Notes: a model not told the origin generated them from the letters alone. DNA of 64,000 bases from Cyanophora paradoxa CCMP329 (GCA_004431415.1 QPMI01000066.1:1-64000), one strand, 5' to 3'. Counted from the first letter of the stretch, positions 1 through 64,000 are shown. Program-made: numbers and translations.

Positions 1-1130
1 CCCCTCATCACCGCCGCGGGATTCAACGTCGGCGTCCTCTGCATCGCGTGCGCGCATACCCCTCGACTTCCGCCCCCCCCCCCGACCCCCGGGGGGTACA
101 GGGACATGCAGCCCCGGGAGCTGAGCGCGGGGGACCGCGAGGTCCTCGCCAAGTACGCCGCCCAGGTCGTCCACGAGATGGAGCTCCGGTGCCCCCCCTT
201 GCCCCTCCCTTTTCCGTACCCCCTCCCTGTTTTTCCGACGCCGTACCCCCCGCAGGCTTGTGGCGAGGGAGCTCGACCGCAGGAGGGCCGAGCAGGAGGC
301 GAGGGCCCGGCGTGCTGGTTTCGCGCGCTCCTGCCGCGCTGAGGGGTACGCGTTTCTGTCCTCAGGTGCTGACGGCGCTCTCGCGGCGGGCGATGGAGCC
401 TGGCCTGGAGCCCGGGGCGATGGCCTCGGCCGCTGCCGCCGCCCTCCGCAGCCTCGTACCCCTCTGCGTTGACTACGTCGAGGTGGGTGTACCCCCTTCT
501 CCTCTCTTTCGGGCCCCCGCTGAGAAAGCGGACCCCGCAGGTATCGATCCGGGACCCCGAGGCCCCCGACGGGCGCTGGGCGGCCCGCGCCGCGGAGCAC
601 GCGCCCGAACTCAGCGCAGAGGCGCGCCGTATCCCCCCTCTTTCCGCCTCGTACCCCGCCCTGACTTCTTCCCCCCGCCCAGGACACGCTGCGGTCCCTC
701 GCGGAGGCGGCGGCCGAGCACGGGCGGCGCTGCGCGGAGCCGAACCCGGATCCCCGGGACGCCGCCGACGAGTTCTTCCCGGGGTGCGGGCCGGGCCTGG
801 CCGCCCGCCTGCGGGGCCTCGGGATCGTCCGGGGCGCCGCCCTCCCCGTCTTCGCCCCGGCCCCGGCCCCGGCGCCGGCCCCGGCCCCGGCTGTGGCGCC
901 CTCCTCGAATCCCCGGAAGCGCCCAGCTTCGGATATGGACGGGACCGGGCCCCACCGCCCCGTCTACGCGGTCCTCTCCGTCTACGCGGGGCGGAAGGCC
1001 GCGGGGGACCCAACATCGACGCCGCCCTCGGCGTGCGCGCTGCCGTCGAACAGCAGTCGGGCCTGGACGCCCCACGAGCGCGAGTTCCTCGACGCCGTCG
1101 GCACCCTCCTCGCTTCCTACTGCGGTCCGC

Positions 1131-1163
<33 letters not shown>

Positions 1164-4100
1164 CCCCGTCCTTCCCTTCTCTCACACATCCTTTCCCTCC
1201 GCAGAGCGGTGGGCGGCGGGTGTGCGCCTGCGGGCACTGGTGGCGGAGGCCGAGCGGCAGGCGGCCGCCCAGGCCGAGCTCACCCGCCAGCTCCGGGTAC
1301 GTTAAATTATTGAACCGAAAAGAAGCCGCCCGCCCTCGGTCCTGCTGAGCCGCTCCCCGTGCCTCGCAGGCAAAGGCAGAGGCGGAGCGGCGGCTCCTCC
1401 ACGCCTTCGACGGCCTCGTGCGCGCATTTGCAGTGCTGCGCAGTGCCTGCGGGCGGCTGTGCCGTGCCGGGGCAAGAGAGCAGCGGGGCCTGGACGGAGT
1501 GCGAGCCAGCTAGGATATAGCGGCGGCTTCCATCCCCCCAGGAGCCTCCCTCCTCCTTCTCTCAATAGAGCGGCGGGGCCTGGACGGAGTGCTAGCTATC
1601 CTCCATCTCTCTGGGGGCGGCGGCCTCATCTTTATCTGAGGCGGGGCGCGCAGACGGGCGTGGCGGTGGTGCTGGCCGACCCGGGCGGCCTCGTCGCCTA
1701 CGCCAACCGGTGCGCTTTGGCGCGGCGCGGGGCCGGCTGGGGCGGGGGGGGCCGGGTCGGGGAGCGCCGGCGGGGCGGGGCGGGGGGAGGGCCGGGGGTA
1801 CTTCTCTGGGAGGGGCTGGTACGTTAACGGGCCCGGGGCGGAACGGGCCCGGGGCGGGGCGGGCCGGAAAACCAGGAGAGAGAACAAGAACGCGCTTAAA
1901 CGTCACCGCAACGCGACTTCGCAACGCTGACGGGCCGGCCGCGTGCGCAGGAGCCTGGCGGGGGTCGTGGGGTGGGCCCCCGAGGAGGTGGTCGGCGCCC
2001 GCGCCGTCGACTTCCTCCTACCCCCTTCGGAGGTTTCGGCTTCCGGCCCGGCCCCGCTGGTCCGTCCGTCCCTCTGCCCGCCCCCGCCCCCGCTCCCCCT
2101 CGCCCCGCCTCGCCTCGCCCCGCTTCGTCCTTCTTCTGTTTGACGCCTGTTCTTCCGGTCTCGTTCAGGGCCTGCTGGGGCCGGGCGGGGCGAGGCGGGA
2201 GGAGGTCGCCGCCATCGAGGCCGCCCTACGGGTATGCGGCTCCGCGCCCCCCCCCCCCCCCCCCTCCTCCCCCCTCCCCCCGCGACCCGCGCCCTCTTCC
2301 CGAGCCGCCGCTAAATTTAGATTTTTCGCAGGTCCGGGGCCGGTACGAGGGGGAGATCCTCGCGTACCGGCGGGACGGCTCCACCTTCTGGGCGTGCGCC
2401 CCGTACCCCCCCTCCTCCTTCCCCCCCCTCCCCCCCCAAGCCCGACCCCGGTTCCCCAGGGGCGTGGTCCTGAGCGCGCTGGCGGGCCCGGGGGGAGGAG
2501 CCCCCGAGAGCTACTGCCTGCTCCTCCGCGGTGCGCTGTACCCCCCTTCCCTTCTTCCCCCCCCCCCCTTAACGTGCGGCCGGCAGACGCTACGGCGCGG
2601 AAGGAGCAGGAGGAGGAGCTGCGGAGGGCGAAGCGGGAGGCCGAGGCCGCCGCCGAGGCCAAGACCGCCTGTCCGCTCCCGTACCCCTCCCCACCGTTAA
2701 AACCCCCGCCGACCCCTCCGACCCTTCTTTCCGTTCGCCGCAGTCGTCTCCAACTGCTCGCACGAGATCCGTGCGCCCTCCCTCCTTCCCTCCCCTCCCT
2801 CCTACCCTCGCCCTCCTTATCCGTCCGCCAGGCACGCCGCTGCACGGGATCGTGGCCTCGTGCGGCCTGCTCCTGGACGAGCCGGACTCGACCCTCACCG
2901 CCGAGCAGCGGGTCCGGCCGCCCCCGCCCGCCCCCTTCTTCTTCTTCCTAGCGCAGCCCAGCCCAGCTCTTGCCCGGCTGCACGATTCGTCTAGTGTCGC
3001 TCACTCTAGCTCTATAAGCCTATCTCTAGCCCGCTCGCTCCTTGTCTCCGCCCATCCCGTCCTCTGCGTTGCTCACGTCGCTCACCTGAGAGCAGGACAT
3101 CGCGGACACGATCCGGCAGTGCTCGGAGACGCTCCTCACGCTGGTGCGCACGGCGCCCTACCCCGCGTCCGAGCCCAGCCTTCGACACGCGAGCCGTGCC
3201 GAGCCGAGCTGAGGGTGCCCCGCCCCGCGCCTGCCGCATTAGATCAACGACATCCTGGACTGGTCCAAGCTGAACGCCCACAAGGTGCGCCGGGGGCGCC
3301 CGTCCGTCCTCCGCCCCAGCGCCGGCCCCACCGCGGCGCCCTTCAACAGCGACGGCGGGGGCCCGGGGCGTGCTCAGTGCTCACCCTCGGCTTGGCGCAG
3401 GTGGCGATCCGGCCGGCGCCCTTCGACCTGTGGCGCACCCTCGCCACGTCCATGGAGGTCCCCCTTCCCCCTCCGGAGCCTTCCTCGGGCCTCCTCCGGC
3501 CTTGGGTCGACCCCTTGCGCGCAGGTCCTGGCGCCCCGCACGGGCCCCGCCCTCGACCTTGCCTTCTGCGTCGACCCGTCCGCCCCGCCCCGCCCCCTTC
3601 AGGCCCTTCACTCGACTGTCTTCTTACGCGCTTGCTTGCTTGCTTGCTTCCATCGCGCAGGGCCGTGCCCCGCTTCCTCGTCGCCGACGACTCCCGCATC
3701 CGCCAGGCCCGCCCCGCCCCGCCCCGCCCCGCCCCGCCCCGCCCCGCCCCGCGGCCCCTGTCCCGTGCCTCCCCCAACTAACTACTAACGCCGCCGCAGG
3801 TCCTCATCAACCTCATCGGCAACGCGCGCCCCGCCCCGCCCCGCCCCGCCCCGCCCCGCCTTCGACGAACCTTCGGCGCGCGCAGGGCCTGAAGTTCACG
3901 GAGAGGGGCCACGTCCTCCTCCGTGTCTCCTGCCGCCGCCTCCTCCAGCCCGCCGCCCCCGACGTGCGCCCGGCCTGTCGTCGGGTCGCGGCCGGTTTCG
4001 ACGGCGGCGCAGGGCGCGGGCGCGGAGCCGGGGCCGGGGGCGGGCGGGGCGGCGGGGCCCCCCTTCCTGCCGGGGGAGCGCCTGGTCGTCCAGTTCGATG

Positions 4101-6258
4101 TGGAGGACACGGGTGCGCGCGCCCCGCGGGCCCGCCCCGCCCCGCCCCCCTCCCGCTCGCTCGAGCCCGCGCAGGCGTGGGCATCGCCGAGGAGTCCTGC
4201 ACGAAGCTCTTCGAGCCGTTCTTCCAGGCGCGCCCGTGCCCCCCCGCCCCGGCCCCGCCCCGCCCCAAGGGCCGAGCAGCCGAGCAGCTGACCCGCTCAG
4301 CTGACCCAGATCGACGGGTCGTTCACGCGGCGGCACCAGCAGGGCACCGGCCTCGGGCTCTCCATCTCGAGGGAGCTGGCGGCCTGCATGGGCGGCGGCA
4401 TCTCCCTCGCCTCCCAGGTGCTTGCTCCCCCCCCTTTCCGCTTTGTGAAGAATGAATCTTCGTCCCTGGGCTGACGGCCGGCCTCGGCTCGCCTCGGGGG
4501 GCAGGCGGGGCGCGGGAGCACGTTCACGTTCACGCTGGAGGCGGAGGTCAGCGCCCCGCCGCCCGAGCGCCCCGGCGGCGACTCCCTCGCCGCCTCCGCC
4601 CCGCTCCTCGCCGGCCGGTGCGCTCGCTCCGCCATCACGGGTCCCCCTTCTCCTCCCCTTGCCCTCGCTAACGAACGCCGCTCCGCTCCGCCCTGCTCGA
4701 AGGCGGCTGCTGGTGGTGGACGGGGCGCCGGCGAACTGCGCGATGGCAGAGTCCGTCGCCCGCGGCCTCCGCGCCGACTGCCGGTGCCGCGCCCGCCCCG
4801 CCCCGCCCCGCCCCGCCAGTCTAGATCAATCCACTCTATCTAGCGTAGAACCGACCGTCTGATCTTCCGTCCGCGCGCACAGGGCGGTCGCGACGCTGGC
4901 AGAGGCCGTGGCGGAGGCGGAGCGGCAGCGCCCGGAGGCCGCCCTCGTCGCCTCGGCCGCCGCCGCCGCCGACCCCGCCTCCTTCGCCCGACTGCAGGCC
5001 CGCCGCGCCCGCCCGCCCGCCCGTCTGATCCGTCTGATCTGATTTGATCCGCTCGCTTGCTCGTTCGCAGGAGATGCGGGTGCCGGTGGCGCTGGTCACG
5101 ACGCCCTCGCAGAGCGCGCAGGGCCCGCCGCGCCCCGCCGCCGGCGCCCCCGGCGGCCCCGCCCCCCTCGTCGTCCACCGGCCCGTCACCCACTTCAAGG
5201 TCAGATCTGATCTGATCTGATCCGACCTGATCCGATCCGGGCCGGTCTGATCTGACCCCGGCCGCCCGGCAGCTCGCCTCGGCGGCGGCGGCGCTCGTCT
5301 CGTCGGCGCTGGGGGCGTCGGTCCCTGCGAGCCCCTCGCTGGCGCCGGCGGCGGGGGCGTCCCCCTGCCCCCCGCTGGGCCTCGACCCCGCCGCCCCGCG
5401 CCTCTCCGTCCTCGTCGCCGAGGACAACCGTACGTCGGTACCCCCCCCCTCTTCTCCCCCCTCCCCCTGACCTCCCCGGGCAGCGGTGAACCAGCGGGTG
5501 GCGAAGAAGCTGCTGAGCATCCTCGGCTGCGACGCCGACATCGCCGCCGACGGTGAAGCCTCCCCTCCTGCTGAGCCTCGGCCGCTCACTAAGAGCCGGC
5601 GCCGCGGCCCTCCCTCGCGCAGGCGTGGAGGCGGTCGCGAAGTGCGAGGCGCGCGAGTACGACGTCGTCCTCATGGGTCCGCCCGCCCCGCCCAGCTTAG
5701 ATAGCCCCGCCCCGCCCCGCCCGCCCCTGAGCGAACATTCGCCTCAGACCTCATGATGCCCCGCATGAGCGGCCTGGTCCGTCCCACCCTGATCCTGATC
5801 CCTCTCGAGCGGGCTCACGGGCGCGGCAGGAGGCGTGCGGGCGGATCCTGTCGAGCGGGGCGGTGCGGCGGAAGCCGGCGGTGGTCGCCCTCACCGCCAA
5901 CGTCGAACGCGAGGTCATAGAGCAGTGCAAGGCCCGCCCCGTAGCCCCGCCCCTCCCCGCCCCGGGGCCCCTCCCCGGGGCCCCTCCCCGGGGCCCCCGC
6001 GGCCCGTCCCCTAGAGACCGACGCCCGGCACGGCGAGCACGGCGCGGGTCTCTGCTGACTGATTGCGGGGGGGCGCAGGCGGCGGGGATGCGCCTCTGCA
6101 TCGCCAAGCCCTTCCAGAAGAGGTCCGCTCGCCCGCCCGCCCGGCCGCCCGCGCCCGCGCCTAGGGCCGCCCCTGACGCCGGCCTGCCCTCCGCGCGCCC
6201 TCCGCCCCGCAGCGACCTCGTCTCCGTCCTCAGCCTCGTCGCCTCCGGCCGCCTCTGA
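1..6258 (+). CDS. Hybrid sensor histidine kinase (GAF, GAF-like, PAS/PAC, HisKA, HATPase, pseudo-receiver, receiver); multi-exon, 5' end outside window
   Basis: Spliced exons give: GAF end PLITAAGFNVGVLCIA/DMQPRELSAGDREVLAKYAAQVVHEMELR; second GAF-like helix WTPHEREFLDAVGTLL; PAS VVLADPGGLVAYAN/GWAPEEVVG/YRRDGSTFW; H-box AKTAFVSNCSHEIRTPLHGI; N-box QVLINLIGNGLKFTERG; G-boxes DVEDTGVGI and GTGLGLSIS..MGG..GSTFTF; receiver VLVAEDN..YDVVLMDLMMPRMSG..VVALTA..IAKPF. Stop TGA 6256-6258. Confidence 0.93.
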
Positions 6259-6668
6259 CCGCGACTTGCCCCCGTCGCCAGCCTTGCTTCTTTCTTTCTT
6301 TCTCTCCTTGAAACTTGCTTGCGGCGGCACTCGGTTCCGGTCCGACTGTCATCTGCGGCTGGCCCAGTGGTGCCTCGCCGCTTGACTAGGTTTTTCTGAC
6401 GAACTTCTCCTTTTCCTCTTCGGTGTCAGCTTCTAATAGCTTCTGTGCCACGCGCACGTTGCGAACCTCGCAGCTTCAGGCTTGCGACTGCAATTTTCAA
6501 GTTTTGTAGAACAGCAGCTAGAGATTCAATGAATCCCGGCCCTCTGATTCCCGGGTCCTTTTCAAGTTTCAACCGTGAACACGTTTTGAGACCGAATTAA
6601 GCCTATAGCTATAGCTAGCTTATAGAATTCGAAATTGGCTTCCGAAGTTCGAGCATCGGATCAATTTA

Positions 6669-8730
6669 CTAGGGGCCCGGCCGCGTTTTGGCGCGCCGGG
6701 GGTGCAAGGGGGGAACCGGGATCTAATGAAAGAGTCGTAGTGGCACGGACATGCACGGGGCAGATCTAGATCGACCCCGGCCCAGCGCGCGCGGCAGGTT
6801 GAAGTGTAAAGGTACACACAGAGTTATATGATTGAAAAAAAGATTGTATAAAGGCCAGATTCAGCGCACTGTATATGAAAGATTGTTCTGGAGGCCTACT
6901 GCTCACCCTGAACAGCTGGCGAAAAGATGATGGTGCTGTCTGCAGAGGGCTCGCCGTAAACATAGGCGATCCAAGCCTTCTGGAGGGGGTCGGGGCGGAA
7001 GTCGAACATGGGGGTGAGCGGCAGCCAGCGGCGCCGGTCCTGAAGAGAGCCGTCCTGCGAGAGCATGGTGAGGCGGCCCGCCGCCTCGAGCGCCCGCAGA
7101 GCCACGCGGCTGGCGCGCTGCTCGCTCCCGCCGCGCATCTGGTAGACAAGGTCTTGAATTTCGATATCCGCGAGGCCGGCGTCACGGAGGCGCTTGAGGA
7201 CTCCCATGTGGAAGACTGCGCACGCACTCCTAGCCTCCAGGGTTCGCAGCGACGCCAAACGGCGGTTGAAATGTAATCTGGGGGGGACCCTAGTCGCGTG
7301 CTGATATCAGTATGTTTTACTGGATTGCAGAGCCGGCAATAGTGCACTTGAGAGTAAAACCGAGAGCCAGGAATTCCGCCTGCGGAGACGTTTGCTTCAA
7401 GTTGAGGACGACCCTGCAAGCCGCTTTATGAGAAACGTTGTGTAAACACAGCGTGCATGCATGCAACCGACGTTGCTTGGGACGCCGCACCCGTAATTTG
7501 CTTTCATGACGTCGACTGCGGACGTGCCGGTAGAGATGTTTGCGCCTACAGAAATGATTGCGCGCCGCGGCTGGGCAAAGAAGGCAAAGCCCGCCGTTGC
7601 AAGCCCCAGTGCTGCAACGCTCTACTACTAGGCTAACTGTATGCTCTCGCCTTCAACGATGCCTTCAGGCAGCTCTGCAGCAGCTTTGCGCCCTCGTCGC
7701 ATGTTAGCTTTCTCTTGTTGGCTGCTGAGGCGCTTTCTCTTGCCGAAGCTCAGTTCACGCCCGGATTCTCGCGATCGTGCACGCAATGATCTCGCTTACT
7801 CACTGTTCACGCGCTGCAGCTGCACACGCGCCGCTCTTTGTTATTCGCAACTCGAACGCTCGCGATCGGTTTGCCGCTGATGCGCTCGCAAGAGCTGGCC
7901 AGCTCGCAAGACCGCCCGGCGCGAAGGGACAGCGGCCGGGGCGCCAACGTTAACGAGGTCGGCGCAGCGATGCGGCTGCGAGCAGAGGCTGGATCGCGAG
8001 GAAAAGCTACGCGGTACGGGCCAATATTTAATCCGGCCCACGGGCTGCGCGTGCTTCGGTGCACATGCCATGATGCTGCGGTGCAAGCTTGATGCAGTCA
8101 AAAGTAGATCAGGCGGCACGGGTACCGTGTGGCGTACGCGGCGCACTGCGAGGAAGTGGAAATCCAGAGGAGATCGAGCAAGACAGCTAGGGAGAATTTT
8201 TAAGTAATTCCGTGCGGCGTACGCGGCGCAGTGCGAGGAAGTGGAAATCTAGAGGAGATCGAGCAAGACAGCTAGGGAGAAGTGGTTCCATGCAGAACCG
8301 CGCAACGAAGAGCAAGGCGTACGCGACGCACTGCGAGGAAGCCGAAATCTACAGGAGACAGCTAGCTATAGGGAGAACTGGTTCCATGTAGAACCGCGGA
8401 AGGAATTCGAAGACCGGAATGAGAGAGAAGTTGGTTTCCAGGCTTCAAGTCGAGGAAAACTGGTCTTCGCTAGAACCGCGGAAGGAATTCGAAGATCGGA
8501 ATGAGAGAGAAGTTGGTTTCCAGGCTTCAAGTCAAGGAAAACTGGTCTTCGCCCTCGAAAACCTTTTTTTGCATGGACGGCCGCAGCGACAAACACGTGT
8601 CGCTGCAACCGAATTTCGGCCCATTTTTTTCCCGCGTTGCAAACTGGACCTCGAAAACGGCCTCATAGAAGAATTTTGGCTGAAGCGAGGGAACGGGAAG
8701 CAAGGGGGTCCCCTTCCCCCCTTGCAATAA
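6669..8730 (-). mobile_element. Non-autonomous Helitron/Helitron2-like element, copy 1
   Basis: Reverse-complement homology to 22407-23620 at both ends. On the minus strand it ends in a GC hairpin (ccggcgcg-ccaaaa-cgcggccgg) followed by CTAG|T. Its 5' end TTATTGCAAGGGGGG forms a hairpin and matches a subterminal TTCCCCCCTTGC. It has internal tandem repeats. Confidence 0.7.
8147..8553. repeat. Tandem repeats inside Helitron-like copy 1 (degenerate ~70-bp unit, then 2x ~82-bp unit)
   Basis: gcgtacgcggcgca..gcgaggaagtggaaatc is repeated. tagaaccgcggaaggaattcgaaga..aaaactggtcttcgc starts at 8389 and again at 8471. Confidence 0.85.
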
Positions 8731-8915
8731 TTTGTTTTTCAACGGTAGTGCTGCGACAGCCCAACGAATTCGAAAGCTGCGCGCGCGCGCGCATGCATAT
8801 GCGACAGCCTGCGAGCCTGCGACGTCGACTCATCGATACGAGGCTGCGCGCATCATGGCATGCGAGCCTGCATGCATGCGCAGTTGCATACTACGGTCTA
8901 GACTCTAGATCTGCG

Positions 8916-10161
8916 TGAGCTCCGTGTCATCTGATCCGGCGCCACCCGACCTTTCTCCTACTTCGCTGCCCTCTCTTCGGCGCCGGCAGCGATCCCCGTC
9001 ACCTGCTCGCGGCCCTTCCCCTGCCTCCGACCCTTCCTCGGCCCCCTCCTCGCCTCTTCCGTCTCGTCGGCCCCCGCCGCATTCCCGTCGGCGGATCTCT
9101 CGATCGACCCTGGACTCTCCGCCTGCCACTGTCTGCGGGGTACCTCCGCCGCCGTGTTCGGCGCCGGCTGTCAGTACTTTGCTCGGTAGCTCCCCCGTTG
9201 TGGCTCCTCGGGGGCCTCTTCGTCGTCGTCGTTCGCTGGGTTCCGGCTCCGGGTCAGATTTCTCGCCGGGCTTACCTTCTCCTGGCTCTGCTCCTGGGCC
9301 CTCAGCTCCGGGACCGGCTTCCCCGATCTCCTCCCGGACCGGACTCGTGGTCGTACCCGTCGCCGGCTTGCCGAGCCTGCGGCTCCTTCTCCTTCCCCCC
9401 GGCAGTTTGCCGGGCCGGACCCTCCGGCCTTTGTTCTTGATACCGGACTGCCGCCTTTGCCTTCGTCTTCTGCTTCGCTGGTCGCGATCGTATCCCGCCG
9501 GCGCCGGCGTACTTCTTCGTCTTCTAGTTTAGTTCGGTCTGGTTCGGATTCTGATCGTAGTGTTGATGCTCGAGTTAGTTTCAATACTAGCTATAGTCCT
9601 CGTGCTCGACCTGTTGTTCGCCGTCGTTTGCAGTTCGATATCGATTGCCCGCCTCGACCCCGGCCGGCTTTAGTGATTCCTTTGAATGTCCTTTTGCCTG
9701 CTCTTGATCCGCCTGCTCCGCCTCCTGTGTCCTCCTCGACCTCGTGCCGTAGCTCTGCCCTTTCGCATCGTCCTGCTTCGCCTCCGCCTCCATGTCGTCT
9801 TGTTGTTCCTCTTACTTGTCTTCTTCCTGTTATTTATCTTTCTCAATTTTGTCCCCCGCTTCTTAGTGATGTAATTCCTTCTGATATTGATGGTATCTCT
9901 AGCTCTGGCTTTTCTTCGTGTCAGTTATCCTCTGTCCCTACATCTGCTCGATTTATCGTCTCGAGCTCTTCTCGCTATCGATCTGTCTCGAGCTCTGTGT
10001 CTTTCCTTTTTTATTGTCGATTTTGGCTCTTTGTCTTATCTTTCTTCGTGCTCTTGTCTTAGTTATTTTGCTTTTTTGTCTTTATGCCCCCTGGGCAGCC
10101 CCCGCAGTGCTGGTGTCTACCACTGTCTAGAGACTGTGGCCGGTAATTCACCAAAAAAAAA
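8916..10161 (+). mobile_element. Poly(A)-tailed retro-insertion (5'-truncated non-LTR/retrocopy-like) with 10-bp target-site duplication
   Basis: TAGATCTGCG occurs at 8906-8915 and 10162-10171. An A9 tail lies at 10153-10161, directly before the second copy. The interior is pyrimidine-rich and compositionally distinct, with no recognisable RT motifs. Confidence 0.75.
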
Positions 10162-10573
10162 TAGATCTGCGATCAAATTCGCTTTCTGCATCATGATCAT
10201 ATATAGTATGCAATGCTATGCATGCGTATATATACGTAGCGTAGGTAGGGTACGTCACCGCGCGCAGCCTTATATATTAGGACCCGGACCAATCCGCGTC
10301 GACCCGGGGCCGACGGGGGCCCATTCTGGGCTGGGGTACACGTCACGGTTGCGTGTCGTGGAGGCTCGGCGAGGCCTGACTGTCGCATCTGCAAGGGCAG
10401 GGTTCAGCGCAGCAGCACGGCAGCCGTTCTCGCCGCTCAGCCGGAGGTTTGCCCGCGGCTGCAGCGTCATGGGCCCGGTCGAAACGTCTTCGCGCGGTCT
10501 GCGTGGATTTGTCGAGGGCTGAAGTCTACGGGACCTCTCGTAGGACCGCAGCAACGGACCACAAGCTCGCGAG

Positions 10574-13500
10574 ATGGCGTCCCAGCTCAACGGCCCCGCA
10601 GACGACGCTCAAGGCGGGCCTCCGCGGCTCGCCGATCCGGCGCTTGCTGGCTACGCCCCTGCACCTCGCCGGGAGAGCACGCTGCCCCGTCGTAGCGACG
10701 CAACGCGCCCGAAGCAGGCGTTCGTGCCGCCCGCGACTATAGACGACAAACTGGGCATCCCGCCATATCGGGCCTTGTTCGTCTTGAAGCCACGCTCGTG
10801 GATCCGGATTCAATGCGCCAGACTGCTGCGCTCCCCGTGCGCAAGGCCCCCGCGTCGGGCTCAGGGTTCGCGGGTGACGCCGCCCGCAGACTCTACAGCA
10901 TCCTGAACTTGGCGGCCGTGACGATCGTGTGCGCAAACATCGCCTCGATGGGAGAAGGTCCGGTCTGGAACGGCCTTGAGATCGCTGTGGTGCGCTGCCG
11001 CTGCGCCGCACGCTGCGACCGCCCGTCGCCTTACCGGCCGCCTGCACGTGAGCGCAGACGGTGTACTTCACGATCGAGGTACCGCCTCTCGCCGCGCCGC
11101 TCCCGCCGCGCCGCCCCTGACCGGTTCGGCCCCCGTAGTGCATCGTCAAGATCCTGAAGCTCGGTGCGCCGTACCGTGCGGCTCCCTCACCGACTCCGGT
11201 CGAGCGGCGGCCGCTCGCGCAGGCTTCGTGCTACACAAGGGCAGTTACTTACGCAGCCCGTGGAATGTTCTCGAGCTCGTCGTCACCATCCTCGGTTGGC
11301 TCTCCCTCGTCGCCTCGGTACCCCACTCCCGGCCCCCGCTCGTCCCCGCCCGCCCCCGCCGGCCCGCCGACGCGCCCCCAGCTCAACAATTTCACTTCCC
11401 TCCGAACCCTCCGAGTCCTCCGCACTCTCAAGTCCATCTCGGCCCTCAAGAGTGCGACCCCCCCCCCCCCTCCCCCACCCCCGCGCGTACCCCCACGGCC
11501 GCACCTCACGCCCGCCGCCGCGCAGCCGTCCGCCTCTTCACCGATGCCGTCCTCGCCGCCATCCCCATGCTCCTCCAGGCGCGCCCCTGTACCCAGCCCG
11601 CCCCCGCCGCGCCACGCTCGGCCCCAGGCGCGAGCGCGTACCCCACGCGCAGTGCGGAATCCAGATCATCTTCTTCTTCGTACTATTCGGCATCGTGGGG
11701 ACGTCCGTGTTCTCCGCCGCGCTGCGGTTCCGGGCCGTGGACGCCCTGACAGGTACCCCCCACCCACCCCGCCCCCTTCGCTTCCCGCGGCCCCGGCGAG
11801 CGCCCAGCAGGCACGGTGCCGATGGGGCAAGACGTGGAGGCTCCGCTGTTCCTCTGCGGGGACCCGCTGCCTCCCGCGCGCAACCCGGGGCCCGGCCTCA
11901 TCTGCGTACCCTGGGACAACCCCTCCTACGGCTACACCAGGCGCCTTCCCTTCCCTTCCCGCGGCCGCTTCGTTCGCTTCGACGTTCTAACGAAAGCCGC
12001 GGACAGCTTCGACAACATCCTGTGGGTCTGGCTGCTGCTCTGGCAGTGCCTGACCATGTCCCAGTGGACGTGGTTCATGTGCGCGCGTCCCCCCGCCCCT
12101 CCCCCTGCCTGGACCCGGGGTACAGGACTAGACCGAGCCCGGGGTACAGGTACTGGACCTGGGATTCGATGGGCGCCGGCACCATCCTCTACTTCTGGGC
12201 GGTGCGCCGTTTTCCTTTAGAGGGGAAAAGGGGCCCCGCCGGGATTCGAGCCGGCGCCCGCCCGCTCAGGTGATCCTCTTCGGGTCGTTCGCGATCGTCA
12301 ACCTGACGCTGGCGGTCGTCAACGACACTTACGTCGGGCTCCTCGAGAAGGTCCGGGGGGGGGGGTACCGGCCCTTCCGGGGGGTACGTGGCGCTGAGAC
12401 GCCGGCGGCCGCCGCGCAGGAGAAGGACGTGGAGCCGGAGCCGCGGGATATAATCCTCTCACGTAGGGGATCCCAAGTCACCACCCGCGTGGGGCGGGTG
12501 CGCCCCTGCCCCCGCCCCCGCCCCCGCCCCCGCCCCCGGCCCCGCCCGCCTAACAGGTCTTCCTCTTTTTTTCCTGCTCTTCTGCTCCCCCCAGGCGATC
12601 CACGCGACGCACTTCTGGCTCTGGGCCCGCTGGAACGCCATGTCCAAGTGGGTCCGGGTCCGGTGCGCGCCTCGCTTCGCAGCAGAGCTGAGCGGAGCGG
12701 AGCAAAGCTGAGCGGAGCTGAGCCGAGCGGCGGGGCTGACGCCGAGGACCCCCGCGCAGGGCGCACAAGCCCCTTAAGGACCTGAAGGGCCCGCGGGCGC
12801 GCGTGGAGACGATGCTCGGCAGCTCGCCGTACCGCTTCGTCGTGGACGCCTCCACCTGGTTCGGGGTCATCCTCCTCGTGCGCCCCCCCCCCCCCCCCCC
12901 CCCCCTCGTCCACCACCCCCTACCCCTCTCTTATCTCTACCCTTCTCAGGTGTGCTACTACCCGGACATGCCGGAGGGGAGCCGGCACGCGGTGGAGTGG
13001 CTCAACGTCGCCTGCGTCGTCTTCTACGCCTTCGACGCCCTCCTCCGGGTGCGTGCGAAGCGGCGGGGCGGGGCGGGCCCAAACGGGGCGGGCCCAAATC
13101 ACCCCCTCATCACCCCCCTCGTCTCCCCCTCACGGGGCGGGGCGCCCCTCTCACCCCCTCATCACCCCCCTCATCCCCTGCGGCGGCGGGGGGGCGGGGG
13201 GGCGGCGGGGCGGCGGGGCGGGGCGGGGCTGGACTGCCCTCCCGGCCGAAGCGGGGCGGGCCCAAACGGGGCGGGGCCGGCCGGGGCGGGGCGCCCTTCC
13301 CAACCCCTCCCTTCTCATTCTCCCCCTAAACACCGGGCCTGCCTGCACCTCGATTGAGGGCGCCCCTCCTACCCCCTCCTCACCCCCCTCGCCCCCCTCG
13401 CCCTCCCTCCCCCCAGGTATACGCGCGGGGCATTCTGCGCTGCTACATCCACTCCATGTCCGACTCCATCGACGTCACTGTCGCCATCCTCGGCATCATA

Positions 13501-16500
13501 CAGGCGCGTGTCCCGGCTATCTGTCTCGCCCACCTCGCTTATCTAGCTTGCTTGCTCATCGGCGCAATGCTCAGGTCGGGATCAACCCGCCGCACGTGGC
13601 GGCCGCCGTGCGGGGGACCGCCCCGGGCCACTTCCTCTACCCCTTCCGCGTCTTCCGCCTCATCCGCATCGTCCGGTGCGGCCGCAATGCAATCTAAGAC
13701 ACTAAGAATCACAGCAAGGGACTATCGTAGTCCAACACCCGGCCCGCCCCCCCGCGTTTCGCGCCCGCCCTGCCCCGCCCCGCCCCCCGCCTGACGCCTC
13801 TGGGCAGCTACTGCCGCTTCGAGTCCCTTCGCGCCCTCTCCGTCGACGCCATCCGCTCCCTAAAGGTACCCCCCCTCTCTCCCCCCCCCCCCTTTACCGG
13901 CCCTCCTCATCCCTGCACCGCAGAGCATGGCGGGCTTCATCCCGACCCTCTTCGTCTACATCCTCATCTGCTCCCTCTTCGGCATGCAGCTCTTCGGGCG
14001 CGCCTCGGCCCCGCCCCGCCCCGCCCCTCACTAGTAGATTCGATCTTAGATTCTCTAAGAGAGCGCTCTTCGGGCGCGCCCCGCCTTCCGCGCCCCCGCC
14101 CCGCTGTTCTGTCTTGACTCTTGACCTTCCTCTGACCGCCGTTCAGGGGCGCTCTGCCGCCGGACCAGCGCGCCAACTTCGACAGCTTCTACAAGGGCGC
14201 CGTCCTCACCGTCTTTCGCCTCCTCACCCTCGACCAGGTGAGGCCCCGCCCCTCCACCCATACATTTCCATGCATTTCCATCTGTTTCCATCCGTTTCCA
14301 TCCGTTTCCATCTACTAGGCTCGGCTCTTCCCATCTATCTGTCCATTTTCATCCGTTTGCATCCGTTTATATCTATCCATCTACCCCGCCCCCCGGCCCT
14401 CTACCCCGCCCCTCGCCGCTCGGCCCGGCCCTCCTGACCCTTCCTCGCCAGTGGAATGACGTGATGTGGAGCGCGATGCGGGGCACGGGCAACCTCGCGA
14501 GCCCGCTGTACTTCATCGTCATCCAGGCCATCGGCAACTGTGCGCCCGCCCGCCCCGCCCCGCCCCGCCCCGCCCCGCAACGCACCGCTCCGCACCGCTC
14601 CGGCGTTGCTGAACGCGCTGAACGTCAGTCATCGTGCTGAACGGGCTCGTGGCGCTCCTGATCAACTCGATGTTCACGGACGAGACGCGGCAGAAGATGC
14701 AGCGCGAGCTCATGGCCCTCAAGAAGCGCCAGTCCCGCCTCGAGCGCGCCGCCAGCCGCGTCGTCATACGCTCCTTCGTGCGCGACCGACCCGAAGCGGC
14801 GCCCCGCCCCGTCTGACGCGCGGGGGGGCCGTCGGCGGCGCCGCAGAAAGCGGCGCGGAAGCTCGCGCGGACGGAGTCGTTCGAGGAGTTCGAGCGGCGG
14901 CGGCGGAGGATGGCGCGGAGGCTCTCGGCCTCGGCCATGGACGAGCTCATGGCGGCCGCCACCGGCGAGGGCGAGGAGGCCGAGGAGGAGGCGCCGAAGA
15001 AGCCCGTGCACCGCGGCTCGGTCTTCGCGCACCCGCTGGGGGTGTTCGGGGAGCCCCTCCTCGACAGCGACGAGGAGGAGGAGCGCGAGGAGGAGCGCCG
15101 CCGCGCCCGGCGCGCCGAGGCGCAGGGACGGCTCCCGGCGCCGGCCTCGGGGACGGACCTGGCGGGCATCGAGCTGCGGCTCCTGCCGCCGGCCGCCAGC
15201 GTCACCTCCGTCCAGCTCTCCGGCGAGCCGCCCCAAGGGTCCGCGGCCGGGGCCGGGGCCGGGGCCGGGGCCGGCACGCCCCCGGAGGGCGGCTACCGGC
15301 GCTTCCGGCCGGGCTCGATCTCGATCTCGGGCTCGGGCGCGGGCGCGGGCTCGGACGCCCGGCTCGCTGACCGGAGCGGCCCGCCGGCGCCGCCCACGCC
15401 GCCCTCGGGCCGCCTGCCGCAGTCCTCCTCGCTGCAGGTGCCGGCGGCGGCGCGGCCGCCGCGGGGCGTCATCCCGCTCTCGAGCAGCACGAACGGGTCG
15501 CGGCTGGCGAGCAGCGCGGGGGCCGACGGCGGCGTCTCCGTCTCCGTCATCCACTGGAGCAACAGCAGCGAGAACAACGACAGCGGGAGCTCCAACGCCG
15601 CTAGCGACGCGCCCCTAAAGCCGCACCGCGCGGGGCCCCCGCCCCCCGCCCCCGCCGTCCTCTTCCAGCCCGCCGACCCGGACGCCCCGCCCAAGCGCGT
15701 CCTGCCGGCCCCGCCCCCGCTGGAGCTGCCCAGCCCCCCGTCGTTCTCGGGAGGCGCGGCGGGGGCGGCGGGGGTCGCGGGCGCCGGCATGGTGAGCCCG
15801 GACGACAAGCTGTCGGAGGAGGAGAAGCGGAAGCGGAAGAAGATGATCGGGAACGCCGTGCGGGACGCCTTCGGGGGCGTGCGGGTCACGGCGGGGTACC
15901 ACAAGCCCCTCCAGGCGCCCGCCTACACGCCCCTCGTGCGGAAGAAGAGCTTCGACGACGCCGACTGGGACTACCGCAACTTCGAGGTGCGTGCGCCGGC
16001 GGGCGGGCGGGCGGGCGGGCGGGCGGGCGGCGCCTCCCGACCCGTTCGTCTCCGCCGCGGGGCCTTACTGTGCTGCCTTGCGCGCCGAAGAAATCGTCGC
16101 TGGTGAGCTGGCGGGCCGGCTGGTCGCTCTTCCTGTGGAGCCCGACGAACCGCGCCCGCATGGGCCTCCACGCCCTCGTCAAGCACCGCTACTTCGAGCG
16201 GTGCGTGCGAGCGAGCGAAGCCTTCCCTCGCTCGCTCGCGTCAGGGCGCAGCGGCGCCGGCTCACTTACGCCCCCCGCGCTCGCTTGCACCCCACCCCGC
16301 AGCCTGATCATCCTCATCATCATCGGGAGCTGCATCCTCCTCCTCCTCGACTACCCCAACTGCCCCTTCGCCGACGTGCGCCGCCCGCCCCGCCCCGCCC
16401 CGCCCCGCCCCTCCTCTCCCCGCCAAGAGGGAAGATTTTGGGCATGGAAGAAGGGAAGAAGAAGAGGAGCCTCCCTATCCGTCCTAACGCGGCGAGACCG

Positions 16501-19500
16501 GCGCAGAACGTGCGGTACGCCGACGCGGCCTTCACGTGCCTCTTCTGCATGGAGGCAATCATGAAGATCCTGGCGAGCCGGCCCCTCCCCTCTTATTCAC
16601 TCTTCTTCTCTGATCTTCTATATCTTCTGTATAGGCGATGGGGTTCGTGCTGGACCGGGGCTCGTACATGCGGGACCCGTGGAACTGGCTGGACTTGGCC
16701 ATAGCGGTCGTCTCCGCCTCGTCGCTGCCGGAGGTGGCCGAGGGGGGCTCCTCGGGCGGGCAGCGCGCCACCCGCGTCCTCCGCGTCTTCCGCGCCATGC
16801 GGCCCATCCGCCTCGTCCAGCGCTTCCGCGGCGTCCGCGTCGTCATCACATCCATCGTCAAGGCCCTACCCTACATCGGCCGCGTCTCCCTGTCCGTCCC
16901 TGTCACTCGCTTTCTCGCCTCGCCTCACCCTCGCCTCGCCCAGGCTCGTCTTCATCATGTGGGGCTTCTTCGCCGTGATGGGCATGCAGCTCTTCATGGG
17001 GCGCCTATCCTACTGCTCCGAGGTCACGCTGGATCAGGCCGACTGCGTCGGGCAGGCCACCGTCCAGGGCGGCGTGCGCCCCGCCCGCCCCCGCCGCCGC
17101 CGCCGGCCCTCCGCCGCCGCGCCCCGCCGCCGCCGGCCCGCACCGACGCCGCCGCCGCAGGCGCCGATCGAGCGGGAGTGGCGGAGCAACTGGGAGAAGT
17201 GCGCCGCCGCCGCCGCCGCCGCCGCCGCGCGGGGACCGCTGCTGACGGCGCCCCGCGCAGCTTCGACCACATCGGCAACGCGATGATGACCCTCTTCGAG
17301 ATGGCGACGCTGGAGAACTGGTACCCCCCCACTTCTCCCGGCGGCCCGCTCCGCGCCGCCCCGCCGGCTGAGCCGCCCGCCCCCGCGCAGGGTCTTCGTG
17401 ATGTACTCCGCGATGGACTCGACGGGGGTCACGACGGCCCCGCAGGTCCGCTCGCTCGTTTATTCTCAACGACGCGCGTGCGCAAGCAAGCGCATTTCGT
17501 GAATGCACAATTCAGATCGAGTCGAACGTGGCCGCCTCCGTCTTCTTCCTCCTCTTCATCATCTGCGGAGTCTACGTGCGCCCGTCCCCGCCCGACCACC
17601 CGCCTGCCCGCCCGCCCGCCCGCCCGCCTCCTGGTGGCGGCAACCCGGAGCTAGCTAGCTAGCTAGCTAGCTAGCTAGCTAGCTAGCTAGCTTCTCCTCG
17701 GGCTGGCTGACTCGGCCGCGCGCGCGCGCAGGCGGTGATGAACTGGTACATCTCGGTGGTCGTCATGGCCTTCACGCAGGCCCAGGTCCGTCCGACGCGT
17801 TTTCTTTCAATTGCTCCCTTCCCCGCCCGCGCCCCGCCCCACCGCCCCGCCCCGCCCGAGGAAGAAACTTAGCTACAGAAGCTTCAAGGAAGCTTTGACG
17901 AAGCCCCGCCCCACCTCACCGCCCGGCCCCGCAGGAGGAGCTCCGGGTGGAGCGGGACGCGAACGAGTCGCCGGACGCGCTCCACATCGACACGGACGAC
18001 CTCTCCAACGACCAGAAGCAGTGGGCCGAGGTCCGTCCGTCCGAGGGCCGAGGGCTGGTTGCATTGTACGGCGTCAGAAGAAGAGGGCGGGGCAGGAGAA
18101 GCAGCCTTGGACGAAGCCGGCTCGGGCCAACTGACCCGCGGACTCTGCCGCCGCGCGCAGATGCTGCAGCTGGCGATGGACCGGCCCCTCCGGCCCCGCA
18201 TCCGCAAGCCCCAGGCGGCCTGGCGCAAGGCCGCCGACGCCGTCGTCCGCCACAAGTGGTCCGCGCGCCTCCTAAACACTAATCTAATCTAATACTCATA
18301 CTATTACAAATACTAATCAAATCGAATCGAATCCAATCTAAGTGGTAACTAGAACCGAGCCCGATGTACAACTCAAAAACCTAGAGACGAATCAAACCTT
18401 ATCTATCTATCGATCGCCGAGCCTAGACCCGAGCCCGATGAACCCGAGCCCAACCCACCCTCTGCCCCATTCCAATCCATCGATCGCCGCTCACGGCCTC
18501 GCCCCCCCCCCCCCCCCCCCCCCCCGCCCCCGCGCGGCCAGGTTCGAGCCGGCGCTGGTGGTGCTGATCCTGGTCGACGCTGCCGTCCTCATGTCCAACA
18601 GCGCCGACCAGAGCCGCCGCACCGACGAGGCCCTCACCGTCCGCCCCGCCCCGCCCCGCCCCGCCCCGCTCTAACGAAACTGAAGACGTCGTACCTTGCT
18701 AAACTAGAACAGCCGCCCTTCCTCCCTTTCCGATCCGATGCGATCCGACTTGCCTTCGCGCAGTGGACGAGCTTCTGCCTCTCGCTGCTCTTCCTGCTGG
18801 AGGCCCTCCTCAAGATCGCCGCCTTCGGCCTCAAGAACTTCGTTCGCGACCGCTGGCGGTCCGCTCCTCCCCGCTCGCCCGCCCGCTCGCTCGCTCGCCA
18901 AAGACCGACGGCCCCGCCGGCGCCTGCAGGGTGTTCGACCTGGTGATCGTGGTGGTGACGACCGTCGGCTCGATTGTCGACGTCATCTTCCTCTACAACG
19001 TCCAGGAGGGCGGCAACACGGTCCGCCCCGCCCCGCTTGGCTAGGCTAGGCGTGGGGGGAGGAGTAGGCGGGGCGAGGCTAGAGGCTGCAGGGGCCGGGT
19101 AGGCTAGGCGACAGGGGGCCCCGCCCGCCGGCCGGCCCACGGGGGCCGCGGGGCGATAGACGAGACGGGCCAGGCTGGGCCGGCGCCGCCGCCGCCGCTG
19201 AGCGAGCGGCCCCGGCCCCCTCTCAGGTGACGGCGATCCGGGCGGTGCGGGTGCTGCGCGTGGCCCGCGTCTTCCGCCTCTTCTCCCGCACAAAGGTGCG
19301 TCCCCCAGGGGCGTGCGGGGTGCGCCTACTCCGGCTACCTACCTATCTAACTCTCCTCCTCGTCCTCCTCCTCCTCGCCCTCCCCATGGCAGTCCCTCGT
19401 GCTGCTCTTCGACACGGTCTCGGACTGCCTGCCGCGCCTCGGCGAGGTCTGCGCGACCTTCGCCCTCGTCTGGTTCGTCTTCATCATCATCGGCGTCCAG

Positions 19501-22049
19501 GTCCGCCCGCCCGCCCGCCCGCCCGCCCCTCTTTCGTTCGTTTCTTCAGCTTGCGCTAGCGATCGCTGGCTATCTAGGCGCCTCTCTATCTATCTATCTA
19601 TCTATCGCCACGCCCGCCGCCTCCGCCGCCGCCCCCGCTCTCCGTCCGCGGCGTCACCGTGCGGCGCTCGCGCGCTCGCAGGCCTTCGGCACGCGCTTCT
19701 TCGCGGGGAACATCGACCTCCACGGTGCGCCCCGCCCCGCGCGCCCGGCGCCCCGCCAGCGCCCCGCGCCATCTCACCCCCCTTCTCACCTACCTTCGTT
19801 CGCAGTGAACTTCCAGCACGCCGGCTTCGCGGCGACGACGCTCTTCTCCTTCATCACCAACGAGCGCTGGAACGAGATCATGTGGTCTATCACCGTGCGC
19901 CCGTACCCCCCGCGGGCCCCGCCCCGCCCCGCCCCGCCCCGCTCGCTCGCTCTCCTCTCTCCCGCCCCGCCCCGCCCCGCTCGTTCTCCTCTCTCCCGCC
20001 CGGCTCCGCGGCGCGTTGGAATATCACTAGATTCGTGAGAACTCCTTCTCCTGTCAGGCTGGCCAGGAGCTATGAATCTCCGCCCCGCCGCGTGCTCGTC
20101 GCCGACTAGAACCACTGCGAGCATAGCCAAGAACAGTCCCTAAGGCTGGCTAAGGAACTATTAATCTAGAATCACTATAAAAATAGCCAAGTGCAGCAGT
20201 TCGCGGCATGCTTGCTCGGCTGAGCGCCGCGGCAGCGCCCGAACCCGGGGGACTGCCCTGAGGGCCCCGCGGCGTGCGACTACCCCGCCACGAACCTCTT
20301 CTTCGTCCTCTGGATGTGGTTCGGCCAGGTGGGCATCTACCCCCGTCCCCTTCCCCCCCCCTCCCCCCCCCCCCGACTTGGCTCGGCCCGCCCCCGCGCC
20401 CATCAGATTATCTTCATCAACCTGGTCGTTGCCGTCATGGTCCGTGCCCGACCCGCCCCGCCCCGCCCCGCCCCGCCCCGCCCGTGGCCCGCCTGACGCG
20501 CGGGGCGCGTCCGGCAGATCGACGCCTTCTCCGTGAACGTGCGCGAGCGCTACTACCTCGTCCGCAAGAAGTGCGCCCGCCCCGCCGCCCCGCCCCGCCC
20601 CGCCCCGCCGACCGGGCGACCCGCGGGCGTCGGTACGCGCCGAGCGAGCGCGCTTAGAGCGGTCCGAGCGAGCGCGCCTAGAAGAGGGGTAGTACTAGAT
20701 GGGCGGCCCGCCTCCCCCGCCCCGCCGGCCCGCCCCGCCCCGCCCGCCCGGCCTCGCCGCTGATCCCCGCGCCCGTGCCGCCGGCAGCGACATCGCGAGG
20801 TACCTGACGACGTGGGAGATGTACGACCCCAAGGCCACCGCCTCATCGTCGCCCAGGTCCGGCCGTGGAGGAGGGGGGTCGTCCACGAGGGATGGGGCGT
20901 CTAGCGAGCTGCGTTTGGGGGGGGGGGGGGGGGGGGGGGGGGGGTCCGTGGAGAGGGCCGCCCGCGGGGACGTCTAGCGGGCGCCGCGACCCCAAGGCCA
21001 CCGGCCTCCTCGTCGCCCGTGGTCCGTCCGTGGAGGGGGAGGGCGTGGGGAGGGGTCGCCCGAGGGGGCCTCCAGCGAGCCGCCGCCCGCCTCTGACCGC
21101 GCCGCCGCCGCCGCCGTCCAGACGAACCTCGTCCGCCTTTTTAGCGAGCTTTCTAGCCAGCCAGCCAGCGCTGGAGGGGGCGTCCAGCGAGCCGCCGCCC
21201 GCCTCTGACCGCGCCGCCGCCGCCGCCCAGACGGACCTCGTCCGCCTCCTCCGCGCGATCGGCAAGCCCCTCGGCCTCCCGCCCAACGCTTCCCGCGTCG
21301 AGGTCGCCCGGTCCGTCCCGCCCCCTCCCCTCCGCTCCGCTCCCCTCCGCTCCGCCTGCCGCCCCTTCCTCATCTATGTTAGGCTGCTGGGGAGCCTGCG
21401 GATCCCGCTGCTGCACGGCGTCCACGTGCACTACCGCGTGCTGCTGCACGCCCTCATCGACCGGGCCTACATGCTCGCCCTCGTGCCCCTCGTGCCCGAC
21501 GTCGAGCTGGACACGCGCCTCCACTACACCCGCAAGTGCCCCGTGCTCTCCGCTTACATGCCGCCCGGCAACGACACGCTGCACGAGGCGCCCACCGTGG
21601 CCGAGCTCTTCGCCGCCCTGTCCTTGCAGGCCCGCGCCCGCGGCATCCTCGACCGCAAGCGCGTCGCCGCCCTCCGCGTCGGTGGCGGCCAGAGCCGCCA
21701 CGGCCCGGGCACCTCCAAGCCGCACACGGGCATCCGCACGCCGCCGCCCGGCAGCCTCGTCCGCAAGGCCGGCGCCGTCAGCGCCGCCGCCGAGGGGGAG
21801 GAGGAGCGGGCCGTCGTGCGCAGCCCTATCTCTCTCCTCCCACCCGTGCCCGCCCCGCTCGCCCTGACGCACGCACAGCCCGAGGACTACGAGAGCGATC
21901 CGGGGAACAACGAGCACGTCGTGCAGACGCTGATCAAGGGGACCGTCGAGACGGCCAAAGAGGCGACGTCGCCCTCGCGCACCCTCGCCGGCATGTTCTC
22001 CGCGGGCGTCCCCAAGGCCAAGCCCTCCAACCTCTTCGGCCTGATCTAG
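10574..22049 (+). CDS. Four-domain voltage-gated cation channel alpha subunit (Cav/Nav/NALCN superfamily), many exons
   Basis: Four 6-TM repeats. S4 segments: LRTLRVLRTLKSI, PFRVFRLIRIVR, RVLRVFRAMRPIRLVQR, IRAVRVLRVARVFRLF. P-loops: QCLTMSQW, RLLTLDQW, EMATLENW, FITNERW. S2-S3 motifs: YLRSPWN, YMRDPWNWLD, RDRWRVFDLVIV. C-terminal EF-like WEMYDPKATG..LLRAIGKPLG and IQ-like LQARARGILDRKR. Stop TAG at 22049. Confidence 0.95.
17650..17692. repeat. (GCTA)n microsatellite in a channel intron
   Basis: About 10 perfect gcta units. Confidence 0.9.
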
Positions 22050-22406
22050 CCTCTATAGCTAGCTAGCCCCTGGGGCAGCAAGTGGAAGCCAGCCTAGTCT
22101 CCCTTTCAACGCTTCCTTTTCTACCGTATCCTGCGTACAGCTGTACCAACTGCAACGTTTACCAGCTACGTATAGGCCAATCTCGCTTTTTCAATGTTTC
22201 TAGGTGGCGTGTGCGCAGAATTTAAAGACTCTGAGAGCACCGAGCCGTCTTGTTTCTTCTCTAGATCTGCTTTCGAACGCGCGCTGAAGCGGCGCACCGC
22301 TACCGACCTTTAACAAATTAGTCCATGTCTGATTTACTGAAATCAATAAACATTGCAAGTCGCGATATCACACTGTCCGACCCGATCCTAATTATTTATA
22401 TTTAAT

Positions 22407-23620
22407 TTATTGCAAGGGGGGAAAGAAGACCGAAGGTCTTCCCCCCTTGCTTCCCGTTCCCTCGCTTCAGCCAAAATTCTTCTATGAGGCCGTTTTCGAG
22501 GTCCAGTTTGCAACGCAGGAAAAAAATGAGCCAAAATGGCGTTGCGACACGTGTTGGTCGCTGGGAGCGTGCACGCAAAAAGCGGTTTTCGAGGGGGAAA
22601 ACCGGTTTTCTCTCTTTCGATCTTGTCGTCTCTTCGCGACAGCTCTCATCTCCTCTCTCCAGTCTGCAGCTGCAGTCAGAACTCGAGTCTAGAGCAGGTT
22701 GCCCGGCGGTCTGCAGGAACTCGGGGAAAACCAATTTCTAGGCTCTAGATGTAGATCTGAGCTCTCCGGGCCTCTCCTTCGCGCGGCGCTGGGGTGTCAC
22801 GCGGCGGTTGTGCATGGCAACCACTTCTCCCAGCTGTCTCCTCTAAATTTTGCTAGCCTCTCCTTCGCGCGGCGCTGGGGTGTCACGCGGCGGTTTTGCA
22901 TGGCAACCACTTCTCCCAGCTGTCTCCTCTAAATTTTGCTAGCCTCTCCTTCGCGCGGCGCTGGGGTGTCACGCGCGAGGAGGCTTCCCCCCCATCCGCG
23001 AGGAGGTCGTCGCCTTCGCTTTAGCAACCGTCGAAGCACTCGCGGCTGCACGGCAGGATCGCTTCGTCGTTCGCTTTGTCGGGTGCGCGAACATTCATTC
23101 AACTTGTCTGCGCATATCTAGATCTCACCTCTAGATCTGTTTCATGATTGCCACGGCAGGCCGGCGATCGAGGACCTCCACATGGGAGTCCTCAAGCGCC
23201 TCCGTGACGCCGGCCTGGCGGATATCGAAATTCAAGACCTTGTCTACCAGATGCGCGCCGGGAGCGGGCAGCGCGACAGCCGCGTGGCTCTGCGGGCGCT
23301 CGAGGCGGCGGGCCGCCTCACCATGCTCTCGCAAGACGGCCCTCTCCAGGACCGGCGCCGCTGGCTGCCGCTCACCCCCATGTTCGACTTCCGCCCCGAC
23401 CCCCTGCAGAAGGCCTGGATCGCCTATGTTTACGGCCTGGAAAATAGCGGTGTTTATCTTTTTTCAATCTTAATCTGTGTTTATCTTTGCACTTCAACAT
23501 GCCGCGCGCACTGGGTCGGGGTCGATCTGCCGCGCGCATGTAGGTCCCACTACGACTCTTTCATTAGATCCCGGTTCCCCCCTTGCCCCCCCGGCGCGAC
23601 AAACGCGGCCGGGCCACTAG
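22407..23620 (+). mobile_element. Non-autonomous Helitron/Helitron2-like element, copy 2 (shorter)
   Basis: 5' hairpin gcaagggggg..aagacc-gaa-ggtctt-ccccccttgc (22412-22450). A ~86-bp tandem unit starts at about 22771, 22857 and 22943. Subterminal ttccccccttgc at about 23575-23586. 3' hairpin ccggcgcg-acaaa-cgcggccgg, then CTAG (23617-23620) followed by T. Confidence 0.7.
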
Positions 23621-24012
23621 TATGTATACGTACACAATTTTCATGCAAGTCGGGAAATGCGATCTCATGGCATGGTCGAGCCTCGGAGGGCCTCATGCAT
23701 GAGGCCTCGAGCTCACATGACGACGACCCCCCCGCCGTTGACGACGAAGCTCCCGCCGTGCACGCGCACAGACGCGTGCGGCTTCAGGCCCCCCTCCCCC
23801 ATCGCTACCCGGAAGATCCTGCGCCCGATCGATCGCGAGATCTAGAGTCGGCCCGATCGAGCCTCGGAGGAGAGCTAGATCTAGAGCTGCAGCGCTAGCC
23901 GGGCGCGGCGCCGGCCCGGCGCGCGACCGGGCGCGCGCGCTGTAATTTAGAAAATCGAACTGTACATCTTCATTGACGCACAATATTCAGAGGTCCGGGG
24001 TCTAGCCTATAG

Positions 24013-26641
24013 CTAGTAGTCGGAGGCGCGCAGCACGCGTCGCCTCGCCCTAAAGCTGTACGCCTCGACGGCGGCCAGATTGCGATCGCGGCCCTCCAGC
24101 CCCGAGCTCAGCGGCCCCTCCTTCACCGCGTTCGGGAACTGCGCGATCGGGCCAAGCCTTGATCATGAAGCTTTAGGGCGGGCTGGGGAGAGGCCGGCCG
24201 CGGGGGCCGCTCGCATGCGCACGCAGCGGTCGGTGGAGGCCGCGGAGTCCCAGAATCCCCCAATGACGGCCCGCGCGGCCCCGTAGTAGGCGGGGGCGAA
24301 TCCCGCCGACCGCGGGTCCTGCGCACGAGCGACCCTAGGTCTCAGCTTCGACGCGGACTCGCAAAATCAGTGATCATGAGACACGATCGCGATCGGGAGC
24401 GGCTGACCGCCCCGGAGGCGAGGAGGTCGTCGAGGGCGCCGGCCTGAAGCGCCGCGCAGGTCATCCCCCCCGCGTAGAACCTGCGGGGCCAGGGGGCGGG
24501 CTCGCCGCGGCCGTGATCAGCCGCGGGATCGGATCCCGGCCGCGGGGGCACAAGCCGCGCACGGGTTGAAGGTGCAGGCGGAGTCCCCCAGCTGGACCAC
24601 CCCTGCCGGCACCGCGCTCCCCTGTACGTGTACGGTACGCGGAAGTTAAATCAGTCAGCGTTGAAGGATAAGCTCCAGCTCGAAGTACTAGCAACGAAGT
24701 TTGCAGCGGATCGGACCGGGAGGAGGTCCCAGCGGAGCCAGCGGTTGCCGAGGGAGCGGAAGACCGAGGCCTCGCCCTCCGCCTCCCCCCGCGACACCAG
24801 CTCGTGGATCGCTGCAGGAGAAGAAGCGAGTAGGGATCAAATTCAGGAGGTCAGGAGGAGGGCGAGGCGGCGGTAGCCTAAGCTTAAGGTTTTTGGAATA
24901 GAGCAGCCCGCAGATCGCGGTATACATATGCCCGGCGGCCCCGGCCCCGGGCCCGGCCCCGGGGGGAAGCGAGGTATCAGAAGCTCTAGAATTACAGAGA
25001 GAGTACTTCGGGAGGGGCGAGGCGGGACGGTGCGGATCGGACCGGGGTGGTTGAGGGTCCTGGCGAAGGCGAGAAAGCCAGGGACGTCCCGGGGGGCCCA
25101 GTCCCTGTACCCCCAGGTGCTCCGTTAGGGTGGGAGAGAGGGGGGTGGGGGGATGGGGGGGTGGGGGGGTAGCCGCACCGGTCGAAGCCGCCCATCAGCG
25201 CCCCCCAGCGTCCTGCTCGATCGCGATCGAGGGTTAGCGGCGGCGCGGCCGGCCGGTCGCGGCCGGGCGCAGGGCGGGAAAGAGGGGGTACACCGTCCTC
25301 CAGGGCGAGGAGCGCTCCGATGCGGGTCTCTCTTGGGACTGCGCGGGGGGTACGCTGCCTTAGACAGAAGGCACGGGTAATCGGTACAGAGCAGGCGCGC
25401 GCACGGAGGGGCCGCGCGAAGATCATATTCCACCCGGAGTGCTTCTGCTTCCAGTCGAAGGGAGGCCTAAAGACCCGTGTGCTGTGGGTACGGAATTCAG
25501 AGAGGAAGCACAGGCGCGGTGGGGTACGTATCCGGTGCACGAACCAGTACTGCACCATGCTATCCACTACCCCGGCGGGAGGGGGCGAGAAGCCCGCGCG
25601 CTGCGGGGCGGAGCTTCCGTCAAAGAAAGACGGGGTCGGGGGGAGGGGGGGGTACGGCACCTCGAGCCAGCGCCCGACGAGGGAGTTCCGGCCGCTGCAG
25701 TCGACGACGAGCGCGGCGCGCACCTCCCGCAGTCCGCCGGGGCCCTCCAGGAAGACCCCCTCCACCCTGCGAGTCGGAGAGCCGTTGATCATGAGTCAGA
25801 TCTAGAGGGGCAGGGGCCGGGCCGGGCCGAGCCCGGCGCGCGCTAGCGCCAACGCACCGGCGGTCTCGGGGGTCGACCAGGAGGCTCTTGGCCCGCCCCA
25901 GGACCATCTCGAGCCGGCGGCCGCCCTGCTCCACCAGCAGCGACCGCACGACGCCTGCGCAGATCAAATTTAATTTGATCTACACCGGAGGTCTAGATCT
26001 AATTATAATTATATAAACAGGGTTGCGCACTCTCGATGAGGGGGCGGCGGGAGAAGACCGTGCGGGAGCCCGACGAGGCCTTCTTGACCTCCTCCCCGCC
26101 GACGTAGAGCCGGATGCGCAGCTGCCCGGCGCGGCCTCGCTGGATCAAATTGCGATTGGCCGGATCAAATTTAAATTGCAGGGCCGCGCCGACTGACCTC
26201 CGGGTCGCCGACGGCGGCGCCGCTGGCCTGCATGCGGTTGAAGAAGCCCGGAAAGGTCGCCTCGAGGGCCTCGGCGCCGCTGGGGAGGAGGTGGTGCAGG
26301 TGGTCCTGCTGCGGCACGCCCCGGCGCGCCCTCGCCGCCGGCCTCGCCCACAGGTCGTCCTTCTCCACGACGACGACGCGCCGGAACCGCTTCAGAAGCA
26401 GGCCGGCCGCCGAGAGCCCCCCGATCCCTGGCGCGCCAGCGTTAGAAAGCCAGCTGCAGAAGATCTAGCTATAGACCTAGAGCACATCACGGCACAGAAA
26501 CTGGGCACCTGCGCCGAGCACGACGCACGTGTCCTCCGACGCGATAGATGGCGGTGAAATCTCCGCCAGGGCGCGGGCGTCGGGGGGCGGCGGCGCCGGC
26601 GGGTCCGCATATGCATCGACATCCGCCGGCGCCATGGCCAT
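24013..26641 (-). CDS. FAD-dependent oxidoreductase/monooxygenase-like protein, multi-exon
   Basis: Rossmann fold CVVLGA/GIGGLSAAGLL..VVVVEKD; RRGVPQQDHLHHLL..G..ALEATFPGF; LVVDCSGRNS (DG motif); LGDSACTFNP/FYAGGMTCAA (GD motif). The ends of the model are approximate. Confidence 0.8.
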
Positions 26642-27326
26642 GGCCAAAGACAGCGGCCGGCGGCTCCTCCGGCCCAGTGCGCGCCCAGCGCCCGGCAGCG
26701 CATCGCCGAAGAATCGAGCGCTTGACCTTAAGCTGCGGGGAGCGGCGGACGCGCCTTGCGCCGGCCTGGTGCTCCGTCTAGCACGTGTGTCGACGATTTC
26801 GCCATCCGGCTGGCCCCGACGCGCCGCGCATACGCGGCCGCTCGAGGTGCCAAAATGAGGACGGGATATAGAGCTGTTGTACGTGGTGGAGACGCCGGCG
26901 GCCGGGGCTAGGGCGAAGCCGGCTGCGATTGACCCGGTTGGCGGAGACGTCACCGGTCGGCCGGGGCTTCGGCCGATCTGCATCCCAGAAGCACGGTGGC
27001 GGCCGCCTCGTTGCATCGAGCCGTGCGCCGAGGCTGGGCCCAAGTGTTTCGAATTCGCACAGCGGACCACAGCAGACGGCACCGCCGGGTACGGGGTCCT
27101 GGCCGACATCGTCATCGAGTGCGCGAATGCACGTCTTCCGGCTGTGCTGCGGTGCGGCAGTGCATAGCTAACCGCGCCGTGCACGACCGCGCCGGGCTCC
27201 CTCGGGAAGACGCCCGCGCCGGCGTCACGCGCGCCGCCGGAACGGCGGCCGCCAGCCGCGGCGCACCGTGAATGCGCTGATCGCACCCGCTGCGCAGGCC
27301 GCTCGGCGGAGCGCGCCAATCGCGCC

Positions 27327-29836
27327 ATGGCCGCCTTCAAGCGCGGCGTGTGCTATACGTGGGGCTCCGGCGACGCAGGCCGACTCGGCCACGGCGACGT
27401 GCACAAGCACATGGCGGTACGCGCCTCTCGTTCGATTGCGATCCGCCGGCGCGGCAACCAACGCCGCCGCGCGCGCGGGCGGCGCAGCCCTTCCCGCAAG
27501 AGCTCGTCCCATGCCGCATCGAGACGCACCTGAGGATTCCCTTCAGGAAGGTCGTGTGCGGCCACGCGCACACGGTCCTCTTGAGTGAGGAGGGGTCCGC
27601 GCGCCCGCTCCCGCCCCCGCCCCCGCCGCCGCCACCGCCCGCCCGCCGGCCTCACGGGCGCCGCAGGAAGCTATACACGTTCGGGAACGGCGCACAGGGC
27701 GCGCTGGGCCACGGTCTCCTCGACGACCAGTGGGAGCCGCGGCGTGCGCGGCTCCAGGCCCGCGCGCGCAGCGCCCGAGCGCTCCCTGACTCGCGAGGCG
27801 GCGCCGCGCGCAGAGGTGGAGGAGCTGGACGGCGTTGTGGACGTCGCGGCGGGGAATTCCCACACGCTCGCCCTGACCAAGGACGGCGAGGCGCGCCGAG
27901 CTCGCCCCTCGCCCGTCTCCCCGCTCTTCGCCTCGCCTCTGAGCCGCCGCCCCGCCCGCCCGCCCGCCCGCCCCCCCGCGCGCAGGTGTACATCTCGGGC
28001 GAGCTCGCGGGCACAGACGCCGAGGAGCAGGAGGAGTACAAGAGTGGGCTCCCCCTCATCCCCCCCCCTCTCCTTCCGTCCACCTCTGAATGAGCCGCGC
28101 GCGCCCACGTAGGCACGTGGAACCCGTTCGCCGGCTTCCTGAAGAAGGCCTTCGACCACGCCCGCTTCCGCAAGGTCGGTTGGCTGCCCCCGAGGCCTTC
28201 AAATACAGTACCCAGAAGCCTCGCAAGACTAACTTGAGATAACTTGAACCTCGGAAGGTGGGGGGCCTGGAGGGCGTCAAGGTCTCCCGCGTCTTCTGCG
28301 GGCCCGACCGTGCGCCCCGCCCCGCCCCGCCCCGCCCCGCCCCTTCGCACCGCCCCGCCGTCTGTCCCGCTAACCGCCGCGCGCTCCGTAGTCGCTATGC
28401 TGGTGACGGGTGCGCAGTCCCGGAGCTTTCTAAGCTTTCTGAGCGTTGTGGGCGGAGCTTTCTGAGCGTTCTGATCGAACGCTTCCTCAGAGGACGGGAC
28501 GCTCGCCACGTGGGGCGCGGGGGGGCCAAAGACGGGCCAGGGGCACCCGCTGGCCGTACCCCGGCCCCGCCCCGTCCCCAACCTCCACCGCCCCATCGTC
28601 AGCGCTGCCGCCGGCGTGAGTCACGCAGCCGCCGTCGACGACGCGGGGTAATCCCGTTCCCCCTATCCTCCTCCCGCGGCCCCTCATCTACGTACCCCCA
28701 GGGAGGTGTATGTGTGGGGGGACGGCAAGCTTCACCAGCTCGCCGTGAAAACAGACTCGATCTGGAAGGCAGGCCTTTGTACCCCTCCTCTGTCTCCCCG
28801 ACACTGTACCCCCCCCCCTCTTGACCGACCCCGCAGGGCGTGACCCTTGAGGCCACCTTCATGACGCCCCAGAGGGTACCTCCGCCTCACCCACCCTGAC
28901 CCCGTACCCCCCTTCTCACCCTGTACCCCCGCAGGTGCGGGGACTGACGCACGAGGCAGCGGCGGTCGCCTGCGGTGGGAACCACACCTACGTCCTCTCC
29001 CGTGCGCCCCGCCCTCCCCGCCCCGCCCCGCCCGCCCCGCCCTGCCCTGCCCCGCCCGCTGGCTCCTAGGCCTGCCGCACCCCGCCTAGACCGACCCGCG
29101 CCCGGACCCTAGACCCCCCGCCCTCGCCCGCGCCTATGGAACCCCGCCGTAATCAGACGCGCACCCCCTGCACTCCTTTCTAGGTTTCTTGCTAGAACTA
29201 GAACTTTCCTTTCTTGGTTTCCTGCTAGAATCTGAATCCTCCGTGGGCTGACCCGGGGCGGCGCGCCGGCAGGCTTCGGCGCGATCACGACCTGGGGCTT
29301 CAACGAGAACGGCTGCCTCGGCCAGGTACCCCCCTCCAACTTCTCCCCCCCCCCTCGCTGAAGTTTCGGGACGCAGGGCGTGGACTGGACCGCGTCCTCC
29401 CAGGAGCCCGTGCGGGTCGGGGGCCTCCTTGAGGGCCGAACTGTCCTCCAGGCGCCCGAATCCCCCCCCCCCCCCCCTTAAACTCCTCTCGAGCTCGCTG
29501 GGCGAGTCTCGAAAGAAATGCTAAGCCCGCCCGCCTCGCCTGGCTCGCCGCAGATCGCGGCGGGGTGGAGGCACGCGATCGCGTTGACCAATGACGGCGT
29601 CTTCGCGTTCGGGTGGGGCGCCCACGGTTCCCTCGGCACGGGCAACGAGCAGGACCAGGTGCACTGTACCCCCCTCGAACCCGAATTCGATTTCGAATTC
29701 GATCCGGATTCGATCGCGCCCGCCCGGCCGCTCGCAGCACGTGCCGGTGGAGATCGAGCAGCTGCGGGGGCGGGGCGTCGTGGGCGTGGCCGCCGGCCTC
29801 ATGCACTCGGCCGCCGTCACCAACACGCCCCTCTAG
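27327..29836 (+). CDS. RCC1-repeat (beta-propeller) protein, multi-exon
   Basis: Blades YTWGSGDAGRLGHG, VVCGHAHTVLL..LYTFGNGAQGALGHG, VAAGNSHTLALT, VACGGNHT..TWGFNENGCLG, IAAGWRHAIAL..FGWGAHGSLGTG, VAAGLMHSAAVT. Stop at 29836. The true start may lie upstream. Confidence 0.9.
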
Positions 29837-30158
29837 CGAAGCTAGCTTCAGCTTCGTACTTAGCTTGGCTTAGCCTTAGGTGCTTGCTTGCTAGCGGCCG
29901 CGGGTTCTCTGTTACATGAGTTTTCATTCTTCCTTTCTTTCTTTGAGCCCCGGCCGCGGGGTGTGCGCGAGCTCGAGCGAGCTTCTGGCTTCAGCTTCGA
30001 TAATTACGTGGTACAACAGGAAGACGTCCGAGGAAGAGAGACGCCGCTTGAAAGGACTCGCAGCAGCTTCCTGCCTAGAAGAAACTCAAAAGCTCTCTAC
30101 ACGGGCAGGTGACAACCGCCCCCAAAACGAGAACAAGGGACCGATCGCGGCGGCCTCC

Positions 30159-31457
30159 TTACTTGGTGGTGGCGGCCTGACAGCAAACAACCGTAAGCTA
30201 ACGAATAATAATATCGAGAAGCTCAAGAGCGGACGGACCATCTTGCGGATGATGGCGCGGTGGGCCTTGAGGCGGACGGCGTTGATCTTGATGAAGCCGT
30301 CGGCGTCGGCCTGGTTGTACTTGCCGGCGACCTCCATCGAGGCGAGCTCCGGGTCGTACAGCGAGCAGGGCGAGGAGCGGCCGACGGCCATCGCGGAGCC
30401 CTTGTAGAGCTTCACCTGAACCTCCCCGTCGATGTGCTCCTGCGACTTGGCGATGGCGGCCATGAGGAAGTCCATCTCGGGCGAGAACCAGAAGCCGTTG
30501 TAGACGAGCTCCGCGAACTTGGGCGCCAGCATGTCGCGCAGCCGGAGGACCTGGCGAGAGAGAGAATGAAAGAGAGGAGCAAAGCTAAGCAGAAGGAAAG
30601 CAAAGCAGGAAAAGGGAGAAGAAGAAGGTACCTCGCGGTCCATGGCGACGCCCTCGAGGTCCATGTGGGCGCAGCGGAGGATGGTGCCGCCGGGGGTCTC
30701 GTACACGCCGCGCGACTTGATGCCCACGAAGCGGTTCTCGACGATGTCCACGCGCCCGACGCCGTGCTTCCGGCCCAGCTCGTTCAGGTACTCGAACAGC
30801 TGCAGCGGGCCCGAGACCTGCGAGCGAGCGAGCAAGGGAAGCTGAGCGCGAGCTCCGCTCCGCCGCGAACTCTCGTGCTGGTCCGCACCTTCTTGCCGGT
30901 CTCCATGTTGTGGACCTCGGTGGGAACGCCGTCCTTGAAGCTAATGACGATGTTCTCCGGCTTGTCCGGCGCGTCCTCGGGGTTCACGCAGACGTGGAAC
31001 ATCTCCGGGGGCGGCAGCGCGCGCGGGTCCTCCAGGATGCCCGACTCGTAGCTGCAGTGCATCAGGTTCTCGTCCTGCGCGGGGGCGGCCGGTCAGCGGC
31101 GCGCCGCGACGCCGAGGCCGCGAGCTCGAACTCGAGCTCGAGCTCGAGCTCGAGTTCGGGCGCGCGGCGGCGCGGATCGGGACGCACCATCGACCACGGG
31201 GCCTTGGGCGTCGAGGAGACGGGGATGCCCTTCTCCTGGGCGTACTTCATGAGGTCCGAGCGGCCCTGGAAGCGGTTGAAGAACTCGGGGTCGCGCCACG
31301 GAGCGATGACCTTGAGCGACGGCTCCAGCGAGTACGTGGTGAGCTGCGCGGAGACAAGAGAGTGAGCGAAACGCGCCGGGAGAGCGCGTGCCGCCGGTTG
31401 GCCGACACTGGCGACGGGTCGCGCGCGAGCGGCCGCGAATGACGCACCTCGAACCGG

Positions 31458-31490
<33 letters not shown>

Positions 31491-32044
31491 GCGACGTACT
31501 TGCAGCCCTCCTTGACGGCCAGCTCGACCATGCGCTTCGCGATGCAGGGGCGGGCGAGCGAGGTGCCGAGCAGGTAGCGGCCCTCGTAGATGGCGTTCGC
31601 CTTGATCGCCTCGAACACGTACTTGGTGACGAACTCGTGCTTGAGGTCCTCAATGTAGCACTTGATCGCACCGCCCTGCGCGGCCTTCTTCTGGATCGCG
31701 GGCCAGTCCTCCTGCGCAATCGATCTGCGGTTAGCGGGGGGGCTAGCTGCTGTTTCTTAAATTCAACCATCGGTCTAGTCGAAAGAGAATAGACGAAGCC
31801 TTGCGAGCGGCTTATGCGCGCGGCCGGCGAAAGGGCAGAACCGACCTTCTGGCCGAGATCGGCCACCATGCAAATAACCTCGAAGCCCTTGTCGATGAGC
31901 CATGCGAGAATGCAGCTGGTGTCCAGGCCGCCAGAGTACGCTAGGGGTCGTGGTCGGCGCAGGCCGAAAAGTCAGCCACCCGGCGATCGGACGCGGGCGG
32001 GTCCGGCGGTTTGGCGCACCGAGCAGAACCTTCTCCTTCGACAT
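30159..32044 (-). CDS. ASS1: Argininosuccinate synthase
   Basis: [17 protein letters not shown]; [18 protein letters not shown]; [15 protein letters not shown]; [29 protein letters not shown]; [11 protein letters not shown]; [14 protein letters not shown]. The last exon AATTK* ends at 30159. Confidence 0.97.
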
Positions 32045-32311
32045 TGCGGCGAACGGTATGCGAACGGAGGTTGAAGAAGAAGGGCTGTTTTTGTTTTTGC
32101 GCCGCTTCCTGAGGGTGAGGGTACGCGGTCACGCTCAAGCGGCCGTACCCCATCTCATCTGGGCTCAACTTGGACAGGCGCAGCCAAGGCTTTTCAAGCC
32201 AGTTTCGAGTCAAGCATGACCGTTTTGACGCATCTCCGATGAGCTAGCATTCCCCGCGCACCCCAGCGAGAAGGCGGCGCACCCTCGCAAGCTCACTCCC
32301 TCAGCCTAGCT

Positions 32312-35300
32312 ATGATGAGGGAGCGGCCGCCGCCCCGGCCCTTATCGTTAGATAGACAGGCGGACCTGCTCCTGCAGCGCATCAAGACCAGCACTTCGGA
32401 GCTCGACGCCAATGTGAGCAGCTCTGGCACCGAGATCAATGCGAAAGCGGAGCTGGCGCTGGTGCAAATCCACAAGGATGTTCTGGCTCACGAGGCCCAG
32501 GTGATAGCTAAAGGTTGCGGCCCGCACAGGCCCGGCGCTGACCGCCCCCTTTGTCAGCCTCTCCCCGACCCCGATCCGACGGGGGAGCGGGTGGAGCGCA
32601 TGGTGCGGGACATGGCGTCGACGTACAGCAAGATAAAGACGACTTTATGTGCGTCGGAGCCCTCCGGGCGGCCCCAGCGCCCTGCGCGCTGACGCCCCGC
32701 GCCCCAGTCCGCGAGAGGCGCTTCAACACCGAGCACGTCCCCCTGTACTCCGGCAACGTCGTGCAGAATCACGTCTTGAGTGCGCCGCGGCCGCGCTTCC
32801 CCCCTCGCGCGCCCTGAGCGCTCCTTCCCCAGGCGGGGCCTACAAGAACTTCATCTTCGACGTGAAGGCCCCCGGGCCGGTGCGCCGCACGCGTACCCCT
32901 CTCTAAGGCCTCCAGGGTACTATGTTCGACGCGGCGGCAGGTTACGGTCGAGCTGCGCGTTCTCGACGGCGACGCTGACCTTTACTGTTCCACGGGGGAC
33001 CTGTACCCGTGCGCGGACCCGCGGAACCCTGTAGCCCCTCATCTTAGCCGGTACCCACCCGCAGGAGCAAAGAGGAGCACGAGTTCGCGTCGGCGGCGGA
33101 GGGGGACGACATCATCACGGTGGACTACGGCAACCCGGGTGCGCCGCTCCCCCCTCCTTCATCCCCCCTCTCTCCCCCGTTTGACGTACCCCCTCCAGCG
33201 TACAAGCTGGGCCCGCTGTTTATCTCCGTGTACGGCAAGAAGGCCAGCGACTTCTGCATCAAGGTGGCGGCCCTCTCCCACCAGGAGATCAAGCACGCCA
33301 AGTGCGCCGCGCCGGCTGGGCGTACCCCCTATAAGAGGCTGTACCCCCTTCAACCTCATCTGAGCGACCCTTCTTTCCCCCCGAGCAGTTCGATCGACGG
33401 GAAGGTCTCGGCTAAACACGTGCGCCGTACCCCCCTCCCCTCCCCTCCCCTCCCCTCGCGCCCTGACGCCGCACCCCGCCCAGTACAACTACTACAAGTT
33501 CCCCATGCCGGGTACCCCCCTCGAGGTCCTGCACTTCACCCCGCCGGCCGGCTCACCCGGTACCCCCGACCCGCAGATTTCCACGTAGCCCTGAAGATGT
33601 TCTTCGTTCTCCGCGGAAACGGGAAGGCCCAGGTGCGGCCGCCTCTGTACTCGTCCCGGCAAAGTAATCGCTTACCCCCCCGCCTCCCCCGCAGGTCGTC
33701 ATCTCGAACCGGACCTACTTCCCAACGCTCCGTGCGGCGGCTGGCCCCCGCGCCCCCCCTTCCCCCCCGATCCCGCCTCCTCCTCACCGGACCCGGCAGT
33801 GCGCTGCATATGGAAGACCGAGATCGCCGGGTCCGGCAAGTACTACATCTTCCATCGGGACCCGAACTACCGCCCGGGCTGGTCGGCCGCCTATCCCCCC
33901 TCCCCCCCCCCCCCCCATTCGCGCCCCCTGAAACGCCGTACCCCCAGGTTCTACATTGGGATCACGACGCAGGACGAGGAGTGCGTGTACAACCTCACCT
34001 GCTACGCCGAGAAGCGTGCGTCACGCCCCGGGGGGTACGTCGTTTTCTATCCACCCACTTTCGGCGCAGGCGACAAGCAGATCTCGGTCAAACCGAAGCA
34101 GAAGAAGAAGGTGGGGGCTTTTTTTGGGAGAAGGGGGATGAGAAGAGGCCGGCGGGGTACGTGACCTCGCGCGACCTGACTTCTCCCCCCTCCTCGGGCA
34201 GGTCCGGAGGAAGCGGCGGTCCCTGTACGACAACACGCGGCCCAAGATCCGGTCCTCCGAGGAGGAGTGCGTACCCCCTCCTCTCCCACTTCCCTTCCTA
34301 TTCTCGCTTCCTCGAACCGACCTAATTCCGTACCCCCTCCCCCCAGGGAGTCCTCCACCAGCGGGTCAAGCGAGTACTCAAGCGACGAGTTCGAGGATCA
34401 CGCGGTACCCCCCCATCCGCTCCACCCTCCTGCTCATTGTCCAACGTTTCTGCGCCCTTGCAGCTCAACGGCGACGGCATTGAGAACGGGAAGAGCGGCC
34501 GGAACCGGAAGAAGATCGCATCCGGTACCCCCCTCTCGCACGGGCCCCTCCCGCCAGCCTCCGCCCACCGCCGCCGGACGGGCGCAGACCTCTCGGTCGT
34601 CGTTCCGGGGGAGGCGGGTTCCGGGGCCGGGGCCGGGGGTGCCCCCTCAGGCTCGCACCCGCACGGCGTCTCCCCAACCAAAGTACCCCCCCGCTCTTCC
34701 CCCCCCTTCCTCCTTCCCCTCCTCTTCCGACCCGCGTTCTCAGACCCCAAAGACGCCCCGCGGCGGCCCCGTGCCTTTCGGTGCGTCCTCGTACCCCGCC
34801 CCCTTCCCAGTACCCCCCTAACCCGCCGGCAGACGACGCCGACAATCTCCCCGAGGCCCGGCGCGAGGTTCGAGTACCCCCCTCGACGTGGGATGGGGCG
34901 CGGCCGGGCTCGAACCGGCGGCCCGGGCTCAGGTGAGGCTGCGGGCGTTCGACCCGAAGCCGAAGGTGGAGAGGAAGCTCGAGGAGATGCTGGAGAGGCT
35001 GGAGGGGCAGGCCCAGGCCCAAGCCCGCGGCGGCGCCGGCGCCGGCGCCGGCGGCTCTTCGGAGCACGAGGCTCCGCACCACCACCACCACCAACACCAC
35101 GGCCACCTCCCGCCCGTGGCGCAGGCATCCCGCGGCCGCCGCGGGAGCGTCGTCTCTTCCGCCGGCGGCTCCCCTCCCCCGGGCGCCCGCAGGGGCCTCC
35201 CCATCCGCTCCCACCCCGTGCGTCATCCCACTGTACCCGCCTTCTTCGAGTCGAAGACGAACGCGTACCCCCGCAGGAGGAGGAGGTTCGGCGGTCGCCG

Positions 35301-37773
35301 AGCCCGCCGCCCGCGCCGCCGCCCGCGCTGCCGCCTACCATCGAGCTCCAGACCCCCGAGCAGGCGAACTGCGGAAGACGCCCCTTCCCAACCGCTTACC
35401 CCGCTGAAATCTTCGTGTTCCCGTACCCAGGCGGAGGCCGCGGTAGCGATGTCCGTGGCAGCGGAGTCCGCAATCAAGCGTCGCGAGCAGAGCAAGGTCC
35501 GGGAGTACCCCCCTGCGTCGAAGCCGCGGCCGACGCCGCCGCGAGCAGGTCGCGGAGCTTTCGACGCTGCTGTACCCCGCGCCGGTGCTCTCGCACTCCG
35601 CGTCCGACGGCAAGCTCTACGTGAGCAAGGTTCGAATCCCGCCGCCGGCCCTTTCGAACTCGATCCCGGGGTGACGTGCCGCCCGGTCCAGATCGGGCGC
35701 GCCAAGACGAACCCGTTCCACCGCGGACGGGAATCGGATCCGCAGAGTGCGGCCGACGGGGGCGGGCAGCCGCGGCGCCGGCGCGCCTCGGCCGTACGCG
35801 CCTCCCTCTTCTTCTCGCAGACTGGGGGCGCGCCCCCGCCTCTTCCCCCGCCCCCCCTGGCCCCCGCCGCCCCTTCAGGCGACCGGTCGCCTTCCCCCGA
35901 CCCCTTCCCCGCCGTCCGCGGCGCCGCCTCCGCCCCGGCCGCAATCGCCGGCCGCTCGCGACGCCCGTACCGCGGCTCTCTTCCCGCCATCCCTTCCCAG
36001 ACCGCCGTCTCTTCCGCCGCCGGCCCCTCCGAGCCCGTCGTGATCGAGGCGGCCAAGGCCGTGGCCCAAGCGGGGTACGCCCAGCTCGTCGGCCTCGAGA
36101 TCGTCGAGTCCAACCCGTGCGCCGTACCCCCCTTACCACGTGCTCCGCACCCCGTTCGGTGAACTCATGTACCCCCCTCAGGTTCCTTACCAAGCGGAGC
36201 GCTTCGGCGTCGCCGACGATGGACAAGCCGCCCCGGCGCCCCCCCGGGCCCCTCTTCTCCAGGGGTACCCCCGCCGCGCCCTCCCCCAGCGGCTCGCCCC
36301 CCGCCCTCGTGCCCTCCGCCTCGGCGCCCTCCACGGGGCTCGCCGCCAAGCCGCCCCGCCCGCCCCGCCCCGGCCACCTCCGCTCGATCTCGGCCGACGC
36401 GCTGCACCCCAACCTGGCGCCCGTCCTGCCCGCCACTGCCCTGGGCTTCGCGCCGGCCTCCCCGGCCGCCCAGATCGACTTCGGCGAAACCGTCCAGTCG
36501 ATCGCGAACGCAGGCTCCGCAGGCTCCGAGGAGGAGCCGCTGCAGATCCGCTCCAAGACCGTGGAGGTCCAGGACGAGATTCGAACCCGCGTCGAGGCCG
36601 AGGCGGCGCGCGCGGCGGAGGCCGCCCGCCGCGCCGCTGCCGCCGCCGCCGTCCGCCGGATGACGGGGGAAGAACCCAGCGGGTCCGCCCCGACAGATTA
36701 CCGGTACCCCCTTCCCCGCCGCCCCCTCCCAATGTGGATCCACCCGGAATCGACCCCGCGCGCCGTAGGCACAGCAAGGGCGTCTCGAGGCAGATCGCGC
36801 GGCCGTTGCCGCAGAAGCGGCCGCCCCGCGTACCCTCCCGCCAGCGCAACCCCGCCGAGACGTCGGAACCGTACCCCTCCCAGGAGTGGCCGCCCGCTCA
36901 GCAGCCTAATACCCCCCCGGAGCCCCTCCCCCCGGCCGACGACAGCGCCAACTTCCCCCCGCCCCCTGCGGACGTACCCCCGTACAGCCCGCCCCAGTCC
37001 CGCGCCTCCTCCCGGCCCCGCCCCTCCGATTCTGCCACGGAGCCTGCGCTCCCTCCGCGGCCGGCTTCCCGAGCCGGTACCCCGGGCAGCCCGCAGCGCC
37101 GCCCGGCCTCCCGACCCGCGGCCACGGCCGGGGCCGCCGGGCCCACCAGCCCCCACCGCTCCCGTCCGGCCTCGCGGGCGGCCGCGGCGGCCGAGGAAGC
37201 CCCTCCGGGCAGCCCTGCGCGATCCCGGCCGGCCTCGCGGGCGGCCGGGGCGGCGGCGGGGAGGCCCCGCCTGGCAGCCCGCATCGCGCCCGGCCCGGGT
37301 CGCGTGGCGCGACTGCCGTTCGCGATGGCGCGCCCGCCAGCCCGCACCGCTCCCGCCCGCCGTCACGTGCGGCCGCGGCGGCGGCTGCGGACGGCGCGCC
37401 CGCCAGCCCCCACCGATCGCGGCCCGGTTCCCGCGCTGCCGGCCCCTCCAGTCCGCCCCGGGCCCGGCCGGGCTCCCGCGACGCCAACTCGGCCGGGGTA
37501 CCGGTGCACGCCGGCGAGCCTGCTTTCGCACCCGTGACGTCGACCCCCGCGGCCGGCCCGCCCGAACTGGACAGCCCGCGCTCCTCGGTCCACTCCTACC
37601 AATCCTCCCCGCACGGCCGGGAGGCCTCGCCCCCGCGAGACCGGCGGCGGCCGGCGCCGAGCCGGCCCCCGCTGCACATACCGGACTCCCCGGGGAGCAA
37701 GCCGCCCTCCGCATGGACCCTCCGCGGCGACAGCAACCCCGACCCGGTGACGGGCGGTCTCAGCGGACTCTAG
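32312..37773 (+). CDS. Uncharacterised protein: N-terminal coiled coil, two PPC-like beta-sandwich modules, long disordered S/P/R-rich tail; multi-exon
   Basis: Exons YKNFIFDV/VTVELRVLDGDADLYCS..P/EFAS..GDDIITV/GPLFISVYG..F, and a second module YNYYKF..FYIGI..YNL. His-rich tract at about 35078-35106. SPxR repeats at 37090-37460. This could be two genes, and it has one apparent 1-nt frameshift near 37260. Confidence 0.6.
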
Positions 37774-37982
37774 TCGAGTCGAGCACTTCGTAGTTCACAC
37801 TGCATATTGAAAGAAAGGAACAACAAGAAAGGAGCAAAGGAAGAGAAAAGAGAGAAGGCTGCGGGTGCGTTCGCGCTTGATGAAGGAGAGGAGAGAGAGA
37901 TAGAGAGGAGGCGATAGAGAGGATAGAAAGAGAGGTTGCGAGGGCGCGCGGGAGCGCGGGGACGAGGGAGATCGACCGCCGA

Positions 37983-38642
37983 CTATGACATGTGCTTCAT
38001 CACCCACTCCAGGCCATCCTGCAGGCCCTCCCCGCTCTTGGCCGAGCAAGCCTGGATCTGCCATTGCCGGTCGCGGATCTGATCCAGCTGCAGCTCGTGG
38101 GAGATCTCGTCCGCGGACATCGCGTTGAGAAGGTCCTGCTTGTTGGCGAAGATGAGCAGCGGCACGCCCGCAAGCTTGTCCTCCTCGAGAAGCTGGTTAA
38201 GCTCCACGCCGGTCTCCTCGATGCGCCTCCGGTCCGCACTGTCAATCACGTAGATGAGAACGTCGGTGCGCTCGAAATAGTTGCGCCTGCCCAGAGCGTC
38301 AGCGCGCGCCGCTGTCGAGCGGGCGGGCCCCAGACGCACCAGTAGGGCCGGATGGTCTTCTGGCCGCCGATGTCCCACATGTTCAGCTTGAAGCCGTCCT
38401 GCTGCACGGACTTGACGTTGAATCCCTGCGTCGGCATGATGTGCGAGATGTCCTCGCTGCTGAGCTTCTTCAGGATGGTGGTCTTGCCTGCGGCGCCGAC
38501 ATGAGCGACCGGCGCGGCGAAGCTAAGGGCCAGCCCCGTGCCGGAAGCGAGCTAGCGCACCCGCATTGTCGAGGCCGAGCACGAGGATACGGCCCTCCTT
38601 CTCGTTCTTCTTGAGCGTCTTCAGGAGGCTCAGCAGGCCCAT
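37983..38642 (-). CDS. ARL3: ADP-ribosylation factor-like GTPase 3 (3 coding exons)
   Basis: [102 protein letters not shown]. Residues EDISHI.PTQGFN, DRRR.EETG and QDG.EW are ARL3-type. Confidence 0.95.
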
Positions 38643-38822
38643 GGCGCAGCGCTGCGACAACGTGAGCGAGCGCTTCCACGACAAGAAGAACCCAGCTCGG
38701 CGCTGGCGGACCTGTGGTGTTTCGTTGCAGGTTCGAATTCGGGTACCCGTCGGCGAGTCTCGTTCTGTGGGCAGACGCCCTTGCGCCTTCGTTCGTTCGC
38801 CAAGATGGGTCCCGGAGGCGGG

Positions 38823-40788
38823 ATGAGCCAGATGATGGTGCGCACCTCCAGCCTGCGCTAGACCGCGCCTTCGTTCCCTTCCGGCCCGCGGCGCGGATGC
38901 CGGGGCGGAAACGAGCGTGTAGCGCGCTCTCCTAGTCACGAATGATGCCCCCCGCTGCCCCTTCCGACCGCGCGGGCGCATCTCTCATTGCTGACGCCGA
39001 CTTCAGATCGTCATGCCAGCCATGTTCCTGATGAATAAGATAGGTGCGTTTTGCGATGACATCTAGCCAAGCTTATTCTTTCTACATTACGGATGCGCCC
39101 CCGCGTGCCGCGGATCCCAAGTCCGCGCGAGCGCGGGAAATCCTGACCTGCCTGTTTGACGCGCCTTCGCCGCAGACTTCAAGGACGAGACAAACCTTAT
39201 GTTTCTGCGGATCGGTTTCGGCATGATGCAGGCCGCCGTTCTGCTTCTGTCCGGCCTCGTGTACCTCAAGATCCGGGCGAAGAAGGACCAGACGGAGGTG
39301 CGGGCCGCGAGCGCGCGCCTGTAAGCGCTCGCTCAAGCTAGAGCAGATCAAGGTGACGCCAGAGCCGAAGATGGGCCAGCCGCCCCCGAAGGAGAAGGTC
39401 CGCATGACCATCGAGGAATACGACTTGAGCCAGCTCAAGAAATCCCTGACCGGCACCGTCATGAACACCGTCGTGTAAGCTTTTTTGGCATGTGTTACTC
39501 TATTCGAAACCGATACGAGCTCGTCTGCAGTGTGAGCTTCATCCACACTGTGCGTTGGTCTTACGATGGGCATTTGTCGTTGGCTTAGCCGCATCCGCCC
39601 TGCAGAAGTGGAACATCGTCCCGCCGCTCTTCCTGCAGATCGTCCTTGCGCCTTTCACGTGCGCCGCGCAACTCCTCGAACGTCCTTCCCGCCGTCACAG
39701 GCTGACATGCCGGCCCGCAGCGCCTACCAGAACCCGCTGATAAAGGCGCACGTGCTCGGGCAGGACGTGCCCCGTCCGTTCCCGGCGGAGAAGCCCGCGG
39801 TGCGCTCGATCCGTGACCGATCGTTAGGCCGGGCTAACAGGGCCGAGGGTGCTAGATGGAGAAGTTCAAGGGCATGTTTAAGGACCTTAAGCGCGCGGCA
39901 AAGAGCGCGACGGGCGACGGCGGGGACCGTCCGCGACGCGGCGGTGGCGGCGGCGCCGCGGGCGCCCGTATGCGGCGTAAGATGCAATAGGCCGATGTGC
40001 GGGGCACGCGCGATAACGCATCGCTCGGCGTTGCTGACCACAGTGCCGCGCAGGGCCTGGCGGCACTGTTCCAGCCGCCGCAGGAGGAGGAGAGGCCGAA
40101 GAAGGACGAGAGCGAGGAAGAGGAGGAGGAGGAGGTGCCGGTCAAGGCCCTCCCTGCGAAGCAGCAGGCCAAGCAGAGGAAGCAGGCGCAGCAGCAGCAG
40201 CAGCAGCAGCCGCCGCAGCAGGCTCCCATTTTCACAGGGTCGGGCCTCCGGCAGAAACAAAGGTTAACGATTGAGGAGCTGCCGGACGAGCCGGAGGCGG
40301 AGGAGCTCGCCGAGGACGCCAGCGGCGTGCACGTCGAGAAGGAGGAGAAGGCGGCGCCCAAGAAGGAGGAGGCGCCGAAGGAGAAGCAGCCCGCCAAGGC
40401 GCCGGCGCCGGCGCCGGCGCCGGAGAAGCCGGCCGCGGCGAAGGAAAAGAAGGAGAAGGCGGCAGCGCCGGCGGCGGCGACGGCGGCGACGGCCACGGAG
40501 AAGCCGGCCGCGGAGAAGCCGGCCGCGGAGAAGCCGGCCGCGGCGAAGGAGAAGAAGGAGAAGGCGGCGGCCAAGCCCGCCGAGCCAGCGGCCGCGGAGG
40601 CGAAGCCGGCAGCTACAGCGGCGAAGCCGGCGCCCGCCCCGGCGCCGGCCGCCAAGCCGGCGCCCGCCCCCGTGGCAGAGGCGCCCGCGCCCGTCGAGGA
40701 GGCTGCCGCCCCGGCCGCGGTTGCGGAGGCGCCGGCGGCCGAGGCGAAGGTACCCGTCCGCCAGCGGAGGCCCCGCAAGGCCGAGTAG
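38823..40788 (+). CDS. PHO88: PHO88/SND3-family ER membrane protein with a long A/P/E/K-rich tail
   Basis: DFKDETNLMFLRIGF..VYLKIRAKKDQT; MTIEEYDLSQLKK; PPLFLQ; NPLIKAHVLGQDVPRPF match the Pho88 family pattern. Start MSQMM at 38823 is inferred. Confidence 0.75.
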
Positions 40789-41227
40789 GCGACACGGCAG
40801 CCACAGGAAACCTTTAGCCAACCAGTTGCAGCGTAGGCCTTTTTCAGCGCTCCCATTTATGCCGTATGCGAATGCGGTGATCGATACCCGGGTTGCTTTG
40901 AGCGATCGCTGCTGAGGGGTGCGCTGCGCTTGCGTGTGGGGACGGCGAGATGCAGGCGAGGCCGCCACGTGCATGGCAGGGACCGCGCGCGCACATCTGC
41001 AGCTGGAGGCCGCGCATCGAATTTGATCGCTGCGGCGAAAGCGGTCGTACCCGCCAGTGTTGACCCGCCGGACCCGGTCAAACCGGCATCCACGCTGCAG
41101 CACCGTGCGCCCTCGCCTAGCTGCACTTCGAAAAGCGCTCTCCATAACGATTCCATACCGCAGGCTCGCAGCTACCTGTTCTTGTCTGACTTGGCCGCTT
41201 GGGCCGCGCAAGAACCTAGCAGCGACG

Positions 41228-43083
41228 ATGGCGGACGAAGAGGTGTACTACGATGCAATTGGTGAGGTTGAGCCGCGCAAACCGCTTGCGCAGCTCCGGC
41301 TAGCGGCGTTCGGTGGCCGGTCGCAAACGTCTCATTGGTCGTGCGCCCGCAGTCCAATTCCTCCGGTCGCCTCGGTGGTCTGTGCCTATCATGCAGTACG
41401 CTCCTAACCGCCCCTTGTCCGTGCGCTCGGTTGTGACTACGTGGTGGTGCAGGTTCATCGACGACCACTGTGTCGTCTTCGACATGGACGACGAGTGAGT
41501 ATCTGCTCAGCATTTCAAATTCCAGCGCTCTCCTGAAACGCGGACGCGCCTGCAGGAACAAGCTGGTCTACACGGAAATCCACAAGAACTTCATTGAGCT
41601 CGTCGACAGCCTGCTGGAGAACTACCTGTACGAGCTCGGAATCAAGTGCGCGCGCCAGTTCGTCTGGCCGGCGCGCCGGCTCACGCCCTCTTCCTGCAGC
41701 GCCGAGCAGTTCGTTGAGGTCGTCGTGAAGAGCAAGAGCAAGGAGATCAGCGGCCTGGTGTTCAACCAAATCCTTTCCGTCGAGGACTTCATCAGCTTCA
41801 AGAAGATGATGGCAAAGCGCAACATGGAGCTGGAGCTGGAGGTCCTGCGGCAGCTGAAGGGCGCCGGGCCGGCGGACGCGGCGCAGGGCGAGCCGGCGGA
41901 CGACGACGAGCGGCAGCTGCGTGAGGCGCTGCGGCTCAGCAAGGAGACGTTCGCGCAGGAGATGCAGGGCCAGATGCTCGCGCGCGACAAGAAGTTCCAG
42001 GCCCTCACCGACACCGACGCGCGCCCCTTTCCCGTCCTTGCACCGCCGCTGCGCCCGCCTGACACGCGCGCGCAGATGGGCCACGCGCTGAGCATTTCGG
42101 AGGCGGAGCTGGAGGAGCTCCGGATCCTGGCCGAGCAGGCCGAGCTCGCCCACGCGCTCGCCATCTCCGCCTCTCTCGAGGTGCCCCCGCCGCCCTCCCG
42201 CCGCCCCGCGCCCGCCGCCCGCCGACTTCCTTGCCGCAGGAGGAGCGCCAGCGCCTTCTCCGCGAGGAGGAGGAGGAGCACGCCCTCCTGCAGGCGCGGC
42301 CCCCGCCCGCGGTCCGCTTGCCCCTCTGAGCCGTGCCGAGCAGAAGGCCCGTGAGATGTCTCTGAAGGGCCACGGCGCCGGCCCGAGCGGCAGCGCCGCA
42401 CCGGCGGCGGCTCCCGCCGCCGCGGCCCCGAAGCAGCCGGCGCCCGCGCCCGCCGCAGGTTCGCCTTTTCCGTCCCTTTTTCTTTTCTTCTTCGGCCTCC
42501 CCTGACCGCGGCCCCAGCGCCGGCGGCCCCGGCTCCAGCGCCCGCCCCGGCGGCGGCGCCCTTCATGCCGAAGCCGGAGGCCGCGCCGGTGCGGCCTCCC
42601 GCGGCGGCGCCGGCGGCGGGCCCCTCGGGGGCGGCGGCCGCGGCCCCGGCGGAGGCCGGCCCGTCGAAGGAGCTGCTGGCGAACGCGGAGGAGCAGAAGC
42701 GAGCGGACCTCGAGCGGTTGATGATGATCAAGCGGCAGCAGGAGCTGGCCAAGAAGCAGCAGGAGATCGAGGAGGCGAAGAAGAAGGAGGGGCAGGTGGA
42801 CGAGGTCGACATGCGGAGGCGCGAGGAGTACCTGCGCAAGCTGCGCGACCAGCTCAAGGAGAAGAAAAAGGCGGAGCGCGAGCAGGCCCTCAAGCAGTAC
42901 AACGACAGCGCCCCGGCGCCCCCGCCACCGCCACCGGCAGCGGCCGCCCCGCCGGCCGCCAAGGCCGGCTCCTCGGCGGACGCGGAGGAGGAGGCGAAGA
43001 AGCTCGCGATGCGGCAGGCGCTCATCCGCCGCTTCAAGCAGGACGTCCTCGAGCAGGAGGTCACCCGCCGCGGCGCCCACTGA
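41228..43083 (+). CDS. CFAP36: Cilia- and flagella-associated protein 36 (CCDC104/BARTL1), BART domain plus coiled-coil tail
   Basis: FLRSPRWSVPIMQFIDDHCVVFD..ENKLVYTEIHKNF..LLENYL.ELGI..EQF..QILSVEDFISFKKMMAKRNMELELE; tail RREEYLRKLRDQL..RRFKQDV. Confidence 0.88.
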
Positions 43084-43234
43084 GCCCGGGCCGCCCTCTC
43101 CCTCCCTCCCGTTCGTTTATCTATTATTCCGGCTCGCTCGAACACCGGAAAAGCCCCGTTTCTTTCTTCCAAGTGCTTTGCATTGGGCTGCGCATGCACA
43201 AGGGGAACGGGCGGGGGCGTAGTTGGGGTCGGCG

Positions 43235-46223
43235 CTATTGGAAGAGGAGGGCGGGATCGAAATCAAAGTCGGCGAGGGCGAGGGCCGGGCTGAAGTCCCG
43301 CGGGGGTACGCCGGAGTTGCGGGCCGGGGTACCGAGTGCCTCCTCGGCGTCGTCGTCGCCGAGCGAGAGGAACGGGCGCTCGTGCAGCGACTCCTTGCAC
43401 GCGAGCGTCGCCGCGAGCTCCTTGGCGAACTGGCCGGCCGGCGGGTCAGATGGGCGGGAGGGGGGAGGAAGCGGAAGGGAGGGGGGTACCTCCTCGCAGA
43501 CGACGACGCCCTCGACGACGCGGCGGCGCGCGTCGTCGGCGCCGGGCGCGGAGAGCTCCTCCACGGCTGCGCTCACGGGCGAGGCGCGCCCCGAGGGGCC
43601 CCGCCGCGTGGCCGCCGCCGCCGCCCGCGCGTCCGCCGGCTCGTGCTCGTCCACCTGGGCGGGGGGGGTACGGGATGAGAAATCGAACAATAAGAAAGGA
43701 GGGGGTACTGCGCGAACGTTGAGGAGGCGGCGGGCGGCGCGGACGAAGCGGTCGAAGTCGGCGATCTTGTTCCCGCGCGAGCGACCCTCCTCGCAGACCT
43801 TGTACCCCCCACTCCGGGTCAGAGGCCGGCCGGGCACGGACCTGGGTACGCGCGCGCGGACCTGGGCGAGGACGCGGGCGAGGGTACGGGCCTCGCCGCC
43901 GGGGAAGGAGTGGCCGAGGGGGGCGAAGAGAAAGGCCTGGGCGAGGGGGTGCGGGCAGGCGGAGAGGCGGGCGAGGGCGGAGGTGAGGAGGAGGTTGACG
44001 GGGAGGCTGTTGTCAAGGGCCCGCTCCAGGCGGGAGAGGAGGGCGGAGACGAGGGGGCCCGGGCTCAGCGGCGGCAGGCTCTCCTCGGCCGCCGCCTCCT
44101 CCGCCGCCCCCGACGGCTCCTCGGGCTCGTCCCGCCAGTGGGCGAAGGACTGCAGCGCAATGGCCGCCGCCCGGTGCGCGTCGACCATGTACGAGCGGTA
44201 CCCCTCCTCCAGGTCCCCGCTCGCCGTGATACCCCCCTCGAACTGGGCCAGGAAGCTGCGGGCGGGGAGCCGGCGGTCGTCGTCAGGCCGGCGCCGAGGG
44301 CGGGGGTACGGAGTTAAGGGGGCGCACGCGCTGACTCGGGCGCGGAGCCACGCGGGGATGTCGTCCTGTGGGGGGCCGGCGAGTCCTGGGGTGGCGGGGG
44401 TGGCGGAGAGGGGGAGGACGGGGCCGGGGGAGGGCGGCACGGGGCCGGAGGACGGGGCGGGGGTCGATGGCGCCTCGGCGTGCGCCTCGGCCTCGGGGGG
44501 AGGGGGCGGGAGGGAGGCGAGGAGCGGGGCGCGGTGCGTGCGGAGGTGGCGGAGGAGGAGCGGCTCCAGGACGGCCTGGGAGTGGAGGGCGAGAAGGGCG
44601 TCGAAGAGCTTCAGCGTGGCGACGCTCAGCTCCTCTGAGACCGAGTCCACGCGGGAGACGAGGGCGGGGAAGACGGGGCCGGCCTCGTCCAGGAGGAAGG
44701 AGACGAGGCAGGCCTGGAGGGGCGGGCACGAGAGGGCGGAGAGGAGCGCGCGGGCGTAGTCGGTGGCAGCCACGGCGGCCGCCTCGCTGGTCTGCAGGAG
44801 CGCCGGCTGGACGTCCTTGGTGAGGAATCCCTCCTTCAGCTTCTCGCAGAGCTGGTGGACCACCTCCTACAAATAGCTCAGAAGAAGAAGAAGAAAAAGG
44901 AGGGGGAGGGGAGGGAGAGAGGGAGGGCGGGGCGCACGGGCGGGGCGGCGCGGCCGACGTTGTTGCAGAAGCGGAGGCGGTCCGTGAAGACGCGGAAGGA
45001 CTGCTCGTCCAGCGGCGTGGGCGCCTCTGCGGAGCGTGGGAGCGTCTCGTGCGCCTCGGCCACCCACGAGATCTGCCCCGCGGTCTAAGGAGAGGAAAGG
45101 ACGGAACGAGGGAAGGATTCCGCACGATGTCAGAGCAGAAATGCGTGCCGCGGACGACGAAGCGGGCGAGGAGCGGCTCATCGATGTGGAGGAGGGAGAT
45201 GAGGCCCGCGCGGCACTTCTCGCCGTACGCGTCCGTCATGCGCATGTACCGCAGCAGCGCCGCGAACGTCAGGTACTGCGGGTCGCCCTGCGCGCGCCCC
45301 GCCGCCGGCGGCGGTCGGTCAGGTCGGGAGCGACGGCAGCGGGCCGGCGCGAGCGGCCGGGGCGCACTCCCTTGACGCCGTCTTCGACGAGGAAGAAGTT
45401 GAGGAGGAAAGGATTCTGCTGCATCTTCCCGCACAGGACGCACAGAAGCTGCGGCGCGCGGGATTCGCTTCTCGGGGAGCGCGGGATGGGACGGAGAAGG
45501 AAGGAAAACAAACCTCGATCATCTCCATGTGCGCTTCGCCCTTGCCCTGCAGGTAGTACTTGCGCACGAGCTCGCAGACGGGGACGTGCACGGCCAGCAT
45601 GGGCAGGAGGGGCTGCTTGATCTTCTTCAGGAGCACTGCGGGCAGCCGGGGCCTCAGGGGCGCGGGGCAGGGTCCCGAAGCGCAGCATCGGACCCGTCAT
45701 GAAGCGGATGACGACCGCCTGCATCCCGGGCGGCCGCTGCGGCGAGGGGTCAAGCCTCCAGCAGATGAAGCGAGCGCACGGCGGCCGGGAACGGCGGCCC
45801 GGCGCAGTCGGCGCACGTTCACGATTGCCAAGGCAGCGAGCTGGTCGAGGATCTTCTGCGAGAGCAGGTACTCGACGCAGGGGCCCGTGTCCGACATACG
45901 GCCCGCGTCCTCCCGGCGCAGCAGTTCGTGCATCTCAGACAGGCTGCGTTCGATGCCTGAAGCCTCGAGCAGCGCGGGATTCGCTGCAGCGGCGTTGGCC
46001 TCATCGGGCGCGAGCCGAAGAGCGAGCGGGCGCGCGTACCGAGCGGGTCTTCCGTCGGGGACGAGACTTCCACTGAAGAGTAGAATGAGCGGATCTCCTC
46101 CCAGCGCTGAGCGAACACGTCGACATCTCTGCGGTCGGGCTGCTTGACTGTCAGCAGCGTCGCGGCATGGGCCACGAGCTGCGACGCCCCTCCCGATGCC
46201 CGCGCTAGCAGGCGCTCCCACAT
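43235..46223 (-). CDS. FHIP/FAM160 (RAI16-like, FTS-Hook interacting) family protein, multi-exon
   Basis: GPCVEYLLSQKILDQL; PPGMQAVVIRF; QPLLP..VHVPV; PFLLNFF; LDNSLPVNLLLTSALARL..PHP; VVVCEE/FAKELAA. Stop at 43235. Confidence 0.85.
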
Positions 46224-46582
46224 CGCGTGCGGGAGCTGCAAGGAACGGGGCCTTTGGATGAGAAGAGGCGTGTACCCCCAGTCTGCGAGTGTGTCGCGGC
46301 CCTGTCGCCTGCGGAGCCAGCCGGAGCCAGCCGACGCACCTAGCGCGACCAGCGGCGCGTGCCGGAATCGCACGGAGCTCGCGGGCGTACGACCGCGAAA
46401 GTTCAGTTACTGGCGGGTGCGCTCAGGCCCAGGCGTGCGGCGGATATTAGCGCTCGGAGTGTCTGAACCCCGTACAGGTCGTGGACGCGCCGCTCTTGTG
46501 CACGAAGGCGCCAGCCTTCTAATCAAGCGGAGTGTAACCGCCGCCTGGGCCAGCCGCCTCGGCTGCGCGTCAGTACGACAAA

Positions 46583-49500
46583 ATGAGTAGCAGAGTACCA
46601 GCCGGCGCTGTCAAGACGAGCGCGACGTCGATGCGTAAGCATTTCGCCCCTGCCCACACAGCCACGCCTAGGCCTGACTTCGGCGCAGCGACGGCGACCT
46701 CGTCGTACCGCACGACCACGTACTCGTTGGGCAGCTCGTCCACCACAGCCGTGGGCCCCACCTCCACGACGACCGTCTCCCAGTCGTCCTCCGTCGCCGT
46801 CACTCTCCCGTTCGACAGCCACGGAACGTTCGAGGTCGACTGGGCCATCCCCGATGCGTTCGACATCCCCGGTCCGCGCCCTGCACCTCGACGCAAGGAT
46901 GGCCGCGCCGCGCCGCGCTGACAGCTTCCGATCCGCAGCGCCCGAGTCGGCGACTCCCACCTGCGTGCCCCGCATCAACTACAACGAGAAGTCCTACGTG
47001 CGCTCCGTTTGCGTGTCACAGAACAGCTTCTTCGTCGCAGCCGACGCCCGCGCAGCAGCAGGCGCAGGCGGGACAGAAGACGGGCGACGAGGTCAACACG
47101 CCGACGGCCAAGAGCGGCCTGCTGGACAAGCCGGTGGGCGGCGGCTCCTCGCGCTGCGGCAACGGCGTTCTCGAGCCTGGCGAGGTGGTCCCCGCTGCCC
47201 TCTGCTTCGCGGCCCGCGCCCGCCCGCCCGTCTCGAGCGCGCACACACGCAGGGCTGCGACAAAGGCGCGTGGAACGGCCTTCCCAGCTCCAACTGCACG
47301 CTGGCGTGCACCGTCCGCTCCAGTGCGCCGCGCCCCCCGCCCAACCCTCCGGGTCTCCTCCTGCTCCAGATCCGAGCGCGGGGGCGCAGCGACGACGATA
47401 ACGGACGGGTCGACAGTAAAGCCCGGTACGGGATCCGGGGGCGGGAAGGGCGGGAAGCCCTCCCTGCTGGATCCTGTCCCGGCCCCGCCTCCGCCCGCGC
47501 CCCCGGCGGCGACCGCGCCGCCCGTCCCGGCGCCGCCCCCGCCCGCGCCCCCGGCGACAAGCGAGCCTCCCGTCCCGGCGCCGCCCCCGCCCGCGCCCCC
47601 GGCGACAAGCGAGCCTCCCGCCGGCGCCTGCGGGAACGGCGTGCTGGATGCTGGAGAGGCCTGCGACCTGGGTGAGGGGGGGAGGGGCCCCCGGGCCGGG
47701 CCGGGCCGGGCCGCGTACCCCCGAACCGAACCCGTCCGCGCAGGCGTCGCAAACGGGCTGCACTGGTCCTCCTGCTCCGCCACCTGCACGCCCGTCAGCG
47801 CCGGTGCGCGCGCGCGCGGCGCTCGGGGCCGATCCCCGCGCCGAGCGCCGACGGGTTCCGCAGCGGCCAAGCCCGCCGTGTGCGGGAACAACGTCGTGGA
47901 GGCCGGTGCGCCTCGCCGGCCCGACCCGATCCGATCCGATTCGATACGATCCGATACGATTTGATCCGCGCGCCCGTGCGCCCGCCCGCCGGCGCAGGCG
48001 AGGAGTGCGACCAGGGCGTCGTGAACGGCCTCTCCATGTCCACGTGCTCGGCGACCTGTCGCACCGTCGTCCCATGTGAGGCCGTGCCCTCCTCCGCGCT
48101 CTCGGCCGATGCCGCCCTCCGTGGCTTACGCCGTTCGTCCGTTCGTTCGTTCGTTCGACGCCGCAGCGGCGCCGCTGCCCTCGCAGACGTGCGGCAACGG
48201 GGTGCTCGAGGGGACCGAGGGGTGCGACCTCGGTGCGTACCGTACCCCCCCCCCCCTCCCCCTTTTTCGTGGCCTCGCTCGCCCTGAGTTCGCCCCCTTT
48301 GCGCAGGCGCGATGAACGGGCTGCCGACCAGCGCATGCTCGGCCGCGTGCACCATCGTCCCGCTCCGTGCGGCCGCCCGCCCGCCTGCCCGGACCCTCAG
48401 CCTCTTCACTCACGCTCGCCCGCCCGCCCCGCAGCGCCGCCGCCCTCGGAGCTGGCCCCGCCGCCGCCCCCGCCGCCCCCGGCCTCAGCCGCGGTCTGCG
48501 GGAACGGGATTCTGGAGGACGGCGAGTTCTGGTGCGGCCGCGCGCCCGAGCGAGCCGTGCCGCGATCGCGAGGGGCGCGCCCCGCTCGCTCACGCCCGCC
48601 GGTCCGCAGCGACCTCGGCATGCTGAACGGCCTCTCGGCCTCGGCCTGCTCGGCCTACTGCCAGCCCTCCGTTCCTGCGACGCCCCGTGCGGCCCGTCCT
48701 CGCCCAACGCTACCTGTGCAGCTTACTCGCATCTCTCCGTCCGGCAGCGCCGCCGCCGCCGCCGCCGCCGTCGGAGCCGGCGCCAATCGAGGCGCCCGCG
48801 ACGGCGCCGGCGCCGGCGCCGGCGGGCCCCGCCTGCGGGAACGGGTTCATCGAGGCCGGCGAGCAGTGCGACGAGGGCCACAGGTCCGTCCGTCCACTAC
48901 TCTACTGATCCCACTCCGACCCCGCGCTGCTAACTCGCAACCAATAACTTCCCTTGCTCCGCCACCTAAGAATCTAGAAACGCTTATGTCCCATTAGGTC
49001 CCACTCTTACGCTTTAGCGGCTGCGCTGGCCGTGGCGGCTCTTGTGCTGCTTACTAATAACCCATAACCTCCCCCCGCGCTGCCACCTAAGAAGCTGGAT
49101 TCTTGATACTTCGGCGGCCGGCCCCACGTTGCTGACAACTTTTCCGTCGCAGCAACGGACAGCCCGGCTCGATGTGCGACTCCTCCTGCCTCGTGGTGCC
49201 CCTCGGTGCGTGAGCGTCAAGGCGCGATAACGCGTCTGCCTTTGCCGGGGCCGCCTCTGAGGCCGCCACGCCGCAGGCTCCCGCGAGGTTCCGCCGTCGG
49301 TCATCACCCCCGCCCCGAGCCGGATCTTCCTGTGCGGCAACGGCGTCCTGGACGAGGGAGAGGTGTGCCGTGCCCGCCCCGCCCCGAGTTACCTTCGACG
49401 ACGAGCTGGTTCTGCCGCAGGCGTGCGATGCCGGCCTCTGGAACGGTCTCGAATCCTCCAAATGCAGCGTCACTTGCTCCATCATGAACTCGGGTTTGGC

Positions 49501-52500
49501 ACTGCTGGGTTATTGCGATGTGCGCGTCTGTGTTGACGCCCGCCGCAGAGCCGGCCAGCGTGTGCGGAGACGGCGCCATCCAGGGCTCCGAGGCCTGCGA
49601 TCTCGGCGCCGCCAACGGCCAGCCGGGCGCCCTCTGCACATCCAACTGCGAGGTCATTCAGCAGATCTGTGGAGACGGCGCCATCCAGGGCTCCGAGGCC
49701 TGCGATCTGGGCGCCGCCAACGGCCAGCCGGGCGCCCTCTGCACATCCAACTGCGAGATCATCCAGCAGATCTGTGGAGACGGCGCCATCCAGGGCTCCG
49801 AGGCGTGCGATCTGGGCGCCGCCAACGGCCAGCCGGGCGCCCTCTGCACATCCAACTGCGAGATCATCCAGCAGATCTGTGGAGACGGCGCCATCCAGGG
49901 CTCCGAGGCGTGCGATCTGGGCGCCGCCAACGGCCAGCCGGGCGCCCTCTGCACATCCAACTGCGAGGTCATTCAGCAGATCTGTGGAGACGGCGCCATC
50001 CAGGGCTCCGAGGCCTGCGATCTCGGCGCCGCCAACGGCCAGCCGGGCGCCCTCTGCACATCCAACTGCGAGATCATCCAGCAGATCTGTGGAGACGGCG
50101 CCATCCAGGGCTCCGAGGCGTGCGATCTGGGCGCCGCCAACGGCCAGCCGGGCGCCCTCTGCACATCCAACTGCGAGATCATCCAGCAGATCTGTGGAGA
50201 CGGCGCCATCCAGGGCTCCGAGGCGTGCGATCTGGGCGCCGCCAACGGCCAGCCGGGCGCGCTGTGCACTGCCAACTGCGAGGTTATTCAGCAGATCTGT
50301 GGAGACGGCGCCATCCAGGGCTCCGAGGCCTGCGATCTGGGCGCCGCCAACGGCCAGCCGGGCGCCCTCTGCACATCCAACTGCGAGGTCGTTCAGCAGA
50401 TCTGTGGAGACGGCGCCATCCAGGGCTCCGAGGCGTGCGATCTGGGCGCCGCCAACGGCCAGCCGGGCGCCCTCTGCACATCCAACTGCGAGATCATCCA
50501 GCAGATCTGTGGAGACGGCGCCATCCAGGGCTCCGAGGCGTGCGATCTGGGCGCCGCCAACGGCCAGCCGGGCGCGCTGTGCACGGCCAACTGCGAGGTC
50601 ATTCAGCAGATCTGCGGCAACGGGTCCATCGGTCCGCCCTCTCCACCATCGTTCCCGCTTTATAAGCCGCTGGTCTGTCCTCTCCAATCTCTGACCCGTT
50701 TCTCGGCAGAGGGAACGGAGAAGTGCGATCTGGGCGCCGCCAACGGCCAGCCGGGCGCGCTGTGCACTGCCAACTGCGAGGTTATTCAGCAGATCTGCGG
50801 CAACGGGTCCATCGGTCCGCCCTCCCTGCCATCATCGCGCTTTATAAGCCGCCGGTCTTTCCTCTCCAGTCTCTGACCCGTTTCTCTGCAGAGGGGACGG
50901 AGAAGTGCGATCTCGGCGCCGCCAACGGCCAGCCGGGCGCGCTGTGCACGGCCAACTGCGAGGTTATTCAGCAGATCTGCGGCAACGGGTCCATTGGTCC
51001 GCCCTCTCCGCCGTCTCTTCGCTTTTAAAGCCCCCGGTCTTTCCTCTCCAGTCTCTGACCCGTTTCTCCGCAGAGGGAACGGAGAAGTGCGATCTCGGCG
51101 CCGCCAACGGCCAGCCGGGCGCGCTGTGCACGGCCAACTGCGAGGTCATTCAGCAGATCTGCGGCAACGGGTCCATCGGTCCGCCCTCTCCGCCATCTCT
51201 TCGCTTTATAAGCCGCCGGTCTTTCCTCTCCAGTCTCTGACCCGTTTCTCTGCAGAGGGAACGGAGAAGTGCGATCTCGGCGCCGCCAACGGCCAGCCGG
51301 GCGCGCTGTGCACGGCCAACTGCGAGGTTATTCAGCAGATCTGCGGCAACGGGTCCATCGGTCCGCCCTCTCCGCCGTCTCTTCGCTTTTAAAGCCGCCG
51401 GTCTTTCCTCTCCAGTCTCTGACCCGTTTCTCCGCAGAGGGAACGGAGAAGTGCGATCTCGGCGCCGCCAACGGCCAGCCGGGCGCGCTGTGCACGGCCA
51501 ACTGCGAAGTCATTCAGCAGATCTGCGGCAACGGGTCCATCGGTCCGCCCTCTCCGCCATCTCTTCGCTTTATAAGCCGCCGCTTATTCCTCTCCAGTCT
51601 CTGACCCGTTTCTCTGCAGAGGGAACGGAGAAGTGCGATCTCGGCGCCGCCAACGGCCAGCCGGGCGCGCTGTGCACGGCCAACTGCGAGGTTATTCAGC
51701 AGATCTGCGGCAACGGGTCCATCGGTCCGCCCTCTCCGCCGTCTCTTCGCTTTATAAGCCGCCGGTCATTCCTCTCCAGTCTCTGACCGCTTTCTCCGCA
51801 GAGGGAACGGAGAAGTGCGATCTCGGCGCCGCCAACGGCCAGCCGGGCGCGCTGTGCACGGCCAACTGCGAGGTTATTCAGCAGATCTGCGGCAACGGGT
51901 CCATCGGTCCGCACTCATTTCCGCCTTGACTGCCGCTAGTCGTTCGTCGACGATCTGTAACTTTTCGCTTCTGCACCAGAGGGGACGGAGGGCTGCGATC
52001 TGGGCGCCGCCAACGGCCAGCCGGGCGCGCTCTGCACGGCCAACTGCCAGCCCGTCCAGCAGACGTGCGGCAACGGCGTCCTCGAGGGCACCGAGCTGTG
52101 CGACGCGGGCTCGTGGAACGGCCTCCCGGACTCGACTTGCTCCCGCGCCTGCACGCCCCAGACGCCCGGTCCGCCTTCGCTTCCCCCTTCGCTTCTTCCG
52201 TTCGTTCGTTCGTCTTCCAACGGAAGCGTTCCAACTGCAGCCCCGCCGCCGCCCGCGGCTGTCTGCGGGAACGGCATGGTCGAGGCCGGGGAGGCGAGTG
52301 CCGCTTTGGTTCCCCCGTCCTTCCCTTCGCCCGCCTCGTCTGACCGCTCTGCTTCGCAGGCCTGCGACGCCGGGGTGCAGAATGGGCAGCCGTTCTCCAC
52401 GTGCTCCGCAACCTGCACGGTCGTCCCGCCGGGTCCGCCCTAATTTCCGGATTTCCGCTTGCCGTAATCTGCAATCTCTGACTTTGTCGCCTCGGATGCA

Positions 52501-54685
52501 GCTCCGGCGGCGGCCGTCGTGGCGCCCAAGGAGGAGGCGGTCCCGGCCCCGCCCGCGCCCGTGGCCGAGCCGGCCCCGCCTGCCCCCGCGGACCCGGCCC
52601 CGCCCACCACCAACTGGCCCTTCCAGGGCATCTCTGAGCCGGCCCCGTCCGAGCCCGCCCCGGCCGAGCCGGCGCCGGCCGCGCCCGCGCCGCCCCCCGC
52701 CCCGGAGCCGGCCCCGCTGCCGCCCCCGCCCCCGCCCCCGCCACCGCCGCCGGCCACCGCCACGTGCGGCAACGCCGTCCTCGAAGCCGGCGAGGTCCGG
52801 GTCCACTTGCCCTGCCCTTCCTGTGCCCCTTCTAACCCTTTTTAAAAGGAATGCGACGAGGGGGTCCTGAACGGCGTGCCCGGCCTCGGGTGCAGCCACG
52901 TCTGCACGCTCGCCGCCGCCGCCGGCGAGGCCGCCGGCGAGGCCGCCTCGCCTCCGCCCCCGCCCCCGGCCCCGGCCCCAGCCCCGACCCCGGTCTCCAG
53001 GGAGACCGTTCCCCCGCCGCCCCCGCCGCCGGCCCCCGAGGCGCCGCCCGCCGGAGCCACCTGCGGGAACGCCATCGTCGAGGAAGGGGAGGACTGCGAC
53101 GTGGGCCCCCTCAACGGCGCCCCGGGCCTCAACTGCAGCACCGTCCGCCCACCTCTCCCCCCCGTTCGTTGCCCCCTCGCACCCGTCTGAGCGGCCGGCG
53201 CAGACGTGCACGCGGATCGGTCCGATCGGCTCGGCGAACGTTCAGCCGTCCGTCTGCGGGAACGGTGCGCCGGCCGGGGGCCTCGGGCCTCAGTATCCTC
53301 ACCTGAGCGGCCATCTGAGCGTCTGAGCGCCGCGCGCGCAGGGTGGCTCGAGGTTGGCGAGGAGTGCGACGAGGGGCCCCACAACGGGCAGGCCGGCGCC
53401 GGCTGCAGCTCCGCCTGCACCCTCTCCCACGCCACCGCCGCCCCCCCGCCGCCGCCCGCCCTCCCCGCCGTAGACGTCGTCGTGCCCGCCCCCACGTCCC
53501 CGCCCCCGCCGGCGGCGCCCGCCCCGGCTCCCGAGGCCGCCCCGGCCCCGGCCCCGGCCCCGGCCCCCGGAACGGCGCTGCAGCGTCCCAACACGTGCGG
53601 CGACGGCGTCGTCCAGCCCGCCAACGGCGAGGCGAGCCCCTCGCCCTTCTTTCGCGCCCGTTCTCCTCGTTCGTTCTCCTTACGGCGGGGGATCGTTCGT
53701 CCGTTCGTGTGCGCAGACGTGCGACTTGGGCGCGGCGAGGAACGGTCAGCCGGACGAGTTCTGCTCGTCCGACTGCCAGGACCGGTGCGGCGCGATCGCG
53801 ACCGCGATCGCGAGCCGCCCCCCCCCTCCTAACCCTCTACCCCGCTCCCTTCCCCTCCCCCCCCCCCTCCAGGGGATACGGGTGCCCTGAGGAGTGCCCG
53901 CACGGCGTCGTCGGCACGGGCTGCGTCTGCGTCATGCACGAGAAGGTGCCTTGCTGAGTCTCCCGAGTTTTAGAGATATTACAGCTCCCGACTTTCATCA
54001 GAGATATTAAGGCTGCCTCTAAGTAAAGCTTGTTGATGCTCCCAAGCCACGTTCAAGGTCTAGATATGCTTCTTCCCTCACGTGGGGGCGCCCCCCCGCG
54101 CGCGCAGCACCTCGACAAGGTCTGGCCTCTCCAGAAGGGTGCCACGCAGGCGGCACCGGCCGCTGCGCCGGCCGCGGCTGCGGCGGGCCAGGAGGAGACG
54201 CAGGCCCAGGCCCGCTCCGCGCCCGAGCAGCAGCAGCCGCAGCAGCAGCAGCCGGCCCAGCCGGCCCCGAGCGGCGGCGGCGGTTTCCTCCAGGGCCTCA
54301 TCCCCTCCGAGTGGCTCGCCGAGACCGACGCCGACTCCGATCTCCTCTGGTACCCTCCCTGTTGTCTTTCTCTTCCCCCCCCCCCCCCCCCCCCCTCGCT
54401 TCCGCTTCGTTTGCCCGACCGGGGCCCGCCGCAGCGCGCTGGAGGAGGAGATCCCCTCCGTCGACGGGAGCCGTCCCGCCTGGATCGAGGCACGTGTACC
54501 CCCCAAACCCCACCCGCACCCCTCCCCCGACCCCGTGAGAACCCTGTACCCCCGCAGGCGGATGCGGCGGCGTCGGAGCACGGCGATGAGGAGCTCGACG
54601 TATCCCTCTGGGTTCGCTGTACCCCACCCTTTCTCTGTAATCCCCTCTTCTGCCCCGTGACGTGAGCTTCGCGCCTCAGATCTGA
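46583..54685 (+). CDS. Large cysteine-rich repeat protein (Myxococcus-type Cys-rich repeat CG[N/D]GxxxxxExCDxGxxNG..C...C) with Pro-rich linkers; probably cell surface/secreted
   Basis: About 30 modules, e.g. CGNGVLDAGEACDLG, CGDGAIQGSEACDLGAANG, CGNAIVEEGEDCDVGPLNG, separated by PAPPPPAP linkers. N-terminal S/T-rich region. Inferred last exons ..ELDVSLW/I* stop at 54685. The start is uncertain and no clear signal peptide was seen. Confidence 0.8.
49563..50612 (+). repeat. Coding tandem array: 10 x 105-bp intronless units (35 aa)
   Basis: CGDGAIQGSEACDLGAANGQPGALCT[S/A]NCE[V/I][I/V]QQI x10 in one open frame, with exact 105-nt period. Confidence 0.97.
50613..52065 (+). repeat. Tandem array: 8 units of 105-bp coding repeat plus intron (period 182-183 bp)
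   Basis: Units start at 50613, 50796, 50978, 51160, 51342, 51524, 51706 and 51888. Each has CGNGSI-g|GTCCGC...CAG|ag-GTE[K/G]CDLG. Confidence 0.95.
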
Positions 54686-56520
54686 GCAGCGCGCTGCCCG
54701 GGCCCGGGGCCCAAGAGTGTATTCAGCTTATTGCATGCAGTATAAATTGTCTTTTCCGTAGCCTCGCAAGTATTTGTATTTCAATTCTATTGCAACAATG
54801 TGGCAGCCTCCTTCAAATTTGCGCCTCGGATCTGAGCAGCACGCTGCCGGGGCCCGAGAGTGGTATTCAACTTATTGCACGCAATATCGACATGTACACT
54901 AGTACTTGTTCTGCAGCTTCGCAAGTATTCGAAATTAAAAAGTGTGGCCATGGCGCATATATAATGATCTGGCATGCACAGCCTTCGAAATTCTTGATCA
55001 TGCGCCGCAGGGCTGGTAATTGCAATTGTGAGCTAATTAATTATAACGTTTAACGTACGGAGTATACGTGTGCAGCATATGGCAGGGACGCGCGATATCC
55101 GATGATCGATATCCGATGATCCGATCGTGATCCTGGCGGAACGCGCCGCGGCGCGATGCGGTGATCATGATGGGCATGCGCAAGCCCCATGCATATGTCG
55201 AGGCCCGGCGGCCCTGATCATGATCATGATCATGATGTTCGAAAAAATTCGCAAGTCACTGCGGCCAGGTCCGACGGTCGTCGTTGGCACGTGCGTGAAT
55301 TCTTGGCCATGGTCCCGTATGCTCATCTCTCGACTTGACACAGACCGACACTCTATCTCTAGATCTATCCCAGCCGTTTGTCTTGGTGTGTGCGAATTCA
55401 TATTTCTTCCACGTGCATTAATTCAACTAGTACTGGCAGTTCAAAACAATTTCAATTCAAGGCTAAAGCTAGAGGCTACAGTTGATGAATGCAGCTACTT
55501 CATTGGCAGTGAAATATTGATGCAAATTGATGGGATATCGCTGTATGAATGGAATAGCAGCGGCACTAGTACTAGTACTACGGAATGGAAAAGCAGCGGC
55601 ACTAGTACTAGGGTTCATTGATTCATTCACTCGGGTCGGCTGCGGTCAGGCGAGCGCGTCGGGCGCGGGGTCGGCGGCGGCGGCGGCGAGCTGGGCCGCC
55701 CCGGCCTCGGCGGAAATGTCGGCCAGCTCGGCGTCGACTTCCTCCTCGAAATCCGCGAGCGCCGCCTCTCCTCCGTCCAGCTCCGGCGCCGCCTGGCGGA
55801 GGGCGTTCAAGAATGTGCATCGAGCAAAGAAGAATTGTTTCTAGGGGCCCAGCTATTCATGATATATATAAATATATTCATGATCATCATCGCCGAGTCG
55901 GGGCGGCTGATATTTGATCCGCGTCAAATTGTTTTCAGGTGGCCGATAGCTAGCTTTCCATGATCATCACTGGGGCGTCTGAACGTCCAGCGGACCTGCG
56001 TGTGGGCGACGAGCTCGTGATCCTCGTCTACCCCGGCGTCCGCGGCCGGCTGGGTCGAGGTCGACGCGGGCGTCGGCGCCGACTGGTACCACTTGACCCC
56101 GTCGGCCCTGCGCGGGCGGACAAGCGCGTCAGATCTGACCTCCGCCGATCGCGAGTCGCGAGGCCTAGGGCCGTGATCGGCGGTGCGCGTGCTTACATGT
56201 CGCGGAGCTGCGTGCAGATGCGGGCGAAGAGGAACCGAGATCAGCGGGCCCCGGTTGGATGGGGGGCGAGGGGAGCAGGGGGGGAGAGGGGGGAGGAGGG
56301 GGGGGGGGGAGGGGAGGCGGAGGGGGGGGGGGGATTAAAAACTGCGCACCCCGCCCCTGTCGGCTCCCCAGAGGCCCCAGCACTGCCACTTTGCGGTGGC
56401 ATCGGCCGCCGCGAAGGCCTCAACGGCGCCGCCCCCCAGCAGTCGCCGCCCGGCGCCGACTCCCCGCCGTCGCAGACCTCTGCGGAACACCCTCGGGTAA
56501 GAATTTTTTAAGTTGTTTCG
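54396..56520 (+). repeat. Segmental direct duplication, copy 1
   Basis: Near-identical to 61873-64000 (offset 7477 at the start). The differences seen are mostly 1-nt homopolymer indels. Confidence 0.95.
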
Positions 56521-56796
56521 TTCATAATAAGGATCCTAGGCCCGGTCGTGCAGGGCGCGCGCGCGGCGGCGCACCGGCGGTGTACCCGGCCCTTACGCAC
56601 AGGACCTTCGCCTGGTCCCTGATGTTGGTCCCGCCGCAGTCCTCGAGGTTGGCTGCCCCCGCGGAAAGGATAGCGTGCGAGCCCAAGTAAGAATATTAAT
56701 GCCGTGGATTACAAATGAAAGCGGCGCAAGCAAGCAAGCAAACGCTGCGCGCCTGAGCCAGACTCTCCTTTTAACGTGCAGCTCTTCCAGCGCCAT
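55646..56796 (-). CDS. Small hypothetical multi-exon gene with acidic C-terminus
   Basis: GC-rich exon-like blocks with splice sites: MALEELHVKRRVWL/HAILSAGAANLEDCGGTNIRDQAKVL/../ADGVKWYQSAPTP..ELVAHTQ/AAPELDGGEAALADFEEEVDAELADIS..DALA*. No family recognised. Confidence 0.4.
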
Positions 56797-58170
56797 CGCA
56801 GGTTTCCGTGTCGAAGAGCTGCGAATGCATGTGGAGTGAATATTCAACACTGCCTTATAAATTACGGCGGGCCGGGCCGGGGCCGGCCAGGTTGGGCCCG
56901 GTCGGGTGTCGCCTCGGGCTGATGAAAAGGCTCTAGATTTAAAGCTAGCCTAGTAGACTCTGAGATCTCATCTGGCCCGCGGGCTGCACCTTGACGCGGT
57001 CATTCTTGTGGTACTTGATCGTGCAGGCAACGAGGCTCGCGTCTGGTGCCATGTGGACGTGCACGTGAGCCTAAACCACGGAAGGAACTGCGCGCGAGCC
57101 CGGATCATGATCATGATCATGCATATGCATATGATCAGAGCTCGAGTCCAAGATGAAGGGAAGCGCACGCACGCGTCCTATCAGATGTGGGCCTCGATGT
57201 GCACCAATGTTCACCGGCGAGTCGCCGCGCGCAGCCCCGGCCCGCGAACGAGCGGCTGAACTCGCTTCGAATTCCGCGATCCGCCGACGCGCACGATGAA
57301 CCAGCCGTACTACGTATATATATACGCAGCCACGGGCTCGAGCTCAGCGCTCGCCGGTCGCCGTCGCAGCTGCAGAGTCAGTGCAGACTCACCGCGCCGA
57401 CGCGACGTGTGAATTCGCAGCAGAATTCGAATTCGAAAGACGAGCTAGCGCTGCGCTCAGCTGCAGCTAGGAAGCGCTTGATGCGCTGGCTGCAAGCCTA
57501 GGCCTGCGCGTCCGACCGGACCGCGAACGCTTCGAGCCAATGCTCACGGTACAAGGAGTCCTCTGTGACTCAGCAAGCGCTGAATGCTAGCGCTACGAAT
57601 TCGAGCTCAGCGCGGCTCGCCGGGGAGCGCTAGCGCGCGGCGCGCGGCAGGCCGCCTAGCGCCTGTGCAGGGAGCAGCCTGAGGGAGCAGCGCTGGTGCG
57701 CCCGCCGTGCGCAGCGGTGTCTGCGGTGCGCTTCATGATCATCAGACGCGCATGCGGCTCGAGAAAGAGGCTTGAAGCGAGCAGCCGGGAGGCTAAAAAA
57801 AAGAGCGGTACCAAGTGCCCCTACTTCTAGCCTTCCGGCGGGTACCGTAGTTACATCCGGCGTGTCAGCGCGCGCTATAAATAGCTAAGCAGCCTAGGCG
57901 TGATCATCGGATGCATATATCGATGGCGCCGGCGCCGCCTCGCGGCCGGCGGTGTCGCCAGCGGCGCCGGCGGGCGGCTGCGGCGGGCCGGAATGCATTG
58001 GTCTTGATATTTCGCTGATCTCGCTCACCCGCTACCGCCTCCGCCTTAAGCTTAAGCTTCGCCGCGGACACGCCGGCGAGCTCGAGGCCAGCTAGCAGCA
58101 GGGGGCTGCGGGCGGGGCAGGGCGGGGCGGGGAAGGGGCCACGCTAGCCCTGCTACAGCCGCCCGGTCCC

Positions 58171-61100
58171 TCACTTCTTCTTCTTCTCGAAGAAGTTGAG
58201 GACGTTCACCCAGCCACCGAAGTACTGCGCGCGCGCCCCGCAGCCTCAGGCAGGGCAGGGCAGAGCAGGGGAGGGACGGGAAGGGAGGGCGCCGGGGCCC
58301 ACCTCGGCCGGGTCCGGACCAGCGTCCACCTGCGAGCGAAGAAGAAGAGCTCAGATCAGAGAGGGCAGTCGCGGCTGCTCGCGGCCGGCCGGCCCGGCGC
58401 ACCTTCTCGAGGCCGCGGATGGGCGCCAGCTTCGTTCGCACCGCGTTGATGGCGGCGTTGAGGATGCGCTGCGGGGCCGGGCGGGGCCGTCAGCGCCGCG
58501 GCCCCCCCCCGCGCGCGCGCGGCCGCCCCCGCTTTGGGCGCGCCTTCTCGCCCTTCCGGAGGACTGCCGACGTCCGCGCGTTGCCCTTGCACTCGGGGTC
58601 GTTCAGTATCAGGATCTCGTCCTGCGGGGTACCGCATTCGCTCGCTCGCTCGCTCGTTCGCGGGGGCGCCGGGGAGCAGCGCGGTACCCCCCGCGCACCT
58701 CCTCGGTGTTGCGGTACTCCTGGATCGTCAGCCGAAGCAGCTCCATGAGTGCCTAGGGGGTACGGGTGCGGCGCAAGATCAGGAAAAGGAAGTCCGCGGG
58801 GGTACGCGGAATTTAGGGGGGTACCTGCAGGGCCTCGTACTCGTTCGCGGGGCTGACGATCTTCTGCATGGAGGTGAAGATCTGCGCGGGGGGGGGGGGG
58901 GTACGGGACGGTTCGGGCCAGGAAAAGAAGGGACTCAGGAAAAAACAAGGGAGGGAGGGGGGTACGGCACCTCGTCGCTGAAGCGGTCGAGCTCGTCGGC
59001 CTTGAGCTTCGCGAGGCGCTGGAAGGCGTACATCTGGTCCGGCATGCGGTCGGCGTACACGGGGAACGCCTGGACGCTGTGTTGTACCCCCCGCCAGCGT
59101 CGTCGCCCCCAATCAGCCTCGCGCCAGCCCCGACGAACGAGCGAACGAAGGAATCGCGCACCCGTTGAGGCCGTACTTCTGGAGGACCTTGATCTGCGCG
59201 CGGGGGGAGAGGGGGGGCGCCGGCGCTCAACACCTCCCCCCCTAACCACCCCCTACCCCCCCCCTTCCCCCCCCCCCTACCTTGGCTTCGGCGAGGGCGT
59301 CGAAGCCGACGGAGAGGGTGATCTCGAGGCAGTCGAGCGGGTTCTCGGGGATCGCGAACCCGTAGTTCAGCATCAGCTCTGCAGGGCGGAGCAGATCAGA
59401 GGAATAGTCAGCGGAGTAGTCAGCGGGGCCGGCCGGTGAGCGGAGGGCGGAGGGCGGATTTGGGCTATCTATCTAAGGCTAGTTCTCTTGCTAGCGGGGG
59501 CGGCCGGCCGGCGGAGCGAGGCCCCTTAGGGAGTCTTAAGGAGCCGGCTCTTTCTAGATACTGTAGTTCAGCGTCACCTCTGCCCCCGCCTCTAGAGTAG
59601 TAGTAGTCAGCGGGGGCGGCCGGCCGGCGGACGGAGGGCAGAGGGCGGAGTCGGGCCATCTCTCTCAGCCTAGTTCTCTAGCTAGCCCCCCCCCCGCCCC
59701 GGTTCTCTGCCTGCCCCGGTGTAGGCACGGGCATGGGCGGTAGGAGGCGGCTAGCCCCCCTCCACCTCCAACCCCTCGCGCCCATCGCCGCGCACCCGAG
59801 TTGGAGAGCTCGCCGTAGTTGACGTGCACCGGCTGGCCCTTCTTGTACGGCCGGTCCGCCACCAGCACGACTGCGCCGAAAAAGCAGGGTCGGCCCAGCG
59901 GCGAACCGGGCGGAGCGAGCGTTTTTTTTCGGCGCACTGGACTCGGTCTCCTCGTCGTACTGCAGCTGCGCCCGCGCGTCCTGCTCGCCCCGCCGGCCCC
60001 CGCGCCCGATCAGCGCGCGGGCGCCTCAGGAGCGGGTTGAGGGGTGTACAGGGTCGCGCCTGGCGGTGGTTGGCGCAGTCGCCGACGGGTACGAGGGCGA
60101 GCTGGCCCGCCCCGCCCCGCAGCTCCGGGAAGAAGGTGAACCTGCCGTCAATTAGAGCCCGATCAGCAGCTAGTTCCCTAGTATTGAGCTGAGGGTCCCT
60201 CTTTCAAGCGGCAGGAGGCTAGATCAAGGCTCCTCTTTGAAGCTAGGAAGCGAGCCCGATTAGCTTGAGGTTCCTACTGGAAAGATCAAAGAATCTTCTA
60301 AGCGGAAGCAAGCTCAAGGCTCCTTGCGCCGAATAGAGCCCGAGGAGCATCAGGAAGCCCAAGGGTCCTTCCCGAACGCTAATCCCAGCTTGGGCCAAGT
60401 CAAGTCACCTGGAGAGCATGATGGAGAACGCCCACGCGAAGTTGGCGCGCGTGAACGCCTCCTTAGGGAACAGCTTCGGGTACTCCTGCGGGGGGGGTGA
60501 AGGGGAGGGGGGTACTCGGAACGGAGAAAGAAGGCGGGGGGAGGGAGCGGGGGTACATCCGCACCGCGAAGAGGGTCTCCTGGAGCACTGCGAACTCGTT
60601 GTCGATGGCGGTGGTGCGCTCCCTGCGCCGAAAATCGATCGGGGGGAAGGGAGGGGGGTACGCAGGCGGGGCGGACCGGGTGCGCATGAGGACGGGCGAG
60701 CCGCGGAGTTGCTCCTTGAGCTCGTCCTCGGACCAGGTGATGGTGGACGGGACGCGCGCGGGCAGCATGCGTGCGGCGGCGCGGCACGGTCAAGGGCGGC
60801 GGCGGCGGCGGCGGCGGAGGCGGAGGCGGAGGCGTGGGGAGTGCGTGCGGGCGGGGCGGGGCGGAGGATATGAATGTAGGGCGCCCACTCGGAGCCCGGG
60901 TTGCAGAAGCGCTCGTGGATGAGGAAGAGGGCGAGGGCGGTCCACTCGGAGACGTTCTGCAGCGCGTCGCCGAGCTTCGAGCTCATCGCGGTCTCGTACG
61001 TGATGATGTTCTCGTACGGGATCGAGATGAGCGTGCCGCCCTCGGGCACGTCCTTGGCGGCGGCGCAGCCGAGGCCGTCGAGCTCCGTCTGGACGATGCG

Positions 61101-61448
61101 GACGCTCTGCTGCGGCACGCCGCGCGAGCGGAGCCAGTCGTCGAACTCCGGCAGCGCGGCGAGCCGCTCCTCGTCGTCGCTCCTCTCCGCCGCCTTCTTG
61201 TCGCCCTTGGCCATGCAGCTCGGGCCTGCCGGCGGCGCCGGGGCGATCCCACGGGCGCGAGCGCTCGCGCGGAAGTGGATCGGAGCGCCGAGGAACTCCG
61301 AGTGCGGCGGCACGGTCGGCGAGAGCCGGCTGGCGCCGGTCGACCTCGCCGCCCGCCCGCGCGCTGCAGGGTGCGAAGCTACGGCATCGCTCGTCGCTAC
61401 GGCGCCTCGGGCCGCCGCCGGCACGGCCGGAGTGACGAAGGCGTTCAT
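58171..61448 (-). CDS. Plastid-targeted SET-domain lysine methyltransferase, Rubisco-LSMT-like family, multi-exon
   Basis: FDDWLRSRG; GLGCAAAKDVPEGGTLISIP; LALFLIHER..SEWAPYIHIL; WSEDELKEQLRGS; FAWAFSIMLSR; LVPVGDCANH; NYGELSNSELMLNYGF; LSMT substrate-binding VSPANE..LRKGEKRIL. Transit peptide MNAFVTPAVP..SEFLG..SCM^AK. Stop at 58171. Confidence 0.92.
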
Positions 61449-61872
61449 GATTTTATATCCCCCGGGGAACGAGCCGGGCCCGGGTACGGCCGCGTTGTCA
61501 ACTTCGGCGTGGGTCGCGCAGCAAGGCTCCGAGCTTTGTCGCTGTCTGTAGAGTTGCAGGCATCGCAGCATCAGGCGCCCTTAGGGGCTGCCTCGCCGTC
61601 TCCTGCAGAACTTCGCCCCTGTGCAGAAGCGCTTAGCCGAGCGCCAGGCGCCCTTAGGGGCTGCCTCGTCGTGCCCTCCAGAACTTCGCTGATCTCCGGA
61701 AGCGCTCAGCCGAGCGCCAGTCCAATCAGATGCAGGCACCGCGCTCTCCAGGGCGCTCGCCGCCCCGCTCCAGGCGCGGCAGCCGCCAGGACGGCGAGCA
61801 CGCCGCCGTCGACCACACAGCGTGGGTCTCGGGCGTCGCGGCAGCGTATGCGCTTCCGCTTCCGCTTCCCCT

Positions 61873-64000
61873 TCGCTTCCGCTTCGTTTGCCCGACCGGG
61901 GCCCGCCGCAGCGCGCTGGAGGAGGAGATCCCCTCCGTCGACGGGAGCCGTCCCGCCTGGATCGAGGCACGTGTACCCCCCAAACCCCACCCGCACCCCT
62001 CCCCCGACCCCGTGAGAACCCTGTACCCCCGCAGGCGGATGCGGCGGCGTCGGAGCACGGCGATGAGGAGCTCGACGTATCCCTCTGGGTTCGCTGTACC
62101 CCACCCTTTCTCTGTAATCCCCTCTTCTGCCCCGTGACGTGAGCTTCGCGCCTCAGATCTGAGCAGCGCGCTGCCCGGGCCCGGGGCCCAAGAGTGTATT
62201 CAGCTTATTGCATGCAGTATAAATTGTCTTTTCCGTAGCCTCGCAAGTATTTGTATTTCAATTCTATTGCAACAATGTGGCAGCCTCCTTCAAATTTGCG
62301 CCTCGGATCTGAGCAGCACGCTGCCGGGGCCCGAGAGTGGTATTCAACTTATTGCACGCAATATCGACATGTACACTAGTACTTGTTCTGCAGCTTCGCA
62401 AGTATTCGAAATTAAAAAGTGTGGCCATGGCGCATATATAATGATCTGGCATGCACAGCCTTCGAAATTCTTGATCATGCGCCGCAGGGCTGGTAATTGC
62501 AATTGTGAGCTAATTAATTATAACGTTTAACGTACGGAGTATACGTGTGCAGCATATGGCAGGGACGCGCGATATCCGATGATCGATATCCGATGATCCG
62601 ATCGTGATCCTGGCGGAACGCGCCGCGGCGCGATGCGGTGATCATGATGGGCATGCGCAAGCCCCATGCATATGTCGAGGCCCGGCGGCCCTGATCATGA
62701 TCATGATCATGATGTTCGAAAAAATTCGCAAGTCACTGCGGCCAGGTCCGACGGTCGTCGTTGGCACGTGCGTGAATTCTTGGCCCATGGTCCCGTATGC
62801 TCATCTCTCGACTTGACACAGACCGACACTCTATCTCTAGATCTATCCCCAGCCGTTTGTCTTGGTGTGTGCGAATTCATATTTCTTCCACGTGCATTAA
62901 TTCAACTAGTACTGGCAGTTCAAAACAATTTCAATTCAAGGCTAAAGCTAGAGGCTACAGTTGATGAATGCAGCTACTTCATTGGCAGTGAAATATTGAT
63001 GCAAATTGATGGGATATCGCTGTATGAATGGAATAGCAGCGGCACTAGTACTAGTACTACGGAATGGAAAAGCAGCGGCACTAGTACTAGGGTTCATTGA
63101 TTCATTCACTCGGGGTCGGCTGCGGTCAGGCGAGCGCGTCGGGCGCGGGGTCGGCGGCGGCGGCGGCGAGCTGGGCCGCCCCGGCCTCGGCGGAAATGTC
63201 GGCCAGCTCGGCGTCGACTTCCTCCTCGAAATCCGCGAGCGCCGCCTCTCCTCCGTCCAGCTCCGGCGCCGCCTGGCGGAGGGCGTTCAAGAATGTGCAT
63301 CGAGCAAAGAAGAATTGTTTCTAGGGGGCCCAGCTATTCATGATATATATAAATATATTCATGATCATCATCGCCGAGTCGGGGCGGCTGATATTTGATC
63401 CGCGTCAAATTGTTTTCAGGTGGCCGATAGCTAGCTTTCCATGATCATCACTGGGGCGTCTGAACGTCCAGCGGACCTGCGTGTGGGCGACGAGCTCGTG
63501 ATCCTCGTCTACCCCGGCGTCCGCGGCCGGCTGGGTCGAGGTCGACGCGGGCGTCGGCGCCGACTGGTACCACTTGACCCCGTCGGCCCTGCGCGGGCGG
63601 ACAAGCGCGTCAGATCTGACCTCCGCCGATCGCGAGTCGCGAGGCCTAGGGCCGTGATCGGCGGTGCGCGTGCTTACATGTCGCGGAGCTGCGTGCAGAT
63701 GCGGGCGAAGAGGAACCGAGATCAGCGGGCCCCGGTTGGATGGGGGCGAGGGGAGCAGGGGGGAGAGGGGGGAGGAGGGGGGGGGGGGAGGGGAGGCGGA
63801 GGGGGGGGGGGGATTAAAAACTGCGCACCCCGCCCCTGTCGGCTCCCCAGAGGCCCCAGCACTGCCACTTTGCGGTGGCATCGGCCGCCGCGAAGGCCTC
63901 AACGGCGCCGCCCCCCCAGCAGTCGCCGCCCGGCGCCGACTCCCCGCCGTCGCAGACCTCTGCGGAACACCCTCGGGTAAGAATTTTTTAAGTTGTTTCG
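61873..64000 (+). repeat. Segmental direct duplication, copy 2 (runs off window end)
   Basis: Carries orphan last exons of the Cys-rich gene and the 3' part of the hypothetical minus-strand gene. The junction lies in a cgcttc microrepeat at about 61848-61885. Confidence 0.95.

Follow-up and report, generated by a model that had tools for sequence, protein, structure and literature searches.

A four-domain voltage-gated cation channel gene with a predicted Ser/Asp/Glu/Glu selectivity filter in the glaucophyte Cyanophora paradoxa

Gene structure and deposited models

The analyzed window was the whole 64,000-nucleotide stretch QPMI01000066.1:1-64000 of the Cyanophora paradoxa CCMP329 assembly (GCA_004431415.1). 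It contains a gene (Table 1) whose exons, joined by predicted splices, encode one polypeptide in which four homologous Ion_trans repeats of the 6TM type follow each other from I to IV. The first 47 exons, from 10574 to 20856, were translated without encountering a stop codon. This ~5.1 kb of coding sequence, distributed over small exons, contained no frameshift, and all of its splice sites were intact. The introns among these exons were of the GT-AG (41) or GC-AG (5) type, and no other splice type occurred. Exon 47 is followed by a further 3–4 C-terminal exons, in which frame 2 is read until the stop codon. The full spliced model was built from coordinates and was used locally for translation, phmmer, MAFFT, and tree construction, while database searches were run with the public models P0194 and P0001 and with single exons. 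The linker running from domain III S6 to domain IV S1 measured ~60–66 aa, with the helix ends set by eye; a short III–IV linker of ~53–57 aa is given as a feature of the family (PMC6259924). A second, alternative domain I P-loop exon was considered and ruled out, because the introns flanking this exon are only 66 and 71 nt long and leave no room for a duplicate.

Table 1. Features of the channel gene, with positions counted from the first nucleotide of the window.
Feature	Position	Strand	Remarks
Whole four-domain voltage-gated cation channel gene	10574..22049	+	ATG 10574, TAG 22047-49; ~50 exons; ~1,950-2,000 aa
Exons 1-16: N-terminus, domain I, I-II linker, domain II S1-S2	10574..13048	+	identical to residues 1-476 of tig00000254_g22448.t1 (P0194); Pfam Ion_trans 151.6 bits
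Domain I S4 exon	11382..11451	+	R,R,R,K,-,K at every third position
Domain I P-loop exon (...FDNILWVWLLLWQCLTMSQWTWF)	12007..12078	+	filter Ser codon TCC at 12059-12061
Domain II S4 exon	13575..13675	+	five Arg in register
Domain II P-loop exon, first half, ends ...LTLDQ	14147..14237	+	filter Asp GAC at 14232-14234
Domain II P-loop exon, second half (WNDVMWSAM...)	14452..14539	+	contains ATG 14464, start of g22450 (P0001)
Large exon, low-complexity II-III linker	14847..15986	+	exon model
Domain III S3-S4-S5 exon	16635..16891	+	six Arg in register; query for representative search; Ion_trans 200.9 bits on P0001
Domain III P-loop exon (...MATLEN + TG of W codon)	17261..17320	+	filter Glu GAG at 17313-17315
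Last III-IV linker exon	18161..18258	+	donor GTCCGC at 18259, acceptor 18541/18542, 283-nt intron, into domain IV S1
Domain IV S4 exon	19227..19295	+	five Arg in register
Domain IV P-loop exon (...FSFITNERWNEIMWSIT)	19806..19894	+	filter Glu GAG at 19862-19864, then Arg
C-terminal domain start (DIARYLTTWEMYDPKAT) and region of ambiguous splicing	20788..21230	+	tandem duplicated segments, G27 run, many in-frame GT-AG options
C-terminal exons 21231-21310, 21383-21815, 21879-22046 and stop	21231..22049	+	reading frame; protist-channel homology over 21231-21815

Two separately deposited models, tig00000254_g22448 (577 aa) and g22450 (831 aa), each represent a fragment of this gene. The former stops after domain II S2, having read 101 codons into a 368-nt intron. 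The latter, which corresponds to exons 22–36, begins at an internal Met midway along the domain II pore loop, misses the splice at 18259, and reads into the intron to end at 18289. The public C. paradoxa models are RNA-seq-trained predictions (BRAKER1) and not cDNAs, and according to the genome paper, intron-rich genes are hard for HMM-based predictors and manual curation is needed (PMC6704402).

Near the junction of exons 47 and 48, the tandem copies differ by 1 nt, through either an indel introduced in the assembly or a true lesion of the gene. A C-terminal frameshift (1-nt deletion relative to the tandem copy) was considered; the many canonical in-frame splice paths that cross the ambiguous stretch leave either reading possible. 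An earlier note on this DNA had described EF-like and IQ-like segments in the C-terminus. Exons 21231–21815 aligned with the region that follows domain IV in other four-domain channels of protists (E = 2e-8 to 1e-4; set of 198 proteins), which supports C-terminal homology, but Pfam and PDB sequence searches with the C-terminus returned no match, and the EF-like and IQ-like assignments thus found little backing. A conserved IQ motif is absent from most protist channels (PMC6259924).

Voltage sensors, pore loops, and filter ring

The R/K spacing of the four S4 helices was kept, as previously claimed, with ~5, 5, 6, and 5 in-register charges in domains I–IV. Pfam Ion_trans matched domain I on P0194 and domain III on P0001 (scores in Table 1), and matched domain IV more weakly. 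Domain I also matched the structures of Cav2.2, Cav2.1, Nav1.5, Nav1.8, and Cav3 (E = 1e-57 to 1e-35), and the human Cav2.2/Cav2.1 alpha-1 proteins were the best matches among solved structures (e.g., 7mix_A). Each pore module matched the cognate domain of four-domain homologues. Together, the 47-exon open frame, the Ion_trans matches, and the cognate pore modules bore out the claim of one voltage-gated channel with four domains, and its ring reads Ser/Asp/Glu/Glu, as claimed.

The four P-loop strings (TMSQW, LTLDQ/W, TLENW, and TNERW) were all recovered in the frames and with the codons that the earlier note had given, and their filter residues form the S/D/E/E ring. In domain II, the Q and W of LTLDQ/W are joined across the intron 14238–14451, so the string is non-contiguous in the DNA. 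In domain III, the W codon of TLENW is split by the intron 17321–17390. In all four domains, Thr occupies position −2 and Trp position +2 relative to the filter residue (T-M-S-Q-W, T-L-D-Q-W, T-L-E-N-W, and T-N-E-R-W). The TCC codon of the domain I Ser is two changes away from GAC and three away from GAA or GAG, in agreement with the statement that it lies at least two substitutions from an acidic codon.

The register of domain I was verified by aligning spliced domain I (P0194) with domain I of Cav2.2. This alignment extended from S2 to S6 with the P-loop included (E = 9e-57), paired the turret as W-D-N-P-S-Y-G-Y-T-S-F-D-N against W-P-G-P-N-F-G-I-T-N-F-D-N, and placed the Ser opposite the filter Glu. 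The same register was seen when the P-loop exon alone was compared with Cav3.3. In a 146-row alignment, the four filter columns were occupied by E or D in 130–134 rows. The residues beside the ring were also uncommon: in 105 of 125 representatives, the residue after the domain I filter position is Gly, whereas the Cyanophora channel has Gln, and the Arg that follows its domain IV filter residue is outside the eight commonest residues at this position in the representatives. Domain II reads D-Q-W and, unlike in animal Ca2+ channels, no Asp adjoins the filter residue. Cav2.2 and Cav2.1 differ from the Cyanophora protein in having an EEEE ring, the neighboring Asp of domain II, and C-terminal modules recognizable by Pfam.

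Family membership and relatives

The S/D/E/E ring and the D-Q-W of domain II depart from the pattern of Cav1/Cav2, which is E/E/E/E with an Asp after the domain II Glu. The ring is likewise neither the E/E/D/D of Cav3 (T-type) nor the D/E/K/A or D/E/E/A of Nav1/Nav2. NALCN and Cch1 channels have E/E/K/E, E/K/E/E, or N/E/E/E rings and depleted S4 charges, whereas the Cyanophora channel has another ring and intact S4 charges. In both trees, which were computed on a comparison set without NALCN and Cch1 sequences and with clade labels taken from filter motifs and a few named rows, the gene was positioned outside the Cav1/2-like group. The DEEA and DEKA-like (Nav-like) rows grouped apart, in a clade whose local support was maximal in each tree. 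FastTree placed the Cyanophora gene with Porphyridium (A/E/S/D) and Diphylleia (support 97), and IQ-TREE under LG+G4 (43 rows) placed it beside an Ostreococcus-like group (support 94). A clade of archaeplastid channels in which the domain I residue is neutral was considered and dropped as unproven, because the IQ-TREE analysis moved the gene away. The terminal branch of the gene was long (1.1–1.4 vs a median of 0.6–0.7), which fits either relaxed or changed constraint.

The exact S/D/E/E ring occurred in 0 of the 150 nearest database representatives and is absent from the motif lists in the accessible parts of PMC6259924 and PMC5824947. To this extent, the filter is as unfamiliar as the earlier note had proposed. 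Variety of this kind is nevertheless already on record. Among the matches, a domain I Ser was present in Gonium (S/E/S/E) and Symbiodinium (S/D/S/D), and the same accessible parts list T/D/E/E, SESE, RSDD, RADD, and TEND rings in non-animal channels (Verret 2010, as cited in PMC6259924) and T/E/N/D, D/D/D/D, and S/S/K/E rings (PMC5824947). The T/D/E/E, S/E/S/E, R/S/D/D, and T/E/N/D channels share the 4x6TM architecture and charged S4 helices with the Cyanophora channel, and their domain I carboxylate is likewise replaced by a small hydroxyl or neutral residue; the T/D/E/E ring differs solely in having Thr for Ser. No electrophysiology of the non-animal variants is described in these parts of the two papers. 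Because non-animal T/D/E/E, SESE, and RSDD rings and the domain I Ser are known, the pore falls within the catalogued variety.

C. paradoxa is a glaucophyte and not a green alga, and no glaucophytes were found in the supplement of the 2018 survey (Pozdnyakov 2018, PMC5824947). S-D-E-E orthologues in related algae, which the earlier note had suggested seeking, were not found. In the representative search, the best non-self identity was 42%. Identities did not exceed 32% in a word search with the P0001 domain III region, a metagenome scan with domain I gave only relatives at 37%, and a word search with 11822–12079, a query that includes 22 intron-translated residues, gave no match. Owing to length windows and 50% clustering, fragments from glaucophytes or a closely related paralogue may have been missed. 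As no orthologue outside Cyanophora was found and the tree position was unstable, the proposed algal channel class is unsupported. The Ser variant is real and fits the pore diversity already catalogued in protists; the gene is an additional member of an ordinary family, with a mildly unusual pore.

Expected function and alternative readings

Judged from its sequence, the locus probably (at roughly 0.75) holds one apparently intact nuclear gene for a four-domain voltage-gated cation channel of the Cav/Nav superfamily, which would belong to an ancient lineage of protist channels distinct from the Cav1/2, Cav3, and Nav clades of animals and whose S/D/E/E pore is expected to bind Ca2+ less tightly. 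Upon depolarization, the S4 helices would move and open a pore lined by three carboxylates in place of four. Ca2+ would still pass, bound less tightly, and discrimination against monovalent ions would be lower than in an EEEE channel. Weaker Ca2+ binding is expected because of the three carboxylates, the missing neighboring Asp of domain II, the domain I Gln, and the domain IV Arg. The EEEE ring forms a single high-affinity Ca2+ site to which its residues contribute non-equivalently (PMC2151654), and the accessible part of PMC10120453 reports that neutralizing an Asp beside the filter turns Cav3 into a Na+ channel. Because residues outside the ring matter, as the literature indicates, selectivity is not readable from the ring alone.

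An altered Ca2+/Na+ selectivity, as proposed in the earlier note, may reasonably be inferred. In principle, it would be nearer to that of the three-carboxylate D/E/E/A ring of Nav2 (invertebrates, choanoflagellates), which likewise combines three carboxylates with one small neutral residue, located in domain IV rather than in domain I. DEEA pores pass Na+, K+, and Ca2+, and Nav2 is described as Ca2+-permeable or non-selective (PMC6259924). CAV2 of Chlamydomonas reinhardtii, the only characterized algal member (PMC5824947), is also a four-domain channel of a biflagellate alga and functions as a flagellar voltage-gated Ca2+ channel, but its ring is E/E/E/E. Purely by analogy with CAV2, the channel could plausibly contribute to excitability or to flagellar responses in the biflagellate Cyanophora.

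The Ser could instead be functionally silent, with the Asp/Glu/Glu of domains II–IV being enough for a channel that is still a highly Ca2+-selective voltage-gated Ca2+ channel. We consider this unlikely. Mutagenesis of Cav1.2 (Yang 1993, Ellinor 1995) reportedly indicated a smaller contribution from the Glu of domain I than from that of domain III, which would favor a silent Ser. The non-equivalence of the EEEE residues (PMC2151654) points the same way, as does the counting of NEEE and EDEE rings among the pores that resemble calcium-selective ones (PMC6259924). However, two adjacent residues of domain I are changed (Glu to Ser, Gly to Gln), no Asp neighbors the domain II filter residue, and an Arg stands beside the domain IV Glu, so the negative charge at the mouth is lowered well beyond what a single conservative change would cause.

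The long terminal branch, the tandem duplications, and the possible 1-nt indel in the C-terminal exon region would suit an unexpressed or decaying channel copy. Such a pseudogene is highly improbable given the 47 exons without stop or frameshift and with intact splice sites, the S4 charges and the Thr and Trp flanking the filter residue that are kept in all four domains, the canonical in-frame paths through the ambiguous C-terminal stretch, and the models called at the locus by BRAKER1 using RNA-seq (PMC6704402). It is scarcely credible that the annotation is correct and that several shorter, separate genes are present rather than one four-domain gene, even though g22448 and g22450 were deposited as separate models and their numbering allows one more between them. 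Neither is a functional unit, because both run into introns at their ends and g22450 starts at an internal pore-loop Met. Moreover, canonical splices connect all the pieces in frame, and the genome paper itself acknowledges that its predictors struggle with intron-rich genes and that such models need curation (PMC6704402).

With a single intact channel gene as the preferred reading, at least three, and probably four, deposited C. paradoxa models would be fragments of one ~2,000 aa channel, and ion-channel counts for this genome would miss or miscount it. A more far-reaching possibility, which we regard as doubtful, is that glaucophytes have their own four-domain channel family, one that lost the carboxylate of domain I early on, kept the Ser across paralogues, and has a selectivity (e.g., Na+/K+-permeable or non-selective) not found in animal channels. 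If so, one of the three lineages of primary algae would hold, in the glaucophyte Ser family, a natural experiment on the EEEE ring. Should the Ser prove conserved and the selectivity changed, Cyanophora would provide natural variants of the four-glutamate Ca2+ site, and glaucophytes would join the picture of how excitability evolved in primary algae.

Selectivity ring and filter register

The channel gene carries the complete, undamaged set of parts of a voltage-gated cation channel. Pfam Ion_trans matched domain I with 151.6 bits and domain III with 200.9 bits, and spliced domain I matched the solved structures of Cav2.2, Cav2.1, Cav2.3, Nav1.5, Nav1.8, and Cav3 with E = 1e-57 to 1e-35. Three of the four P-loop strings reported in the earlier note are present literally in the DNA; the domain II string was also found, not contiguously, as an intron separates its Q from its W. 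In the Cav2.2 alignment, cltmSqwtwfmy lies opposite citmEgwtdily, and the Ser is therefore positioned exactly at the domain I filter Glu. The domain I P-loop exon alone also aligned to Cav3.3. Both alignments bear out the register that places this Ser at the filter, and the S/D/E/E ring is confirmed.

The surroundings of the ring were compared with database matches (representatives). The eight positions on either side of the domain I Ser hold no acidic residue. In domain I, Gln follows the filter residue; Gly takes this place in 105 of 125 representatives. The position occupied by Asp in animal Ca2+ channels is a Gln in domain II, and the Glu of domain IV is directly followed by Arg, which is outside the eight commonest residues at this position among the representatives. 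The S4 charge spacing described for all four domains holds: domains I–IV have ~5, 5, 6, and 5 in-register positive charges, respectively. The EF-like and IQ-like character proposed for the C-terminus fared less well: this region aligned to the post-domain-IV region of other protist channels, with no match in Pfam or among PDB sequences, and the likeness is therefore a weak resemblance.

Relatives and known filter diversity

The four filter positions were mapped onto the 150 best representatives by local phmmer. The rings obtained were E/E/E/E (71), E/D/E/E (11), and E/E/D/D (5), the rest being Nav-like and assorted; S/D/E/E occurred in none of the 150. Filter columns I–IV hold E or D in 130, 134, 133, and 130 rows of the 146-row alignment.

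The filter motifs of protist four-domain channels are described as highly varied, with E/E/E/E dominant; Chlamydomonas is listed with T/E/N/D and D/D/D/D, and Phytophthora with S/S/K/E (Pozdnyakov et al. 2018, PMC5824947); no glaucophyte or Porphyridium entries were found in the supplement of that study. A T/D/E/E ring of non-animal channels, listed by Fux et al. 2018 (PMC6259924) after Verret et al., differs from the Cyanophora ring solely by Thr in place of Ser. A domain I Ser also occurs among our matches, in Gonium (S/E/S/E) and Symbiodinium (S/D/S/D). The earlier note had proposed an unrecognised filter, possibly of an algal channel class, and this interpretation is partly supported: the ring is real and absent from the 150 representatives, but T/D/E/E, S/E/S/E, and S/D/S/D lie close by. 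Judged by these sequences, S/D/E/E is therefore a new combination within the known spread, and not a new type of filter.

The best non-self matches were ~30–42% identical and scattered over eukaryotes (Micromonas, Ostreococcus, Prasinoderma, Pedinophyceae, diplonemids, Andalucia, Diphylleia, and Porphyridium). None was an S-D-E-E orthologue from a related alga, and no orthologue was found in other glaucophytes by searches that could miss fragments or a >50%-identity paralogue. FastTree (1,188 columns) grouped the gene with Porphyridium (A/E/S/D) and Diphylleia (local support 97), whereas IQ-TREE (LG+G4, 43 rows) placed it beside an Ostreococcus-like group (SH-aLRT 94). Because these placements disagree, the sister group is unstable. 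In both trees, built from a set without NALCN or Cch1 sequences, the gene belonged to none of the three clades of Cav1/2-like, Cav3-like, and Nav-like sequences, and its terminal branch was ~2x the median. The red alga Porphyridium purpureum has a four-domain channel whose ring is A/E/S/D (P0122, KAA8495059.1, 2,442 aa), in contrast to a review that counts red algae with the groups that have no 4x6TM channels (PMC6259924).

Gene structure and public models

GC content of the window is very high (0.58–0.76), and the + strand at 10574-22049 shows numerous short open segments with short GC-rich spacers in between. The channel model was assembled by coordinates, the three reading frames being compared with the DNA by hand. 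From the ATG at 10574 to 20856, it comprises 47 exons that form a stop-free frame of 1,716 residues (exons have a median of 87 nt, introns of 78 nt). Its introns are 41 GT-AG and 5 GC-AG, with GTGCGC and GTCCGC as the top donors. The GC-AG share (5/46, 11%; donors at 11579, 11941, 13504, 13998, and 16573) is well above the eukaryotic norm; three of these five introns are also used by public models.

Between 20856 and 21231, the gene has two segments duplicated in tandem, and also 27 consecutive G. Because frame 2 is open throughout this stretch, dozens of canonical in-frame splice paths cross it. The copies of the duplicated exon end (the DPKAT segment) differ by a single base, which shifts the frame. 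This difference may be an assembly indel or a real change; an indel is conceivable because the assembly is PacBio-based and Illumina-corrected (PMC6704402).

Features of the channel gene and its neighbourhood
Feature	Position	Strand	Remark
Tandem duplicated exon-end/intron segments	20825-20870 vs 20988-21035; 21066-21140 vs 21176-21250		C-terminal part of channel gene
G27 homopolymer	G run about 20912-20945		C-terminal part of channel gene
C-terminal exons of channel	21231-21310, 21383-21815, 21879-22046	+	Reach TAG 22047-49
(GCTA)n and (CTAT)n microsatellites	17644-17692 and 19583-19606		Within introns
RAI16-like/DUF5917 gene	43238-44863	-	Neighbour, unrelated to channel
DUF4215 repeat protein gene	49518-50873	+	Neighbour, unrelated to channel

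The domain III S3–S5 exon was searched profile-free against 1.84 billion representatives and gave a single 100% match, the EukProt Cyanophora paradoxa model tig00000254_g22450.t1 (P0001, 831 aa). It maps to 14464-18289, starting at an internal Met within the domain II pore loop and ending by read-through into the intron at 18259. The model tig00000254_g22448.t1 (P0194, 577 aa), which a word search based on the domain I S5 exon brought up, maps to 10574-13354. Its residues 1–476 are identical to hand-built exons 1–16, with two of the GC-AG introns and the pore loop of domain I among the shared features; past residue 476, 101 codons read into the 368-nt intron at 13049. Database comparisons of the channel were made with individual exons and with these two models. 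Since both models are pieces running into introns, the deposited annotation splits one channel gene into at least three models, probably four. The fragments end where an unrecognised donor is read through into the intron. The predicted exon structure has good support from two independent splice-pattern readings that agree. C. paradoxa models were produced by BRAKER1/AUGUSTUS with RNA-seq training, the genes have a mean of 9.2 short introns, and manual curation is called for in such structures (PMC6704402).

Many introns have a GTGCGC or GTCCGC donor that leads directly into a (CCCCG)n tract (e.g. at 14540, 16376, 18639, 19021, 19725, 19895, and 20440). With at most one mismatch, GTSCGCCCCGCCCCG occurs 20 times in the whole window, other genes included, against 0.38 expected; the pattern could represent a shared intron family or a splice-adjacent microsatellite. 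At the donor of exon 20, the 15-nt string CTCTTCGGGCGCGCC (13990-14004) has a copy 76 nt downstream in the same intron (14066-14080), and this repeat looks like a target-site-duplication-style insertion footprint.

Predicted pore behaviour

The EEEE ring is described as the sole high-affinity Ca2+ site of Ca2+ channels, with non-equivalent residues (PMC2151654), and neutralisation of the Asp beside the filter is reported to be able to turn Cav3 into a Na+ channel (PMC10120453). DEEA pores, which have three carboxylates as does S/D/E/E, are said to accommodate Na+, K+, and Ca2+ (PMC6259924). The Cyanophora pore combines three carboxylates, a domain II without the neighbouring Asp, and an Arg adjoining the domain IV Glu, and weaker Ca2+ binding would be expected because of these three features. 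The channel is predicted to remain Ca2+-permeable, with a higher monovalent flux. As far as its sequence indicates, it is a new member of a known family and has a mildly unusual pore, and its reconstruction includes a useful correction of the fragmented C. paradoxa annotation.
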